The notes under the pieces were generated by a model that was given only the letters and a program-made list of their open reading frames with translations, was not told the origin of the DNA and made no database searches. This document shows, piece by piece, positions 1-48,157 of a stretch of DNA of 48,157 nucleotides. Position 1 is the first letter of the stretch. Each line of letters begins with the position of its first letter. The stretch lies in NCBI GenBank assembly GCA_035389045.1, contig DAOORA010000030.1:1-48157 (forward strand), given 5' to 3'. Made by a program: the position numbers and the translations under genes. Origin of the DNA: Bacteroidales bacterium. GTDB taxonomy: Bacteria > Bacteroidota > Bacteroidia > Bacteroidales > CAIWKO01.

Positions 1-114
1 ACTTATACACAGTACTTTGCTTCATTTTGTTGATAACTTTCTTGCGGATTTAAGGGTGTGCAAGATACATAATAATTCATAATTAAAACTAACATGCATT
101 GTGAAAAAAAAGAA

Positions 115-122
115 TAAATTTG
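115..122 (+). promoter_or_regulatory. Bacteroidota -7 promoter element (TAAATTTG) upstream of ACP
   Basis: Exact TAnnTTTG match about 32 nt before the ATG at 155. Confidence 0.65.
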
Positions 123-154
123 CACGATAAAAGAACCTGGCTAAAATCATTTTT

Positions 155-430
155 ATGGAAGTGACCGAAGATTTGAAATTACAGATCAAGCAAATGATAG
201 TTGAGACATTGAAAATCAACGATGTAAATCCTGCTGACATACTCAACAACCAACCACTTTTTTCAGGAGAAAATATTATTACCCTGGATTCCATTGACGG
301 TATCGAGCTGATTATGGCAATACAGCGTGAGTTTGGCGTCAGGCTTGACGACCAGAATCTGGCCCGGAACATATTGAATACGGTGGACAGCATGGCCGAT
401 TTTATTGCCAACGGATCAACACAACCGTAA
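155..430 (+). CDS. Acyl carrier protein (aryl-polyene/flexirubin-cluster-like ACP)
   Basis: 91 aa, acidic; LDSIDGIELIMAIQREFGV carries the phosphopantetheine Ser motif, preceded by the PLF motif. Confidence 0.9.
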   Translation: MEVTEDLKLQIKQMIVETLKINDVNPADILNNQPLFSGENIITLDSIDGIELIMAIQREFGVRLDDQNLARNILNTVDSMADFIANGSTQP

Positions 431-485
431 TTTTTTTTATACGCAAGCTGCAGTTTGTTTTTTTGTTATGCAATCCCCAATACAT

Positions 486-1787
486 ATGGATTTCAATAAA
501 ATACCCGCCATAGAGCGCAAATCTCCAGGTGAAATCATTAAATTTCAGGAAAAGCAACTACGTGCCGGGTTATCCTATCTTCAGACGTATTCTAAATTTT
601 ACAAAAGGTTTTTCAAAAAAAACAGCATTGACATCCGGAAGATAAGATCATTAACTGATCTTCAGCATATTCCTGTTACAACCAAACAAGATCTTCAGCG
701 GTATAACGATGATTTTATCTGTGTTCCGCAAAGCAGGGTCATAGATTATATGACGACCTCGGGAACGCTGGGTTATCCGATCACCCTTGCGGCTACAGAG
801 CTCGATCTGGAAAGGATTGCCTACGATGAGGCATTGAATTTTGCTTGTACAGGAGCTACCCGTAAAGATATCTTTCAGTTAATGACCACGCTCGACAGGC
901 GGTTTATGGCCGGACTTGCATATTTCATGGGTTTACGCAGGCTGGGTGCGGGTATTGTAAGGGTTGGTTCCGGGATGCCTGAACTTCATTGGGAAACCAT
1001 TCAGCGTTTTAAGCCGACCTATATAGTAACTGTTCCTTCGTTCATTCTTAAACTCGTTGATTTTGCTGATGCCAACGGTATTGATTATAAAAAATCCTCA
1101 GTAAAAAATGCTGTTTGCATTGGAGAACCTCTTCGTAATCCAGATTTTTCGTTAAACACCCTGGGTGCCCGCATCAGCAAAAAATGGCCGCTGCATTTGT
1201 TTTCGACCTACGCCTCAACCGAGATGGGAGCAGGGTTTACCGAATGTGCATTCGGTATCGGGGTACATATGCACCCCGAACTCATGATTATTGAATTTTT
1301 GGATGAAAATGATTCCCCAGTGAAGGAGGGAGAAGCGGGTGAAATTACCATTACTACGTTGGGTGTGGAAGGTATGCCGCTCTTACGCTATAAATCCGGT
1401 GATGTGTGTTTTCATCATACTGAGCCATGTTCCTGCGGAAGAAACACTGTTCGTCTCGGGCCTGTCATAGGCAGAAAACAACATATGATAAAATACAAGG
1501 GAACAACATTATATCCGGCATCTTTATATAATATACTCGATGGTTTCGATGCTATTGAAAATTATGTGGTGAAAGTTTCAACCAATGAAATAGATACAGA
1601 CAAAATATGTATATATATCAGTTGCCGGAATGTTGAAAACGGATTTGAAAATAAGTTAAAAGAACGATTCAGGGCAAAATTGCGCGTGGTTCCGGAAATA
1701 ATTTTTCAACCCGCCGAAGTTATTGCCTGTATGGCTTTTCCGCCTTTAAGCCGAAAGCCGGTGAAGTTTATTGACGAACGTCAGTAA
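486..1787 (+). CDS. Phenylacetate-CoA ligase family (PaaK-like) adenylate-forming enzyme
   Basis: TTSGTLG P-loop, YASTEMG, GEITITTL..EGMPLLRYKSGD, CSCGR, IGRK..MIKYKGT. Start set to ATG 486 (468 possible) because the track start overlaps the ACP. Confidence 0.88.
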   Translation: MDFNKIPAIERKSPGEIIKFQEKQLRAGLSYLQTYSKFYKRFFKKNSIDIRKIRSLTDLQHIPVTTKQDLQRYNDDFICVPQSRVIDYMTTSGTLGYPITLAATELDLERIAYDEALNFACTGATRKDIFQLMTTLDRRFMAGLAYFMGLRRLGAGIVRVGSGMPELHWETIQRFKPTYIVTVPSFILKLVDFADANGIDYKKSSVKNAVCIGEPLRNPDFSLNTLGARISKKWPLHLFSTYASTEMGAGFTECAFGIGVHMHPELMIIEFLDENDSPVKEGEAGEITITTLGVEGMPLLRYKSGDVCFHHTEPCSCGRNTVRLGPVIGRKQHMIKYKGTTLYPASLYNILDGFDAIENYVVKVSTNEIDTDKICIYISCRNVENGFENKLKERFRAKLRVVPEIIFQPAEVIACMAFPPLSRKPVKFIDERQ

Positions 1788-1860
1788 AAATCCGGAAATT
1801 TACGCTGATCATAAGTTAATAGAGTATCTTTATAGCTAATTAATTGATTTAACTTACTTT

Positions 1861-2718
1861 ATGAGCGATTCTGAGCCTGTGTCACGCGGAAAATTTATCG
1901 AGATTGAAAAAGTAATAGGAAAAAAGAATCCGGCATTGCTTAACATCCTGCCGCGGTTTATCATCCGTTATATTAAGCACATCGTACATCAGGATGAGAT
2001 CAATGATTTTATTGAACGCAACGGACATTTATACGGTCTTGATTTTGTTGGTTGTATTGTCCGTGAATATATCAGGGAACTTCATACCAAAGGTATCGAA
2101 AATATCCCGGCGGACCGCAGGATTCTGATTGCTTCAAATCATCCCCTGGGCGGTCTCGACGGAGTAGCGCTTATGCATGTGGCCGGAAAAATACGGCCGG
2201 ATATTCTTTTTCCTGTTAACGATCTGCTCATGAATATCGAAAATATCCGAAGCCTTTTTATACCGATCAACAAACACGGCAGCAATGCCCAGAACCTGAA
2301 AATTATTAACGAAACCTTTGCCTCTGAAGTCAGCATACTATACTTTCCCGCAGGTTTATGTTCCCGCAAGCATAAGCATGGCATTATTGAAGACCTCGAA
2401 TGGAAAAAAACCTTTATCACTTATGCCCGCAAGTATCGTCGGGATATTATCCCTACATTTATCGACGGCCGTAATTCGAATTTTTTCTATAATTTAGCAC
2501 TGGTCAGGAAAAAGTTAAGGATCAAACAAAATATTGAGATGCTTTATCTTGTTGATGAATTGTATAAGCAAAAAAATAAAACCATCAATATTACTTTTGG
2601 GAGACCTATTCCTTATGAAACTTTTGATAAAAAATTTTCTGATCTGCAATGGGCTCAAAAAGTTAAAGAACATGTGTATCAACTGCGTTCGGATTATCAA
2701 GCCGAATTTATTATATAA
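1861..2718 (+). CDS. glsA: LPLAT-family O-acyltransferase, glycine-lipid GlsA/OlsA-like
   Basis: NHPLGGLDG (HX4D) and YFPAG motifs; directly upstream of the GlsB-like N-acyltransferase as in Bacteroides. Confidence 0.78.
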   Translation: MSDSEPVSRGKFIEIEKVIGKKNPALLNILPRFIIRYIKHIVHQDEINDFIERNGHLYGLDFVGCIVREYIRELHTKGIENIPADRRILIASNHPLGGLDGVALMHVAGKIRPDILFPVNDLLMNIENIRSLFIPINKHGSNAQNLKIINETFASEVSILYFPAGLCSRKHKHGIIEDLEWKKTFITYARKYRRDIIPTFIDGRNSNFFYNLALVRKKLRIKQNIEMLYLVDELYKQKNKTINITFGRPIPYETFDKKFSDLQWAQKVKEHVYQLRSDYQAEFII

Positions 2719-2721
2719 GCT

Positions 2722-3651
2722 ATGGAAAAAATAATCCCTCCGGTAAAAAAAGCTATACTTGAAAAAGAACTCTCTGATCAGTTTTTTTTCCGGAAAACCA
2801 ATTATGGAAATAACAGGATTTATATTGTTAATGCGCATAATGCACCCAATATAATGACAGAAATCGGCCGTCTGCGTGAAATAACTTTTCGTGATGCAGG
2901 GGGTGGAACAGGAAAATCGGTGGATATTGACGAATATGATACCTGCGAAAGCCCTTATGAGCAGCTGATCGTGTGGAATCCTGCCGATATGGAAATCGTC
3001 GGCGGTTACCGGTATATTAACTGTTCCAAAGCCTTGCGTTCTCCTGACGGGCTTCCTTTTATCGCTACTACTGAGCTTTTCAGTTTTTCTGAACGTTTCA
3101 TAAAAGAATATTTGCCGTTTACTATTGAATTGGGCCGGTCTTTTGTTCAGCCCGTTTATCAGCCAACAGTGAACAGCAGAAAAGGAATGTTTTCGCTCGA
3201 AAACCTGTGGGACGGACTGGGGGCATTAATTGTGGAATCGTCTCATATCCGGTATTTTTTCGGGAAAGTGACTATGTATCCTCATTTTAATCAAAGAGCA
3301 CGCGATATCATCATGTATTTTCTTTTTAAGTATTTTCCCGACAAGGATAACCTGGTAAAGCCCATCACTCCTCTTGAGATAAAGGCGGATCTTAAAGATC
3401 TTGAACTGCTGTTCAACGGGGGAAATTACGGCGCGGATTATAAGATGCTGATACAGACGCTACGCGAACTTAATGAAAATATCCCTCCGCTGGTCAAGGC
3501 TTATATGAGTCTGACTGCTACCATGCGAAGTTTCGGGACTGCTATTAATCCCGGCTTCGGAAATGTACAGGAAACAGGGATACTCGTTACCATCGAAGAT
3601 ATCTTTGAAAACAAGAGAGAACGCCACATTTATTCAACCCGGAAAGACTGA
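2722..3651 (+). CDS. glsB: GNAT N-acyl amino acid synthase, GlsB/ChoA/OlsB-like
   Basis: EIGRLREITFRDAGGGTG..DIDEYD, VGGYR, IELGRSFV, LWDGLG and IPPLV.AYM are typical of Bacteroidota glycine-lipid/commendamide synthases. Confidence 0.82.
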   Translation: MEKIIPPVKKAILEKELSDQFFFRKTNYGNNRIYIVNAHNAPNIMTEIGRLREITFRDAGGGTGKSVDIDEYDTCESPYEQLIVWNPADMEIVGGYRYINCSKALRSPDGLPFIATTELFSFSERFIKEYLPFTIELGRSFVQPVYQPTVNSRKGMFSLENLWDGLGALIVESSHIRYFFGKVTMYPHFNQRARDIIMYFLFKYFPDKDNLVKPITPLEIKADLKDLELLFNGGNYGADYKMLIQTLRELNENIPPLVKAYMSLTATMRSFGTAINPGFGNVQETGILVTIEDIFENKRERHIYSTRKD

Positions 3652-3655
3652 AAAA

Positions 3656-4267
3656 ATGCTGATCAGAACCGCCATATACATTTCGAGTTGTGTTGAACTT
3701 AAGAAATGCCCCAAGCCATTGATTCCCGAATATGCTTTTATCGGCAGATCCAATGTGGGAAAATCATCGCTAATAAATATGCTCACCGGTATCGGCGGAC
3801 TGGCAAAAGTTTCGGCAAGTCCCGGCAAAACGCAGGTGATCAATCATTTTCTGATCAACGGCGAATGGTATCTTGTCGATCTGCCCGGATATGGTTTTGC
3901 CCGGATATCAAAAGTAAAGAAAAAGGAATGGGAGATGATGATCTCCGGGTACCTGCTGCGACGGCAGAATCTGATGTCGGTATTTGTCCTGGTGGATATT
4001 CGTGTTCCGGTACAAAAAAATGACCTTGATTTTATCAATAATATGGGCGAATCACAGATTCCTTTTGTAATCCTGATGACGAAATGCGACAAGGTATCCG
4101 GACATGAAGTTAAACTGACCATCAGCAACTGGAAAAAGGCGCTTTCCGAAAGATGGGAAGAATGTCCCCGGATAATTGTTTCTTCCGCCAAAACGGGGGA
4201 TGGCCGTCAGGAAATCCTGAATTATATCAACGTTAGTAATAGAGCTTTTACTGCAACAACCCGCTAA
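3656..4267 (+). CDS. engB: Ribosome biogenesis GTP-binding protein YihA/YsxC
   Basis: GRSNVGKSS (G1), PGKT (G2), DLPGYG (G3), TKCDK (G4); start at ATG 3656 just after the glsB stop. Confidence 0.95.
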   Translation: MLIRTAIYISSCVELKKCPKPLIPEYAFIGRSNVGKSSLINMLTGIGGLAKVSASPGKTQVINHFLINGEWYLVDLPGYGFARISKVKKKEWEMMISGYLLRRQNLMSVFVLVDIRVPVQKNDLDFINNMGESQIPFVILMTKCDKVSGHEVKLTISNWKKALSERWEECPRIIVSSAKTGDGRQEILNYINVSNRAFTATTR

Positions 4268-4324
4268 TAATTCGTGTTTCCGATTGAGGTATTACCTGTG
4301 TCCCCCTGCTTTGTTCCAGACTTT

Positions 4325-5047
4325 TTATGGGTTGGGATTGTCATTGGTATTTTTCCCGGGAGGTGAACCGGGTTTGGGTTTTTCATTCTTTTTTTTTGGT
4401 GTCATCACAAAACCTTTTACGACCTTTTCACTGGTTTTTACAGGTTTTATTTCTTCCGGAACGGATCCTTTTATAAATTTTTTCGTTTCGGCCACAGAGC
4501 CATCGGGGGTGTAGTAAGTCCATTCTCCTTCGCGCAAACCGTATTTGTATTGCCCCTGGGCGCTGAGTTTTCCTTTTGAGCTGTAATAAACCCACAGCCC
4601 TTCTCGTTTGCCGGAGACATACTCACCTTCACTTTTTTTCTCACCGTTCACCGGATAATAAGTAACCCATTTTCCCGATTTACGGTTATTGTCGTACTGC
4701 CCTTCGGAGATTATGATATTTTTCAGATTATACCTTCTGTATTCACCGTCGCGTTTGCCATTGAAATAATTCGATTCCTCGATGATGACTCCTGTTGCGG
4801 TAGCGTGCCTGGTGCTTGGCCCGTGTTTCACATCATTCTGAAAAGTGATCTCCATGAAGAGTGTGCCATCATTGGTATAATACTTCCACAATCCCTGTTT
4901 TCGGCCCAGTTCATCAATTTTGTTCCTGTGTTTATCAGAACGGGGTTGATATTGCGGCCTGATCAGCACCTCTTCCTGTGGAAAAAGCCACGACGGAATA
5001 AACAGTAACAGGAGCGTTGTGTATATTATATTCCTATAATTCAACAA
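4325..5047 (-). CDS. Secreted MORN-variant repeat protein (YwqK-like)
   Basis: Signal peptide; repeated G.Y..GKREG.W.YY units; Lys/Pro-rich tail; TTG start. Confidence 0.8.
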   Translation of the reverse strand: MLNYRNIIYTTLLLLFIPSWLFPQEEVLIRPQYQPRSDKHRNKIDELGRKQGLWKYYTNDGTLFMEITFQNDVKHGPSTRHATATGVIIEESNYFNGKRDGEYRRYNLKNIIISEGQYDNNRKSGKWVTYYPVNGEKKSEGEYVSGKREGLWVYYSSKGKLSAQGQYKYGLREGEWTYYTPDGSVAETKKFIKGSVPEEIKPVKTSEKVVKGFVMTPKKKNEKPKPGSPPGKNTNDNPNP

Positions 5048-5201
5048 TTTGGGTTTAATTTATTGATAATTTAAAGCCAAAAAGAAAGCCATTTTTCTTT
5101 TATACGTAAATTTTAATAAAAGTTATTTTTTTTGAAAAAAAAATCAGCAGGTACGGTTGGAGCGGCACCAAAAGAATTCCTGATAAGCCTTTTCTGTTAA
5201 A

Positions 5202-5762
5202 TTATTTTTTTAAGGGATATTTGTCATCCAGAAAAACCCAGAATAATGGCTTATAGCCAATAATTTCGGCGCTGTCGCCATAATAAGTCATAGCAGGAGC
5301 AATTCCAACGACCTTTTTTTCCATTTTAAAGTTTTTTTCATCAAAATACCATTCTTCCAGGAATGTGATCCGATGTATATATTTACGGTCAAGTTTTGTG
5401 TTTATCACCGTATCATATTCGTTGTACGGAGGGGTTGTACGCGTGAGCATGATCGTGTCTGACCTGTTAAAAACCGCATCTAACTGTGCTTTGTCAAGAG
5501 GAGCATCAGTAATATAATCATACGCTTTAACATTTCCCGTCTCAACCGCGTCAAGAATTATGTTTACAAATTTTTCACGACTGGGGCCTTCCATGTTTTC
5601 GCGCCACCAGTCGGTTTCTTCTTTATAGGGGCTTTTTATGAAAACCGGATATTGTATTCGTTCGGTAAGTATAAGATGGTTTTTATTCTCTTTGTTGTCG
5701 TTGCAGGATTCCGTAATGCCCCAAAAGCATAAGGCTAACACGGATAAAATGAAAGGTTTCAT
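5202..5762 (-). CDS. GldN/PorN-like lipoprotein (short, stand-alone)
   Basis: EEWYFDEK....KVVGIAP and GYKPLFWV resemble the GldN C-terminal motifs; lipobox-like TESC. ATG 5762 preferred because TAAATTTG (5774-5781, minus strand) overlaps the GTG. Confidence 0.6.
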   Translation of the reverse strand: MKPFILSVLALCFWGITESCNDNKENKNHLILTERIQYPVFIKSPYKEETDWWRENMEGPSREKFVNIILDAVETGNVKAYDYITDAPLDKAQLDAVFNRSDTIMLTRTTPPYNEYDTVINTKLDRKYIHRITFLEEWYFDEKNFKMEKKVVGIAPAMTYYGDSAEIIGYKPLFWVFLDDKYPLKK

Positions 5763-5918
5763 GATTTTTTTCACAAATTTAGATATTAAATCAGAAAAAT
5801 CAATGCATCCTGATCAATGTTATTGCCACATTTGCATCCAGTATTCATTTTGGATGAATACTGGGTCGTTTTTGTATTACATAGCGCAGCAGGTTGGGCT
5901 GCTATGAATAATGAAAAA

Positions 5919-7697
5919 TTAAATTTCGTTATTTTCAAAAAGTTTGTTTATGATATCTTTGAATTTCTCATTGATATAACTACGTTTGATTTTCAGTGTC
6001 GGAGTCAATTCACCTGACCAGACCGACCATTCTGAATCCATTATTTCCCAGCGTTTTATCTGTTCGGTTTCTCCGAAAAATGAATTATAATAGGCTATTT
6101 CCTTTTTAAACTTCTTTTTGACTTCAGGATGATTGATCATTTCCGGGTTGGTAGTGTAAACAATACCTTTGTTTTCGCACCAGGATTTCAGGTCGGTGAA
6201 GTCCGGCACGATCAGAGCTGCAGCATATTTCTGGTTTTCACCCAGGACGATCATGGCGTCTATCATAGGCGATTCCGTGAATTTTGCTTCTATCTGGCCC
6301 GGGTTTACATATTTTCCAAAAGAGGTTTTAAAAATTTCATTTTTCCGGCCTGTGATACGCAATTGTCCCTTAGGTTCAAAAACCCCGATGTCGGAGGTAT
6401 GGAACCAGCCATCTTCGTCAATGACTTGTCTTGTCAGTGTTTCGTCTTTATAGTAACCTTTCATCAATCCCGGCCCTTTGCTTAGGATTTCTCCATCATC
6501 CGCAATTTTTACTGCGACACCTCTCAGTGGCTTGCCTACAGTACCGAATTTAACCCCGTCTTTATCCACAAAACTATTGACGGCGATAACAGGAGATGTT
6601 TCAGTGAGCCCGTACCCTTCGTGAATATAGATGCGGGCAGCCCAGAAAATACGTGCCAGGCGGGGTTGCAAAGCAGCTCCTCCGGAAACCACCAGTTTAA
6701 TATTGTTGCCAAAAATTTTTCTCCATTTGCTGAAAACGAGGATATTGGCAATTTGAAGCTGGAACTCATACCACCAGCCGTTGGCCCTGTCAAGTTCATA
6801 ACGCAAGCCCAGATCGATAGCCCAGAAGAACAATTTCTTTTTAAAACCTTTGAGCTTCCGGCCTGTTTTAATGATTCTGTCGTAAATCTTTTCCAGCAGA
6901 CGGGGGACACATGACATGATTGCCGGTTTAACTTCTTTCATGTTGTCAGCAATGGTTCCCAGGTTTTCGGCGTAGTATATTGAAACGCCCAGATACTGAT
7001 ACAGATAGTTCAGCATGCGTTCATATACATGGCATAAGGGCAGAAAACTCAGCGCATTGTCTTCGGGGCCTATTGGGGGTATATATGAAACTGCAATAAA
7101 ATTGCTTATTATATTTGCATGTGTCAGCATCACACCTTTAGGAATGCCTGTGGTTCCCGATGTGTAAATCAGGGTAGCCACATCATCTGTTTTTACAGAA
7201 TCTTTAATGGCTTTAAGCTGGTCTTTGGCCGGATGCTCAAATCCCAGTTTTATAAGTTCGTTAAGGTGTTTAAAGCCATGCAGGTTCTTAAATGTATAGA
7301 TTCCTTTCAGCGAAGTCACTTCGGGAAGTATGTTGGATATCTTTTTAAACAAATCCTCCCCGGCCAGAAAAACGTATTTTATTTCGGCATGGTTAAAGAT
7401 ATACTTGTAATCAGCTTCGCTGATGTTGGGATAGATAGGAACATGTATTGCACCGACCTGCTGTATGCCCATATCCAGGAAATTCCATTCGGGCCTGTTG
7501 TGTGTTATGGTAGCAATGGTATCGCCTTTCTGAACACCGAGGTGCAAAAAAGCATAGCTGATGTAATTAGAAATTTCAACATATTGTTTGGTGCTGTATT
7601 TTATCCATTCTCCTTCTTCTTTCCCCGCCAAAGCATCATTTTTGGGAAACTTCTCCGTATACCTGTCGAGCAGATCAAAAATGCGTGTTATTTCCAT
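5919..7697 (-). CDS. Long-chain fatty acid-CoA ligase
   Basis: IYTSGTTGIPKGVMLTH, SFLPLCHVYER, EGYGLTETSP and GELTPTLKIKR motifs. Confidence 0.93.
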   Translation of the reverse strand: MEITRIFDLLDRYTEKFPKNDALAGKEEGEWIKYSTKQYVEISNYISYAFLHLGVQKGDTIATITHNRPEWNFLDMGIQQVGAIHVPIYPNISEADYKYIFNHAEIKYVFLAGEDLFKKISNILPEVTSLKGIYTFKNLHGFKHLNELIKLGFEHPAKDQLKAIKDSVKTDDVATLIYTSGTTGIPKGVMLTHANIISNFIAVSYIPPIGPEDNALSFLPLCHVYERMLNYLYQYLGVSIYYAENLGTIADNMKEVKPAIMSCVPRLLEKIYDRIIKTGRKLKGFKKKLFFWAIDLGLRYELDRANGWWYEFQLQIANILVFSKWRKIFGNNIKLVVSGGAALQPRLARIFWAARIYIHEGYGLTETSPVIAVNSFVDKDGVKFGTVGKPLRGVAVKIADDGEILSKGPGLMKGYYKDETLTRQVIDEDGWFHTSDIGVFEPKGQLRITGRKNEIFKTSFGKYVNPGQIEAKFTESPMIDAMIVLGENQKYAAALIVPDFTDLKSWCENKGIVYTTNPEMINHPEVKKKFKKEIAYYNSFFGETEQIKRWEIMDSEWSVWSGELTPTLKIKRSYINEKFKDIINKLFENNEI

Positions 7698-7723
7698 AAT
7701 TTAATAATTTATTTAAAAGATGG

Positions 7724-7731
7724 CAAAGATA
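7724..7731 (-). promoter_or_regulatory. -7 promoter element (TATCTTTG) for the acyl-CoA ligase
   Basis: TAnnTTTG on the minus strand 26 nt before the ATG. Confidence 0.6.
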
Positions 7732-7791
7732 AAAAAAAATTAAACAGGCGTTTAAATTTTTTCATACTGCATTTTTCGGGTAAAAAACCGG

Positions 7792-8559
7792 TTATTTGCG
7801 GTTAAAATGTACCGTATTCGCTTGTGCCGTTGGTGTGATAACCATATCGTTGATGTTGACGTGGGGGGGGAGTGTAGCTACAAAAAAGATAATCCGCGCA
7901 ATATCCCTTCCCTTTAAGGGCTGAAAACCATCATATACTTTTTTCGCTGCCTGTTTGTCTCCTTTAAAACGTATGAGTGAAAATTCGGTTTCGGCTGCTC
8001 CCGGGGCTATCTGTGTAACTTTGATGTTGTGATTCAGCAGGTCGATGCGCATAGACCTGGTCAGCGAATCTACCGCAGCTTTGGAAGCACAATATACGTT
8101 ACCGTTCTGATATGCTTCTTTACCTGCAATGGAACCAATATTGATGATGTGTCCCTGCCTGCCGGCAATCATTAGTGGAATGATACATTTTGATACATGG
8201 AGTAACCCTTTCAGATTGGTGTCTATCATTTTATTCCAGTCGTCAATTTCTCCATCCTGTATTGGCGAAAAACCTGATGCCAGCCCTGCATTATTGATCA
8301 GGATGTCTATCTTTTTCCATTTTCCCGAAAGGGTACCCAGGTATTTCTCCGTTTCTTTCCAGTGGCGTACGTCAAAACATAAGGGTAGTATTTCTATGTT
8401 AAAAGCTGTGGAAAGTTCTGCGGCGATCTTTTTCAGACGGTCATTTCTGCGCCCGGTAAGGATCAGATCAAAACCATTTTGTGCAAAGATTTCGGCACAG
8501 GCCCGGCCAATTCCGCTGGTCGCGCCTGTAATTAATACGGTTTTTCTGGTGTTTATCAT
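7792..8559 (-). CDS. SDR oxidoreductase, YdfG/NADP-dependent 3-hydroxy acid dehydrogenase-like
   Basis: TGATSGIG, NNAGLA, YCASK, ETEFS..RF.GD and P.HVNIN motifs. Confidence 0.9.
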   Translation of the reverse strand: MINTRKTVLITGATSGIGRACAEIFAQNGFDLILTGRRNDRLKKIAAELSTAFNIEILPLCFDVRHWKETEKYLGTLSGKWKKIDILINNAGLASGFSPIQDGEIDDWNKMIDTNLKGLLHVSKCIIPLMIAGRQGHIINIGSIAGKEAYQNGNVYCASKAAVDSLTRSMRIDLLNHNIKVTQIAPGAAETEFSLIRFKGDKQAAKKVYDGFQPLKGRDIARIIFFVATLPPHVNINDMVITPTAQANTVHFNRK

Positions 8560-8607
8560 GTTAAATGATGTTATACGGACTACAATATTTTTGATTAAAC
8601 AGGTTTT

Positions 8608-9921
8608 TCAACCGGTTAGTTTTTTCATGACCGGGAACCTTCTAATTAGTTTTTCTGTATCTAACAACATGAACAAAAATATCAACAGAAAAGGCATGGC
8701 AGGAACCTTATAACGGACCATGGCACCGAAAACCGGTGTGGTAAGCCCGGTAAGAACATAAAGTGAAGTAAAAAACAGCATGCAAAAAAGAAATACAGAC
8801 CTATCCTGGATTTTTTTTGAAGCAAAGACGATACATACCAATGCCAGCAGTAAGATGAAAATATTTTCCAGCGCGGCAAATAAAATAACCACCGAACCGG
8901 ATTCAAAAATATACGGTCTTACCAGGGTATTGAAAAAAGCTACCGGCGTATGAACTATAAAATCAGACAGTGTTGGCTCTAAAAGTTCCTCACTGATGAG
9001 GCTTCCGGAGTTCACGGCTTTGGCAAGCCCGACAAAATCATTCTGCTTCATTGCAATGATATTCAGTGCGTTGAACTCGGGAAAGACATGTTGAATGTTA
9101 AGCCCCGTAATGATACATAGTGCAAGTATAAGCCCGTATTTAAGGTATACCTGCCTGTTGGAGGTGAGCCGGCACCACACATAACCTAAAGTGAGTGGAA
9201 TGATGATAATAAAAATATAGTATTTGATGTACAGAAGCAATACCAGTGATATCAGCAACATAATAATATTAATGATACAGCGTCGTCGGTTCAGCAGTTC
9301 ACTTACAGAAAAAAGCATAACACCGATCCCGAACAGTAAAACAGCTTCTTTAAGTACGCCAGAGCCCCAGAAAACAACTGAAGGAATAAGGAACACAGCA
9401 AAGAACAGCAGTTTTTTTTTGTATGGCAGGTAAGCCATAAAAAAACGGTACAGGGCTACCATGCCTGTGAGTGAAATGAAACACATAAAAACCGTGTGAA
9501 CATTGAAATATCCAAAAGAAAAAATCCGGATCACAGCATTGATGCGGATGATCGTATGGCTGTCGTTGTATATATTACTTTCATAAACCCTGAACCAGTT
9601 GTTCATATGGTGGTAATACTGCTGGTCAAAATAAGCTGTATCATTTGATATGCTGAAGATCATTTTAAAAAAATCAAGCGGCCTGCTCCACAATGCTTCA
9701 TACATCACCCTGCTGTCGTCGAAATACTTGAAAATGTCTGCAGTGGACCTGTCAGGATAATAGCGGGTATATATAAAATACATGGTTATACCAGCCAATA
9801 TCTTGAGTACAAAAACACCCGCAATAACTTTGATTGAAAAACCTTCAATACGAAAGAATTTTATCCTGAGGATCAGAATGATAAAAAAACAGGCATATAA
9901 AAGAGTCAGGAGTATTTCCAA
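8608..9921 (-). CDS. Polytopic membrane protein, possibly GT-C/Wzy-like
   Basis: About 11 hydrophobic segments; AD..KYF early loop, PS..FW.SG.LKE and G...RYK.P motifs; TTG start with TATCTTTG at 9945-9952. Confidence 0.6.
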   Translation of the reverse strand: MEILLTLLYACFFIILILRIKFFRIEGFSIKVIAGVFVLKILAGITMYFIYTRYYPDRSTADIFKYFDDSRVMYEALWSRPLDFFKMIFSISNDTAYFDQQYYHHMNNWFRVYESNIYNDSHTIIRINAVIRIFSFGYFNVHTVFMCFISLTGMVALYRFFMAYLPYKKKLLFFAVFLIPSVVFWGSGVLKEAVLLFGIGVMLFSVSELLNRRRCIINIIMLLISLVLLLYIKYYIFIIIIPLTLGYVWCRLTSNRQVYLKYGLILALCIITGLNIQHVFPEFNALNIIAMKQNDFVGLAKAVNSGSLISEELLEPTLSDFIVHTPVAFFNTLVRPYIFESGSVVILFAALENIFILLLALVCIVFASKKIQDRSVFLFCMLFFTSLYVLTGLTTPVFGAMVRYKVPAMPFLLIFLFMLLDTEKLIRRFPVMKKLTG

Positions 9922-10227
9922 GTATTCATGAATTTATACTCCGGCAAAGATAGTTTTTTTTAGTATGCCGGAAGTTTGAATTATAACTTCGTTGATTATA
10001 TGATGATTAGCAAATTGTTTACAACATTTGTTTCAAGATATTTATATGATTTTAAATTGTTAATATGGAATAACATTCTAATTAATTGTTTATGTTTAAT
10101 TTATATAAAATATATATTGTACCTGGCACGTCAGGAAGAAGTCTGCGAATTTGTTGTGCAAAAATGTGAATATCCGTTTCATGTGATAAAATGAATAATT
10201 TTGTCACTGGCAGAATTTTTAATAGTG

Positions 10228-11610
10228 ATGTTGACAGCAGAAAGAAACACGGTAAGCAAAGGTGTGGCATTGTTTGTTACCACATTATCGTCTTTTCTGA
10301 CCACTTTTATGGCTTCCTCAATAAACATTGCCCTTCCGGCCATCGCAGGAGAATTTGAAATTGATGCGGTGACACTGAGTTGGGTGGCGGCAGCCAATTT
10401 GCTGACCTCGGCTCTTTTTCTGGTTCCTTTTGGTAAGCTTGCTGATATATACGGAAGAAAAAAGATCTACATCATCGGAATCATTGTTTTCAGTATTTCA
10501 TCACTGATTTCGGGGCTGGCGCCCGGTGTTATTGTGCTTATTACCGCACGTGCCTTTCAGGGGCTGGGATCTTCCATGATCTTCGGTACCGCTGTGGCCA
10601 TACTGACTTCCGTGTTTCCTGCCAGCGAAAGGGGTAAGGCATTGGGATACAATCTGGCTTCAACCTATCTGGGACTTTCGCTCGGGCCGGTCATAGGCGG
10701 TATCCTGACACATCAGCTCGGATGGAGGACTGTATTTTTTCTGAGTGTACTGCTCAGCATTGTCGTGATCATTTTTGTTTTCACAAAGCTGAAGGCGGAA
10801 TGGGCTGATGCACAGGGTGAAAAATTCGATATTACAGGATCCGTAATATATATGTTTGGACTTTTCGGGATCATCTATGGGTTTTCTGTGTTACCTTCCG
10901 TTCATGGTGCTGTCCTGCTGGGAGCCGGTATCATCACCATGGTGGCTTTTATGAAATTCGAGAACCGCACCGCATTTCCTGTGCTGAACCTGAACCATTT
11001 TAAAAAGAATCCTGTATTTATCTTTTCCAATATAGCCGCTTTCATTAATTACAGTGCCACTTTTGCGGTAGGTTATCTGATAAGTTTGTACCTGCAGTAT
11101 ATCAAAGGACTCAGCTCTCAGGATGCCGGAATTATCATGGTGGTGCAGCCGGCAACCATGGCTATTTTCTCACCCCTGGCAGGACGTTTGTCTGACAAGA
11201 TCGAACCGCGTGTGGTTGCTTCCATAGGAATGGCGCTGACAACTTTAGGGTTGGTACTTTTTATTTTTATAGGCGAACATACGCCGGCAATTTACATTAT
11301 GGCCACATTATTTATGATCGGTATCGGGTTTGCGCTGTTTTCCTCGCCGAACACCAATGCCATCATGAGCTCGGTGGAACGTAGGCTCTACGGCGTGGCA
11401 TCTGCTTCGGTCGGAACGATGAGACTCACAGGCCAGGCCATCAGCATGGGCATAGCCACCATGGTATTTTCTTTGAATATCGGCAAAATAAAAATCACTC
11501 CCGAACATTATCTGGCCTTTTTGTCCAGCACGCATATCGCTTTTATTATTTTTACCATAATGTGCGGTTTTGGCGTGTTTGCTTCACTGGCCCGGGGCAA
11601 GCTGAGGTAG
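10228..11610 (+). CDS. MFS transporter, DHA2/EmrB-like (14 TM)
   Basis: GKLADIYGRKK motif A, ARAFQGLG, GPVIGG..T..LGWR and AGRLSDKI. Confidence 0.9.
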   Translation: MLTAERNTVSKGVALFVTTLSSFLTTFMASSINIALPAIAGEFEIDAVTLSWVAAANLLTSALFLVPFGKLADIYGRKKIYIIGIIVFSISSLISGLAPGVIVLITARAFQGLGSSMIFGTAVAILTSVFPASERGKALGYNLASTYLGLSLGPVIGGILTHQLGWRTVFFLSVLLSIVVIIFVFTKLKAEWADAQGEKFDITGSVIYMFGLFGIIYGFSVLPSVHGAVLLGAGIITMVAFMKFENRTAFPVLNLNHFKKNPVFIFSNIAAFINYSATFAVGYLISLYLQYIKGLSSQDAGIIMVVQPATMAIFSPLAGRLSDKIEPRVVASIGMALTTLGLVLFIFIGEHTPAIYIMATLFMIGIGFALFSSPNTNAIMSSVERRLYGVASASVGTMRLTGQAISMGIATMVFSLNIGKIKITPEHYLAFLSSTHIAFIIFTIMCGFGVFASLARGKLR

Positions 11611-11721
11611 CTCAACGGCAGGACATTTGTGCTCTTAGGTCTTTTAATGCAAGTTTTTATTCCATTCTTAAAAATAAAACCGGCTGTTTTCATTCTTTTT
11701 TCTTTTAGTTCTATATTTTTT

Positions 11722-11729
11722 TACTTTTG
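11722..11729 (+). promoter_or_regulatory. -7 promoter element (TACTTTTG) for purL
   Basis: TAnnTTTG 21 nt before the ATG at 11751. Confidence 0.6.
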
Positions 11730-11750
11730 TAGTTATACAAAAAAATAGGG

Positions 11751-13988
11751 ATGAGAAAAGAAAAATCTGAAACTATAGTTAATTTAGAAACGGCCCGGAT
11801 GCTCGGCCTTGATACTGTTGAATTTGAAAAGATACAGCAAATACTCGGACGCATGCCCAACTTTAATGAACTGAGTGTTTATTCGGTGATGTGGTCGGAA
11901 CACTGTTCGTACAAAAACTCTGTCTTTTGGTTAAAGAAACTGCCCAAGGAGGGTCCGCAAATTTTGGCCAAAGCCGGGGAGGAGAATGCAGGCATGGTTG
12001 ACATTGGCGAGGGGATGGCTTGTGTGTTCAAAATAGAATCTCATAATCACCCTTCGGCTGTGGAGCCTTACCAGGGGGCTGCCACTGGTGTAGGAGGCAT
12101 TAACCGTGATATTTTCACCATGGGTGCACGGCCCATTGCACAGCTTAACTCCCTGCGTTTCGGCAATCTTGCCCTCGACAGAACCAAGCATCTTGTAAAA
12201 GGCGTGGTAAAAGGCATAGGCGACTATGGTAATGCTTTTGGTGTGCCTGTGGTTGCCGGCGAAACAAATTTCGATGATTGCTATAATCAGAATATTCTGG
12301 TGAATGCCATGTCGGTAGGCGTGGTAAAATCGGGGAACACAGTTTCAGCGACCTCCAAAGGTGTTGGCAATCCTGTATTTATTGTGGGTTCTTCCACCGG
12401 AAAAGATGGGATACACGGTGCCACGTTTGCCTCCGTGGAGCTTACCGAAAACTCTGCGGAAGATCTGCCATCCGTACAGGTGGGCGACCCGTTTCAGGAA
12501 AAACTTTTACTAGAAGCTTCGCTGGAACTCATCAGGTCGCGTTGTGTGATAGGTATGCAGGACATGGGCGCAGCCGGCATAGTGTGCTCCACCTCGGAGA
12601 TGTCTGCCAAAGGCGGCCATGGTATGGATATTTACTTAGACAAAGTGCCATTACGCCAGAAAAATATGAAGCCTTGGGAAATATTACTTTCAGAATCACA
12701 GGAACGTATGCTGGTGGTGATCGAAAAAGGTAAAGAAGATGTTGCCTTAAACACTTTTAAAAAGTGGGACCTGAATTGTGTGGAGATCGGAAAAGTGATC
12801 AAGGGAGGCATGCTGAATTATTACATGAACGGCGAGCTTGTGGCACAAATACCTGCCGAATCGCTGGTACTTGGCGGAGGAGCCCCAGTTTATGAACGTG
12901 AGTATAAAGAACCTGAATACTTTTCAAAAACAAAAAAATTCAACATCAACTCTGTGCCAGAGCCTGCTGATTTGCGGCAGGTGGCCAAACTATTGCTTGC
13001 CAACCCCAACATATGTTCAAAAAAATGGATATGGGAACAGTACGACAGTATGGTGGGTACCAAGAATATGACCACCAACCGTCCTGCCGATGCTGCTGTG
13101 GTAAACCTGAAAGGGACGGACAAAGCCCTCGTGATGACGGTTGACTGCAATGCACGTTATGTTCATGCCGACCCGCGCATAGGTACCGAAATAGCAGTGG
13201 CTGAAGCCGCACGCAATATCGCCTGTGCCGGAGGTAAGCCGCTGGCCATTACCAATTGTCTGAATTTTGGCAATCCATACAATCCTGAGGTATACTGGCA
13301 GTTTGTCAATGCTATCAAAGGAATGTCCAACGCCTGTAAAAAATTCGGAACCCCGGTTACAGGAGGCAACGTCAGTTTTTACAACCAGTCAAACATGGAA
13401 GGGAATGTGATTCCGGTCTTTCCTACACCTGTAATCGGAATGCTGGGTATCCTCAACAGCAAAAAAAACATGATGACCATGGACTTCAAGCGCAAAGGCG
13501 ACCTGATCTATATGCTGGGTGAAGCCCGTAATGATATCAACTCCTCTCAGTACCTGCTCAATTACCATAAAGTAAAACTGTCACCGCCGCCCTATTTTAA
13601 TATGGACCGCGAATTTGTTACCCAGCATGTGCTGCATGAACTCATAAACAGCAAACTGATCAACTCGGCCCATGATGTTACAGAAGGCGGGTTATTTGTC
13701 GCACTTTTTGAATCTTCTATGCACAATGAACTTGGATTTGATATCACTACCGATTGCGAGATACGTGAAGACGCTTTTTTGTTTGGTGAAGCCCAGGGCC
13801 GTATCATCGTGAGTGTCAGCCAGGATAATGAAGGTGATTTTATTGATTTTGTGGTCGACTCCAAGGCAAGTTTTACTTTATTAGGGCATGTTACTAAGGG
13901 AGATATGCGGGTTGATGATGTCTCGTTCGGCCATGTTAAGGAAGCAAAGATGATTTATGATCATGCGCTGGAAAGCTATCTGAAATAG
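11751..13988 (+). CDS. purL: Phosphoribosylformylglycinamidine synthase subunit PurL (small type)
   Basis: MWSEHCSYK, KIESHNHPS, GAATGVGG, DMGAAG, LSESQERM, TNCLNFGNP and GGNVSFYN; 745 aa with no glutaminase domain. Confidence 0.97.
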   Translation: MRKEKSETIVNLETARMLGLDTVEFEKIQQILGRMPNFNELSVYSVMWSEHCSYKNSVFWLKKLPKEGPQILAKAGEENAGMVDIGEGMACVFKIESHNHPSAVEPYQGAATGVGGINRDIFTMGARPIAQLNSLRFGNLALDRTKHLVKGVVKGIGDYGNAFGVPVVAGETNFDDCYNQNILVNAMSVGVVKSGNTVSATSKGVGNPVFIVGSSTGKDGIHGATFASVELTENSAEDLPSVQVGDPFQEKLLLEASLELIRSRCVIGMQDMGAAGIVCSTSEMSAKGGHGMDIYLDKVPLRQKNMKPWEILLSESQERMLVVIEKGKEDVALNTFKKWDLNCVEIGKVIKGGMLNYYMNGELVAQIPAESLVLGGGAPVYEREYKEPEYFSKTKKFNINSVPEPADLRQVAKLLLANPNICSKKWIWEQYDSMVGTKNMTTNRPADAAVVNLKGTDKALVMTVDCNARYVHADPRIGTEIAVAEAARNIACAGGKPLAITNCLNFGNPYNPEVYWQFVNAIKGMSNACKKFGTPVTGGNVSFYNQSNMEGNVIPVFPTPVIGMLGILNSKKNMMTMDFKRKGDLIYMLGEARNDINSSQYLLNYHKVKLSPPPYFNMDREFVTQHVLHELINSKLINSAHDVTEGGLFVALFESSMHNELGFDITTDCEIREDAFLFGEAQGRIIVSVSQDNEGDFIDFVVDSKASFTLLGHVTKGDMRVDDVSFGHVKEAKMIYDHALESYLK

Positions 13989-14055
13989 GCAACGGGAGAA
14001 ATCACAATAATATCAGTGTATTATAAGAAAAATATCAGAAAATCTTTGTGAAGAT

Positions 14056-15378
14056 ATGTTGGAAAAATTCTTCTCCTTAAAAAGCAATCATACAAATATC
14101 CGTACCGAAATACTTGCAGGCATCACCACCTTTGTGGCAGCCATGTACATCATCATTGTCAATCCGGCGATGGTCTCCGATACGGGTATGCCTTTCAGTG
14201 CTGTACTTACAGGTACTGTGGTATTAAGCGCTTTTTGTACCATTATGATGGGGATTTATGCTAAAAACCCGATACTGATCGCGCCAAGCATGGGATTGAA
14301 TGCTTTTTTCACCTATTTTGTCGTTGCCGGGATGAAAGTACCTGTTGAAATTGCTCTGGGGGCTTTGTTTTGGGCAGGTGTGCTGTTTTTTATTCTTTCG
14401 GTTTTCAACATCCGGTCCAAAATTGTGGAAGCAATACCCAAACCAATAAGGTATGCCATTGCAGGTGGCATTGGCCTGTTTATTGCTTTGCTGGGTTTTG
14501 TCAATGCCGGTTTCATTATTGTGAAACCGCCATTCATCGGACTCGGACCGATGAATGTGGTTACCCTGATATTTGCAGGGGGAATATTACTTATTGCGGT
14601 GCTTATGGTGAAAAAGGTAAAAGGAGCAATGATGATTGGAATTATTGCGATTACCTTATTCTGTATTCCGGTAGGACGATGGTTGGGTGATGTTTCGGCT
14701 GTCAATCATGGTATTCCGGCCCTTGTTTCCTGGAAGGGGTTTTATCAGGCGCCTGATTTCAGTTTTTTCTTAAAACTCGACCTGCTGAATTCACTAAAGC
14801 TGGCGGTTTGGCCGGTCATCTTCGCAGTTTGTTTCACCGATATGTTCGACAGTCTGTCGACCTTTGTCGGCGTTGCAGAGGCCGCCGGTCTTAAAGATAA
14901 AAATGGCGAACCCCGCAACATCAAACAATCACTTATTGTAGATGCCGTGGCAACCGGGTTGGCCGGCATGCTGGGAACCACATCCGGCACGGCGTACATT
15001 GAATCTGCTTCCGGCGTGGCCCAGGGAGGCCGAACCGGCCTTACTGCCGTGGTAGCAGGATTGCTGTTTATCCCGTTCATGTTCTTTTCGCCGCTGCTGT
15101 CGATGGTGCCTTCGGTGGCTACAGCGCCTGTACTGGTGATTGTAGGCGTATTTATGATGAAGCCCGTTATGAACATCAACTGGGACGAAATGGACGACGC
15201 CATACCCTGTTTTCTGGCCATGATACTGATACCGCTTACGTATTCCATCACCCAGGGAATTATCTGGGGTCTGCTGTCATGGACACTGATAAAACTCATC
15301 ACCGGGAAATACGGCGAAATAAGCATCACCCTCGTCATCATTGATGTATTTTCAATACTATTATTGATATTTGAGTAA
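14056..15378 (+). CDS. NCS2/AzgA-family purine permease
   Basis: TEILAGITTF..M.YII.VNP, APSMGLNAFF and YIESASGVAQGGRTGLTAVV; downstream of purL. Confidence 0.92.
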   Translation: MLEKFFSLKSNHTNIRTEILAGITTFVAAMYIIIVNPAMVSDTGMPFSAVLTGTVVLSAFCTIMMGIYAKNPILIAPSMGLNAFFTYFVVAGMKVPVEIALGALFWAGVLFFILSVFNIRSKIVEAIPKPIRYAIAGGIGLFIALLGFVNAGFIIVKPPFIGLGPMNVVTLIFAGGILLIAVLMVKKVKGAMMIGIIAITLFCIPVGRWLGDVSAVNHGIPALVSWKGFYQAPDFSFFLKLDLLNSLKLAVWPVIFAVCFTDMFDSLSTFVGVAEAAGLKDKNGEPRNIKQSLIVDAVATGLAGMLGTTSGTAYIESASGVAQGGRTGLTAVVAGLLFIPFMFFSPLLSMVPSVATAPVLVIVGVFMMKPVMNINWDEMDDAIPCFLAMILIPLTYSITQGIIWGLLSWTLIKLITGKYGEISITLVIIDVFSILLLIFE

Positions 15379-15397
15379 CACCTTCAGATATAGTACA

Positions 15398-16033
15398 ATG
15401 GGACTCACGGGTTTTGCTTTGCGGTTTGTCATTTTTATCGGTTTCCTGTTGTTTTATGGTCTGGTCAGGGCACAAAACGCCAGGGCTGAAATTTTCAGGT
15501 CAAATGTGGAGTACCGCAAAGCGATGAATCGGGAATTCGCCGATCCATTGACAACACCTCTGACGGAAGAAGGTTTAATAATATTCAGTGCATTGGATTT
15601 TTTTCCTGTAAAGCCAAAATACAGAGTGGTTTCAAAACTTGAGCTTACCCCGGATGAAAAACCTTTTGAAATGCAGCGTTCTAAAGGAAACACCGGAACC
15701 TATCGCAAATACGGCGAGCTTACATTTAAACTTAACGGTAAAACATGCAAACTCAGTGTATATCAATATCTGAAACTGCTGAACGACTCCATTCACAGTG
15801 ACGACCTTTTTCTTCCATTCAAGGATCTGACAAATGGAAAGCAGACATATGGCGGAGGGAGATTCCTCGATCTGAAAATCCCTGTTGGCGACGAACTCAT
15901 CATTGATTTCAACCAGGCATACAATCCGCTTTGCTGTTACGGTAATCCCAGGTATTCCTGTCCGATACCTCCGGCTGAAAATCATCTGAATATTAAAATC
16001 CTTGCCGGTGAAAAAAAATATAATGAAAAATGA
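15398..16033 (+). CDS. DUF1684 family protein
   Basis: LFLPFKDLTNGKQTYGGGRFLD, DFNQAYNP.C.Y and CPIPP.EN.L...I.AGEK; signal peptide. Confidence 0.88.
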   Translation: MGLTGFALRFVIFIGFLLFYGLVRAQNARAEIFRSNVEYRKAMNREFADPLTTPLTEEGLIIFSALDFFPVKPKYRVVSKLELTPDEKPFEMQRSKGNTGTYRKYGELTFKLNGKTCKLSVYQYLKLLNDSIHSDDLFLPFKDLTNGKQTYGGGRFLDLKIPVGDELIIDFNQAYNPLCCYGNPRYSCPIPPAENHLNIKILAGEKKYNEK

Positions 16034-16195
16034 TGCATCCCGCCGCACGGGTTTCTTTCGATCCGCCGGGGCGGACATCGCGTGGTAGGTCAGAGCGGCA
16101 TAGCCGCCACCGAATGTTTTTTATTTTTATAGAATAATAAGCTTTAGGAGAACAAGGCAATTATTTGACCATCAGGCTTTCCGGAAAATGTGTAT

Positions 16196-17683
16196 TTATC
16201 TTTTTTCCTTTATGACTTTAAAACTGCTTTTATTTGTTGCCGAAGTCAGCGTAACTATGTACATCCCGTCTGCGGCATCTGTCAAATCGAGTTTATATTC
16301 CCCCGTCCGGAGTTCAGAATCATCATTGAAGATGTTCTGTCCCAATATGTTGAAAACGGAGATGCTATACTGTTCCGAAATCTGGTTTTCGCTGAAATGT
16401 AGCACATATTCACCGGATGAAATACTGGGATAAATACCTGCAAAGCAGCTTGGCTGCGAAATTAAATTTTCTTCAGTGCCGGTGATATGTTCGGTAGTGG
16501 ACGAAAAACTGCAGTCATCGCCGATCTTCACTACATAGATGTTGGCCAGCCCGGTACCCAGTTCATCCGAATATCCGACAATGGCATAACCACGGTCTGC
16601 GGTCTGTATCGCCTGGAATCCTTCTTCATCTTCAGACGACCCGGCAGTTCTGCTGCAAACAAAAACATGGTTTTCATCAAAAGCCAGAAAGACTGTTTCT
16701 TTGCCTCCATTGCCCTGGCCGTTCACATAGCCTGCTAACAAATAGCGGGAAGAATCCGTTACCGTTATATTGTTTATGATATTATCGCCGGGTATTATTT
16801 CCCAGGGTTCAGGCATCTTCCATTTCAGGTTGTTGTTCTTGTCATAGCTCTGAACCCAGTAATCATAATCAATGGCGCCATAGTTTTTTGTCGTACCCGC
16901 AATAACGAATCCCGAGTCAGGTGTCTGGCTGACAGTGTTGAGGATATCTTCATGGATATCGCCATAGGTCTTTGTCCGTATGGTGTCGCCATTCATGTCA
17001 AGATTCAGTACATACCCATCGAAGCTGCCATGCCCGAAACTGTTGGTGGTGGCTCCGATCAGGTAGGTGCTGTCGGGCAGTATACAAGCCGATGTGGCAT
17101 AGTCGGTGCTGTCGCCGCCAAAAACCCGCGTCCACAGGGTATCTCCCAATAAATTAGTCTTTATTACATAAATGTTTTCATTGGCAGGCCCATAACTGAA
17201 AGTCTGGCCGGCAATGATGTAGGCACCGTCACAGGTTTCCCTCACCGCATTGCCAAAATCCCAGTCGGTGCCTCCCCAATAGCGTTCCCATTCTACATTG
17301 ATGTTCGAGTCGGTCTTCATTAACAGCACATCGTAGCCCTTGCCGGGCAACTTATCGGTTAATCCGCATATCAGAAACCCATGGTCAGTGGTGCGGATAA
17401 AATCGTTGGCCCAATATATTGCGCCATCACCTAAATTTTTTTCATATATGATCAAACCCAGTGAATCGGTTCTGATAATATCAATTTTTGAGTTAGCTGT
17501 TGATGTACTCACATTGCTTAAAATAAAAAAACCCCTGTCGCCGGCTTCGATGATCCTGCGGCCGTAGTTGTATTGCATAGACCCATAGGTGTGGTTGAAT
17601 GTTACGGGCTGGGCAGAAATTCTGCTTGTTTGACAACAGAAAATTAATATAATCAATAACAATATGTCAGGCAGTTTTTTCAT
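16196..17683 (-). CDS. T9SS type A CTD cargo protein with repeated beta-propeller-like blades
   Basis: Signal peptide; repeats of T.D.G(F/Y)IIAG.T.S(Y/F)G...D.Y.(I/L)KT...GDT.W; CTD IYPS...G.YIV.L.......KVIK. Confidence 0.82.
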   Translation of the reverse strand: MKKLPDILLLIILIFCCQTSRISAQPVTFNHTYGSMQYNYGRRIIEAGDRGFFILSNVSTSTANSKIDIIRTDSLGLIIYEKNLGDGAIYWANDFIRTTDHGFLICGLTDKLPGKGYDVLLMKTDSNINVEWERYWGGTDWDFGNAVRETCDGAYIIAGQTFSYGPANENIYVIKTNLLGDTLWTRVFGGDSTDYATSACILPDSTYLIGATTNSFGHGSFDGYVLNLDMNGDTIRTKTYGDIHEDILNTVSQTPDSGFVIAGTTKNYGAIDYDYWVQSYDKNNNLKWKMPEPWEIIPGDNIINNITVTDSSRYLLAGYVNGQGNGGKETVFLAFDENHVFVCSRTAGSSEDEEGFQAIQTADRGYAIVGYSDELGTGLANIYVVKIGDDCSFSSTTEHITGTEENLISQPSCFAGIYPSISSGEYVLHFSENQISEQYSISVFNILGQNIFNDDSELRTGEYKLDLTDAADGMYIVTLTSATNKSSFKVIKEKR

Positions 17684-18961
17684 TTACAGAGTTTTGATTA
17701 TCGAAATAACACCGCCCGCTCCGGCTGATTTTTGTGGCAACAGGTACGAATTCAGATAGGATGTCTGTATCTCTATGTAAAACTTTTTGTTGACCATGGC
17801 CGACAATCCTAATCCAAAGTTAAAACGCCCGTAACCACCTGTTTCTGCCGAAGGAAAAATGCTGATCACCGAATTTTTTACTGGGATATGCACAGAGGTG
17901 ACAAAACGAAGCCGGGGCCTGTACTGCGAGAAAAAATAATGGCTGAAGTTCAGGGATAATGAAAGCCGGCGTTTACACAAATACCTCGTATAACCGAGAT
18001 TCAAATTCATGGGTATCATTTGAGAAAATGCAGCATATTTTTTCGAAAAGGCAAAAGCGTTTACAATGCTGTCGGCCCCTTCCACCGATATTGTTTCACT
18101 GCTGATATGGGTCAGGTTGCTGAGTTCTATGCCGTCGAAAAATATGATCGTATCCTTATAATAGGATTGTGAATATTTTTTCCATCTGATGAATCCCAGG
18201 TCTTCGAACCGGCAATGAAAAACATTGTTTTCATCTGAAAACGTATATGCCACATCGGCAGAGAATCCCCAGCCGTTTTCGGCGCCAAATTTCTGGTTGA
18301 CCGTGTCGGAACGCTTCATGGCAATCTCCGCCTGTACATTGATGAACTCCGCCTCGCCCTGGGTATAGATGCTCCCGTAAGGTAACTTATAATTCAGGAT
18401 GTTCTGGCCGTTGTTGTATCCCAGCCCCGCTGTAAGTACATGCGTTGATTCGCCTTTGCGCCACGATTTGTTGATTCCGGCTTTGATCTGCTGGAAATTC
18501 AGTATGTTCAGTTGAAGGTTTTTCAGTATCAGAAATTCATTTGTAAAATCAGCATTTCCAAAGAAAACAAGGTGAAATAAATCCTTATTAAAGCGTAATT
18601 CCAGCAGGTTACGGTTTTCAAAGCCTGCATAATAATTGATATTATTATTTTTTCCGGGGATATTCAAATATAAATCCGTATTGAAAGAATACCCCAAAAT
18701 ATTGTAATAGGTATTTAAACGATCAAGAGCCTTACTTTTTAAGGAATGATCAAGAAACCCACCTTTATAAAATGTCCCGATGAAATTATTGGTCAGCGTG
18801 TTGGAATTGACACCAAGTTCTGAATTAAGCGATAAGTAATATTTTGTGTCATCAATGTTCACGTTGTAAAATAATTGCGTATAGCCGGGCAGGACACAGG
18901 CCGTTGTCAGGAAAACCGTCACCATGCATATCTTTAAAAATATTTTAAAGCGTGCTGACAT
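17684..18961 (-). CDS. Putative outer-membrane beta-barrel protein (DUF5723-like)
   Basis: Signal peptide, alternating amphipathic strands and G.GF..D....DLGFI.W motif; family call tentative. Confidence 0.55.
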   Translation of the reverse strand: MSARFKIFLKICMVTVFLTTACVLPGYTQLFYNVNIDDTKYYLSLNSELGVNSNTLTNNFIGTFYKGGFLDHSLKSKALDRLNTYYNILGYSFNTDLYLNIPGKNNNINYYAGFENRNLLELRFNKDLFHLVFFGNADFTNEFLILKNLQLNILNFQQIKAGINKSWRKGESTHVLTAGLGYNNGQNILNYKLPYGSIYTQGEAEFINVQAEIAMKRSDTVNQKFGAENGWGFSADVAYTFSDENNVFHCRFEDLGFIRWKKYSQSYYKDTIIFFDGIELSNLTHISSETISVEGADSIVNAFAFSKKYAAFSQMIPMNLNLGYTRYLCKRRLSLSLNFSHYFFSQYRPRLRFVTSVHIPVKNSVISIFPSAETGGYGRFNFGLGLSAMVNKKFYIEIQTSYLNSYLLPQKSAGAGGVISIIKTL

Positions 18962-18963
18962 AT

Positions 18964-20541
18964 TTACGTTTTTATCAGGTAGTTAAAATTACCGGTAAGT
19001 TTCAGATCGAGTTTGTAATGATCGTAAATTTTTACGTAATGCCCGGCGCCGATGGTGTTAAACCGTGCAACGATCAGCATCTTTCTGGTCTGGTAAAGAA
19101 GAGAAATTTTGTTTTCGGGTAATGGGATCTGTAAAACGGAACGTCGCGGATGCGTTACCATATAATAGGCATTCATGGGCGGGGGCGAAATAAGGTCGAG
19201 AAACAGCAGTGAATCTGTTATATGGTTAGTACTGTCGAGCGTGTATAATTGTATTTGGGCGCTGAAGGGAAATCCATTATCGGCCAGCAGGCTCAGGGTG
19301 CCTGAAATAATCGAGCCGGAATTTTCACCCAGATCAAAATCAACGGTGTCGGTCAGGGTGAGGTCGTTGGCGATCAGCGACAAGGGTATTTCCATATCTA
19401 AAGCAGCATTCAGGTAATTACCATAATAAAAAAAATCATTTCCGCATGAAATATTGCCTAAGGGATTGGATTCGACCTGTACCTTGTATGAGATCATATC
19501 GGGAATATTTTCGATCAGATCCAAAACATTTGAGTTGTCCAGAATGATGTTATAGGCCGAAGGATTCACCGGCTCGCCGGGGTTGCCGGTCTCGGTGGCC
19601 CGTGAAATATTGATGGATTGCCCTATAACAGGTGCGTCAAGGGAAACCGAATGCCCGGTCTTTGAGTTGATCGAGGTGATATTATTAAAAATCACCTGGG
19701 CATCTACGCCAAAGCCGTTTTCAACATTCAGATGAAGTTTTATGCTTTCAAAATCAAAGGTGCCGGCAGTGATTTTATCAAAAATATCAATGCTTGTGGT
19801 ATCGGGCCCGAATGAAAAGTTTTCGCTGCCAAAAAATCCTTTTGCGTATTGAAGTGATATATCCTTGAAGCGGACATTGAAACGGAATTCATCAAGGCTG
19901 TCGAGGGTATAGTTGCCCCCGGCGGGATGCAGCGTGGCCGTGGTGGTGTTGGTAAGGATATTGGAACTCAGTCCTGCTGGGCCGCGCAGATCAAGGCTGT
20001 AACCGGAGATGTCGTAAAATTTCTCGAAATGAAGCACCGAACCCGGTGTTGCTGCAGGAATAAGCTCAGTAGCATGAAACGGAGCTCCATTGATACTTGC
20101 AGAAGGTATGTCGTAGGTCACAATGATCGCTTCTGTAAATGATGAAAAAACTTCGAGCGCCAGCATCCCCTTACGAAAATCAACCCTGGAAATTTGTGCA
20201 TTATGAATTCCAAGATTAGAATTTTCAGTCAGGTTTAAAAAAGTCTGCCCGGCATGAATTACAAATCCGGCTAAAGGCGGAAGATATTTGTGCGACAGCG
20301 TATCGGGCAGATCCAGCAATGAATCCAGTGAGAAATTATAAAAGGGGTACTTATAGATCAGGCTTAATGAATGATCATTATTTACTTCGAGCAACGAATC
20401 GGGAAGAATATTGCCCAGGCCCATGGTCGATTTCAGCAGCGGGGCATTAACGTTTATTTCCCAGCTTGGATCCGTTTTTCTGCAGGAAACAAAGAATAAG
20501 CATAACAAGGCCGATATTAGTGCGGTTATTCTTGTTTTCAT
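18964..20541 (-). CDS. Hypothetical beta-rich lipoprotein
   Basis: Lipobox FVSC followed by RK; 525 aa; tightly coupled to its neighbours. Confidence 0.75.
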   Translation of the reverse strand: MKTRITALISALLCLFFVSCRKTDPSWEINVNAPLLKSTMGLGNILPDSLLEVNNDHSLSLIYKYPFYNFSLDSLLDLPDTLSHKYLPPLAGFVIHAGQTFLNLTENSNLGIHNAQISRVDFRKGMLALEVFSSFTEAIIVTYDIPSASINGAPFHATELIPAATPGSVLHFEKFYDISGYSLDLRGPAGLSSNILTNTTTATLHPAGGNYTLDSLDEFRFNVRFKDISLQYAKGFFGSENFSFGPDTTSIDIFDKITAGTFDFESIKLHLNVENGFGVDAQVIFNNITSINSKTGHSVSLDAPVIGQSINISRATETGNPGEPVNPSAYNIILDNSNVLDLIENIPDMISYKVQVESNPLGNISCGNDFFYYGNYLNAALDMEIPLSLIANDLTLTDTVDFDLGENSGSIISGTLSLLADNGFPFSAQIQLYTLDSTNHITDSLLFLDLISPPPMNAYYMVTHPRRSVLQIPLPENKISLLYQTRKMLIVARFNTIGAGHYVKIYDHYKLDLKLTGNFNYLIKT

Positions 20542-20544
20542 GTC

Positions 20545-21819
20545 TTAGTACTTATATTTGTTTTTCCATCTTGTTTTCAGAAAATTCCTCATATCATTTT
20601 CGCGGGCATTCTGCTGAGGATCATATAGTTTTGTTCCGGCTATTTTGTCGGGAAGGTATTCAAGCTCTGTAAAGTTGTTTTCAAAATCATGGGCGTATTT
20701 ATATCCCTTATGGTAGCCAATATCTTTCATCAGCCGGGTGGGGGCATTACGGATATGCAGCGGTACAGGCAGATCGCCTGTTTCAGCGAACAGGGCATGT
20801 GCGTTTTGTATGGCCTTGTACGAAGCATTGCTTTTGGGCGAACAGGCAAGATAAACAGCCGTCTGTGAGAGTATCAGTTCACATTCAGGATAACCGATCA
20901 TATGCACGGCCTGGAAACAGTTGGTGGCCAATAGTAGCGCGTTGGGGTTGGCATTGCCGATGTCTTCAGAGGCCAGGATCAGCATACGCCGGGCAATGAA
21001 TTTGGGATCCTCACCGCCTGCTACCATGCGGGCAAGCCAGTAAACGGCTGCGTTGGGGTCGCTGCCGCGCATGGATTTGATGAACGCAGAAATGATATCG
21101 TAATGCTGTTCGCCGAGTTTATCATACAGCGCAATGTTTTGCTGGATGATTCTCAATACCATTTCATCCCTTATGATCAGGTCTTTTGTCTTGTCATTTT
21201 CTGAGGATACAACAAGTTCCAGGGCATTCAGAAGTTTGCGGGCATCGCCTCCCGAAATTCTCAGCAAAGCTTCTTCTTCCGCTATTTCAATTGTTTTTCC
21301 GCTTTGTTCCGAAAGTAGATTTCTTCCTTTTTCAAGGATCTGCAGCAATTCTTTTTTTTCCAGATTTTTTAATATGTATACCTGGCACCTTGACAGCAAA
21401 GGTGAGATCACCTCAAAGGAAGGATTTTCAGTAGTGGCGCCAATAAGGGTTATTACGCCTTTTTCGACAGCACTGAGCAGTGAGTCCTGCTGTGCTTTAT
21501 TAAAACGATGGATTTCATCGATGAATAATATTGATTTTTCATCGTTCCGTGTTGCCTGTTCTATTACGTTCCGTACATCCTTAACGCCGGAATGTACGGC
21601 ACTCAGGGTAAAGAACGGGCGGCTCAGTTGTTTGGAAATGATAAAGGCGAGCGTTGTTTTACCCACTCCGGGAGGGCCCCAGAGTATCATGGAAGGGATA
21701 TTTCCCGAATCAATGGCTTTGCGTAGTATGGCGTTTTCACCAACAATGTGTTGCTGGCCAATATAATCATCTATTAATTCCGGGCGCATTTGTTCTGCCA
21801 GTGGAGCTGATGTCTGCAT
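20545..21819 (-). CDS. rarA: Replication-associated recombination protein A (MgsA/RarA)
   Basis: PLAEQMRP, WGPPGVGKTT, FIDEIHRFNKAQQD, GATTENPSFEV, HYDIISAFIKSMRGSDP and ASEDIGNA. Confidence 0.97.
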   Translation of the reverse strand: MQTSAPLAEQMRPELIDDYIGQQHIVGENAILRKAIDSGNIPSMILWGPPGVGKTTLAFIISKQLSRPFFTLSAVHSGVKDVRNVIEQATRNDEKSILFIDEIHRFNKAQQDSLLSAVEKGVITLIGATTENPSFEVISPLLSRCQVYILKNLEKKELLQILEKGRNLLSEQSGKTIEIAEEEALLRISGGDARKLLNALELVVSSENDKTKDLIIRDEMVLRIIQQNIALYDKLGEQHYDIISAFIKSMRGSDPNAAVYWLARMVAGGEDPKFIARRMLILASEDIGNANPNALLLATNCFQAVHMIGYPECELILSQTAVYLACSPKSNASYKAIQNAHALFAETGDLPVPLHIRNAPTRLMKDIGYHKGYKYAHDFENNFTELEYLPDKIAGTKLYDPQQNARENDMRNFLKTRWKNKYKY

Positions 21820-21887
21820 CTTTATTTAAAAATACGAAAATACAAAAAAGAAAAATAAACCGATAATTAAACTCTTTCAATATTCAA

Positions 21888-21921
21888 ATAAAAAGGCTGC
21901 CCCTGTTGAGACAGCCTCTTT
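21888..21921 (-). terminator. Rho-independent terminator
   Basis: Minus strand AGGCTGTCTC-AACA-GGGGCAGCCT followed by TTTT, just after the stop at 21943. Confidence 0.8.
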
Positions 21922-21942
21922 CGGTACTTATTATATTGATTT

Positions 21943-23925
21943 CTATCGTATAATATTGATTTTTCTGGTAATCACCCCTGAATTTGTAACTACTTTAACA
22001 ATATAGGTACCCACAGCCAGATCCTCTGTGTTGATAACACTAACATTTCCATATGATCCGGTTGTTTCGCCAATAAGGTTGTATATTTCGACAGATCTTA
22101 TATTGTCGGCCGAAATATAAATTTTATCGTTTGCAGGATTGGGGAAAACTGATGTTGAGCCTTCTTCAGCTTCCTCAATTCCGACGGTGCCGTTACCCGA
22201 CAGACTTATGTTGATGTTTCCGCCATTGGTGGTTATTACAACTGTCTGATTATCTGAAGCGACAATAGTGGGATGGTAGGTAAAGGTGAATGTCGTGGAA
22301 CCACCGGCAGCTAAACTCACTGATGCCGGTACAAGCGTTGTGCTGAAAGGAGCGCTCAATCCTGTTATCCCGCTGCAAGTCAAAATCCCGATACCGGTAT
22401 TCGACAGGGAGAATGAGCCTGAGGTAACCGAAGTGTTGAGGAGTACGTTACCCGCAGCCCATGACAATGGTGAACACTGTGCTATCGGGCCCAGAGGAGC
22501 ATCAACAGTCACCAGGTCAATGGCGATAATATCCCCCTCAGTGGTATTATTAGCCACATGTTCGTGAATAGCCAGATATATTTCCTGTCCGGCATAAGCC
22601 GTCAGGGGAACTGTAAATAATTTCCAGTTTGGAATAAACTGGCTTGAATCCAATGCCACTAGTGTTGTGGTGAAAGATGCAATATCGTTGGTGGTTGTTG
22701 AAACTTTAACATCCACATAATCCGGTTTGCTACCTGCCCAGTACAAATAAAACCTTAGCTCCTGGCCGGTCTGAACATCAATTTTCGGGCTTATCAGCCA
22801 TTGGCTGTTGTAGGATGCTCCACCGGTAAGAGGGGTGCAATAGGCCACTTTGGTACCTCCGCCTGTTGGTGCAACCGTGGTAAATTGCTGCCAGCCGGTC
22901 CCGCCGTCGGGGCTTTCTTTTTTCCAGCAGGCAGGCGCAAAATGGGCGTCTTCAAAACTTTCAATCCAGGGAAAGGAATTGATGGTGCTGCAGGTAACGC
23001 CGGCTCCGGTCAGATTAATGGATATATTACCCCCATTGGTAGCAATTACAGCCGTTTGGCTATGAGTGCCCACAGCAGTAGGGCTGTATGTAAAGGTAAA
23101 AGTAGTTGATGCGCCGGATGCCAGATTAACTGATGCGGGAACCAATGAGGTGGTAAAAGGGGTGCTTAAGCCGGTGATACCGCTGCATGTCAGGGTTCCC
23201 GACCCGGTGTTGGTCAGGGTGAAGGTTTCAGAAACACTCGATGTGCCTGCCTGTAAATGTCCGGCATCCCAGGTCAAAGGAGTGCACCCGGCAATTGGAT
23301 TTGAAAGAGGTGTTCCGTCAACCATAGCCCTGATATTCCAGTTATAAGTAAATGCAGGATTTAAAGTTGTTAGATGTGTCCATCCCAACATACTGTGATA
23401 TAGCCAGTTGCCGTTCGGATTGAGCGGGCCGGCATCGCATCCGAAGGGATAACCGCCTGTAATGGTAATCTCATAACCAATATACAAATCTGTTGTAGGA
23501 ATGGGAAATGGTGTCGTAAGGGTAATTTCATTCCAGCCTTCTGCCGGTGAAAATGGCTGGCTATACACCATAGTAGACTGATTGGAATAGAATTTTAATT
23601 GAGCCGCTGTGATATATGTGATGGATTGATACAGAAAAAGTTTCACTTTGGTAATCGTGTTTCCTAAAGCATTGTGAGCAGCACATTGCGTAGCAGGGAA
23701 GAATATGTAAGCACCGGCAGTGGTTGCACCGACACCCCCGACGTTATTGGCGTGTGCTCCGTCGTAGTGCAGCGAGTCAACGATCGCTTTTGCGCCTGAC
23801 GACAGCAACATACCCGGTTCATTATTAATTTTTCCTGCCGTTACAAAGCCATCAGTAGGCTGAACCTGTGAAAAAATAACTCCGCTTATAAAAAGCAAAG
23901 TCAAAAACATGTAAATTTTTTTCAT
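21943..23925 (-). CDS. T9SS type A CTD cargo: N-terminal beta-sandwich, two Ig-like repeats flanking a cleaved-adhesin (choice-of-anchor J-like) domain
   Basis: Signal peptide; ESFE...W...WLISP...V.VSTT...L.AYAGQ.IYLA..H adhesin pattern; CTD VFPNPA...G.YIVKV......KINI. Confidence 0.85.
   Translation of the reverse strand: MKKIYMFLTLLFISGVIFSQVQPTDGFVTAGKINNEPGMLLSSGAKAIVDSLHYDGAHANNVGGVGATTAGAYIFFPATQCAAHNALGNTITKVKLFLYQSITYITAAQLKFYSNQSTMVYSQPFSPAEGWNEITLTTPFPIPTTDLYIGYEITITGGYPFGCDAGPLNPNGNWLYHSMLGWTHLTTLNPAFTYNWNIRAMVDGTPLSNPIAGCTPLTWDAGHLQAGTSSVSETFTLTNTGSGTLTCSGITGLSTPFTTSLVPASVNLASGASTTFTFTYSPTAVGTHSQTAVIATNGGNISINLTGAGVTCSTINSFPWIESFEDAHFAPACWKKESPDGGTGWQQFTTVAPTGGGTKVAYCTPLTGGASYNSQWLISPKIDVQTGQELRFYLYWAGSKPDYVDVKVSTTTNDIASFTTTLVALDSSQFIPNWKLFTVPLTAYAGQEIYLAIHEHVANNTTEGDIIAIDLVTVDAPLGPIAQCSPLSWAAGNVLLNTSVTSGSFSLSNTGIGILTCSGITGLSAPFSTTLVPASVSLAAGGSTTFTFTYHPTIVASDNQTVVITTNGGNINISLSGNGTVGIEEAEEGSTSVFPNPANDKIYISADNIRSVEIYNLIGETTGSYGNVSVINTEDLAVGTYIVKVVTNSGVITRKINIIR
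22189..23298 (-). repeat. Intragenic duplication of a 100-aa Ig-like domain (22999-23298 and 22189-22488)
   Basis: PIA.C.PL.W.AG...NTG.G.LTCSGITGLS.PF.T.LVPASV.LA.G.STTFTFTY.PT...TNGGNI.I.L.G.G occurs twice. Confidence 0.9.
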
Positions 23926-24278
23926 AATCTGAGTATTTGAAAATTATTTTTACAAATATATATAAACCTTGCAGGATAACAAATTTTTATTCATAAAAAG
24001 TTTTACCCGGTACTTTTTTTATTACGAATTTATTGTCCTGTAATGGATTATGCTTTTTTGAGAAGAAAATTGCAAAACAATTGACTAACCGGTACGAAAA
24101 CAATACGGATGACTTGTGTGCTTGAGATAAAAATGAGCCCAAACCGGTATGAATTTCTTGGAATGTGACTCCCGGGTTAATTCCAATAGTCGTAAATCAT
24201 TATTTTCCGGTACTTTTTGCTGTTAATTAATTTGTGAAAAAAAACAATCATTTAGTTTTATTATCATCATTTTTAAAT

Positions 24279-24286
24279 TACATTTG
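24279..24286 (+). promoter_or_regulatory. -7 promoter element (TACATTTG); the divergent partner TATATTTG lies at 23953-23960 on the minus strand
   Basis: TAnnTTTG matches about 28 nt upstream of both divergent T9SS cargo genes. Confidence 0.6.
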
Positions 24287-24314
24287 TAGTAATTATTAAC
24301 TAAAATAAAAAAGT

Positions 24315-25214
24315 ATGAAAAAATTTACACTTACAATGATTTTCGCAGCATTGACGGTTGTCGTTTTCGGGCAGACTGTGCAAACTGCCAAAACAGCACT
24401 TGAAGCCGGTGTTGTGAATGTTTACCAGAATCAGATTACGACGCCTAAAGGTATCGTTCTCTCCGAAGGATTTGAAACGATGGTAATTCCCGGGACCATG
24501 AACGGCTGGACACTGGTACAAAACAACCCCAGTAAGACCTGGGAAATTACTGTCGCTGAATTTCATGGTGGGGCACAAGCCCTTTCTTGTGAATACGATC
24601 CTGCCCTTGTTTTACAGGATGAACGGATGGTGACACCCGTACTTGATTTCTCAACGGCAACCGCTGTCACCGTTGATTTCTGGTGGCAGGGCAGCAAATA
24701 CTGGGGCGCCTTTCCTTACGACAACTACGATCTGTTATTGAAATACTCTGTGGATGGTGGTACTACCTGGGCTACAGAAGTATGGACTGAAATGACTGAC
24801 GATACTGCATTATGGACAAGCTGGACTTGGAAACAGGCCACGGTGAATGTACCTGCGGTTGTAGGACAATCAAATGTGAAATTTGCTTTTATTTATTACG
24901 GTACCGATGGTGCACAGTGGGTCATTGATGATATTTCAGTTGATGGCGCTGGTATGGCTGGTGTTACACCAGTTGAGTTAACTCCGGTTCAGATCAGCAT
25001 TTTCCCGAATCCGGCTTCGGATAACATGAATATTGAATCCAATTTTGGAATCAATAACGTGAGGATTTTCAACGATTTCGGACAATTAGTCCTTGAACAG
25101 GTACTGGATGGTAAATCAGCCACACTGAACATTTCAAACCTGACAGAAGGTTTGTATTTTGTTGAAGTTACCGGTGAAAACGGAAAGTACACCAGAAAAA
25201 TCACCGTCAGGTAA
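24315..25214 (+). CDS. T9SS type A CTD cargo with a single cleaved-adhesin/MAM-like domain
   Basis: Signal peptide; LSEGFE..GW, QDERMVTP.LD, SVDGGTTW and W.IDDISV; CTD IFPNPA...GLYFVEV......KITVR. Confidence 0.85.
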   Translation: MKKFTLTMIFAALTVVVFGQTVQTAKTALEAGVVNVYQNQITTPKGIVLSEGFETMVIPGTMNGWTLVQNNPSKTWEITVAEFHGGAQALSCEYDPALVLQDERMVTPVLDFSTATAVTVDFWWQGSKYWGAFPYDNYDLLLKYSVDGGTTWATEVWTEMTDDTALWTSWTWKQATVNVPAVVGQSNVKFAFIYYGTDGAQWVIDDISVDGAGMAGVTPVELTPVQISIFPNPASDNMNIESNFGINNVRIFNDFGQLVLEQVLDGKSATLNISNLTEGLYFVEVTGENGKYTRKITVR

Positions 25215-25234
25215 ACTGATAAATTTTCTTGATG

Positions 25235-25270
25235 AAAAGAGGTTGTCTTTTTTGATAACCTCTTTTTTTT
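25235..25270. terminator. Bidirectional rho-independent terminator
   Basis: AAAAGAGGTTGTC-T6-GATAACCTCTTTT plus a T-run, between convergent genes. Confidence 0.85.
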
Positions 25271-25310
25271 ATGCACCAATTTTGTGAATAGCATTTGATC
25301 AATGCAGGTA

Positions 25311-26192
25311 TCAGCAGATAACGTGGAGTGACTTTGGAACAATATGAACTTCAATGCGTTTGCCCAGATCTATTTCATCACCATCTATGTGAGCCATATT
25401 GTTTTTTAACTGGGTAACGCTTATTTGTTTGGTTTTTATGACCTTCACAAATGGCGTTTTGTGAACCAGTCCAAGAAAAATAAATGGAATCACCAGAATA
25501 ACATAAAAAAATCTTGGTTTGCGCACAACACACAAATCAATATAACCGTCATCAATGATTGCAGTAGGCGCAACACGTGCATTAAAACCAAACTGGTCCG
25601 AATTCGCAAAAGTTAGCATAAAAGCACTCTTTTTTAGTATTTTGCCATCCACATAAATTTTAAAACGTTTGGGCTGATAGCTAAGATATTCCAGAAAAAT
25701 AATTTTTGCATAGGCCCAGAATCCACGAATTTTGCTTTTTGAAAAAAGATCAGCCACATGGGCGTCAAAACCCAGCCCTGCAACACTTACAAAGGGATGT
25801 TCATTGATGTTCGCAGTATCAATGAGCTTCACATGGTACCTGTTGATAACCTCTATCGCTTTTCGGGCATTCAGCGAAATATTCAGGAAATGGGCAAGGC
25901 CGTTACCTGAACCGGCAGGGATAATTCCCAATGCCGTATTGGAGCCAATAAGCCCGCGCGCTGCTTCGTTGATGGATCCATCACCTCCCACAATGACCAC
26001 AGCATCATAATGCATTTCAGAAGCTTCACGGCTCAGCTGTATGGCATGTTCTTTATGATTGGTATAACAAACTTCATAATCAAACCTTGACAGATCAAGG
26101 TGCCTGCCTAACAAACCCTCAATCTTTTTTTGCTTCCCTATACCAGACTTGGGATTGATAATGATCCGGATTTTCTTTTTCTGATTACTCAT
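25311..26192 (-). CDS. Diacylglycerol kinase family lipid kinase (YegS/DagK-like)
   Basis: IINPKSG, VGGDGSINE, IIPAGSGNGLA, AGLGFDA, DDG.ID and HIDGD. Confidence 0.92.
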   Translation of the reverse strand: MSNQKKKIRIIINPKSGIGKQKKIEGLLGRHLDLSRFDYEVCYTNHKEHAIQLSREASEMHYDAVVIVGGDGSINEAARGLIGSNTALGIIPAGSGNGLAHFLNISLNARKAIEVINRYHVKLIDTANINEHPFVSVAGLGFDAHVADLFSKSKIRGFWAYAKIIFLEYLSYQPKRFKIYVDGKILKKSAFMLTFANSDQFGFNARVAPTAIIDDGYIDLCVVRKPRFFYVILVIPFIFLGLVHKTPFVKVIKTKQISVTQLKNNMAHIDGDEIDLGKRIEVHIVPKSLHVIC

Positions 26193-28116
26193 TTGTTGCA
26201 GTCAGTTTGTTATTGATCATTCTTTCATTATATGTTTGTATGTATGCTTTTAAAAAGTTCTCAAGTTCCTGGCGTTTCAGGGGCTTTTTATAGAAAAGAT
26301 CATTTTTCAACAAATTATCTTCTATGAAATTATATAAGGTATGTGTGTTTTCACCATCAAACTGAAGTAAAAAACTGTCTTTTATCATTTGATAGGAACC
26401 GTTTTGATAGCTTACCGAAAAATGCATGGCTGAAGTGTCAAACACACTGCTGCCAAATGAAATATATTGGTTTTCATAATTCAGAAAGTCCAGTACCGAC
26501 GGTAAAATATCCGCCTGCTGGCAAACTGTATGGTTGATTCCTGACAGGTTGCTGTTGTGCATATAAAAAATCAGCGGTATGGCGAGTGACCCGGCATTGT
26601 TACGGTAATAATCAGATGCAGCTATTGATGAGTGATCAGCGGTAATCACAAAAAGTGTGCTGTCGAACCACGGCATCTTTGAACAGGCAATGAAAAACTG
26701 TTTTAATGAATAGTCGGTGTACATAATGCTTTCGTGAATTTCAAGTGTTCCTTTTTTAAATTTGTTCCGGTATTTTTCCGGGATTGCGTACGGATGATGG
26801 GATGATAAGGTATACATCACCGAAATGAAAGGTGTTGCAGACTGATTTATTGTATTAACGGCATACTGTAAAAATTCTTCATCATATATGCCCCATTTTC
26901 CGTCGTAATCCTCATCATTGTTATACTCATCCTTGCCGTAATATGTATCGAAACCGGCCAACCTGGCGAAGGCATCAAAATTCAGGGTGCCATTCTTTCC
27001 CCCGTGAAAAAACATGGAATGATACCCGTATTTTTTTAGTAAAACCGGCAACGAATTGATTTTATTTCCCGAAAAGGATGACGTAAGGTAGGCATCGTTC
27101 ATCAATGAAGGAAGGCCTGAAATTATGGACGGTATCCCTTCGATGGAACGCTTGCTGTTGGCAAACATCCGGTCAAAACAAAGGCTTTGTGTGATGAGCG
27201 AGTCTAAAAATGGCGTATATCCGGTATTTCTGCTGTCTTCCATATCTTTGTTCAAGATTCCCATATATTCTTTCGACAGGCTTTCAACAACAATGATGAT
27301 GATATTTAACTTTCTGAAATCTGATATATGGCCGTATCTGCTCTTTTGCACAGGATTGTAATAATTCAATGAGGCCTGCCGGTGAAAGTATTTCTTTTCT
27401 TTCAGGTCCTGCTTTTCCGAAGTACAATAAATCGAAAAAGGTGCATTAATAACAAGTGGTACATTGTCGGCTGTGGTGTATTCTCCGGCAGTCACAAGGC
27501 TTATGGGCCTGAGCTGAAAACCACCCCGTAAAAACACTACCGACAGTCCAAGGGTGATTACAAACCCTGTAAAAGCCCAAGAATGTTGCATGAATGTTTT
27601 GTTGCGGATGATAAGTATCTTTTTTGTTTTCTTATATAAAAAAACCATCATTACAATAAGCGCTATCCAGATAAGTATCACGTACCAGAAATCGCTGATG
27701 TATTTCCAGAACATAGTACGGAAATCATCTCCGATAAAGACAGAATTAACTATGTCATAGTTGATTCTTCTTACAATATACCTGAAATATGCAATATCAA
27801 TGCAGTTTAAAAGAATGGCAATTGCGTTTGTCAGATAAAAAAATAGTTCCAGCGTCTTCTGATAAACACTGTTGCTTCGGAAATTAAAAGGAATGGTTTG
27901 AAAAAAAATATAAACAATATTCACAAGAACGATGGAGGAAATGTCGAACCGTAATCCAAATACCAGTATAAAGGCAAACTCTTTCCAATCAATGGAGAAG
28001 TAGGGCGCGTTGAAAAGGTAGAAAGCAATCCGTGTGAACGTGTAAATGAATATTAATATTAATATTCTGATAATCAGTGCAAAATATACATTATTTAAAC
28101 TGAAGAGTTTTTTCAT
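26185..28116 (-). CDS. LTA synthase/sulfatase-family membrane phosphotransferase
   Basis: About 5 N-terminal TM helices; IIVVESL, TPFLDSL, RSIEG, WGIYDE, TLSSHHPY, YTD and ITADH. Confidence 0.88.
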   Translation of the reverse strand: MKKLFSLNNVYFALIIRILILIFIYTFTRIAFYLFNAPYFSIDWKEFAFILVFGLRFDISSIVLVNIVYIFFQTIPFNFRSNSVYQKTLELFFYLTNAIAILLNCIDIAYFRYIVRRINYDIVNSVFIGDDFRTMFWKYISDFWYVILIWIALIVMMVFLYKKTKKILIIRNKTFMQHSWAFTGFVITLGLSVVFLRGGFQLRPISLVTAGEYTTADNVPLVINAPFSIYCTSEKQDLKEKKYFHRQASLNYYNPVQKSRYGHISDFRKLNIIIIVVESLSKEYMGILNKDMEDSRNTGYTPFLDSLITQSLCFDRMFANSKRSIEGIPSIISGLPSLMNDAYLTSSFSGNKINSLPVLLKKYGYHSMFFHGGKNGTLNFDAFARLAGFDTYYGKDEYNNDEDYDGKWGIYDEEFLQYAVNTINQSATPFISVMYTLSSHHPYAIPEKYRNKFKKGTLEIHESIMYTDYSLKQFFIACSKMPWFDSTLFVITADHSSIAASDYYRNNAGSLAIPLIFYMHNSNLSGINHTVCQQADILPSVLDFLNYENQYISFGSSVFDTSAMHFSVSYQNGSYQMIKDSFLLQFDGENTHTLYNFIEDNLLKNDLFYKKPLKRQELENFLKAYIQTYNERMINNKLTATNE

Positions 28117-28181
28117 CGCCTGCAAATGTAATAAAGATGGTATATTCCTGTGATAAACCTTTACGGAAAAAAGGTACGGTA

Positions 28182-28505
28182 TCAGAAAATCATTACATCA
28201 ACTTTGCGTTTTACCTCAGGAGCGTTGTTGCCGGCATCATCGGTAACATTATATGTTATATAATATGTTCCTTCAGTATTAACATCCACCGGGTTATTTG
28301 TAACAATCCTTGATGTTATATCCCCATCGGTTTCGTCATAAGCCGTTGCGCCAGCATCGGTGTACGATGTGCCTTTGTCGACATAGACCTGTTGCGGGCC
28401 CATCAATGTAATCACGGGGGGCGTCTTGTCATTAGAAGTGTTTTTTTTGCAGGAACCGAGACAGACCAGAATTATCCATAAGATCGTAAAAAACAGTTTA
28501 TTCAT
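28182..28505 (-). CDS. Single-domain DUF5011 (Ig-like) lipoprotein
   Basis: Probable start MNKLFF.. at 28505; lipobox LGSC; PPVITL.G..YTDAGATAYD..DGDIT...G.Y.ITY.V.D.AGN. Confidence 0.85.
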   Translation of the reverse strand: MNKLFFTILWIILVCLGSCKKNTSNDKTPPVITLMGPQQVYVDKGTSYTDAGATAYDETDGDITSRIVTNNPVDVNTEGTYYITYNVTDDAGNNAPEVKRKVDVMIF

Positions 28506-28512
28506 TATTTGA

Positions 28513-29154
28513 TTATTTTTTATAAACCATAAATCCATTAGAAATATTACCTGATACCGAATCACTGAAATGGATTTCAAAAACTGTGGTGTCATTGATG
28601 GTTTTGACCAGGCCGTTACCTTCAAATTTGTGTGTGACCGCAGGATTACCCGCCTGGGCAGTTTGTGCAGGGAAGCGGATCGTATCGTTTGAAATATCTG
28701 CAAACACTGATGCGTTTGGGTATGAAGCAAAACCGGCGATCCATATCCTTTTGTTTACAACGGTCGAAACCGTCGCTGAAGCTGCAAAATTTGTGGTGTC
28801 GGTCGTCAGATAACATGTACCTGCATAATTTCCGCTGTATAACTCAGCCTCATTCTTTACAACAACCCTTCTTATGGCTTCACCGGTATTTCCGGAAGCG
28901 TCCGTAGCCGAGTATACGATATAATATGTTCCTGCAAAATCCGGGTTCACTTCTCCTGTGATGTTCACAGAAACGGCGCCATCGGTATTGTCGTTAGCGT
29001 CAGCACCAGGATCGGTAAAAGAGGTATTAAGGATAATGGTCATTGATGAATTGCCCCGAAGTGTTACCACCGGATTCTCATCATCTTTTTTTTTGCAGGA
29101 AACGAGGAAAAACAGCAAAAGTAAAAAGATAAGATATTTGACTTTTAATATCAT
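28513..29154 (-). CDS. DUF5011 (Ig-like) lipoprotein with C-terminal beta domain
   Basis: Lipobox LVSC followed by KKKDDE (surface-export-like signal); PVVTL.G, FTDPGA.A.D..DG and Y.ATD.SGN. Confidence 0.85.
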   Translation of the reverse strand: MILKVKYLIFLLLLFFLVSCKKKDDENPVVTLRGNSSMTIILNTSFTDPGADANDNTDGAVSVNITGEVNPDFAGTYYIVYSATDASGNTGEAIRRVVVKNEAELYSGNYAGTCYLTTDTTNFAASATVSTVVNKRIWIAGFASYPNASVFADISNDTIRFPAQTAQAGNPAVTHKFEGNGLVKTINDTTVFEIHFSDSVSGNISNGFMVYKK

Positions 29155-29171
29155 GATTTCATTAATGACAA

Positions 29172-29810
29172 CTAATTTCTTGTATAAATACCATGACCGG
29201 AATAATCAATAATGCCGTTCGAAATGAAATAATTGATGATAATTATCGAATCTGAAGAGAATGTCCCCGACCCATAGAAGGTCTTATTTTCCGGTATAGC
29301 ACCGCAGAATTTTGTCTGAGTGGGAACAAGAATAACGGTATCGTTCAGTGTTGCGTAAACAGAAGCATTTTCGATGCCCGCAAACTTTGTGAACAGTATT
29401 ATATTATTTGTTGTGTCAGTAAACGAAATGGTATCAATATAAGTAGTATCAACTTCTGCACCAATATAATTGACAATTTGATAATTCCCCGACAAAAATG
29501 GGGCTGCATCAACAATGACCTTACGGGTTGCACTGGCCGTATTTCCTGCAGCATCGGCACAGGAATAAGTTAAGGTATATTCTCCGGCCGATTTCATATT
29601 GACGGTTCCGCTTGAAGTTATGGTGAGGCTGCCATCGGTGTCATCGGTTGCGACGGCTCCTGCATCTGCATACGCTGAAGCGCTGCCCAAGATCACTACA
29701 TGCGGGTTTGCTCCCTGTAAAGTGATTACAGGAACCGTTGTATCATTTTTTTTACAGGAACCGCTAAATAATAATATCGTTAAGGCCAATAATAAGGTGA
29801 ATTTTTTCAT
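29172..29810 (-). CDS. DUF5011 (Ig-like) lipoprotein with C-terminal beta domain
   Basis: Lipobox SGSC; PVITLQG, YADAGA.ATD..DG and Y...D.AGN; own TAAATTTG at 29849-29856 (minus). Confidence 0.85.
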   Translation of the reverse strand: MKKFTLLLALTILLFSGSCKKNDTTVPVITLQGANPHVVILGSASAYADAGAVATDDTDGSLTITSSGTVNMKSAGEYTLTYSCADAAGNTASATRKVIVDAAPFLSGNYQIVNYIGAEVDTTYIDTISFTDTTNNIILFTKFAGIENASVYATLNDTVILVPTQTKFCGAIPENKTFYGSGTFSSDSIIIINYFISNGIIDYSGHGIYTRN

Positions 29811-29895
29811 GCCTGTCTGATTTGTTACAATGCTTTTTTTAATAATGTCAAATTTACAATTTTATTTTCTGACAGCCGAAAAAAAGAAAATACTG

Positions 29896-29935
29896 AAAAA
29901 AAAATCCCGATTGAAACAACCGGGATTTTCTTTTT
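29896..29935 (-). terminator. Rho-independent terminator
   Basis: AAAATCCCGATTG-AAA-CAACCGGGATTTT hairpin with flanking A/T tracts, after the stop at 29948. Confidence 0.8.
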
Positions 29936-29947
29936 GAGATGATTGAT

Positions 29948-30610
29948 TTATTGTTTTGTGAAGACATCAACGCCGGTATAAGTAGCATCTGATACTTCAG
30001 TCAGGTTAACTGTAATAACCATAGGAGTGGTGGTAACAGCACCGCTTCCTGTGAAAGTACGCATCATAGCCGGGGAACCGCAGTTAAAGGACTGCTGTGG
30101 CATGTTGATCGTGGTGTGACTTGCGTTCATGTCGGCATATGGGGTACATCCTGTGTAATATGCAAACCTGCTGAAAATAATACGGTTATTAACGGTTGAA
30201 GACACCGTAATTGTTTCTGTCCATGCAAAATGCCATGTTCCGCTTATTCCATCATCAGTGGCGTTGTAAGTTCCGGCAAAAGCTTTGGCGTCATTTTCAA
30301 CAATAACTGTTCTGGTTGCGGTACCTGTATTTCCGTCAACATCGGTTGCTGAATAAGTAAATGTATAAGTTCCTGCAAGGTCTTTGTTGAAGGCCGGGGT
30401 TGACGTGGTGGTAACAGTTAATACAGTTCCATCTTCAGCAGTTGCAGTAGCACCCGGATCAGTGAATGCGGCATTCAGCGGTGTAGTAATGGTTGCATCA
30501 CCAACTAAAGTAACAGTAGGGGCAACTGTGTTCGTTTTATCGCAACCTGTAAAGGTAAGTGCACCAGCGATCAGAACAATCGAAGCAAAAATTAAAGCAA
30601 TCTTTTTCAT
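29948..30610 (-). CDS. DUF5011 (Ig-like) lipoprotein with C-terminal beta domain
   Basis: Lipobox FTGC; PTVTLVG, FTDPGATA and YSATD.DGN; promoter TACTTTTG at 30670-30677 (minus). Confidence 0.85.
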   Translation of the reverse strand: MKKIALIFASIVLIAGALTFTGCDKTNTVAPTVTLVGDATITTPLNAAFTDPGATATAEDGTVLTVTTTSTPAFNKDLAGTYTFTYSATDVDGNTGTATRTVIVENDAKAFAGTYNATDDGISGTWHFAWTETITVSSTVNNRIIFSRFAYYTGCTPYADMNASHTTINMPQQSFNCGSPAMMRTFTGSGAVTTTPMVITVNLTEVSDATYTGVDVFTKQ

Positions 30611-30737
30611 GTTTTTTTGATTTTGGTTAATAAATTATTTTTCAAAATGTTTTAACGATAATTGTGACACAAAAGTATAAAAAAATCTGAAATAATATAT
30701 TTTTTTGCAAAAAAACTTTTTTTATAAAATAAAGTAT

Positions 30738-30745
30738 TAATTTTG
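30738..30745 (+). promoter_or_regulatory. -7 promoter element (TAATTTTG) for small lipoprotein 1
   Basis: TAnnTTTG followed by an A-rich leader to the ATG at 30778. Confidence 0.65.
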
Positions 30746-30777
30746 CTCACCAAAATCAATTATTTAAAACCAAAAAA

Positions 30778-31008
30778 ATGAAAAAGTTATTCTCAGTATT
30801 AGTTATCGCTGGTATGGCAGCTCTCGTAGCTTGCGGACCAAGCGCAGAAGAAATTGCAGCAAAAGCAAAAGCAACGGCTGATTCTTTAAAAGCTATCGCA
30901 ACGGCTGATTCACTGAAAGCTGTTGCAACGGCTGATTCAATTGCTGTTGCTGAAAAAGCAAAAGCAATCGAAGATTCTATCGCTGCTGCTACACCAAAGA
31001 AAAAATAA
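30778..31008 (+). CDS. Small Ala/Lys-rich repeat lipoprotein 1
   Basis: Lipobox LVAC-GPSAEE; own promoter and terminator; paralog at 31750. Confidence 0.85.
   Translation: MKKLFSVLVIAGMAALVACGPSAEEIAAKAKATADSLKAIATADSLKAVATADSIAVAEKAKAIEDSIAAATPKKK
30871..30951 (+). repeat. Three 27-bp tandem coding repeats (ATADS-L/I)
   Basis: GCAACGGCTGATTC at 30871, 30898 and 30925. Confidence 0.9.
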
Positions 31009-31029
31009 TTGAGTAAAATTCAATTATTT

Positions 31030-31065
31030 AAAAAAAGAGGCAGATTTTTCTGCCTCTTTTTTTTT
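31030..31065 (+). terminator. Rho-independent terminator
   Basis: AAAAAAAGAGGCAGA-TTTT-TCTGCCTCTTTTTTTTT. Confidence 0.9.
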
Positions 31066-31118
31066 AGCAGCTATTGATAAAAAGGTGAAGAAAATGGTAA
31101 TTTCTTTTTCTGAGGTGC

Positions 31119-31152
31119 GATAAGAAAAGATAAAATCAAAACAATTTCTGAG
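31119..31152 (+). repeat. Right-end fragment of the 167-bp palindromic element
   Basis: GATAAGAAAAGATAAAATCAAAACAATTTCTGAG matches 41789-41822 at 32/34 nt. Confidence 0.85.
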
Positions 31153-31208
31153 TAAGGAAAGAAACATCGTATTCATTTTATAACATGATATAGGAAATTA
31201 ACGTTAAC

Positions 31209-31517
31209 AGGGGCAGCACCTCAAAATATTTGTAAAGCAGTAATATCCCACAATAATTTTAAGGTGCAGAGCACCGTAATATTATATCTGCCACATACAT
31301 AATTAATTTAAATGGTCGGATATGGTTCCATTGGTAAACATTTTATGCTCATGATTCATAACAATACCGGGTATAAATACCTCTTTGGGGGCGTGAAAAC
31401 AATAGATATGCATCAAAACATGGATGTTTCGTTCATAATCAGGTGTTTGATATTACGGTACGCTGTACCTTATATTTCATTTAAATTATTTTTACAAATG
31501 TTACGGTGCTCTGCAAC
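31209..31517. repeat. Cluster of four REP-like palindromes, two forward and two inverted
   Basis: Consensus AGGTGCAGAGCACCGTAATATTTGTAAA at about 31209 (+, degenerate), 31261 (+), 31450-31472 (-) and 31491-31517 (-). Confidence 0.8.
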
Positions 31518-31593
31518 GGACAAATGTGGCATCAAAAAAAATAATGCCAAATAATAATTCCGGATAGTCCATGCCTGTACCCTAAGCTGCCGT

Positions 31594-31693
31594 NNNNNNN
31601 NNNNNNNNNNNNNNNNNNNNNNNNNNNNNNNNNNNNNNNNNNNNNNNNNNNNNNNNNNNNNNNNNNNNNNNNNNNNNNNNNNNNNNNNNNNNN
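31594..31693. other. Assembly gap (100 N)
   Basis: Run of exactly 100 N; true size unknown. Confidence 1.
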
Positions 31694-31749
31694 CAGGCAC
31701 ATTTTTTTTATTACCTTTGCCGGCGAATTAATAACCAAAACAAAAAACA

Positions 31750-32055
31750 ATGAAAAAATTATTCAGTTTATTAGTAATTTCTGGCATGATAGCTCTCGTC
31801 GCTTGTGGGCCAAGCGCTGAAGAGATAGCTGCCAAAGAAAAAGCAAAACAGGATTCTATTGCTGCCGCTCAGAAAAAAATTGATGATTCTATTGCTGCTG
31901 TTCAGCAAAAAATTGATGATTCTATTGCTGCTGCCAAACAACAAGCCATAGATGATTCTATTGCCAATGCTACTAAACCGGCTTCAAAACCCAAACCCAA
32001 ACCACAACAATATCCGGGACAGCAAACCAAAAATGCTCCCAAGGGTAAAGGTTGA
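31750..32055 (+). CDS. Small Ala/Lys/Gln-rich repeat lipoprotein 2
   Basis: N-terminus near-identical to lipoprotein 1 (MKKLFS.LVI.GM.ALVACGPSAEEIAAK); TACCTTTG at 31712-31719; Pro/Lys tail. Confidence 0.85.
   Translation: MKKLFSLLVISGMIALVACGPSAEEIAAKEKAKQDSIAAAQKKIDDSIAAVQQKIDDSIAAAKQQAIDDSIANATKPASKPKPKPQQYPGQQTKNAPKGKG
31849..31965 (+). repeat. 33/33/36-bp tandem coding repeats (DSIAA)
   Basis: GATTCTATTGC cores in units starting at 31849, 31882, 31915 and 31951. Confidence 0.9.
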
Positions 32056-32072
32056 TAATTTTTGAAAATAAT

Positions 32073-32102
32073 AAAAAAAGGGCTGTATATTCAGCCCTTT
32101 TT
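32073..32102. terminator. Bidirectional rho-independent terminator
   Basis: AAAAAGGGCTG-TATATT-CAGCCCTTTTT between convergent genes. Confidence 0.85.
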
Positions 32103-32803
32103 TATTTTCCGCTGATCTCATTTATGAAACTGATAATGCTGTATAACTCAACGGAGGCTTCATCAGGAGATACTATGTGGGCATCATCATTGCAACCGAT
32201 TTTTGAAACAACAAACAAACTATACTTCTGTGTATTATTGTCCGGTGTTCTGATTATCTTGTCTTCCAGTTTTTTACGTTCGACGTAATACTTGCTGATC
32301 TTTTGCTCATCTGCTTCACTCTGAGGGGTATACACCGTATGTCCCTTGGTGCTGAGTTTGCTGTCCCTCAACTCTTTAATGCCTATCTTTTCAGGTAACT
32401 GAATGATTTCATTCTGAACTGCTGAGTTCGTAAGGCTTGCTTCCTGAAACTTTAAGAAATCCCATTTGTCTTCGTAGCGGATAACAATTTTTGAAACAGC
32501 CCTCTTACCGTTTTTAATGATCCTTTCGTTTCTTTCTTTTTGCTTCTCGAAAGGCACATTGAGGGTGTTTTCGCTGAGTACCCAGATGGAATCGGTACGC
32601 TGTATAATGAAAAAACCGTTGGACTCATGAAAGGTCCAGCCCGCAGGAAGGTAATCTATCAGTATATTTATTATGCCATCAGAACGGTAGCCTGTGGTTA
32701 TAAGCTCTTCTTCAGAGTATTGTGCCGAAACGGCTGATATCCCTGCTGTAAAAAACAAAATGACAGGTATGAGAAAAATTCTTATGGATCTACAGATTTT
32801 CAT
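32102..32803 (-). CDS. Hypothetical secreted protein
   Basis: 233-aa ORF with Sec signal peptide (..AVSA-Q); no family recognised. Confidence 0.7.
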   Translation of the reverse strand: MKICRSIRIFLIPVILFFTAGISAVSAQYSEEELITTGYRSDGIINILIDYLPAGWTFHESNGFFIIQRTDSIWVLSENTLNVPFEKQKERNERIIKNGKRAVSKIVIRYEDKWDFLKFQEASLTNSAVQNEIIQLPEKIGIKELRDSKLSTKGHTVYTPQSEADEQKISKYYVERKKLEDKIIRTPDNNTQKYSLFVVSKIGCNDDAHIVSPDEASVELYSIISFINEISGK

Positions 32804-32919
32804 ACAACAAATTTAGAATTAGCTTTTCAAAAAGCATACCATAAAATTATATTTTTTTTAAAACAAACGTATAATATTTTATGATTGACTACTTTTGTGA
32901 AGCCTATAAAAATTATGAT

Positions 32920-34149
32920 ATGGAACAAAACAAAACAGTAATTATTGGTAACAAAGGCAAGGGAATCAGATCGGATTGCCAAGTTGTTATGGAGATTTCG
33001 GATTCGGGCGGAATTGTTATGGAACTGATCAGCAAAGTAAAAGCTTTGTACGGCAAATCGGTGTGTAGGGAGATCGAAAAAATTCTGGCATTTTACAGCA
33101 TCAAAAATGCCAGGGTGGTGATCGAGGATTCCGGAGCGCTTCCTTTTGTTATTGCTGCCCGCATAGAAGCAGCCGTAAAAAAACTTATTGAAACAGATAT
33201 GGAATATCTGCTGCCTTTTCTGGAAAATAACAAATATCAGACTGCGAAAGACCGGAACAGGATATCGCGCCTGTACTTACCGGGCAACGCTCCCAGTCTG
33301 ATGATCAATGCGGGTATTCATCATCCTGACGGGATAATTCTTGATCTTGAGGATGCTGTGGCCGCCGACAAGAAGTTTGAAGCCCGTTTTATGGTGCGTA
33401 ATGCTTTGCGTAATCTGGATTTTTATGGCGCCGAACGTATGGTGCGCATCAATCAGGTTCCTGCCGGATTGGAGGATCTTGAATATATCGTACCTCATAA
33501 TGTGAACCTGATTTTGGTACCAAAATGCGAAGGAGCCGTGCAGATCCATGCGGTCAATAAGCGGATTGATGAGCTGAAGGCACAATACAATATTTCAGGA
33601 AACATCTGGCTGATGCCGATTGTTGAAAGCGCTATGGGAGTTCTTAAAGCATACGAAATAGCTGCTTCAGCAGAAAATATTGTTGCTATGGCTATAGGTC
33701 TCGAGGATTATACTGCAGATCTTGGTGTCAGACGAACGGGCGATGCAACAGAATCATTTTTTGCACGTAATATGCTTGTGAATGCCTGTAAGGCAGCCGG
33801 CATACAGGCTATTGATTCTGTGTTTTCAGATGTAGCCGATATGGAAGGCCTGAAACAGAATGTCTTGAAATCCAAAGCACTCGGGTTTGATGGCATGGGA
33901 TGTATACACCCTCGCCAGATCAGGGTGATACATGAAAATTTTGCTCCTGATACCGCTGAAATTGAAAAAGCAAAAAAAATCGTTAATGCTTTTATCGAAG
34001 CAGGGGAAAAAGGCCTGGGAGTGGTGTCGCTTGGAACAAAAATGATTGATGCCCCTGTTGTAAAAAGGGCTCAGAAAACAATTGACCTGGCCATATCCAT
34101 GGGAAAAATTTCAAAAAACTGGAGGGAAGAAGGCCATGAAAAAATATGA
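32920..34149 (+). CDS. citE: Citrate lyase ACP (CitD-like) domain fused to citryl-CoA lyase (CitE) domain
   Basis: N-terminal S.V...YG..I......D.GAL..VI.ARIEAAV is CitD-like; LYLPGN, ILDLEDAV, MVRIN, VPKCE, PIVES, GLEDY, GCIHPRQ and MIDAPVV are CitE motifs. TACTTTTG at 32890-32897 supports the ATG at 32920. Confidence 0.9.
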   Translation: MEQNKTVIIGNKGKGIRSDCQVVMEISDSGGIVMELISKVKALYGKSVCREIEKILAFYSIKNARVVIEDSGALPFVIAARIEAAVKKLIETDMEYLLPFLENNKYQTAKDRNRISRLYLPGNAPSLMINAGIHHPDGIILDLEDAVAADKKFEARFMVRNALRNLDFYGAERMVRINQVPAGLEDLEYIVPHNVNLILVPKCEGAVQIHAVNKRIDELKAQYNISGNIWLMPIVESAMGVLKAYEIAASAENIVAMAIGLEDYTADLGVRRTGDATESFFARNMLVNACKAAGIQAIDSVFSDVADMEGLKQNVLKSKALGFDGMGCIHPRQIRVIHENFAPDTAEIEKAKKIVNAFIEAGEKGLGVVSLGTKMIDAPVVKRAQKTIDLAISMGKISKNWREEGHEKI

Positions 34150-35695
34150 TAAACTGGTGACTAATGCCATCGGACGCATAGTTCCGACTATTGTAAATGA
34201 GAAACCTGTTGTTCCTTTTATGGGAGTGGGAAAATACAGGCCCACCGGAGTAAAACATGCTCCGCCTGTTCCTACTTGTCTCGACTATCCGGATGATGGC
34301 ATCAAAACCGTGGCATCGTTGGCCGAAGCTCTGAAAAAATGCGGACTGAAAGATGGCATGACCATCAGTACACACCATCATCTTCGCGACGGAGACCTGG
34401 TTAGTAACACAGTTTTCGACATAGCCCATGAAATGGGCGTTAAAGACCTGGTTTGGTTTCCTTCGGCTTCTTTTCCATGCCATGATCCCCTGATAAAATA
34501 CCTCGAAGACGGAACGATCAACCGTATCGAAGGCTCAATGAATGGCCCCCTTGGAAAATTTACCAGCAAAGGCGGCATGAAAGGTTGTGCCGTGTTGCGT
34601 TCGCATGGAGGCCGTGTGCAGGCTATTCAGGATGGGGAGGTGCATATCGATATCGCTGTGATTGCAGCTCCTGTCGCTGACCCGTTCGGGAATGCCAATG
34701 CTCTCAGTGGCAAGTCTGCCTGCGGAATACTGGGCTATTCGCTGGCTGATTACATGTATGCCGATAAAGTGATTGTGGTTACCGACAATTTGATTCCTTT
34801 CCCATGTATGCCTATGCAGGTACAAGGTAATTATGTTGACTATGTAGTGGTAGTTGACCAAATCGGAATTCCAGAAAAAATCGTTTCCGGTACAACGGAA
34901 GTTACCAAAAGCCCTGACCGGCTATTATTAGCCGAATGGACTGCACAGTTCTGTGATGAAGCAGGTTTGCTGCGTGACGGATGCAGTATGCAGTCGGGTG
35001 CCGGCGGAACCTCGCTGGCCGTGGGGGTTTATATGGACCAGATACTGAAATCCCGTGGCGAAAAAGCCCGTTTTGCTTTCGGAGGCAGCACAAAATACAT
35101 GGTTCAGATGTTGGAAAACGGTACACTTGACTATATCCTTGATGCACAGGCTTTCGACCTCGAAGCGGTACGTTCTGCCCGTGAAAACCCGAACCATATT
35201 GATTTATCCGTATTTCAGGCCTATAATTTTCATAGCAAGGGAAACTATACTTCCATGACCGACATCATGATACTGGGCGCTACCGAAATTGATGTTAATT
35301 TTAACGGAAACGTGGTAACTCATTCCGACGGCCTTCTGTTGCATGGCATTGGTGGGTGGCAAAACTGCCTTCATGCAAAAACTGTAATCATTCCCATTCC
35401 TCTTTTCAGGGATCGTATCCCTGTGCTGGTTGACCAGGTAACTACCGTATGCGGCCCCGGTGAAATGATAGATGTGATTGTTACTGAACGAGGCATTGCC
35501 ATTAATCCATTGCGCACGGACCTGATTGAAAAGATGAAAAATACGTCTTTACCCATCAAAACTATTCAGCAGCTTAAAGCAGAAGCTGATGCAATATGCG
35601 GCCCCCCTGAAAAAGTTGAACTGGATGACGAAATCGTTGCCGTAATAAAATGGGTTGACGGTACGGTAATCGATTCGGTGCGAAAGGTAAAGTAA
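34136..35695 (+). CDS. citF: Citrate lyase alpha subunit / citrate CoA-transferase, copy 1 (divergent)
   Basis: GLKDGMTISTHHH.R.GD, RSHGGR, HIDIAVIAAP.AD.FGN, GAGG.SLA, ILGATEID.NFN and TERGIAINP; overlaps the citE stop. Confidence 0.9.
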   Translation: MKKYDKLVTNAIGRIVPTIVNEKPVVPFMGVGKYRPTGVKHAPPVPTCLDYPDDGIKTVASLAEALKKCGLKDGMTISTHHHLRDGDLVSNTVFDIAHEMGVKDLVWFPSASFPCHDPLIKYLEDGTINRIEGSMNGPLGKFTSKGGMKGCAVLRSHGGRVQAIQDGEVHIDIAVIAAPVADPFGNANALSGKSACGILGYSLADYMYADKVIVVTDNLIPFPCMPMQVQGNYVDYVVVVDQIGIPEKIVSGTTEVTKSPDRLLLAEWTAQFCDEAGLLRDGCSMQSGAGGTSLAVGVYMDQILKSRGEKARFAFGGSTKYMVQMLENGTLDYILDAQAFDLEAVRSARENPNHIDLSVFQAYNFHSKGNYTSMTDIMILGATEIDVNFNGNVVTHSDGLLLHGIGGWQNCLHAKTVIIPIPLFRDRIPVLVDQVTTVCGPGEMIDVIVTERGIAINPLRTDLIEKMKNTSLPIKTIQQLKAEADAICGPPEKVELDDEIVAVIKWVDGTVIDSVRKVK

Positions 35696-35700
35696 TATAT

Positions 35701-35778
35701 CTCAGATTGTTATTTCTTTATAATAGTTTTGTATAATTCGCAGAACCGAAAGGATTATGCTAAGAAACAATTTCTAAG
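35701..35778. repeat. Short hairpin element sharing termini with the 167-bp repeat
   Basis: Begins CTCAGATTGTT, ends AAACAATTTCTAAG (14/14 match to 41809-41822); inner stem GTATAATTC/GGATTATGC. Confidence 0.5.
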
Positions 35779-35963
35779 TATGGTAACTTTGAATAATTGT
35801 TAAGATTTGGTTTTCTTACCAATAATTTATTATTTTTGGATACTGTAATAGTCTTTGCTAACAGCAATTTATGTTATTTGCAATGTCTGGATTCCACTAA
35901 TAGTGTGTCCGGCATGATCATACTACGGAAAAAAATCTTACTTAAACAGGAGGGAAGTTGAAA

Positions 35964-37526
35964 ATGAAAAAATATGATAAACTTGTAGTAAATGCACTGG
36001 GACGCACAGTGCCGACCATTATTAACGGGAAACCGGCCATTCCATATCTGGGTGTTGGAAAATACAGGCCTTCAGGGGTGAAACATGCTCCTCCGGTTGC
36101 CACTTGTGCCGATTATCCTGCCGATGGCAATAAAACGGTGCCGTCATTGAAAGAAGCCTTATTAAAATCCGGGCTTAAAGATGGGATGACGATTTCTACG
36201 CACCACCATTTCCGCAACGGAGACCTTATCGCACAACAGATCTTTGAGATCGCTTCGGAAATGGGCGTGAAGGATCTGATGTGGTTTCCTTCAGCATCTT
36301 TTGAATGTCATGCTCCTATGACAAAATATCTTGAAGACGGGACGATACATCATATTGAAGGCAGTATGAACGGTTCCCTGGGGCGTTTTACTTCGGAAGG
36401 AAAAATGAAAGGACTTGGCGTGCTGAGGTCACACGGTGGCAGATATCAGGCCGTGCAGGATGGTGATGTACATATTGATATTGCTGTCATTGCGGCTCCT
36501 ACCGCCGATGCTTTCGGAAATGCCACTGGCGACAGGGGGCCTGCAGCATGCGGGCTTCTCGGTTTTGCACTGGCCGACTCACAGTATGCCGACAAGGTGA
36601 TTGTAGTGACTGACAATCTGGTTCCTTTTCCCTGCATTCCCTGGCAGATACATGGCAATTATGTGGACTATGTTGTGGTGCTTGACCAGATTGGCATACC
36701 CGAAAAGATCGTTTCAGGTACAACCGAAATCACCAAAAGCCCCGACCGCTTGTTGTTAGCCGAATGGTCGGCGCAGTTCTGCGATGAAGCAGGCATTATT
36801 CGCAATGGATTCTCTTTTCAGGCCGGCGCCGGCGGAACAGCGCTGTCCATAGGAATATATTTTGCCGATATTTTGCGTCAGCGGGGCATGAAGGCCCGTT
36901 TTGCACGCGGAGGCAGTAACAAATACCTGGTGCAGATGCTCGAAGAAGGATTGACGGATTATATCCTTGATGGACAGACTTTCGACCTGGAAGGCGTACG
37001 CTCCATGCGCGAAAATCCGGGACATATCAACACCAGCCCGTTCACCAGTTATAACTACCACGGCAAAGGAAACTTTGCTTCTATGATTGATGTGGTAATT
37101 TTAGGGGCTACTGAGGTGGATGTCAACTTCAATGCCAATGTGGTGACACATTCCGATGGTACCCTGCTGCACGGCATTGGAGGATGGCAAAATTGCCTGT
37201 TCTCAAAATGCACCATCCTGCCCATACCCTTGTTCCGCGACAGAATACCCGTCATCATTGATGAGGTGACCACGATTTGCGGTCCGGGTGAGCTGATCGA
37301 TGTGATAGTTACCGAACGCGGTATCGCTATCAATCCGCTGCGTACCGATCTAATTGAAAAAATGAAGCATTCAAAGCTTCCGATCAAGACCATTCAGCAG
37401 CTCAAAGCAGAAGCAGAGGCCATTTGCGGAGTGCCTGAAAAGATTGAATTCGACGAAGAAATCGTGGCTGTAATCAAGTGGGTGGATGGTACTGTGATTG
37501 ATTCAGTGAGAAAACTGAAGATATAA
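35964..37526 (+). CDS. citF: Citrate lyase alpha subunit / citrate CoA-transferase, copy 2
   Basis: Same CitF motifs (HHHFRNGD, GFSFQAGAGG, Q.FDL); about 75% identical to copy 1 by manual count over the first ~280 aa. Confidence 0.92.
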   Translation: MKKYDKLVVNALGRTVPTIINGKPAIPYLGVGKYRPSGVKHAPPVATCADYPADGNKTVPSLKEALLKSGLKDGMTISTHHHFRNGDLIAQQIFEIASEMGVKDLMWFPSASFECHAPMTKYLEDGTIHHIEGSMNGSLGRFTSEGKMKGLGVLRSHGGRYQAVQDGDVHIDIAVIAAPTADAFGNATGDRGPAACGLLGFALADSQYADKVIVVTDNLVPFPCIPWQIHGNYVDYVVVLDQIGIPEKIVSGTTEITKSPDRLLLAEWSAQFCDEAGIIRNGFSFQAGAGGTALSIGIYFADILRQRGMKARFARGGSNKYLVQMLEEGLTDYILDGQTFDLEGVRSMRENPGHINTSPFTSYNYHGKGNFASMIDVVILGATEVDVNFNANVVTHSDGTLLHGIGGWQNCLFSKCTILPIPLFRDRIPVIIDEVTTICGPGELIDVIVTERGIAINPLRTDLIEKMKHSKLPIKTIQQLKAEAEAICGVPEKIEFDEEIVAVIKWVDGTVIDSVRKLKI

Positions 37527-37595
37527 TCAGAAAACAGATCTTTCTGTTTGTCAGAATATCAATAGATTGTTTTCCACAGAAGACTATAGACTTTT

Positions 37596-40500
37596 TTAAC
37601 GTATCAATGTCACGTTACCTTTCTTGGAGTACTGGAGTTTGTTGTGACACCAGGCGTCAAGATAATAGACAAATACACCGGGATCGCATATTTTTCCTTT
37701 GAATTTTCCGTCCCAGCCTTTATTAATGTCCTGGGTTTCGAAAACTTTTTCACCCCAGCGGTCATATACCAGGAAATTAAATTCCGAGATCATCTTGCTG
37801 CGAACGAAAAGAATGTCATTTTTACCGTCGCCGTTGGGGGTAAAGGCATTAGGAACATAAATATATGGTTCATCGCAGAAGACTTCGAGAACAATGATTT
37901 TTAATGTGTCGGTATAGATACAACCATAAGGGTCAGCAATCGTCAGATAATAGGTGGTGGTTTCTCCCGGGCTGGCAACAGGATTGGGCTGATAAGGATT
38001 ATCCAGTCCGGTAGTGGGCGTCCAGGTATACGTGCAGTTCGGTATTTGTGTGGCATGAAGCCCCGTGGATTGTCCCTGATAAATAGTGTCCTTGTCGGAA
38101 TATACCTGAACATGGGCAAACACGGAATCAATTACAATGGAAAAGGCATTGGAGAGCTGGCAAAGTCTTGAATCGGTTATAGTTACATCATAGTATCCCG
38201 CGCACAGGTTTTCAAGAGGATTTGTTGTCTGGTAGTTATTCCATATATATGAATAAGGAGGAGTGCCTCCTGCAGGAACTAATGCAATAGATCCGATACA
38301 GGCTTCATCGCAGGGGATATTTTGCAACTGAACCGAGGTGGTAAGTTCATCAGGTTCTGTTAATGTCACCGAAGAAACAGAAATACATTGTGAGGCATCG
38401 GTCACGGTGACGGAGTAAGTACCTGCACAAAGTCCGGAGTTTGTTGCAGTGGTAATTCCATTACTCCAAAGGTAAGAAAAAGGAGGACTTCCACTGTTAA
38501 TAGTTACAGAGACGATGCCATTGCATGAGTCATGGCAGGTGGGTGAAACAAAATTCAGGCTATCAAGCACTACTACAAAACTCACAAAGATGCTGTCGCG
38601 CACAGTACAGTATCCATTGCTCACTTCGACGTAAAAATAGGATGGTGTGGTAATATTTGCAGACATGTGCGGATCGGAAGATGAGGTATTCAGCCAATCG
38701 GTAAAATTATGGTTCGACGACCAGTGGAAATAGTTGGCTCCTTGTCCGCTGTTAGCTGTAAGGACAATATGTCCGTCGCAGGTCGCCGTGTCCACGCTGG
38801 GTATAGCGTCTAACATAAAGATCTCGACCGTTTGCCGGAGGGTATCCGTACAGGTTCCGTTGGAAACTAACAGGGTATAAGTGATGGTTGCCGGAGGGTG
38901 TGCGATGGGGTTGCAGCTGTGAGGATCTGAAAGGTAGATGGAGGGCAGCCAGTTATAGGTAACGGTTGAATCGCCGGATGTCAATACCCCTATCTGGGTG
39001 AAATCGCCGGCACATATATGTTTAGTGGGGAGGGTATCGCTGGAATTTGACAAGACGAGAATCTGTTTGGAGATCGTGTCGGCAAAATTACAGGAGCCCG
39101 TATCGGATGCCACCAGTGTAACGGTATATAATCCTGATTGGGTATAATAATGAACGGGGTTTTCATATGTTGAAAACTGGCCGTCGCCAAAGTTCCAGAG
39201 ATAATCCATTCCGGAGCCTCCGGAATAAGAATTGTTGATAAAATGCACTGAATCGGGAAGGCAGATCACCGGTGGTAAATGAAAATCGGCAATGGTAACC
39301 GGCAGTATAAAATCAAATTTAAATGTACCATTATTGCAGTTTACACTGTTGTTAGCATTGGACCAGGCTCCGGGAGTGGTCGGAAAGTCGTCGAAGCCGC
39401 CGCAACCGGCACATACCGACTGGTATATTTTCCCTTTTCTGTCGAATCTTGAAGTTCCTCCGTCAACATGTTCGGCGCTGCTGGGCCCGCCAAAATAGGT
39501 GCCATATTCCATACCCGAGGCATCATCTCTGATGACCAATAAGTAGAAGTCGTTATTATCGGTGGTATTTTGAAAAGCATTTCCGGAGATAGGCAAGCCG
39601 CTGGTGCCACCGGTGCTGTTCAGCGAGCCTCCCCATCCTGATAAATATATTTTTGAACACAGGTCGACCAGGAAAGCCGTGGGTGAAATATCGGGGCCGC
39701 CGTTGCCTGTTCCGAAAGCGGTGGACCAGTAGCGGCTGCTGAGATCGGGATAAAATTTCGTCACATATTGCCCACCGCCCGGATGATTCCAAAGGGCGTT
39801 CTGGATGTATGTATTGCCCGGATCGGCAGTTTGTCCGAACACAAAAATATACCCCTGCTTGTTTCTGTCCATTAAATAGGTCTGGTCATAATATGCAGAA
39901 CCATAATATGTTGATGCGGCAATAGCATTACCATTAGGGGCAATCTGTGTAACAAATCCATCAGCAGACCCTCCGTTGTAAACCGTCTGGTAGGCTCCCG
40001 GAGTGGTGGGGAAATTCAATGAGGTAGTTCCTCCGCAAACATAAATATTCATGCTGTCGTCAATCACAACACCGTATACAGCATCAAGCCCGGAACCTCC
40101 GAGATACGATGACCAGATGATGTTATGGAGATTATTGTCAAGAACAGTAATGCAGCCGTCGAGGGTATCACCGCCGTAGGTGGTCTGAAAGGCATTAGGG
40201 GTGATGGGAAAATCATGTGATGCGGTGGTGGATACGATATATACGTTGTTGTTATCGTCAATGTCTATTTCTCCCCTGGCGCCATCGGCATAATTATGCG
40301 ATAATGGAGCATAGAAGTTTATTCCGTCGTTGAGGCTGCCTCCCAAAAACGTAGAGGCAAGCAGCTGATTTCCAGCCTGGTTGAGTTTGGCGACGTACAT
40401 ATCCACACCCAGGTTGAACGTAAGCACCCAGTCGTAGGTTATATCCGTGCCACCGCTGAATATCGGATCGTTTGGGGCGCCGGCCATCGGAAAATCCGAT

Positions 40501-41585
40501 GAACCTGTAGTGCCGAAAACCAGGAGGTTATTATTTTTATCAACAATGATGCTGTGCGGCAGGTCGTTCCGCGATCCTCCCAGGTACGTGGCATACACAC
40601 GGTTATGGCCGGTGGTGTCATATTTGATGATGGCAACATCACAGCCGCCGTAATAGGTTCCTTCTCCTCCCGCAAAATTGACCTGAAAAGCTCCAGGAGA
40701 AACCGGGTATCCATTGGATATGTCGTTGAAACAGATCCCTCCTGAATAAGTATAGCCATAGTCATCGTATGTCGCCGTAAAGCCCCAGTTATCCGCCAGT
40801 GAACCGGTATATGTCGAAAAAATCAGGATGGGGTCAATGACCAGATCATACTCTTTATCATAGCCCTCGGGAAATTCGAAGCTTACACGGTTTTTATGCA
40901 GGGCATACCGGCAGGGAACTTCTTTTTTGCTTCCGTTAATCATCTGAAATGCAACAGGTGCAAGTTCAGTGACTTGATTTACTGATGTCTTGATGATCAG
41001 GTTATGGTGCTGTATCGAAATATCATTAACACCTTCATAGCCGATGACGATCTTGTTTGGATTGGCGCCTTTATGTATTAAAAACTGGTATTTCAGCAGA
41101 TGATTTTCCTCGAATAACTCCATGTCGATGTTGTTATACAGGTTGACATAAGCTATTTTGCTGTAATTATGAATATTGGATCTCCATTTGGATTTATCAT
41201 TTCCCAGGTAATAATTTGCGTAGTCACTGCCGCAGCCGGATGCCTGTATTTCAACATCTTTGTTGCAATTAATAAAACTGGCCGAGTAAGCATGATAATT
41301 GATGATAAATTCAGAGGGATCGATAACCGCATGATGGTTGTGTAATCTTAATTTATTTGTTAAAAGCCTATAATACTTCGCTTGGTCACGAAATACAAAC
41401 TGCAAACGGTTGGGCAGACATTGAAGATATCCTTCATCCAAATCGGTTTTATATTTTATCTGCCCGTCCCATTGCCCTTTATTTTCTACAAACCGCAGCT
41501 GACTTGAGGTAAGTGAGTCCTTTTCGTGGGAGGTGGCAACCAAACTGAACAAAATAAATACAGGCAGAAGTAAATATTTATGCAT
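37596..41585 (-). CDS. Large T9SS type B CTD (gliding motility-associated C-terminal domain) surface protein with SBBP-like propeller, PKD and SprB-like repeats
   Basis: FVENKGQW N-domain, LVIDP.LIFSTY.G, T.S.DFP.T..A.Q repeats, WNFGDG (PKD), GTPPYSY.W, and YVPNAFTPNGDGKND..YDRWGEKVF..WDG..GNVTLIR; TAAATTTG at 41604-41611. Confidence 0.9.
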   Translation of the reverse strand: MHKYLLLPVFILFSLVATSHEKDSLTSSQLRFVENKGQWDGQIKYKTDLDEGYLQCLPNRLQFVFRDQAKYYRLLTNKLRLHNHHAVIDPSEFIINYHAYSASFINCNKDVEIQASGCGSDYANYYLGNDKSKWRSNIHNYSKIAYVNLYNNIDMELFEENHLLKYQFLIHKGANPNKIVIGYEGVNDISIQHHNLIIKTSVNQVTELAPVAFQMINGSKKEVPCRYALHKNRVSFEFPEGYDKEYDLVIDPILIFSTYTGSLADNWGFTATYDDYGYTYSGGICFNDISNGYPVSPGAFQVNFAGGEGTYYGGCDVAIIKYDTTGHNRVYATYLGGSRNDLPHSIIVDKNNNLLVFGTTGSSDFPMAGAPNDPIFSGGTDITYDWVLTFNLGVDMYVAKLNQAGNQLLASTFLGGSLNDGINFYAPLSHNYADGARGEIDIDDNNNVYIVSTTASHDFPITPNAFQTTYGGDTLDGCITVLDNNLHNIIWSSYLGGSGLDAVYGVVIDDSMNIYVCGGTTSLNFPTTPGAYQTVYNGGSADGFVTQIAPNGNAIAASTYYGSAYYDQTYLMDRNKQGYIFVFGQTADPGNTYIQNALWNHPGGGQYVTKFYPDLSSRYWSTAFGTGNGGPDISPTAFLVDLCSKIYLSGWGGSLNSTGGTSGLPISGNAFQNTTDNNDFYLLVIRDDASGMEYGTYFGGPSSAEHVDGGTSRFDRKGKIYQSVCAGCGGFDDFPTTPGAWSNANNSVNCNNGTFKFDFILPVTIADFHLPPVICLPDSVHFINNSYSGGSGMDYLWNFGDGQFSTYENPVHYYTQSGLYTVTLVASDTGSCNFADTISKQILVLSNSSDTLPTKHICAGDFTQIGVLTSGDSTVTYNWLPSIYLSDPHSCNPIAHPPATITYTLLVSNGTCTDTLRQTVEIFMLDAIPSVDTATCDGHIVLTANSGQGANYFHWSSNHNFTDWLNTSSSDPHMSANITTPSYFYVEVSNGYCTVRDSIFVSFVVVLDSLNFVSPTCHDSCNGIVSVTINSGSPPFSYLWSNGITTATNSGLCAGTYSVTVTDASQCISVSSVTLTEPDELTTSVQLQNIPCDEACIGSIALVPAGGTPPYSYIWNNYQTTNPLENLCAGYYDVTITDSRLCQLSNAFSIVIDSVFAHVQVYSDKDTIYQGQSTGLHATQIPNCTYTWTPTTGLDNPYQPNPVASPGETTTYYLTIADPYGCIYTDTLKIIVLEVFCDEPYIYVPNAFTPNGDGKNDILFVRSKMISEFNFLVYDRWGEKVFETQDINKGWDGKFKGKICDPGVFVYYLDAWCHNKLQYSKKGNVTLIR

Positions 41586-41655
41586 TTCTCTTAGTTTTAG
41601 AAACAAATTTAAAAAAAATTATGAAAATGAAGTGAAATGTTGGATTTTTTTAATT

Positions 41656-41822
41656 CTAAGAAACTGTTTTGATTTTCTGTTACATAAGATTTGTGATGGA
41701 TTTTTTAGCGAAACGAGGCGGATTTTGCAGACATAGTTTATCCTATGTCGATAAATCTAACGAAGTTGCAGCAAAAAAGACGCATAAAGATATGAAAAGA
41801 TAAAATCAAAACAATTTCTAAG
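41656..41822. mobile_element. 167-bp palindromic MITE-like element (complete copy)
   Basis: 21-bp terminal inverted repeats with 2 mismatches (CTAAGAAACTGTTTTGATTTT / AAAATCAAAACAATTTCTAAG); central GACATAG-6nt-CTATGTC hairpin; further copies at 48100 and 31119. Confidence 0.75.
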
Positions 41823-41937
41823 TCTTATACTTGATCAAATTTCAACCATGCAAAACTTTATATTTTCCTTTTATTGTCCTGTGCCGGGAATCAGGTATAT
41901 TAACAACATTTGCAAATAACTAAAATTTCAATAAAGC

Positions 41938-42696
41938 TTATTCTTCATTTTTCATAAAGCCTTGCTGCCCGATCACGGATAAAAAACTATTCGAAAAAAA
42001 CACATTATCTTTTTTTGTATAGCGTTTTTGTGTGAAAATCTGTGCGAGGTTTTCCAGTTGGTTCTCAATGATCAGGCTTTTCGTCAGCGGAAGCGCTTCT
42101 TTTTCCCTGAACATTTCATCTATTTGCTGAGGGGAATATTTTTCGTATTTCTCATTGTGGACTATAGCTTTGCAGGGCAGCCGGTCGGTAAGTTCCGGTT
42201 TTTCATCAGGATAACCCACCACTAAAGTGGTCACGGGGACGACGCCTTCGGGGCATTCAAAAAATTCCACCAGTTTATCCGCATTATAGATAGTTGTACC
42301 GAGGTAACAAATGCCAAGCCCGTTTGCTTCGGCAGCCAGTGCAACATTCTGTGCGGCAAGCAGCGCATCTGTGGCGGCGGTCATAAACGAAAGGAAGTTG
42401 TCATAACCCGGTTCGGCATTGCGCTGACGGCACCACTGGTTAAACCTGTGAAAATCAGCACAAAAAGTCAATAGTACCGGCGCCTGCATAACCATTTTCT
42501 GGTTGAAATGATATTCGCAGAGTTTCTTTTTTTTCTCTTCATCACGGCTGACAATAATGCTGTAAACCTGCATATTTCCGGTTGTTGATGCCCGGAAACC
42601 TGCTTCAAGTATTTGTTTCAGGAGGTCATCGCTGACGGGAATATCTTTATATTTTCGGATAGAACGGTGTTCAAGCAGGTTTTGTATGGCATCCAT
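41938..42696 (-). CDS. NADPH-dependent nitroreductase/flavin reductase (NfsA/Frp-like)
   Basis: HRSIRKY, RASTTGNMQ.YSII, FCADF.R, DALLAAQN..LAAE..GLGICYLG and GYPDE....RLP. Confidence 0.9.
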   Translation of the reverse strand: MDAIQNLLEHRSIRKYKDIPVSDDLLKQILEAGFRASTTGNMQVYSIIVSRDEEKKKKLCEYHFNQKMVMQAPVLLTFCADFHRFNQWCRQRNAEPGYDNFLSFMTAATDALLAAQNVALAAEANGLGICYLGTTIYNADKLVEFFECPEGVVPVTTLVVGYPDEKPELTDRLPCKAIVHNEKYEKYSPQQIDEMFREKEALPLTKSLIIENQLENLAQIFTQKRYTKKDNVFFSNSFLSVIGQQGFMKNEE

Positions 42697-42697
42697 A

Positions 42698-43387
42698 TTA
42701 TTTTTCTTTAGATTTTATTCTTTGGATAATTTTTTCATTGGTCAGTTCTCTGTAAGCATCTTTGCCGATCCACCGGGCTGTGGCATCTTCACTTGTCATC
42801 AGTTGTTCTGCCACAGCTAAAGCCTGAGGATGTAAGCGCATGTTTCTTTTTCCTATCTGGCGTAACGCCCAGTTCACTGCTTTTCTGACAAAGTTACGTT
42901 TATCGGTTGATTCGCGGACAATCAATGGTAAAAAATCAAGAAACCGGGCATCAGCGGTTTTTTTTGCGTGTACGGCAAGACAGGCCATCATAACGAAACC
43001 GGCCCTTTTCTGAAATTCTTCAGGCCGGCCTGACCATTCAACAGCCTTTTGGACAGCAAACGGTGTTTTATCGAATAGATTACTGCAGCATTGATCACAG
43101 ATGTCCCACGAGTTGAAGTCCTTTAACCATTGTTCCAACTGGTTTTCTGTAACCTGCCTGAAATCATCAATCATGGGTGCAAGTAGCTGTGTTTCATGAT
43201 AACCGGCTTCCCAAAGTTCAAGTGCAAGTGCGTGATTGTTTTTATATTTTTTGGCAAGGGCCCGTAATACGGGCAGGGAAATTCCAAAAGCTTTTTCGGT
43301 GATGATGCCAAAACGTGCCATGCCGGCGAGATTTGATTCGCTGGTGTGTTCTTTCAGAAATTGAATGATATCTTCTTTTTCTTTCAT
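42698..43387 (-). CDS. DNA alkylation repair protein (AlkD-like HEAT repeat)
   Basis: LR.LAK....NH.LA.ELW, DFNSWDICD, EEF.KRAGF and DKRNFV.KAVNWALRQIGKRN; probable start MKEKED. Confidence 0.87.
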   Translation of the reverse strand: MKEKEDIIQFLKEHTSESNLAGMARFGIITEKAFGISLPVLRALAKKYKNNHALALELWEAGYHETQLLAPMIDDFRQVTENQLEQWLKDFNSWDICDQCCSNLFDKTPFAVQKAVEWSGRPEEFQKRAGFVMMACLAVHAKKTADARFLDFLPLIVRESTDKRNFVRKAVNWALRQIGKRNMRLHPQALAVAEQLMTSEDATARWIGKDAYRELTNEKIIQRIKSKEK

Positions 43388-43484
43388 AAAATAGGTTTGT
43401 TGTGCTTTGTCACACTTGTTTGTAACACATGATGAGCCGGGATAAGAAATTTGAGGATCGTTTCTTGTTTCGGCAATATCTGTA

Positions 43485-44456
43485 TTATTCAATCAGTATC
43501 AATCCGTCGTTGGTGGCTATCCATTTTCGGTTTCTTGAGTCAACAGCAACTTTATTTACAAAAAAACTTATTACACATGAATTCAGCGGATTGTACAATT
43601 TCCAACCTTTTTCGTTCCATCTGATCAATCCTGTATTAGTGGCCATCCAGTATACATCGTTTGCATCCTGTATCACTTTATAATCACAAAATTTTGGCAG
43701 CCCTGCCTTATCCGGATCATATACAGTCCAGTTGTTGTCGTTGATTTTTAAAATCCCACTCCAGAAAATCACCCATATCGTGCCTGATTTGTCCGTATAA
43801 ATATAGTTCACCTGGTTGTTCGGAAGCTTTGAATTTTCTTTGTTGTAAACGGTCCATGCGGTTCCGTCAAATTTGGCGAAACCGTTGGAAGTTGCCAGCC
43901 ATTTGTTGTTTTTTGTATCGATAGCCACTGCATTTACCATATTATCAGGCAATCCGGAGTTTTCTGCGGTATAGATGTTCCAGTCAAAACCGTTGAATGA
44001 TGCGAGACCGTGTTCGGTAGAAATCCATAAAACATCATTATTATCAGCCGCAATACCTGTTATATGCTGGTCGGGCAGGGGGCAGCCGGTCGGAGCATAG
44101 TTGACCCATTCACGGTCATTGAATTTATAAACGCCATGATATCGTGTTCCTATCCATTTATTATTGTCCTTGTCAATATAAATGGTTGTGACGAATTTAT
44201 CCTGGAGTCCCGAATTGGTGGAATCGTAAACAATGAAATCCTTACCATTATACTTGACAAGCTGTCCTCCAAAAAAACAATCGCCGGTAGCCAACCACAG
44301 ATTGTTGTCGGGGCCGGCAGCAACCGTTTTAATGATGTTGTCAGGAATTTCTGATGTGACTGTGTCGAATGTTACACAATTGAAATCATCGTTCTGGGCA
44401 TAGGAGAATCTGATGGTACCTGCCATCAGAAATAATAAAAGCAGATTTTTTTTCAT
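43485..44456 (-). CDS. Secreted two-component-regulator propeller (Reg_prop/PorZ-like) repeat protein
   Basis: Repeats of Y...NSGLP.N.V..I.ID..NNKW.AT..G; signal peptide; no kinase domain or CTD. Confidence 0.8.
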   Translation of the reverse strand: MKKNLLLLFLMAGTIRFSYAQNDDFNCVTFDTVTSEIPDNIIKTVAAGPDNNLWLATGDCFFGGQLVKYNGKDFIVYDSTNSGLQDKFVTTIYIDKDNNKWIGTRYHGVYKFNDREWVNYAPTGCPLPDQHITGIAADNNDVLWISTEHGLASFNGFDWNIYTAENSGLPDNMVNAVAIDTKNNKWLATSNGFAKFDGTAWTVYNKENSKLPNNQVNYIYTDKSGTIWVIFWSGILKINDNNWTVYDPDKAGLPKFCDYKVIQDANDVYWMATNTGLIRWNEKGWKLYNPLNSCVISFFVNKVAVDSRNRKWIATNDGLILIE

Positions 44457-45463
44457 TAGGGTTTCCTGGGTTTGTATTTCGATAGGGTAAGAATTTGCTG
44501 TGCATCGGTGTTGCTGATCAGTTTCTGAGGGTTTAAGTTTTTATCCATCAGCATATATTGGCTGACAATACGCCAGCCAATCCAGCTACCGGTGCGGGGC
44601 GGTGAGTCTTTGGAAAAAGAAGCCGTGAAAGGAGCTTCGCTGAAGAATTTCCTGATCGCATTATTATCCTTGCTGTACAAAAGTTTGTTTTCAATAAAAA
44701 ACGCCCAGATCTTTGCTTCGTTTTCATAACACCAATCCAATTGTTTTTTTGAATATTTGAATTTTACGGTATCGTCAGATTCGGGCATCATGACATCGAT
44801 AAGATACTGTTTCTTTCCTTCATATATCATATTGTCCAGAAAGGTTGCATCTTTCATGTCGTTGTAACAATGATATTCTGCCACTGCCTTCATGCAATCC
44901 CTTGTGATATATTCTTCTGACATGGTTTTACGGATAAAAAGAGGCAAACCCAGCGCCTGATAAAGCGGATAATCTCTTCCCAGGTACATATCCAAAGCGA
45001 TCATAAGCATACTGTCGGCATAAATAACCGGATGTTCATAGTCCATTCCGCAGATGTAGGTGTAAACACGGGGTACCTTCTTTTCGGGGAAATAGTATTT
45101 AAAATACGTAAAAGCCGAGGATAACTGTTTTTCAAGCAACGAAAGTTCAGGAAATATTTTCTGACTTGTTTCATAGTTTTCGCTCATCTGCGGATCATTC
45201 AAATATTCATGTAACTGCCTGATGTTGTTTTCATCATCAAGGTCGCCGTCAAGAAAAAAACTAAAACGGGGTTTGATCTTTTTCAGTTCCTGTTGCAGAC
45301 TGTCTCTGTCAAGAGTAAAAAGTATTTTTTCATAACGGTCAATAATAATTTTTACCGTAGTGTCTTTCAGCTCAGGGTGGACTTTTTCCTTGCCGTTGTT
45401 GCAGTTACACGAATAAAAAAACAAGGCAATGATTCCAGTCATTAAGATTACCGGGCGCATCAT
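44456..45463 (-). CDS. gldB: Gliding motility lipoprotein GldB-like
   Basis: Lipobox FYSC; IALDMYLG..Y..Y, FLD.MIY.GK..Y, WC..NE..IW.FF, APFT.....SP.R.G.WIGW.IV..YM and L..SKYKP. Confidence 0.85.
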   Translation of the reverse strand: MMRPVILMTGIIALFFYSCNCNNGKEKVHPELKDTTVKIIIDRYEKILFTLDRDSLQQELKKIKPRFSFFLDGDLDDENNIRQLHEYLNDPQMSENYETSQKIFPELSLLEKQLSSAFTYFKYYFPEKKVPRVYTYICGMDYEHPVIYADSMLMIALDMYLGRDYPLYQALGLPLFIRKTMSEEYITRDCMKAVAEYHCYNDMKDATFLDNMIYEGKKQYLIDVMMPESDDTVKFKYSKKQLDWCYENEAKIWAFFIENKLLYSKDNNAIRKFFSEAPFTASFSKDSPPRTGSWIGWRIVSQYMLMDKNLNPQKLISNTDAQQILTLSKYKPRKP

Positions 45464-45579
45464 ACCATTTGTTAATTCAGATTTAAATTTTTTTGGCAAT
45501 GTGATCAGGATTTTTACAAAAATATCATTTTTTAGAGAAATTATTGTTTAAATATATTATTTTTGCATTAAAAAAAGAC

Positions 45580-46332
45580 ATGAAAGTATCAGTTAAAATT
45601 ATGATTACAGGTATTTTGTTGATTGTTTTAGCAAATACCACTGTCAGTGCCCAAGACCGCAAATTCAATTTTGGTATTCATTTTTCTCCCAATATAAGCT
45701 GGATAAAACCAGATGTTGACGGAGGGGAATTGTACAAATATGAATCGGATGGCGCCAGGCTTCTCATGGGCTATGGCGCAGATTTTAACTATTTTTTCAT
45801 CCCGAATATTGCTTTAGGCACTGGGGTAAATGTTGTATATAACGGCGGTAAATTAAAGTACCCTTCGCCTTATGTTGTTAAAGACGCCAATAATGTTGCG
45901 CAAGATACTGTTGATTGTAATTTATATCGTAAGTATAAACTTCAATACCTTGAAATTCCGCTTGTTATGATTGGCAGTACCGGGGACCTGATGGGGAATT
46001 TCTCCATTTATGGCAAATTCGGCCTGGGTACTTCATTTAAACTGAAGGCGCGTTCTGACGATGAATATGTGAAAAAATCAGCACAGGATATTTCCTACAA
46101 AGATGAAAACAAAAACATTGGCAAGGATGTAAATTTTATCAAGGAATCCCTGATCATCGGAATAGGAGGCACTTATAAATTTAAAAAAGTCATTTCACTG
46201 AATTTCGGAATTAATTATAACAGCGGATTTACGGATATCCTCACTAGTGAAAACCCTGCTGAGATTACCCCAAAAATAAAAGAAAACGGCAAAGCCAGCT
46301 ATGTAGAAATGTACGTTGGCGTATTATTTTAA
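45580..46332 (+). CDS. PorT-family outer-membrane beta-barrel protein
   Basis: Signal peptide; LQYLEIPL, YNSGFTDI and C-terminal YVGVLF; TATTTTTG at 45558-45565. Confidence 0.78.
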   Translation: MKVSVKIMITGILLIVLANTTVSAQDRKFNFGIHFSPNISWIKPDVDGGELYKYESDGARLLMGYGADFNYFFIPNIALGTGVNVVYNGGKLKYPSPYVVKDANNVAQDTVDCNLYRKYKLQYLEIPLVMIGSTGDLMGNFSIYGKFGLGTSFKLKARSDDEYVKKSAQDISYKDENKNIGKDVNFIKESLIIGIGGTYKFKKVISLNFGINYNSGFTDILTSENPAEITPKIKENGKASYVEMYVGVLF

Positions 46333-46357
46333 TACTGCCGTCTGAAAATCCCGCCTG

Positions 46358-47989
46358 ATGAAAATCGCTCTTGCTCAATTCAATTTCCATATCGGAAATT
46401 TCGAGTTGAACACAGGTAAAATTATTGATGCACTAGGAAAGGCAAGATCTGATGGCGCTGATCTGGTGGTGTTTCCTGAACTTGCTGTTTGCGGATACCC
46501 CCCGCGTGATTTCCTCGAATATTCATATTTTATTGATTTATGTAACCGGTCGATCGGACAGATTGCTGCTGAATGTATCGGTATTGCCGCTGTTATTGGC
46601 GCTCCTTCTGTGAATCCCGAACCGGCGGGAAAGAATCTGTTCAACTCTGCATTTTTTCTTGCTGATGGTATGGTGAAACACATTCAGCATAAATCGCTGC
46701 TTCCTAATTACGACATTTTTGATGAATACCGTTATTTTGAGCCAAACCGCCATTTCAGTATTATCAGCTATAAAAATAAACGAATTGCACTCACCATCTG
46801 TGAAGATATCTGGAATACCAGCCCCGACCCCCTTTATGTGATGAAACCCATGGATGAACTTGCGAAGTTCCAACCTGACCTTCTGATAAATATTGCCGCA
46901 TCACCTTTTTCTTATTCACAGCATAAAAAGCGTAAACAAGTTCTCGAAAGTAACGCCAGGCAGTATGGTATTCCTGTGATCTATGTGAATCATGCAGGCG
47001 CCCAGACCGAGCTTATTTTCGACGGAGGCTCTATGGTTGTTGACGAAAAGGGAAGCACCTTACTGCAAATGCCATTTTTTGAAGAACATCTGACTTGTTT
47101 TGAAACGGATAACAATGAACGACAGGCTGTTTTTGGCGCAGAACTTTCCGAAACGGCACTGATACATGACGCCCTGGTGTTGGGTATCCGTGATTATTTC
47201 GGGAAAATGGGTTTCTCCAAAGCCCTGCTGGGGCTCTCAGGTGGTATAGATTCTGCACTGACACTGGCCTTGGCGGTGGAAGCTCTCGGAAAAGATAACG
47301 TTTTTTCGGTGTTGATGCCATCACAGTTTTCGTCGGAGCATTCCGTGAACGATGCATTGGAACTGGTCGGAAATCTGGGCAGCCGGTATGAAATTATTCC
47401 TATTGAACCGGCATTTCAGTCAATAAGTGAGTTGTTACGGCCGTTATTTGGCGACAGGCCTTTTGATGTCACCGAAGAGAATATACAGGCGCGTATCCGT
47501 GCTGTTCTTCTCATGGCCATATCGAACAAATTTGGATATATTTTGCTCAACACTTCAAATAAAAGTGAAGCTGCCGTTGGCTATGGTACGTTATATGGCG
47601 ATATGTGCGGAGGCCTTGCGGTGCTGGGTGACGTGTATAAAACACAGGTTTACGAACTGGCGGGTTATTTAAACAGGGAAAAAGGGATCATCCCTGTGAA
47701 TACTATCACCAAAGCGCCATCAGCAGAACTGAGACCGGGACAAAAAGATTCAGATTCATTGCCGGAGTACGACATCCTTGATAAAATCCTGTCCGGATAT
47801 ATTGAGAATTGCCAGAGTCCCGAACAGATCATCGCACAGGGTTTCGATGCTGCTACCGTTCATCGCGTGCTGAAAATGGTAAACACCTGCGAATATAAAC
47901 GTTACCAGGCCCCTCCCATACTCCGCGTTTCACCAAAAGCTTTTGGCAGCGGGCGCAGAATGCCTGTCGTGGGAAAATACCTTTCGTGA
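46358..47989 (+). CDS. nadE: Glutamine-dependent NAD+ synthetase
   Basis: Nitrilase domain (FPEL..GYPP.D, K.LLPNY.IFDE.RYF, ICEDIW) plus LGLSGGIDSA, ENIQARIR, NKSE..VGY.TLYGD and PSAELRPGQKDSDSLP.Y. Confidence 0.97.
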   Translation: MKIALAQFNFHIGNFELNTGKIIDALGKARSDGADLVVFPELAVCGYPPRDFLEYSYFIDLCNRSIGQIAAECIGIAAVIGAPSVNPEPAGKNLFNSAFFLADGMVKHIQHKSLLPNYDIFDEYRYFEPNRHFSIISYKNKRIALTICEDIWNTSPDPLYVMKPMDELAKFQPDLLINIAASPFSYSQHKKRKQVLESNARQYGIPVIYVNHAGAQTELIFDGGSMVVDEKGSTLLQMPFFEEHLTCFETDNNERQAVFGAELSETALIHDALVLGIRDYFGKMGFSKALLGLSGGIDSALTLALAVEALGKDNVFSVLMPSQFSSEHSVNDALELVGNLGSRYEIIPIEPAFQSISELLRPLFGDRPFDVTEENIQARIRAVLLMAISNKFGYILLNTSNKSEAAVGYGTLYGDMCGGLAVLGDVYKTQVYELAGYLNREKGIIPVNTITKAPSAELRPGQKDSDSLPEYDILDKILSGYIENCQSPEQIIAQGFDAATVHRVLKMVNTCEYKRYQAPPILRVSPKAFGSGRRMPVVGKYLS

Positions 47990-48099
47990 CAGCGGTTTAA
48001 GTCTAGTTAACGCAGGCATAATCACTGGAGACCGCACCGAAGCGCACCCTGCCTGATAATCCATCATGTGCAGCATTTTTAAATGATGTTACTGAATCA

Positions 48100-48157
48100 C
48101 TCAGAAACTGTTTTGATTTTATGTTACATAAGATTTATGATGGATTTTTTAGCGAAA
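48100..48157 (+). mobile_element. Second copy of the 167-bp element, truncated by the window end
   Basis: CTCAGAAACTGTTTTGATTTTATGTTACATAAGATTTATGATGGATTTTTTAGCGAAA matches 41656-41713 at 55/58 nt. Confidence 0.85.

Follow-up and report, generated by a model that had tools for sequence, protein, structure and literature searches.

We analysed a window of 48,157 nucleotides (the whole stretch of DNA considered here) and found a gene, citDE, in which a CitD-like domain is fused to a CitE domain and arginine replaces the serine that anchors the prosthetic group in canonical CitD. Two citF paralogues come after citDE on the same strand. In canonical citrate lyase, a phosphoribosyl-dephospho-CoA arm is carried on CitD Ser14; CitG synthesises the arm, CitX joins it to CitD, and priming with acetate is the task of CitC. 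Because the anchor serine and all of the loading genes are lost here, the use of free coenzyme A is probable. From this we infer, with somewhat better than even confidence, a citrate-lyase-type system without a prosthetic group that works on free CoA esters and keeps its CitD-like domain for docking.

The earlier note had read the open reading frame as a genuine fusion of a CitD-like domain to CitE. This was borne out by Pfam, which placed PF06857 and PF03328 in one 409-aa frame (Table 1). PF06857 (ACP/CitD), the family to which the note had proposed aligning the domain, matched residues 18-88 with a score of 57.8 bits (cut-off 25.1; E 1.4e-15), and PF03328 (HpcH/HpaI, CitE fold) matched residues 117-331 (E 1.5e-51). 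In NCBIfam, the CitD part scored 56.8 bits with TIGR01608 citD, under the cut-off of 63.5. The top NCBIfam model for the whole fusion was TIGR01588 citE at 270.2 bits, below the cut-off of 443.4. An upstream ATG at 32881 is an alternative start, and the frame is thus 32881/32920..34149 (+). Most of the 120 homologues listed are about 401-411 aa long, and the closest 409-aa forms among the matches listed start with MEQNK. Because of these lengths and this N terminus, 32920 is the likely start, giving 409 aa. The linker is the least conserved segment, with 49% mean pairwise identity. The first 14 bases of citF1 are also the last 14 of citDE, and citF2 has an alternative TTG start at 35958.

Table 1. 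Features of the citDE-citF locus (positions within the window)
Feature	Position	Strand	Description
citDE fusion gene	32920..34149	+	409 aa plus stop; from the ORF list; PF06857 + PF03328 + PF15617
CitD-like (ACP-fold) domain	32920..33195	+	residues 1-92; PF06857, AlphaFold model
Loop motif GKGIRSDC	32956..32979	+	residues 13-20; codons ggc aag gga atc aga tcg gat tgc
Linker	33196..33258	+	residues 93-113; mostly without regular secondary structure over 90-115 (AlphaFold model)
CitE (citryl-CoA lyase type) TIM-barrel domain	33259..34146	+	residues 114-409; PF03328
citF1	34136..35695	+	519 aa; PF04223 E 7.7e-144; TIGR01584 523.9 bits vs cut-off 501.45
citF2	35964..37526	+	520 aa; PF04223 E 3.7e-136; TIGR01584 509.3 bits

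The alignment of the loop with canonical CitD was determined by comparing 123 fused N-domains with 120 stand-alone CitD sequences in hhalign (probability 99.6). A second run of the fused against the canonical CitD profile gave a probability of 99.1, and both runs paired I16-R17-S18-D19-C20 with E13-S14-S15-D16-L17. Arg17 (32968-32970) therefore occupies the place of Ser14, and Ser18 (32971-32973) corresponds to position 15. Schneider, Dimroth and Bott are said to have identified Ser14 in 2000 as the attachment site in the CitD of Klebsiella and E. coli, and we take Ser14, the position aligned with Arg17 here, to be the prosthetic-group attachment site of canonical CitD generally. The canonical columns hold S14 in 120/120 sequences and S15 in 117/120. 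The fused domains hold R17 in 121/123 (His in the other 2), and S18, D19 and C20 in all 123. The AlphaFold model of the fusion has strands at 6-11, 20-26, 32-38 and 64-70 and helices at 41-58 and 75-89, and it shares the beta-loop-beta-beta-alpha-beta-alpha order with the model of canonical CitD. In both models strand 2 starts directly after the loop Asp, at C20 in the fusion and L17 in canonical CitD. The modelled loop, with a pLDDT of about 71-73 in the fusion, is 8 residues long vs 7 in the canonical form, and one alignment needs a 3-residue insertion; for these reasons the equivalence of R17 and S14, for which the alignments and models make a good case, is precise to about one residue. Two claims of the earlier note held up in both hhalign runs and in the strand register of the two models: that Arg occupies the prosthetic-group serine position, and that the remaining Ser lies at a non-anchoring position. 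By sequence and fold (PF06857, hhalign, secondary-structure order) the domain belongs to the CitD family, and the E-S-(S/G)-D anchor with Ser14 is absent from it. A phmmer search with the N-domain returned no PDB sequence match at E <= 10.

The domain is conserved, with 56% mean pairwise identity vs 76% for the CitE domain, and its [IV]-R-S-D loop is almost unchanging among fused domains. Among the best 150 representatives of 1.84 billion proteins, 126 have R/K/H-S-D. Of these 150, 82 are at most 130 aa long and 13 at least 300 aa, the short ones being fragments or stand-alone R-S-D proteins. Where the genome is assembled, PF06857-type matches almost always belong to frames of about 400 aa. 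The suggestion in the earlier note that the domain is vestigial did not survive these results, since an R-S-D loop nearly invariant across so wide a family indicates that the domain still does something. Judged from the alignments, a loop this invariant (S18 in 123/123) is what would be expected of a modified or catalytic residue and would count against a mere scaffold. Two other candidates in the loop were rejected. Cys20 as a direct thiol carrier is countered by its range, as Cys is found in 123/123 only in the close clade and 41 of the 150 best representatives have a hydrophobic residue (Leu, Val, Ile etc.) there, and by its alignment with the hydrophobic first residue of canonical CitD strand 2. 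Since Leu, Val or Ile occurs there in other clades, Cys20 looks like a core residue rather than a thiol carrier. GNKGKG as a conserved phosphate-binding loop was dismissed because the segment varies across the order (GNLGEK, GNTGEG, GNHGEK, GSLDTKT).

The source assembly consists of 135 contigs and is 96.3% complete. The absence of citC, citG and citX from the window, reported by the earlier note, was confirmed by a Pfam scan of the 34 other ORFs and extended to the assembly, where profile searches gave no CitG, CitX, CitC (PF08218) or MdcG match; the identical searches do match in E. coli. We then surveyed one set of 151 genomes of the order, partly drafts in which gene absence is never complete, for all counts. 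PF06857 was present in 69/151 genomes, with the fusion type in 67. Stand-alone CitD frames (96-108 aa) occurred in 6, two of which had no fusion form, and AGT[LF]ESSD was read in all five stand-alone CitD sequences that were translated. CitG and CitX were each found in 8/151 genomes, strong CitC matches (E <= 3.6e-55) in the same 8, and all 6 genomes with stand-alone CitD belong to these 8. By comparison, 62 of the 67 fusion carriers had no CitG, CitX or strong CitC. The exceptions are five carriers with citXG and citC, G146 among them; four of the five also hold a complete canonical set. Weak partial PF08218 (CitC-like) matches of 20-26 bits appeared in 10 further genomes, four of them fusion carriers (G026, G033, G056, G073). 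Many fusion carriers are 99-100% complete or closed (G106 in one contig, G057 in five, G026 in six). In a phylum sample of 301 genomes, PF06857 was present in 22, all in frames of 397-431 aa; CitX was missing in all 22 carriers and exceeded its cut-off in none of the 301 genomes. The survey of relatives proposed in the earlier note thus came out as it had anticipated: the fusion type, which is frequent among Bacteroidota of sludge and gut, is not tied to citXG and citC, and the stand-alone AGT[LF]ESSD CitD is coupled to them.

The mechanism we propose would run as follows. One or both CitF paralogues would take CoA from free acetyl-CoA and pass it to citrate, with acetate and citryl-CoA as products (EC 2.8.3.10), and the CitE domain would split citryl-CoA into oxaloacetate and acetyl-CoA (EC 4.1.3.34). 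Free acetyl-CoA would be recycled in catalytic amount, and the net reaction would be citrate to acetate and oxaloacetate. The use of free acetyl-CoA by the transferase, asserted in the earlier note, is on record in the table of EC 2.8.3.10 reactions in PMC8085960. The CitD-like domain would be a non-carrier module fused to CitE. It would most likely dock CitE onto CitF, much as in malonate decarboxylase MdcC forms the bridge between MdcA and MdcE, and its invariant R-S-D loop is predicted to sit at the mouth of the transferase site. A complex prediction of CitF, the N-domain (1-105) and CoA scored 0.82, but one control scored 0.65, and the prediction weighs neither way on binding.

The invariance of Arg17, Ser18 and Asp19 in the 123 close homologues, or near-invariance where Arg17 is concerned, and the R/K/H-S-D motif of most of the 150 best representatives also speak for a carrier that has been kept. 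Ser18, shifted by one position, would then bear a thiol arm (4'-phosphopantetheine, or the usual CoA derivative made by non-homologous enzymes) and hold a tethered acyl group, like the textbook enzyme. The AlphaFold model, which exposes the loop between two antiparallel strands as in the Ser25 loop of MdcC (PMC5534430), agrees with this. We nevertheless regard a retained carrier as unlikely. CitX, CitG, CitC and MdcG were not found in the source genome, the loading genes are missing in the same 62/67 order and 22/22 phylum-sample carriers, and no conserved accessory gene adjoins citDE-citF in 12 related loci. In addition, the known phosphopantetheinyl transferases, to our knowledge, use an all-helical carrier fold that differs from that of CitD. 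Five of the 150 best representatives have another residue (Ala, Thr, Asn or Asp) at position 18. Two of these (P0317 and P0325, with Ala) are near full length and retain most of the CitE residues checked, including D142, E144, D145, R176, E236 and D263, suggesting that Ser18 can be replaced.

For the system without a prosthetic group that we prefer, the identity of the substrate was considered from the lyase domain, the transferases and the gene neighbourhood. By its Pfam match the CitE domain belongs to the HpcH/HpaI barrel family. Its sequence matches were malyl-CoA lyase 5ugr, human CLYBL 5vxc and CitE 1sgj, and the top Foldseek matches were the same proteins. The domain resembles lyases of free CoA esters, that is malyl-CoA lyase, CLYBL with CoA and citramalyl-CoA lyase. 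The six residues named above do not vary among 39 fusions. In the alignment with CLYBL, R176 pairs with the Arg of that enzyme, and E236 and D263 pair with its Glu and Asp; some of the conserved acidic residues presumably bind Mg2+, as in CitE-family structures. Both CitF copies exceed the citF equivalog cut-off of 501.45 bits with full-length matches, covering positions 25-491 and 22-491 of the 492 in the TIGR01584 profile. CitF2 shares 76% identity with CitF1 and 89% with the only CitF of a genome of the same genus (G045), and CitF1 was placed in a separate paralogue clade.

In two of the related loci (L013 and L016), a Na+-pumping decarboxylase operon is directly upstream of the citrate-lyase genes. 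In another (L017) a PEP carboxylase gene adjoins them, and in L023 a succinyl-CoA synthetase beta gene is close by. This neighbourhood points to oxaloacetate and C4 metabolism. A CitMHS-family transporter is encoded elsewhere in the source genome; with the decarboxylase operon and the PEP carboxylase, it forms a context that hints at citrate as the substrate. Contigs from three RNA libraries, of a kind that can contain DNA, covered parts of all three genes (at least 99%), a weak hint that citDE, citF1 and citF2 are transcribed. We rejected the idea that the fusion replaces citrate synthase, as the two showed no complementary pattern across the 151 genomes: citrate synthase was present in 41/67 fusion carriers vs 47/84 non-carriers (odds ratio 1.24, Fisher p 0.62, with kin not independent). 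No PF00285 (citrate synthase) match was found in the source genome. Its aconitase-family and Iso_dh-family matches could be leucine-pathway enzymes.

Because the CitE domain does not reach the citE equivalog threshold (270 vs 443 bits), citrate is a candidate rather than a proven substrate. The same free-CoA-ester chemistry might act on citramalate, homocitrate or another 2-hydroxy-acid, and the CitF paralogues might serve different acids. Such a substrate would be compatible with the low citE score and with the existence of two CitF clades; moreover, citramalate lyase is a homologous complex that, according to the part of PMC4682846 dealing with it, is mostly annotated as citrate lyase. We consider another substrate improbable, given that both CitF copies pass the citF cut-off and that citE is the top NCBIfam model for the lyase domain (270 bits vs 155 for RipC). 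Only one CitF is present in most genomes. Neither the locus in the window nor the 12 related loci are flanked by a gene for mesaconase, glutamate mutase, homoaconitase or the like, and the informative neighbours concern oxaloacetate and C4 acids.

A further reading, which we hold to be quite unlikely, makes the CitD-like domain a non-covalent CoA carrier, in which the Arg would grip a phosphate of free CoA and the domain would pass one and the same CoA molecule to and fro between CitF and CitE. The 3'-phosphate of free CoA would be one candidate for this grip, because the canonical arm is a 3'-dephospho-CoA. If this reading were true, the protein would be a tethered-substrate machine without tether, loading or priming enzymes that saves the ATP spent by CitC. 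This enzyme class would then have a second way of channelling its substrate, widespread in Bacteroidota and in many other phyla. Finally, the notion that nothing is unusual, with citC, citG and citX in the unassembled 3.7% or borrowed from a canonical cluster, draws on the 135-contig assembly and on the five fusion carriers with citXG and citC, and is close to refuted, as it needs the same three genes to have been missed in 62/67 order carriers and all 22 phylum-sample carriers, many of them 99-100% complete or closed, by searches that detect these genes in every genome with stand-alone CitD.

Citrate lyase is the textbook example of an enzyme that depends on a dedicated cofactor arm, with two further enzymes for the synthesis and attachment of the arm and one more for its priming. 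Should a large natural family dispense with the arm and its enzymes, as in the free-CoA system favoured here, it would show how such a complex can be simplified, or how it arose. The reading of citrate lyase genes in metagenomes would change as well: in nearly half of the sampled Bacteroidales genomes, pathway tools that treat citC, citG and citX as obligatory would score the pathway as incomplete. For engineering, the system offers a citrate lyase of only two or three genes, which is expected to work in any host with no need for accessory genes. A literature search that covered few subscription journals returned no CitD-type domain without the serine and no citrate lyase without citC, citG and citX. 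In the literature found, the fusion alone is already known, from the description of Ignavibacterium album (PMC3362086).

The canonical CitDEF of Klebsiella pneumoniae and E. coli (EC 4.1.3.6), with CitC, CitX and CitG, has the same three modules in the same D-E-F order. Here, in contrast, CitD and CitE form one protein, the anchoring Ser14 is replaced by Arg, CitF is duplicated, the genome has no CitG, CitX or CitC, and the CitE and CitD parts fall below the equivalog cut-offs. In I. album, which belongs to the same superphylum, the CitE-CitD fusion IALB_1147, remarked on by the authors, and CitF IALB_1146 make up a citrate lyase encoded by two genes, with the beta and gamma subunits fused (PMC3362086). 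Compared by description, that system is treated as an ordinary ATP-independent citrate lyase, and the serine and the loading genes go unmentioned in the passages of the paper concerned with it (PMC3362086). MdcC of malonate decarboxylase belongs to the same Pfam family, PF06857. According to the portion of PMC5534430 that describes it, its anchor Ser25, which is loaded by MdcB and MdcG, sits on a loop flanked by two antiparallel strands, and the carrier contacts the transferase as well as the second enzyme. MdcC bears the prosthetic group, whereas here Arg is at the anchor and MdcG was not found in the genome. By sequence and by fold, the lyase domain matches best to the free-CoA-ester lyases (malyl-CoA lyase 5ugr/4l9y, CLYBL 5vxc, citramalyl-CoA lyase 8khl and M. 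tuberculosis CitE), and the use of free CoA thioesters that we propose is the mode of these stand-alone CitE-like enzymes. They have neither a CitD-like domain nor a CitF partner, whereas in the system described here both are kept and conserved.

In the fusion protein, Pfam assigned residues 18-88 to the carrier domain PF06857 (57.8 bits, E 1.4e-15) and residues 117-331 to an HpcH/HpaI lyase domain (E 1.5e-51). The top NCBIfam models were citD for the N-terminal part (56.8 bits, under the cut-off of 63.5) and citE for the lyase part (270 bits, under the 443-bit equivalog cut-off). The fusion homologues are mostly ~401-411 aa long (120 listed), and the closest forms of 409 aa start with MEQNK. 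The citF equivalog cut-off of 501.45 was exceeded by both CitF1 (523.9) and CitF2 (509.3), which are 76% identical. No citrate-related gene was found among the 34 other ORFs scanned in the window; these encode, among others, surface proteins, type IX secretion cargo, enzymes of purine synthesis and acyl-CoA ligases.

Features of the window around the fusion gene
Feature	Position	Strand	Remarks
Three tandem paralogous lipoprotein genes	28513-30610	-	~212-220 aa; one bacterial surface Ig-like domain (PF16403) each
DSIAA-repeat ORF	30778-31008	+	small, lipoprotein-like
Scaffold gap	31594-31693		100 N; ~1.2 kb upstream of citDE
DSIAA-repeat ORF	31750-32055	+	small, lipoprotein-like; Lys/Pro-rich tail; upstream of citDE
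citDE	32920-34149	+	fusion, 409 aa; single open frame; longer reading from 32881
GKGIRSDC motif	32956-32979		fusion residues 13-20
citF1	34136-35695	+	start overlaps the fusion stop codon by 14 bases
citF2	35964-37526	+	second CitF gene after the fusion
Type IX secretion cargo gene	37596-41606	-	1336 aa; DUF7948, PKD, SprB repeats, CHU_C tail; convergent with citF2

Ser14 is reportedly the anchor of the prosthetic group in Klebsiella and E. coli CitD (Schneider, Dimroth and Bott, 2000). Its equivalent in MdcC, Ser25, sits at the tip of a loop between two antiparallel strands (PMC5534430). We compared 123 distinct fusion N-domains with 120 stand-alone CitD proteins, the latter found with a canonical CitD of the same order. 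Two profile-profile alignments, the second on independent alignments, gave the same pairing (probabilities 99.6 and 99.1): I16, R17, S18, D19 and C20 of the fusion correspond to E13, S14, S15, D16 and L17 of canonical CitD, respectively. The first alignment carries a three-residue insertion (GKG) just before the paired stretch and the second is gap-free. S14 was present in 120 of 120 canonical sequences and S15 in 117; in the fused set, R17 was present in 121 of 123, with His in the other two, and S18, D19 and C20 were invariant (123/123 each). The fusion (pLDDT 87.8, pTM 0.87) and a canonical CitD (pLDDT 92.2) show the same element order in their AlphaFold models. In both, strand 2 begins right after the Asp, so the structural register also places Arg17 at the anchor position. 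These results bear out the earlier note, which had suggested that the anchor serine is lost in this CitD-CitE fusion, and the canonical prosthetic group is very probably absent from the protein.

The accompanying suggestion that the domain is vestigial fails on its conservation. Across 39 fusions, mean pairwise identity was 56% in the carrier-like part, 49% in the linker and 76% in CitE. When the 105-aa N-domain was searched against 1.84 billion representatives, 343 matches reached E ≤ 0.001. Among the best 150 of these, many of them short, so that fragments and stand-alone forms are indistinguishable, 85 read [RKH]SDC and 41 have a hydrophobic residue after [RKH]SD. Five had Ala, Thr, Asn or Asp instead of the Ser, and three had the Arg replaced; one read canonical ESSD, and 15 lacked the region or were too divergent. 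By these counts, R-S-D marks a large subfamily that is separate from canonical CitD. The Cys of the R-S-D-C motif, judged from the sequences, looks like a core residue specific to one clade. Most of the CitE residues checked, including D142, E144, D145, R176, E236 and D263, are retained in two near-full-length representatives that have Ala18, which argues modestly against an indispensable covalent role of that serine. Three distant fusion-type proteins (P0385, P0295 and P0327) differ at several of the conserved CitE residues (E144/D145, E236 or D263, for instance), which suggests offshoots with another lyase activity or none.

The earlier note had also predicted that the loading genes are missing. 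The assembly containing the window (4.46 Mb, 135 contigs, 96.3% complete) gave no match to CitG, CitX, CitC or MdcG, and its only PF06857 match was the fusion itself. Since one draft genome proves little, the same questions were put to 151 genomes of the order. PF06857 occurred in 69 of them, in two forms. The stand-alone form (six genomes; frames of 96-108 aa) matched the profile from position 1-4, and all five translated proteins read AGT[LF]ESSD. The fusion form (67 genomes) had frames of ~390-445 aa, apart from four odd lengths, two of them read or suspected as contig-end cuts and one a longer frame. Its profile matches started no earlier than position 11-12, except for a few that began at position 2-9. 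CitG and CitX were present in the same eight genomes, as one citXG frame of ~460 aa, and strong CitC matches (E ≤ 3.6e-55) were confined to these eight, which include all six carriers of stand-alone CitD. The genes were thus found whenever canonical CitD was present, indicating that the searches were sensitive enough in this lineage. CitG, CitX and strong CitC were all absent from 62 of the 67 fusion carriers, as predicted. Four of the five exceptions also hold a complete canonical cluster, and in the fifth (G146) a short contig bears citXG and citC. Weak, partial PF08218 matches (20-26 bits) occurred in 10 further genomes, four of them fusion carriers. In a second sample of 301 genomes of the phylum, PF06857 was present in 22, all with frames of 397-431 aa, and CitX exceeded the cut-off in none of the 301.

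Among 12 related loci fetched, citF followed the fusion in all 11 that were readable, with a small unrelated gene between in two. In L018 (6594-6938) and L020 (9156-9509), which are from different families, a gene for a 23S-rRNA-intervening-sequence-type four-helix bundle (PF05635) lies between citDE and citF. A second citF was found in the window and in two of the 12. In a tree, CitF1 fell into a separate paralogue clade with one L013 copy and both L015 copies; CitF2 grouped with single-copy genes and is orthologous to the only citF in the same-genus genome (89% identity). The 12 loci shared no conserved accessory gene beside citDE-citF. The DSIAA-type ORF, which has no Pfam match, also lies upstream of citDE in the same-genus genome (L022, 6811-7107) and in one from another family (L009, 1058-1384). 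A similar PF16403-type lipoprotein gene precedes the fusion in L015, and the type IX cargo neighbour of citF2 recurs in L022.

Two genomes carry an operon for a Na+-pumping decarboxylase immediately upstream of citDE-citF and in the same orientation, with genes for the epimerase, carboxyltransferase, gamma subunit, biotin carrier and beta subunit. PEP carboxylase adjoins citDE-citF in one further genome, and the succinyl-CoA synthetase beta gene is close by in another. The window's genome encodes a CitMHS-family transporter, away from the window genes, and no 2HCT transporter. These neighbours and transporters fit conversion of citrate, the candidate substrate, to oxaloacetate feeding C4 metabolism. 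Citrate synthase (PF00285) had no match either in this assembly (96.3% complete) or in the genome of the same genus; across the order it occurred in 41 of 67 fusion carriers and 47 of 84 non-carriers, showing no association. The stretch occurs in activated-sludge and digester metagenomes. Contigs from three RNA libraries covered parts of citDE, citF1 and citF2 at ≥99%, one bridging the citDE/citF1 junction; because such libraries may contain DNA and the comparison had no control stretch, expression of the three genes is only weakly hinted.

Within Bacteroidota, and also outside this phylum, the serine-less variant is common; the system is testable with one recombinant protein. We found no description of a serine-less CitD, or of a citrate lyase without citC/citG/citX, in the full texts searched, a set that largely excludes subscription journals. 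Acceptance of free acetyl-CoA and acetyl-dephospho-CoA by the transferase reportedly goes back to subunit work by Dimroth and Eggerer. Enzyme lists record both substrates (PMC8085960). CitF may convert free acetyl-CoA and citrate to citryl-CoA and acetate, and the CitE domain would then split citryl-CoA into oxaloacetate and acetyl-CoA, the latter returning to the cycle. We lean towards this complete free-CoA mechanism, with appreciable reserve. A fusion of this kind was already reported for Ignavibacterium album in 2012 and taken there for an ordinary citrate lyase (PMC3362086). By sequence and fold, the nearest relatives of the lyase domain are enzymes of free CoA esters, namely malyl-CoA lyase, human CLYBL with CoA and citramalyl-CoA lyase. 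The carrier-like domain may hold the lyase on the transferase, by analogy with MdcC, which bridges MdcA and MdcE (PMC5534430).
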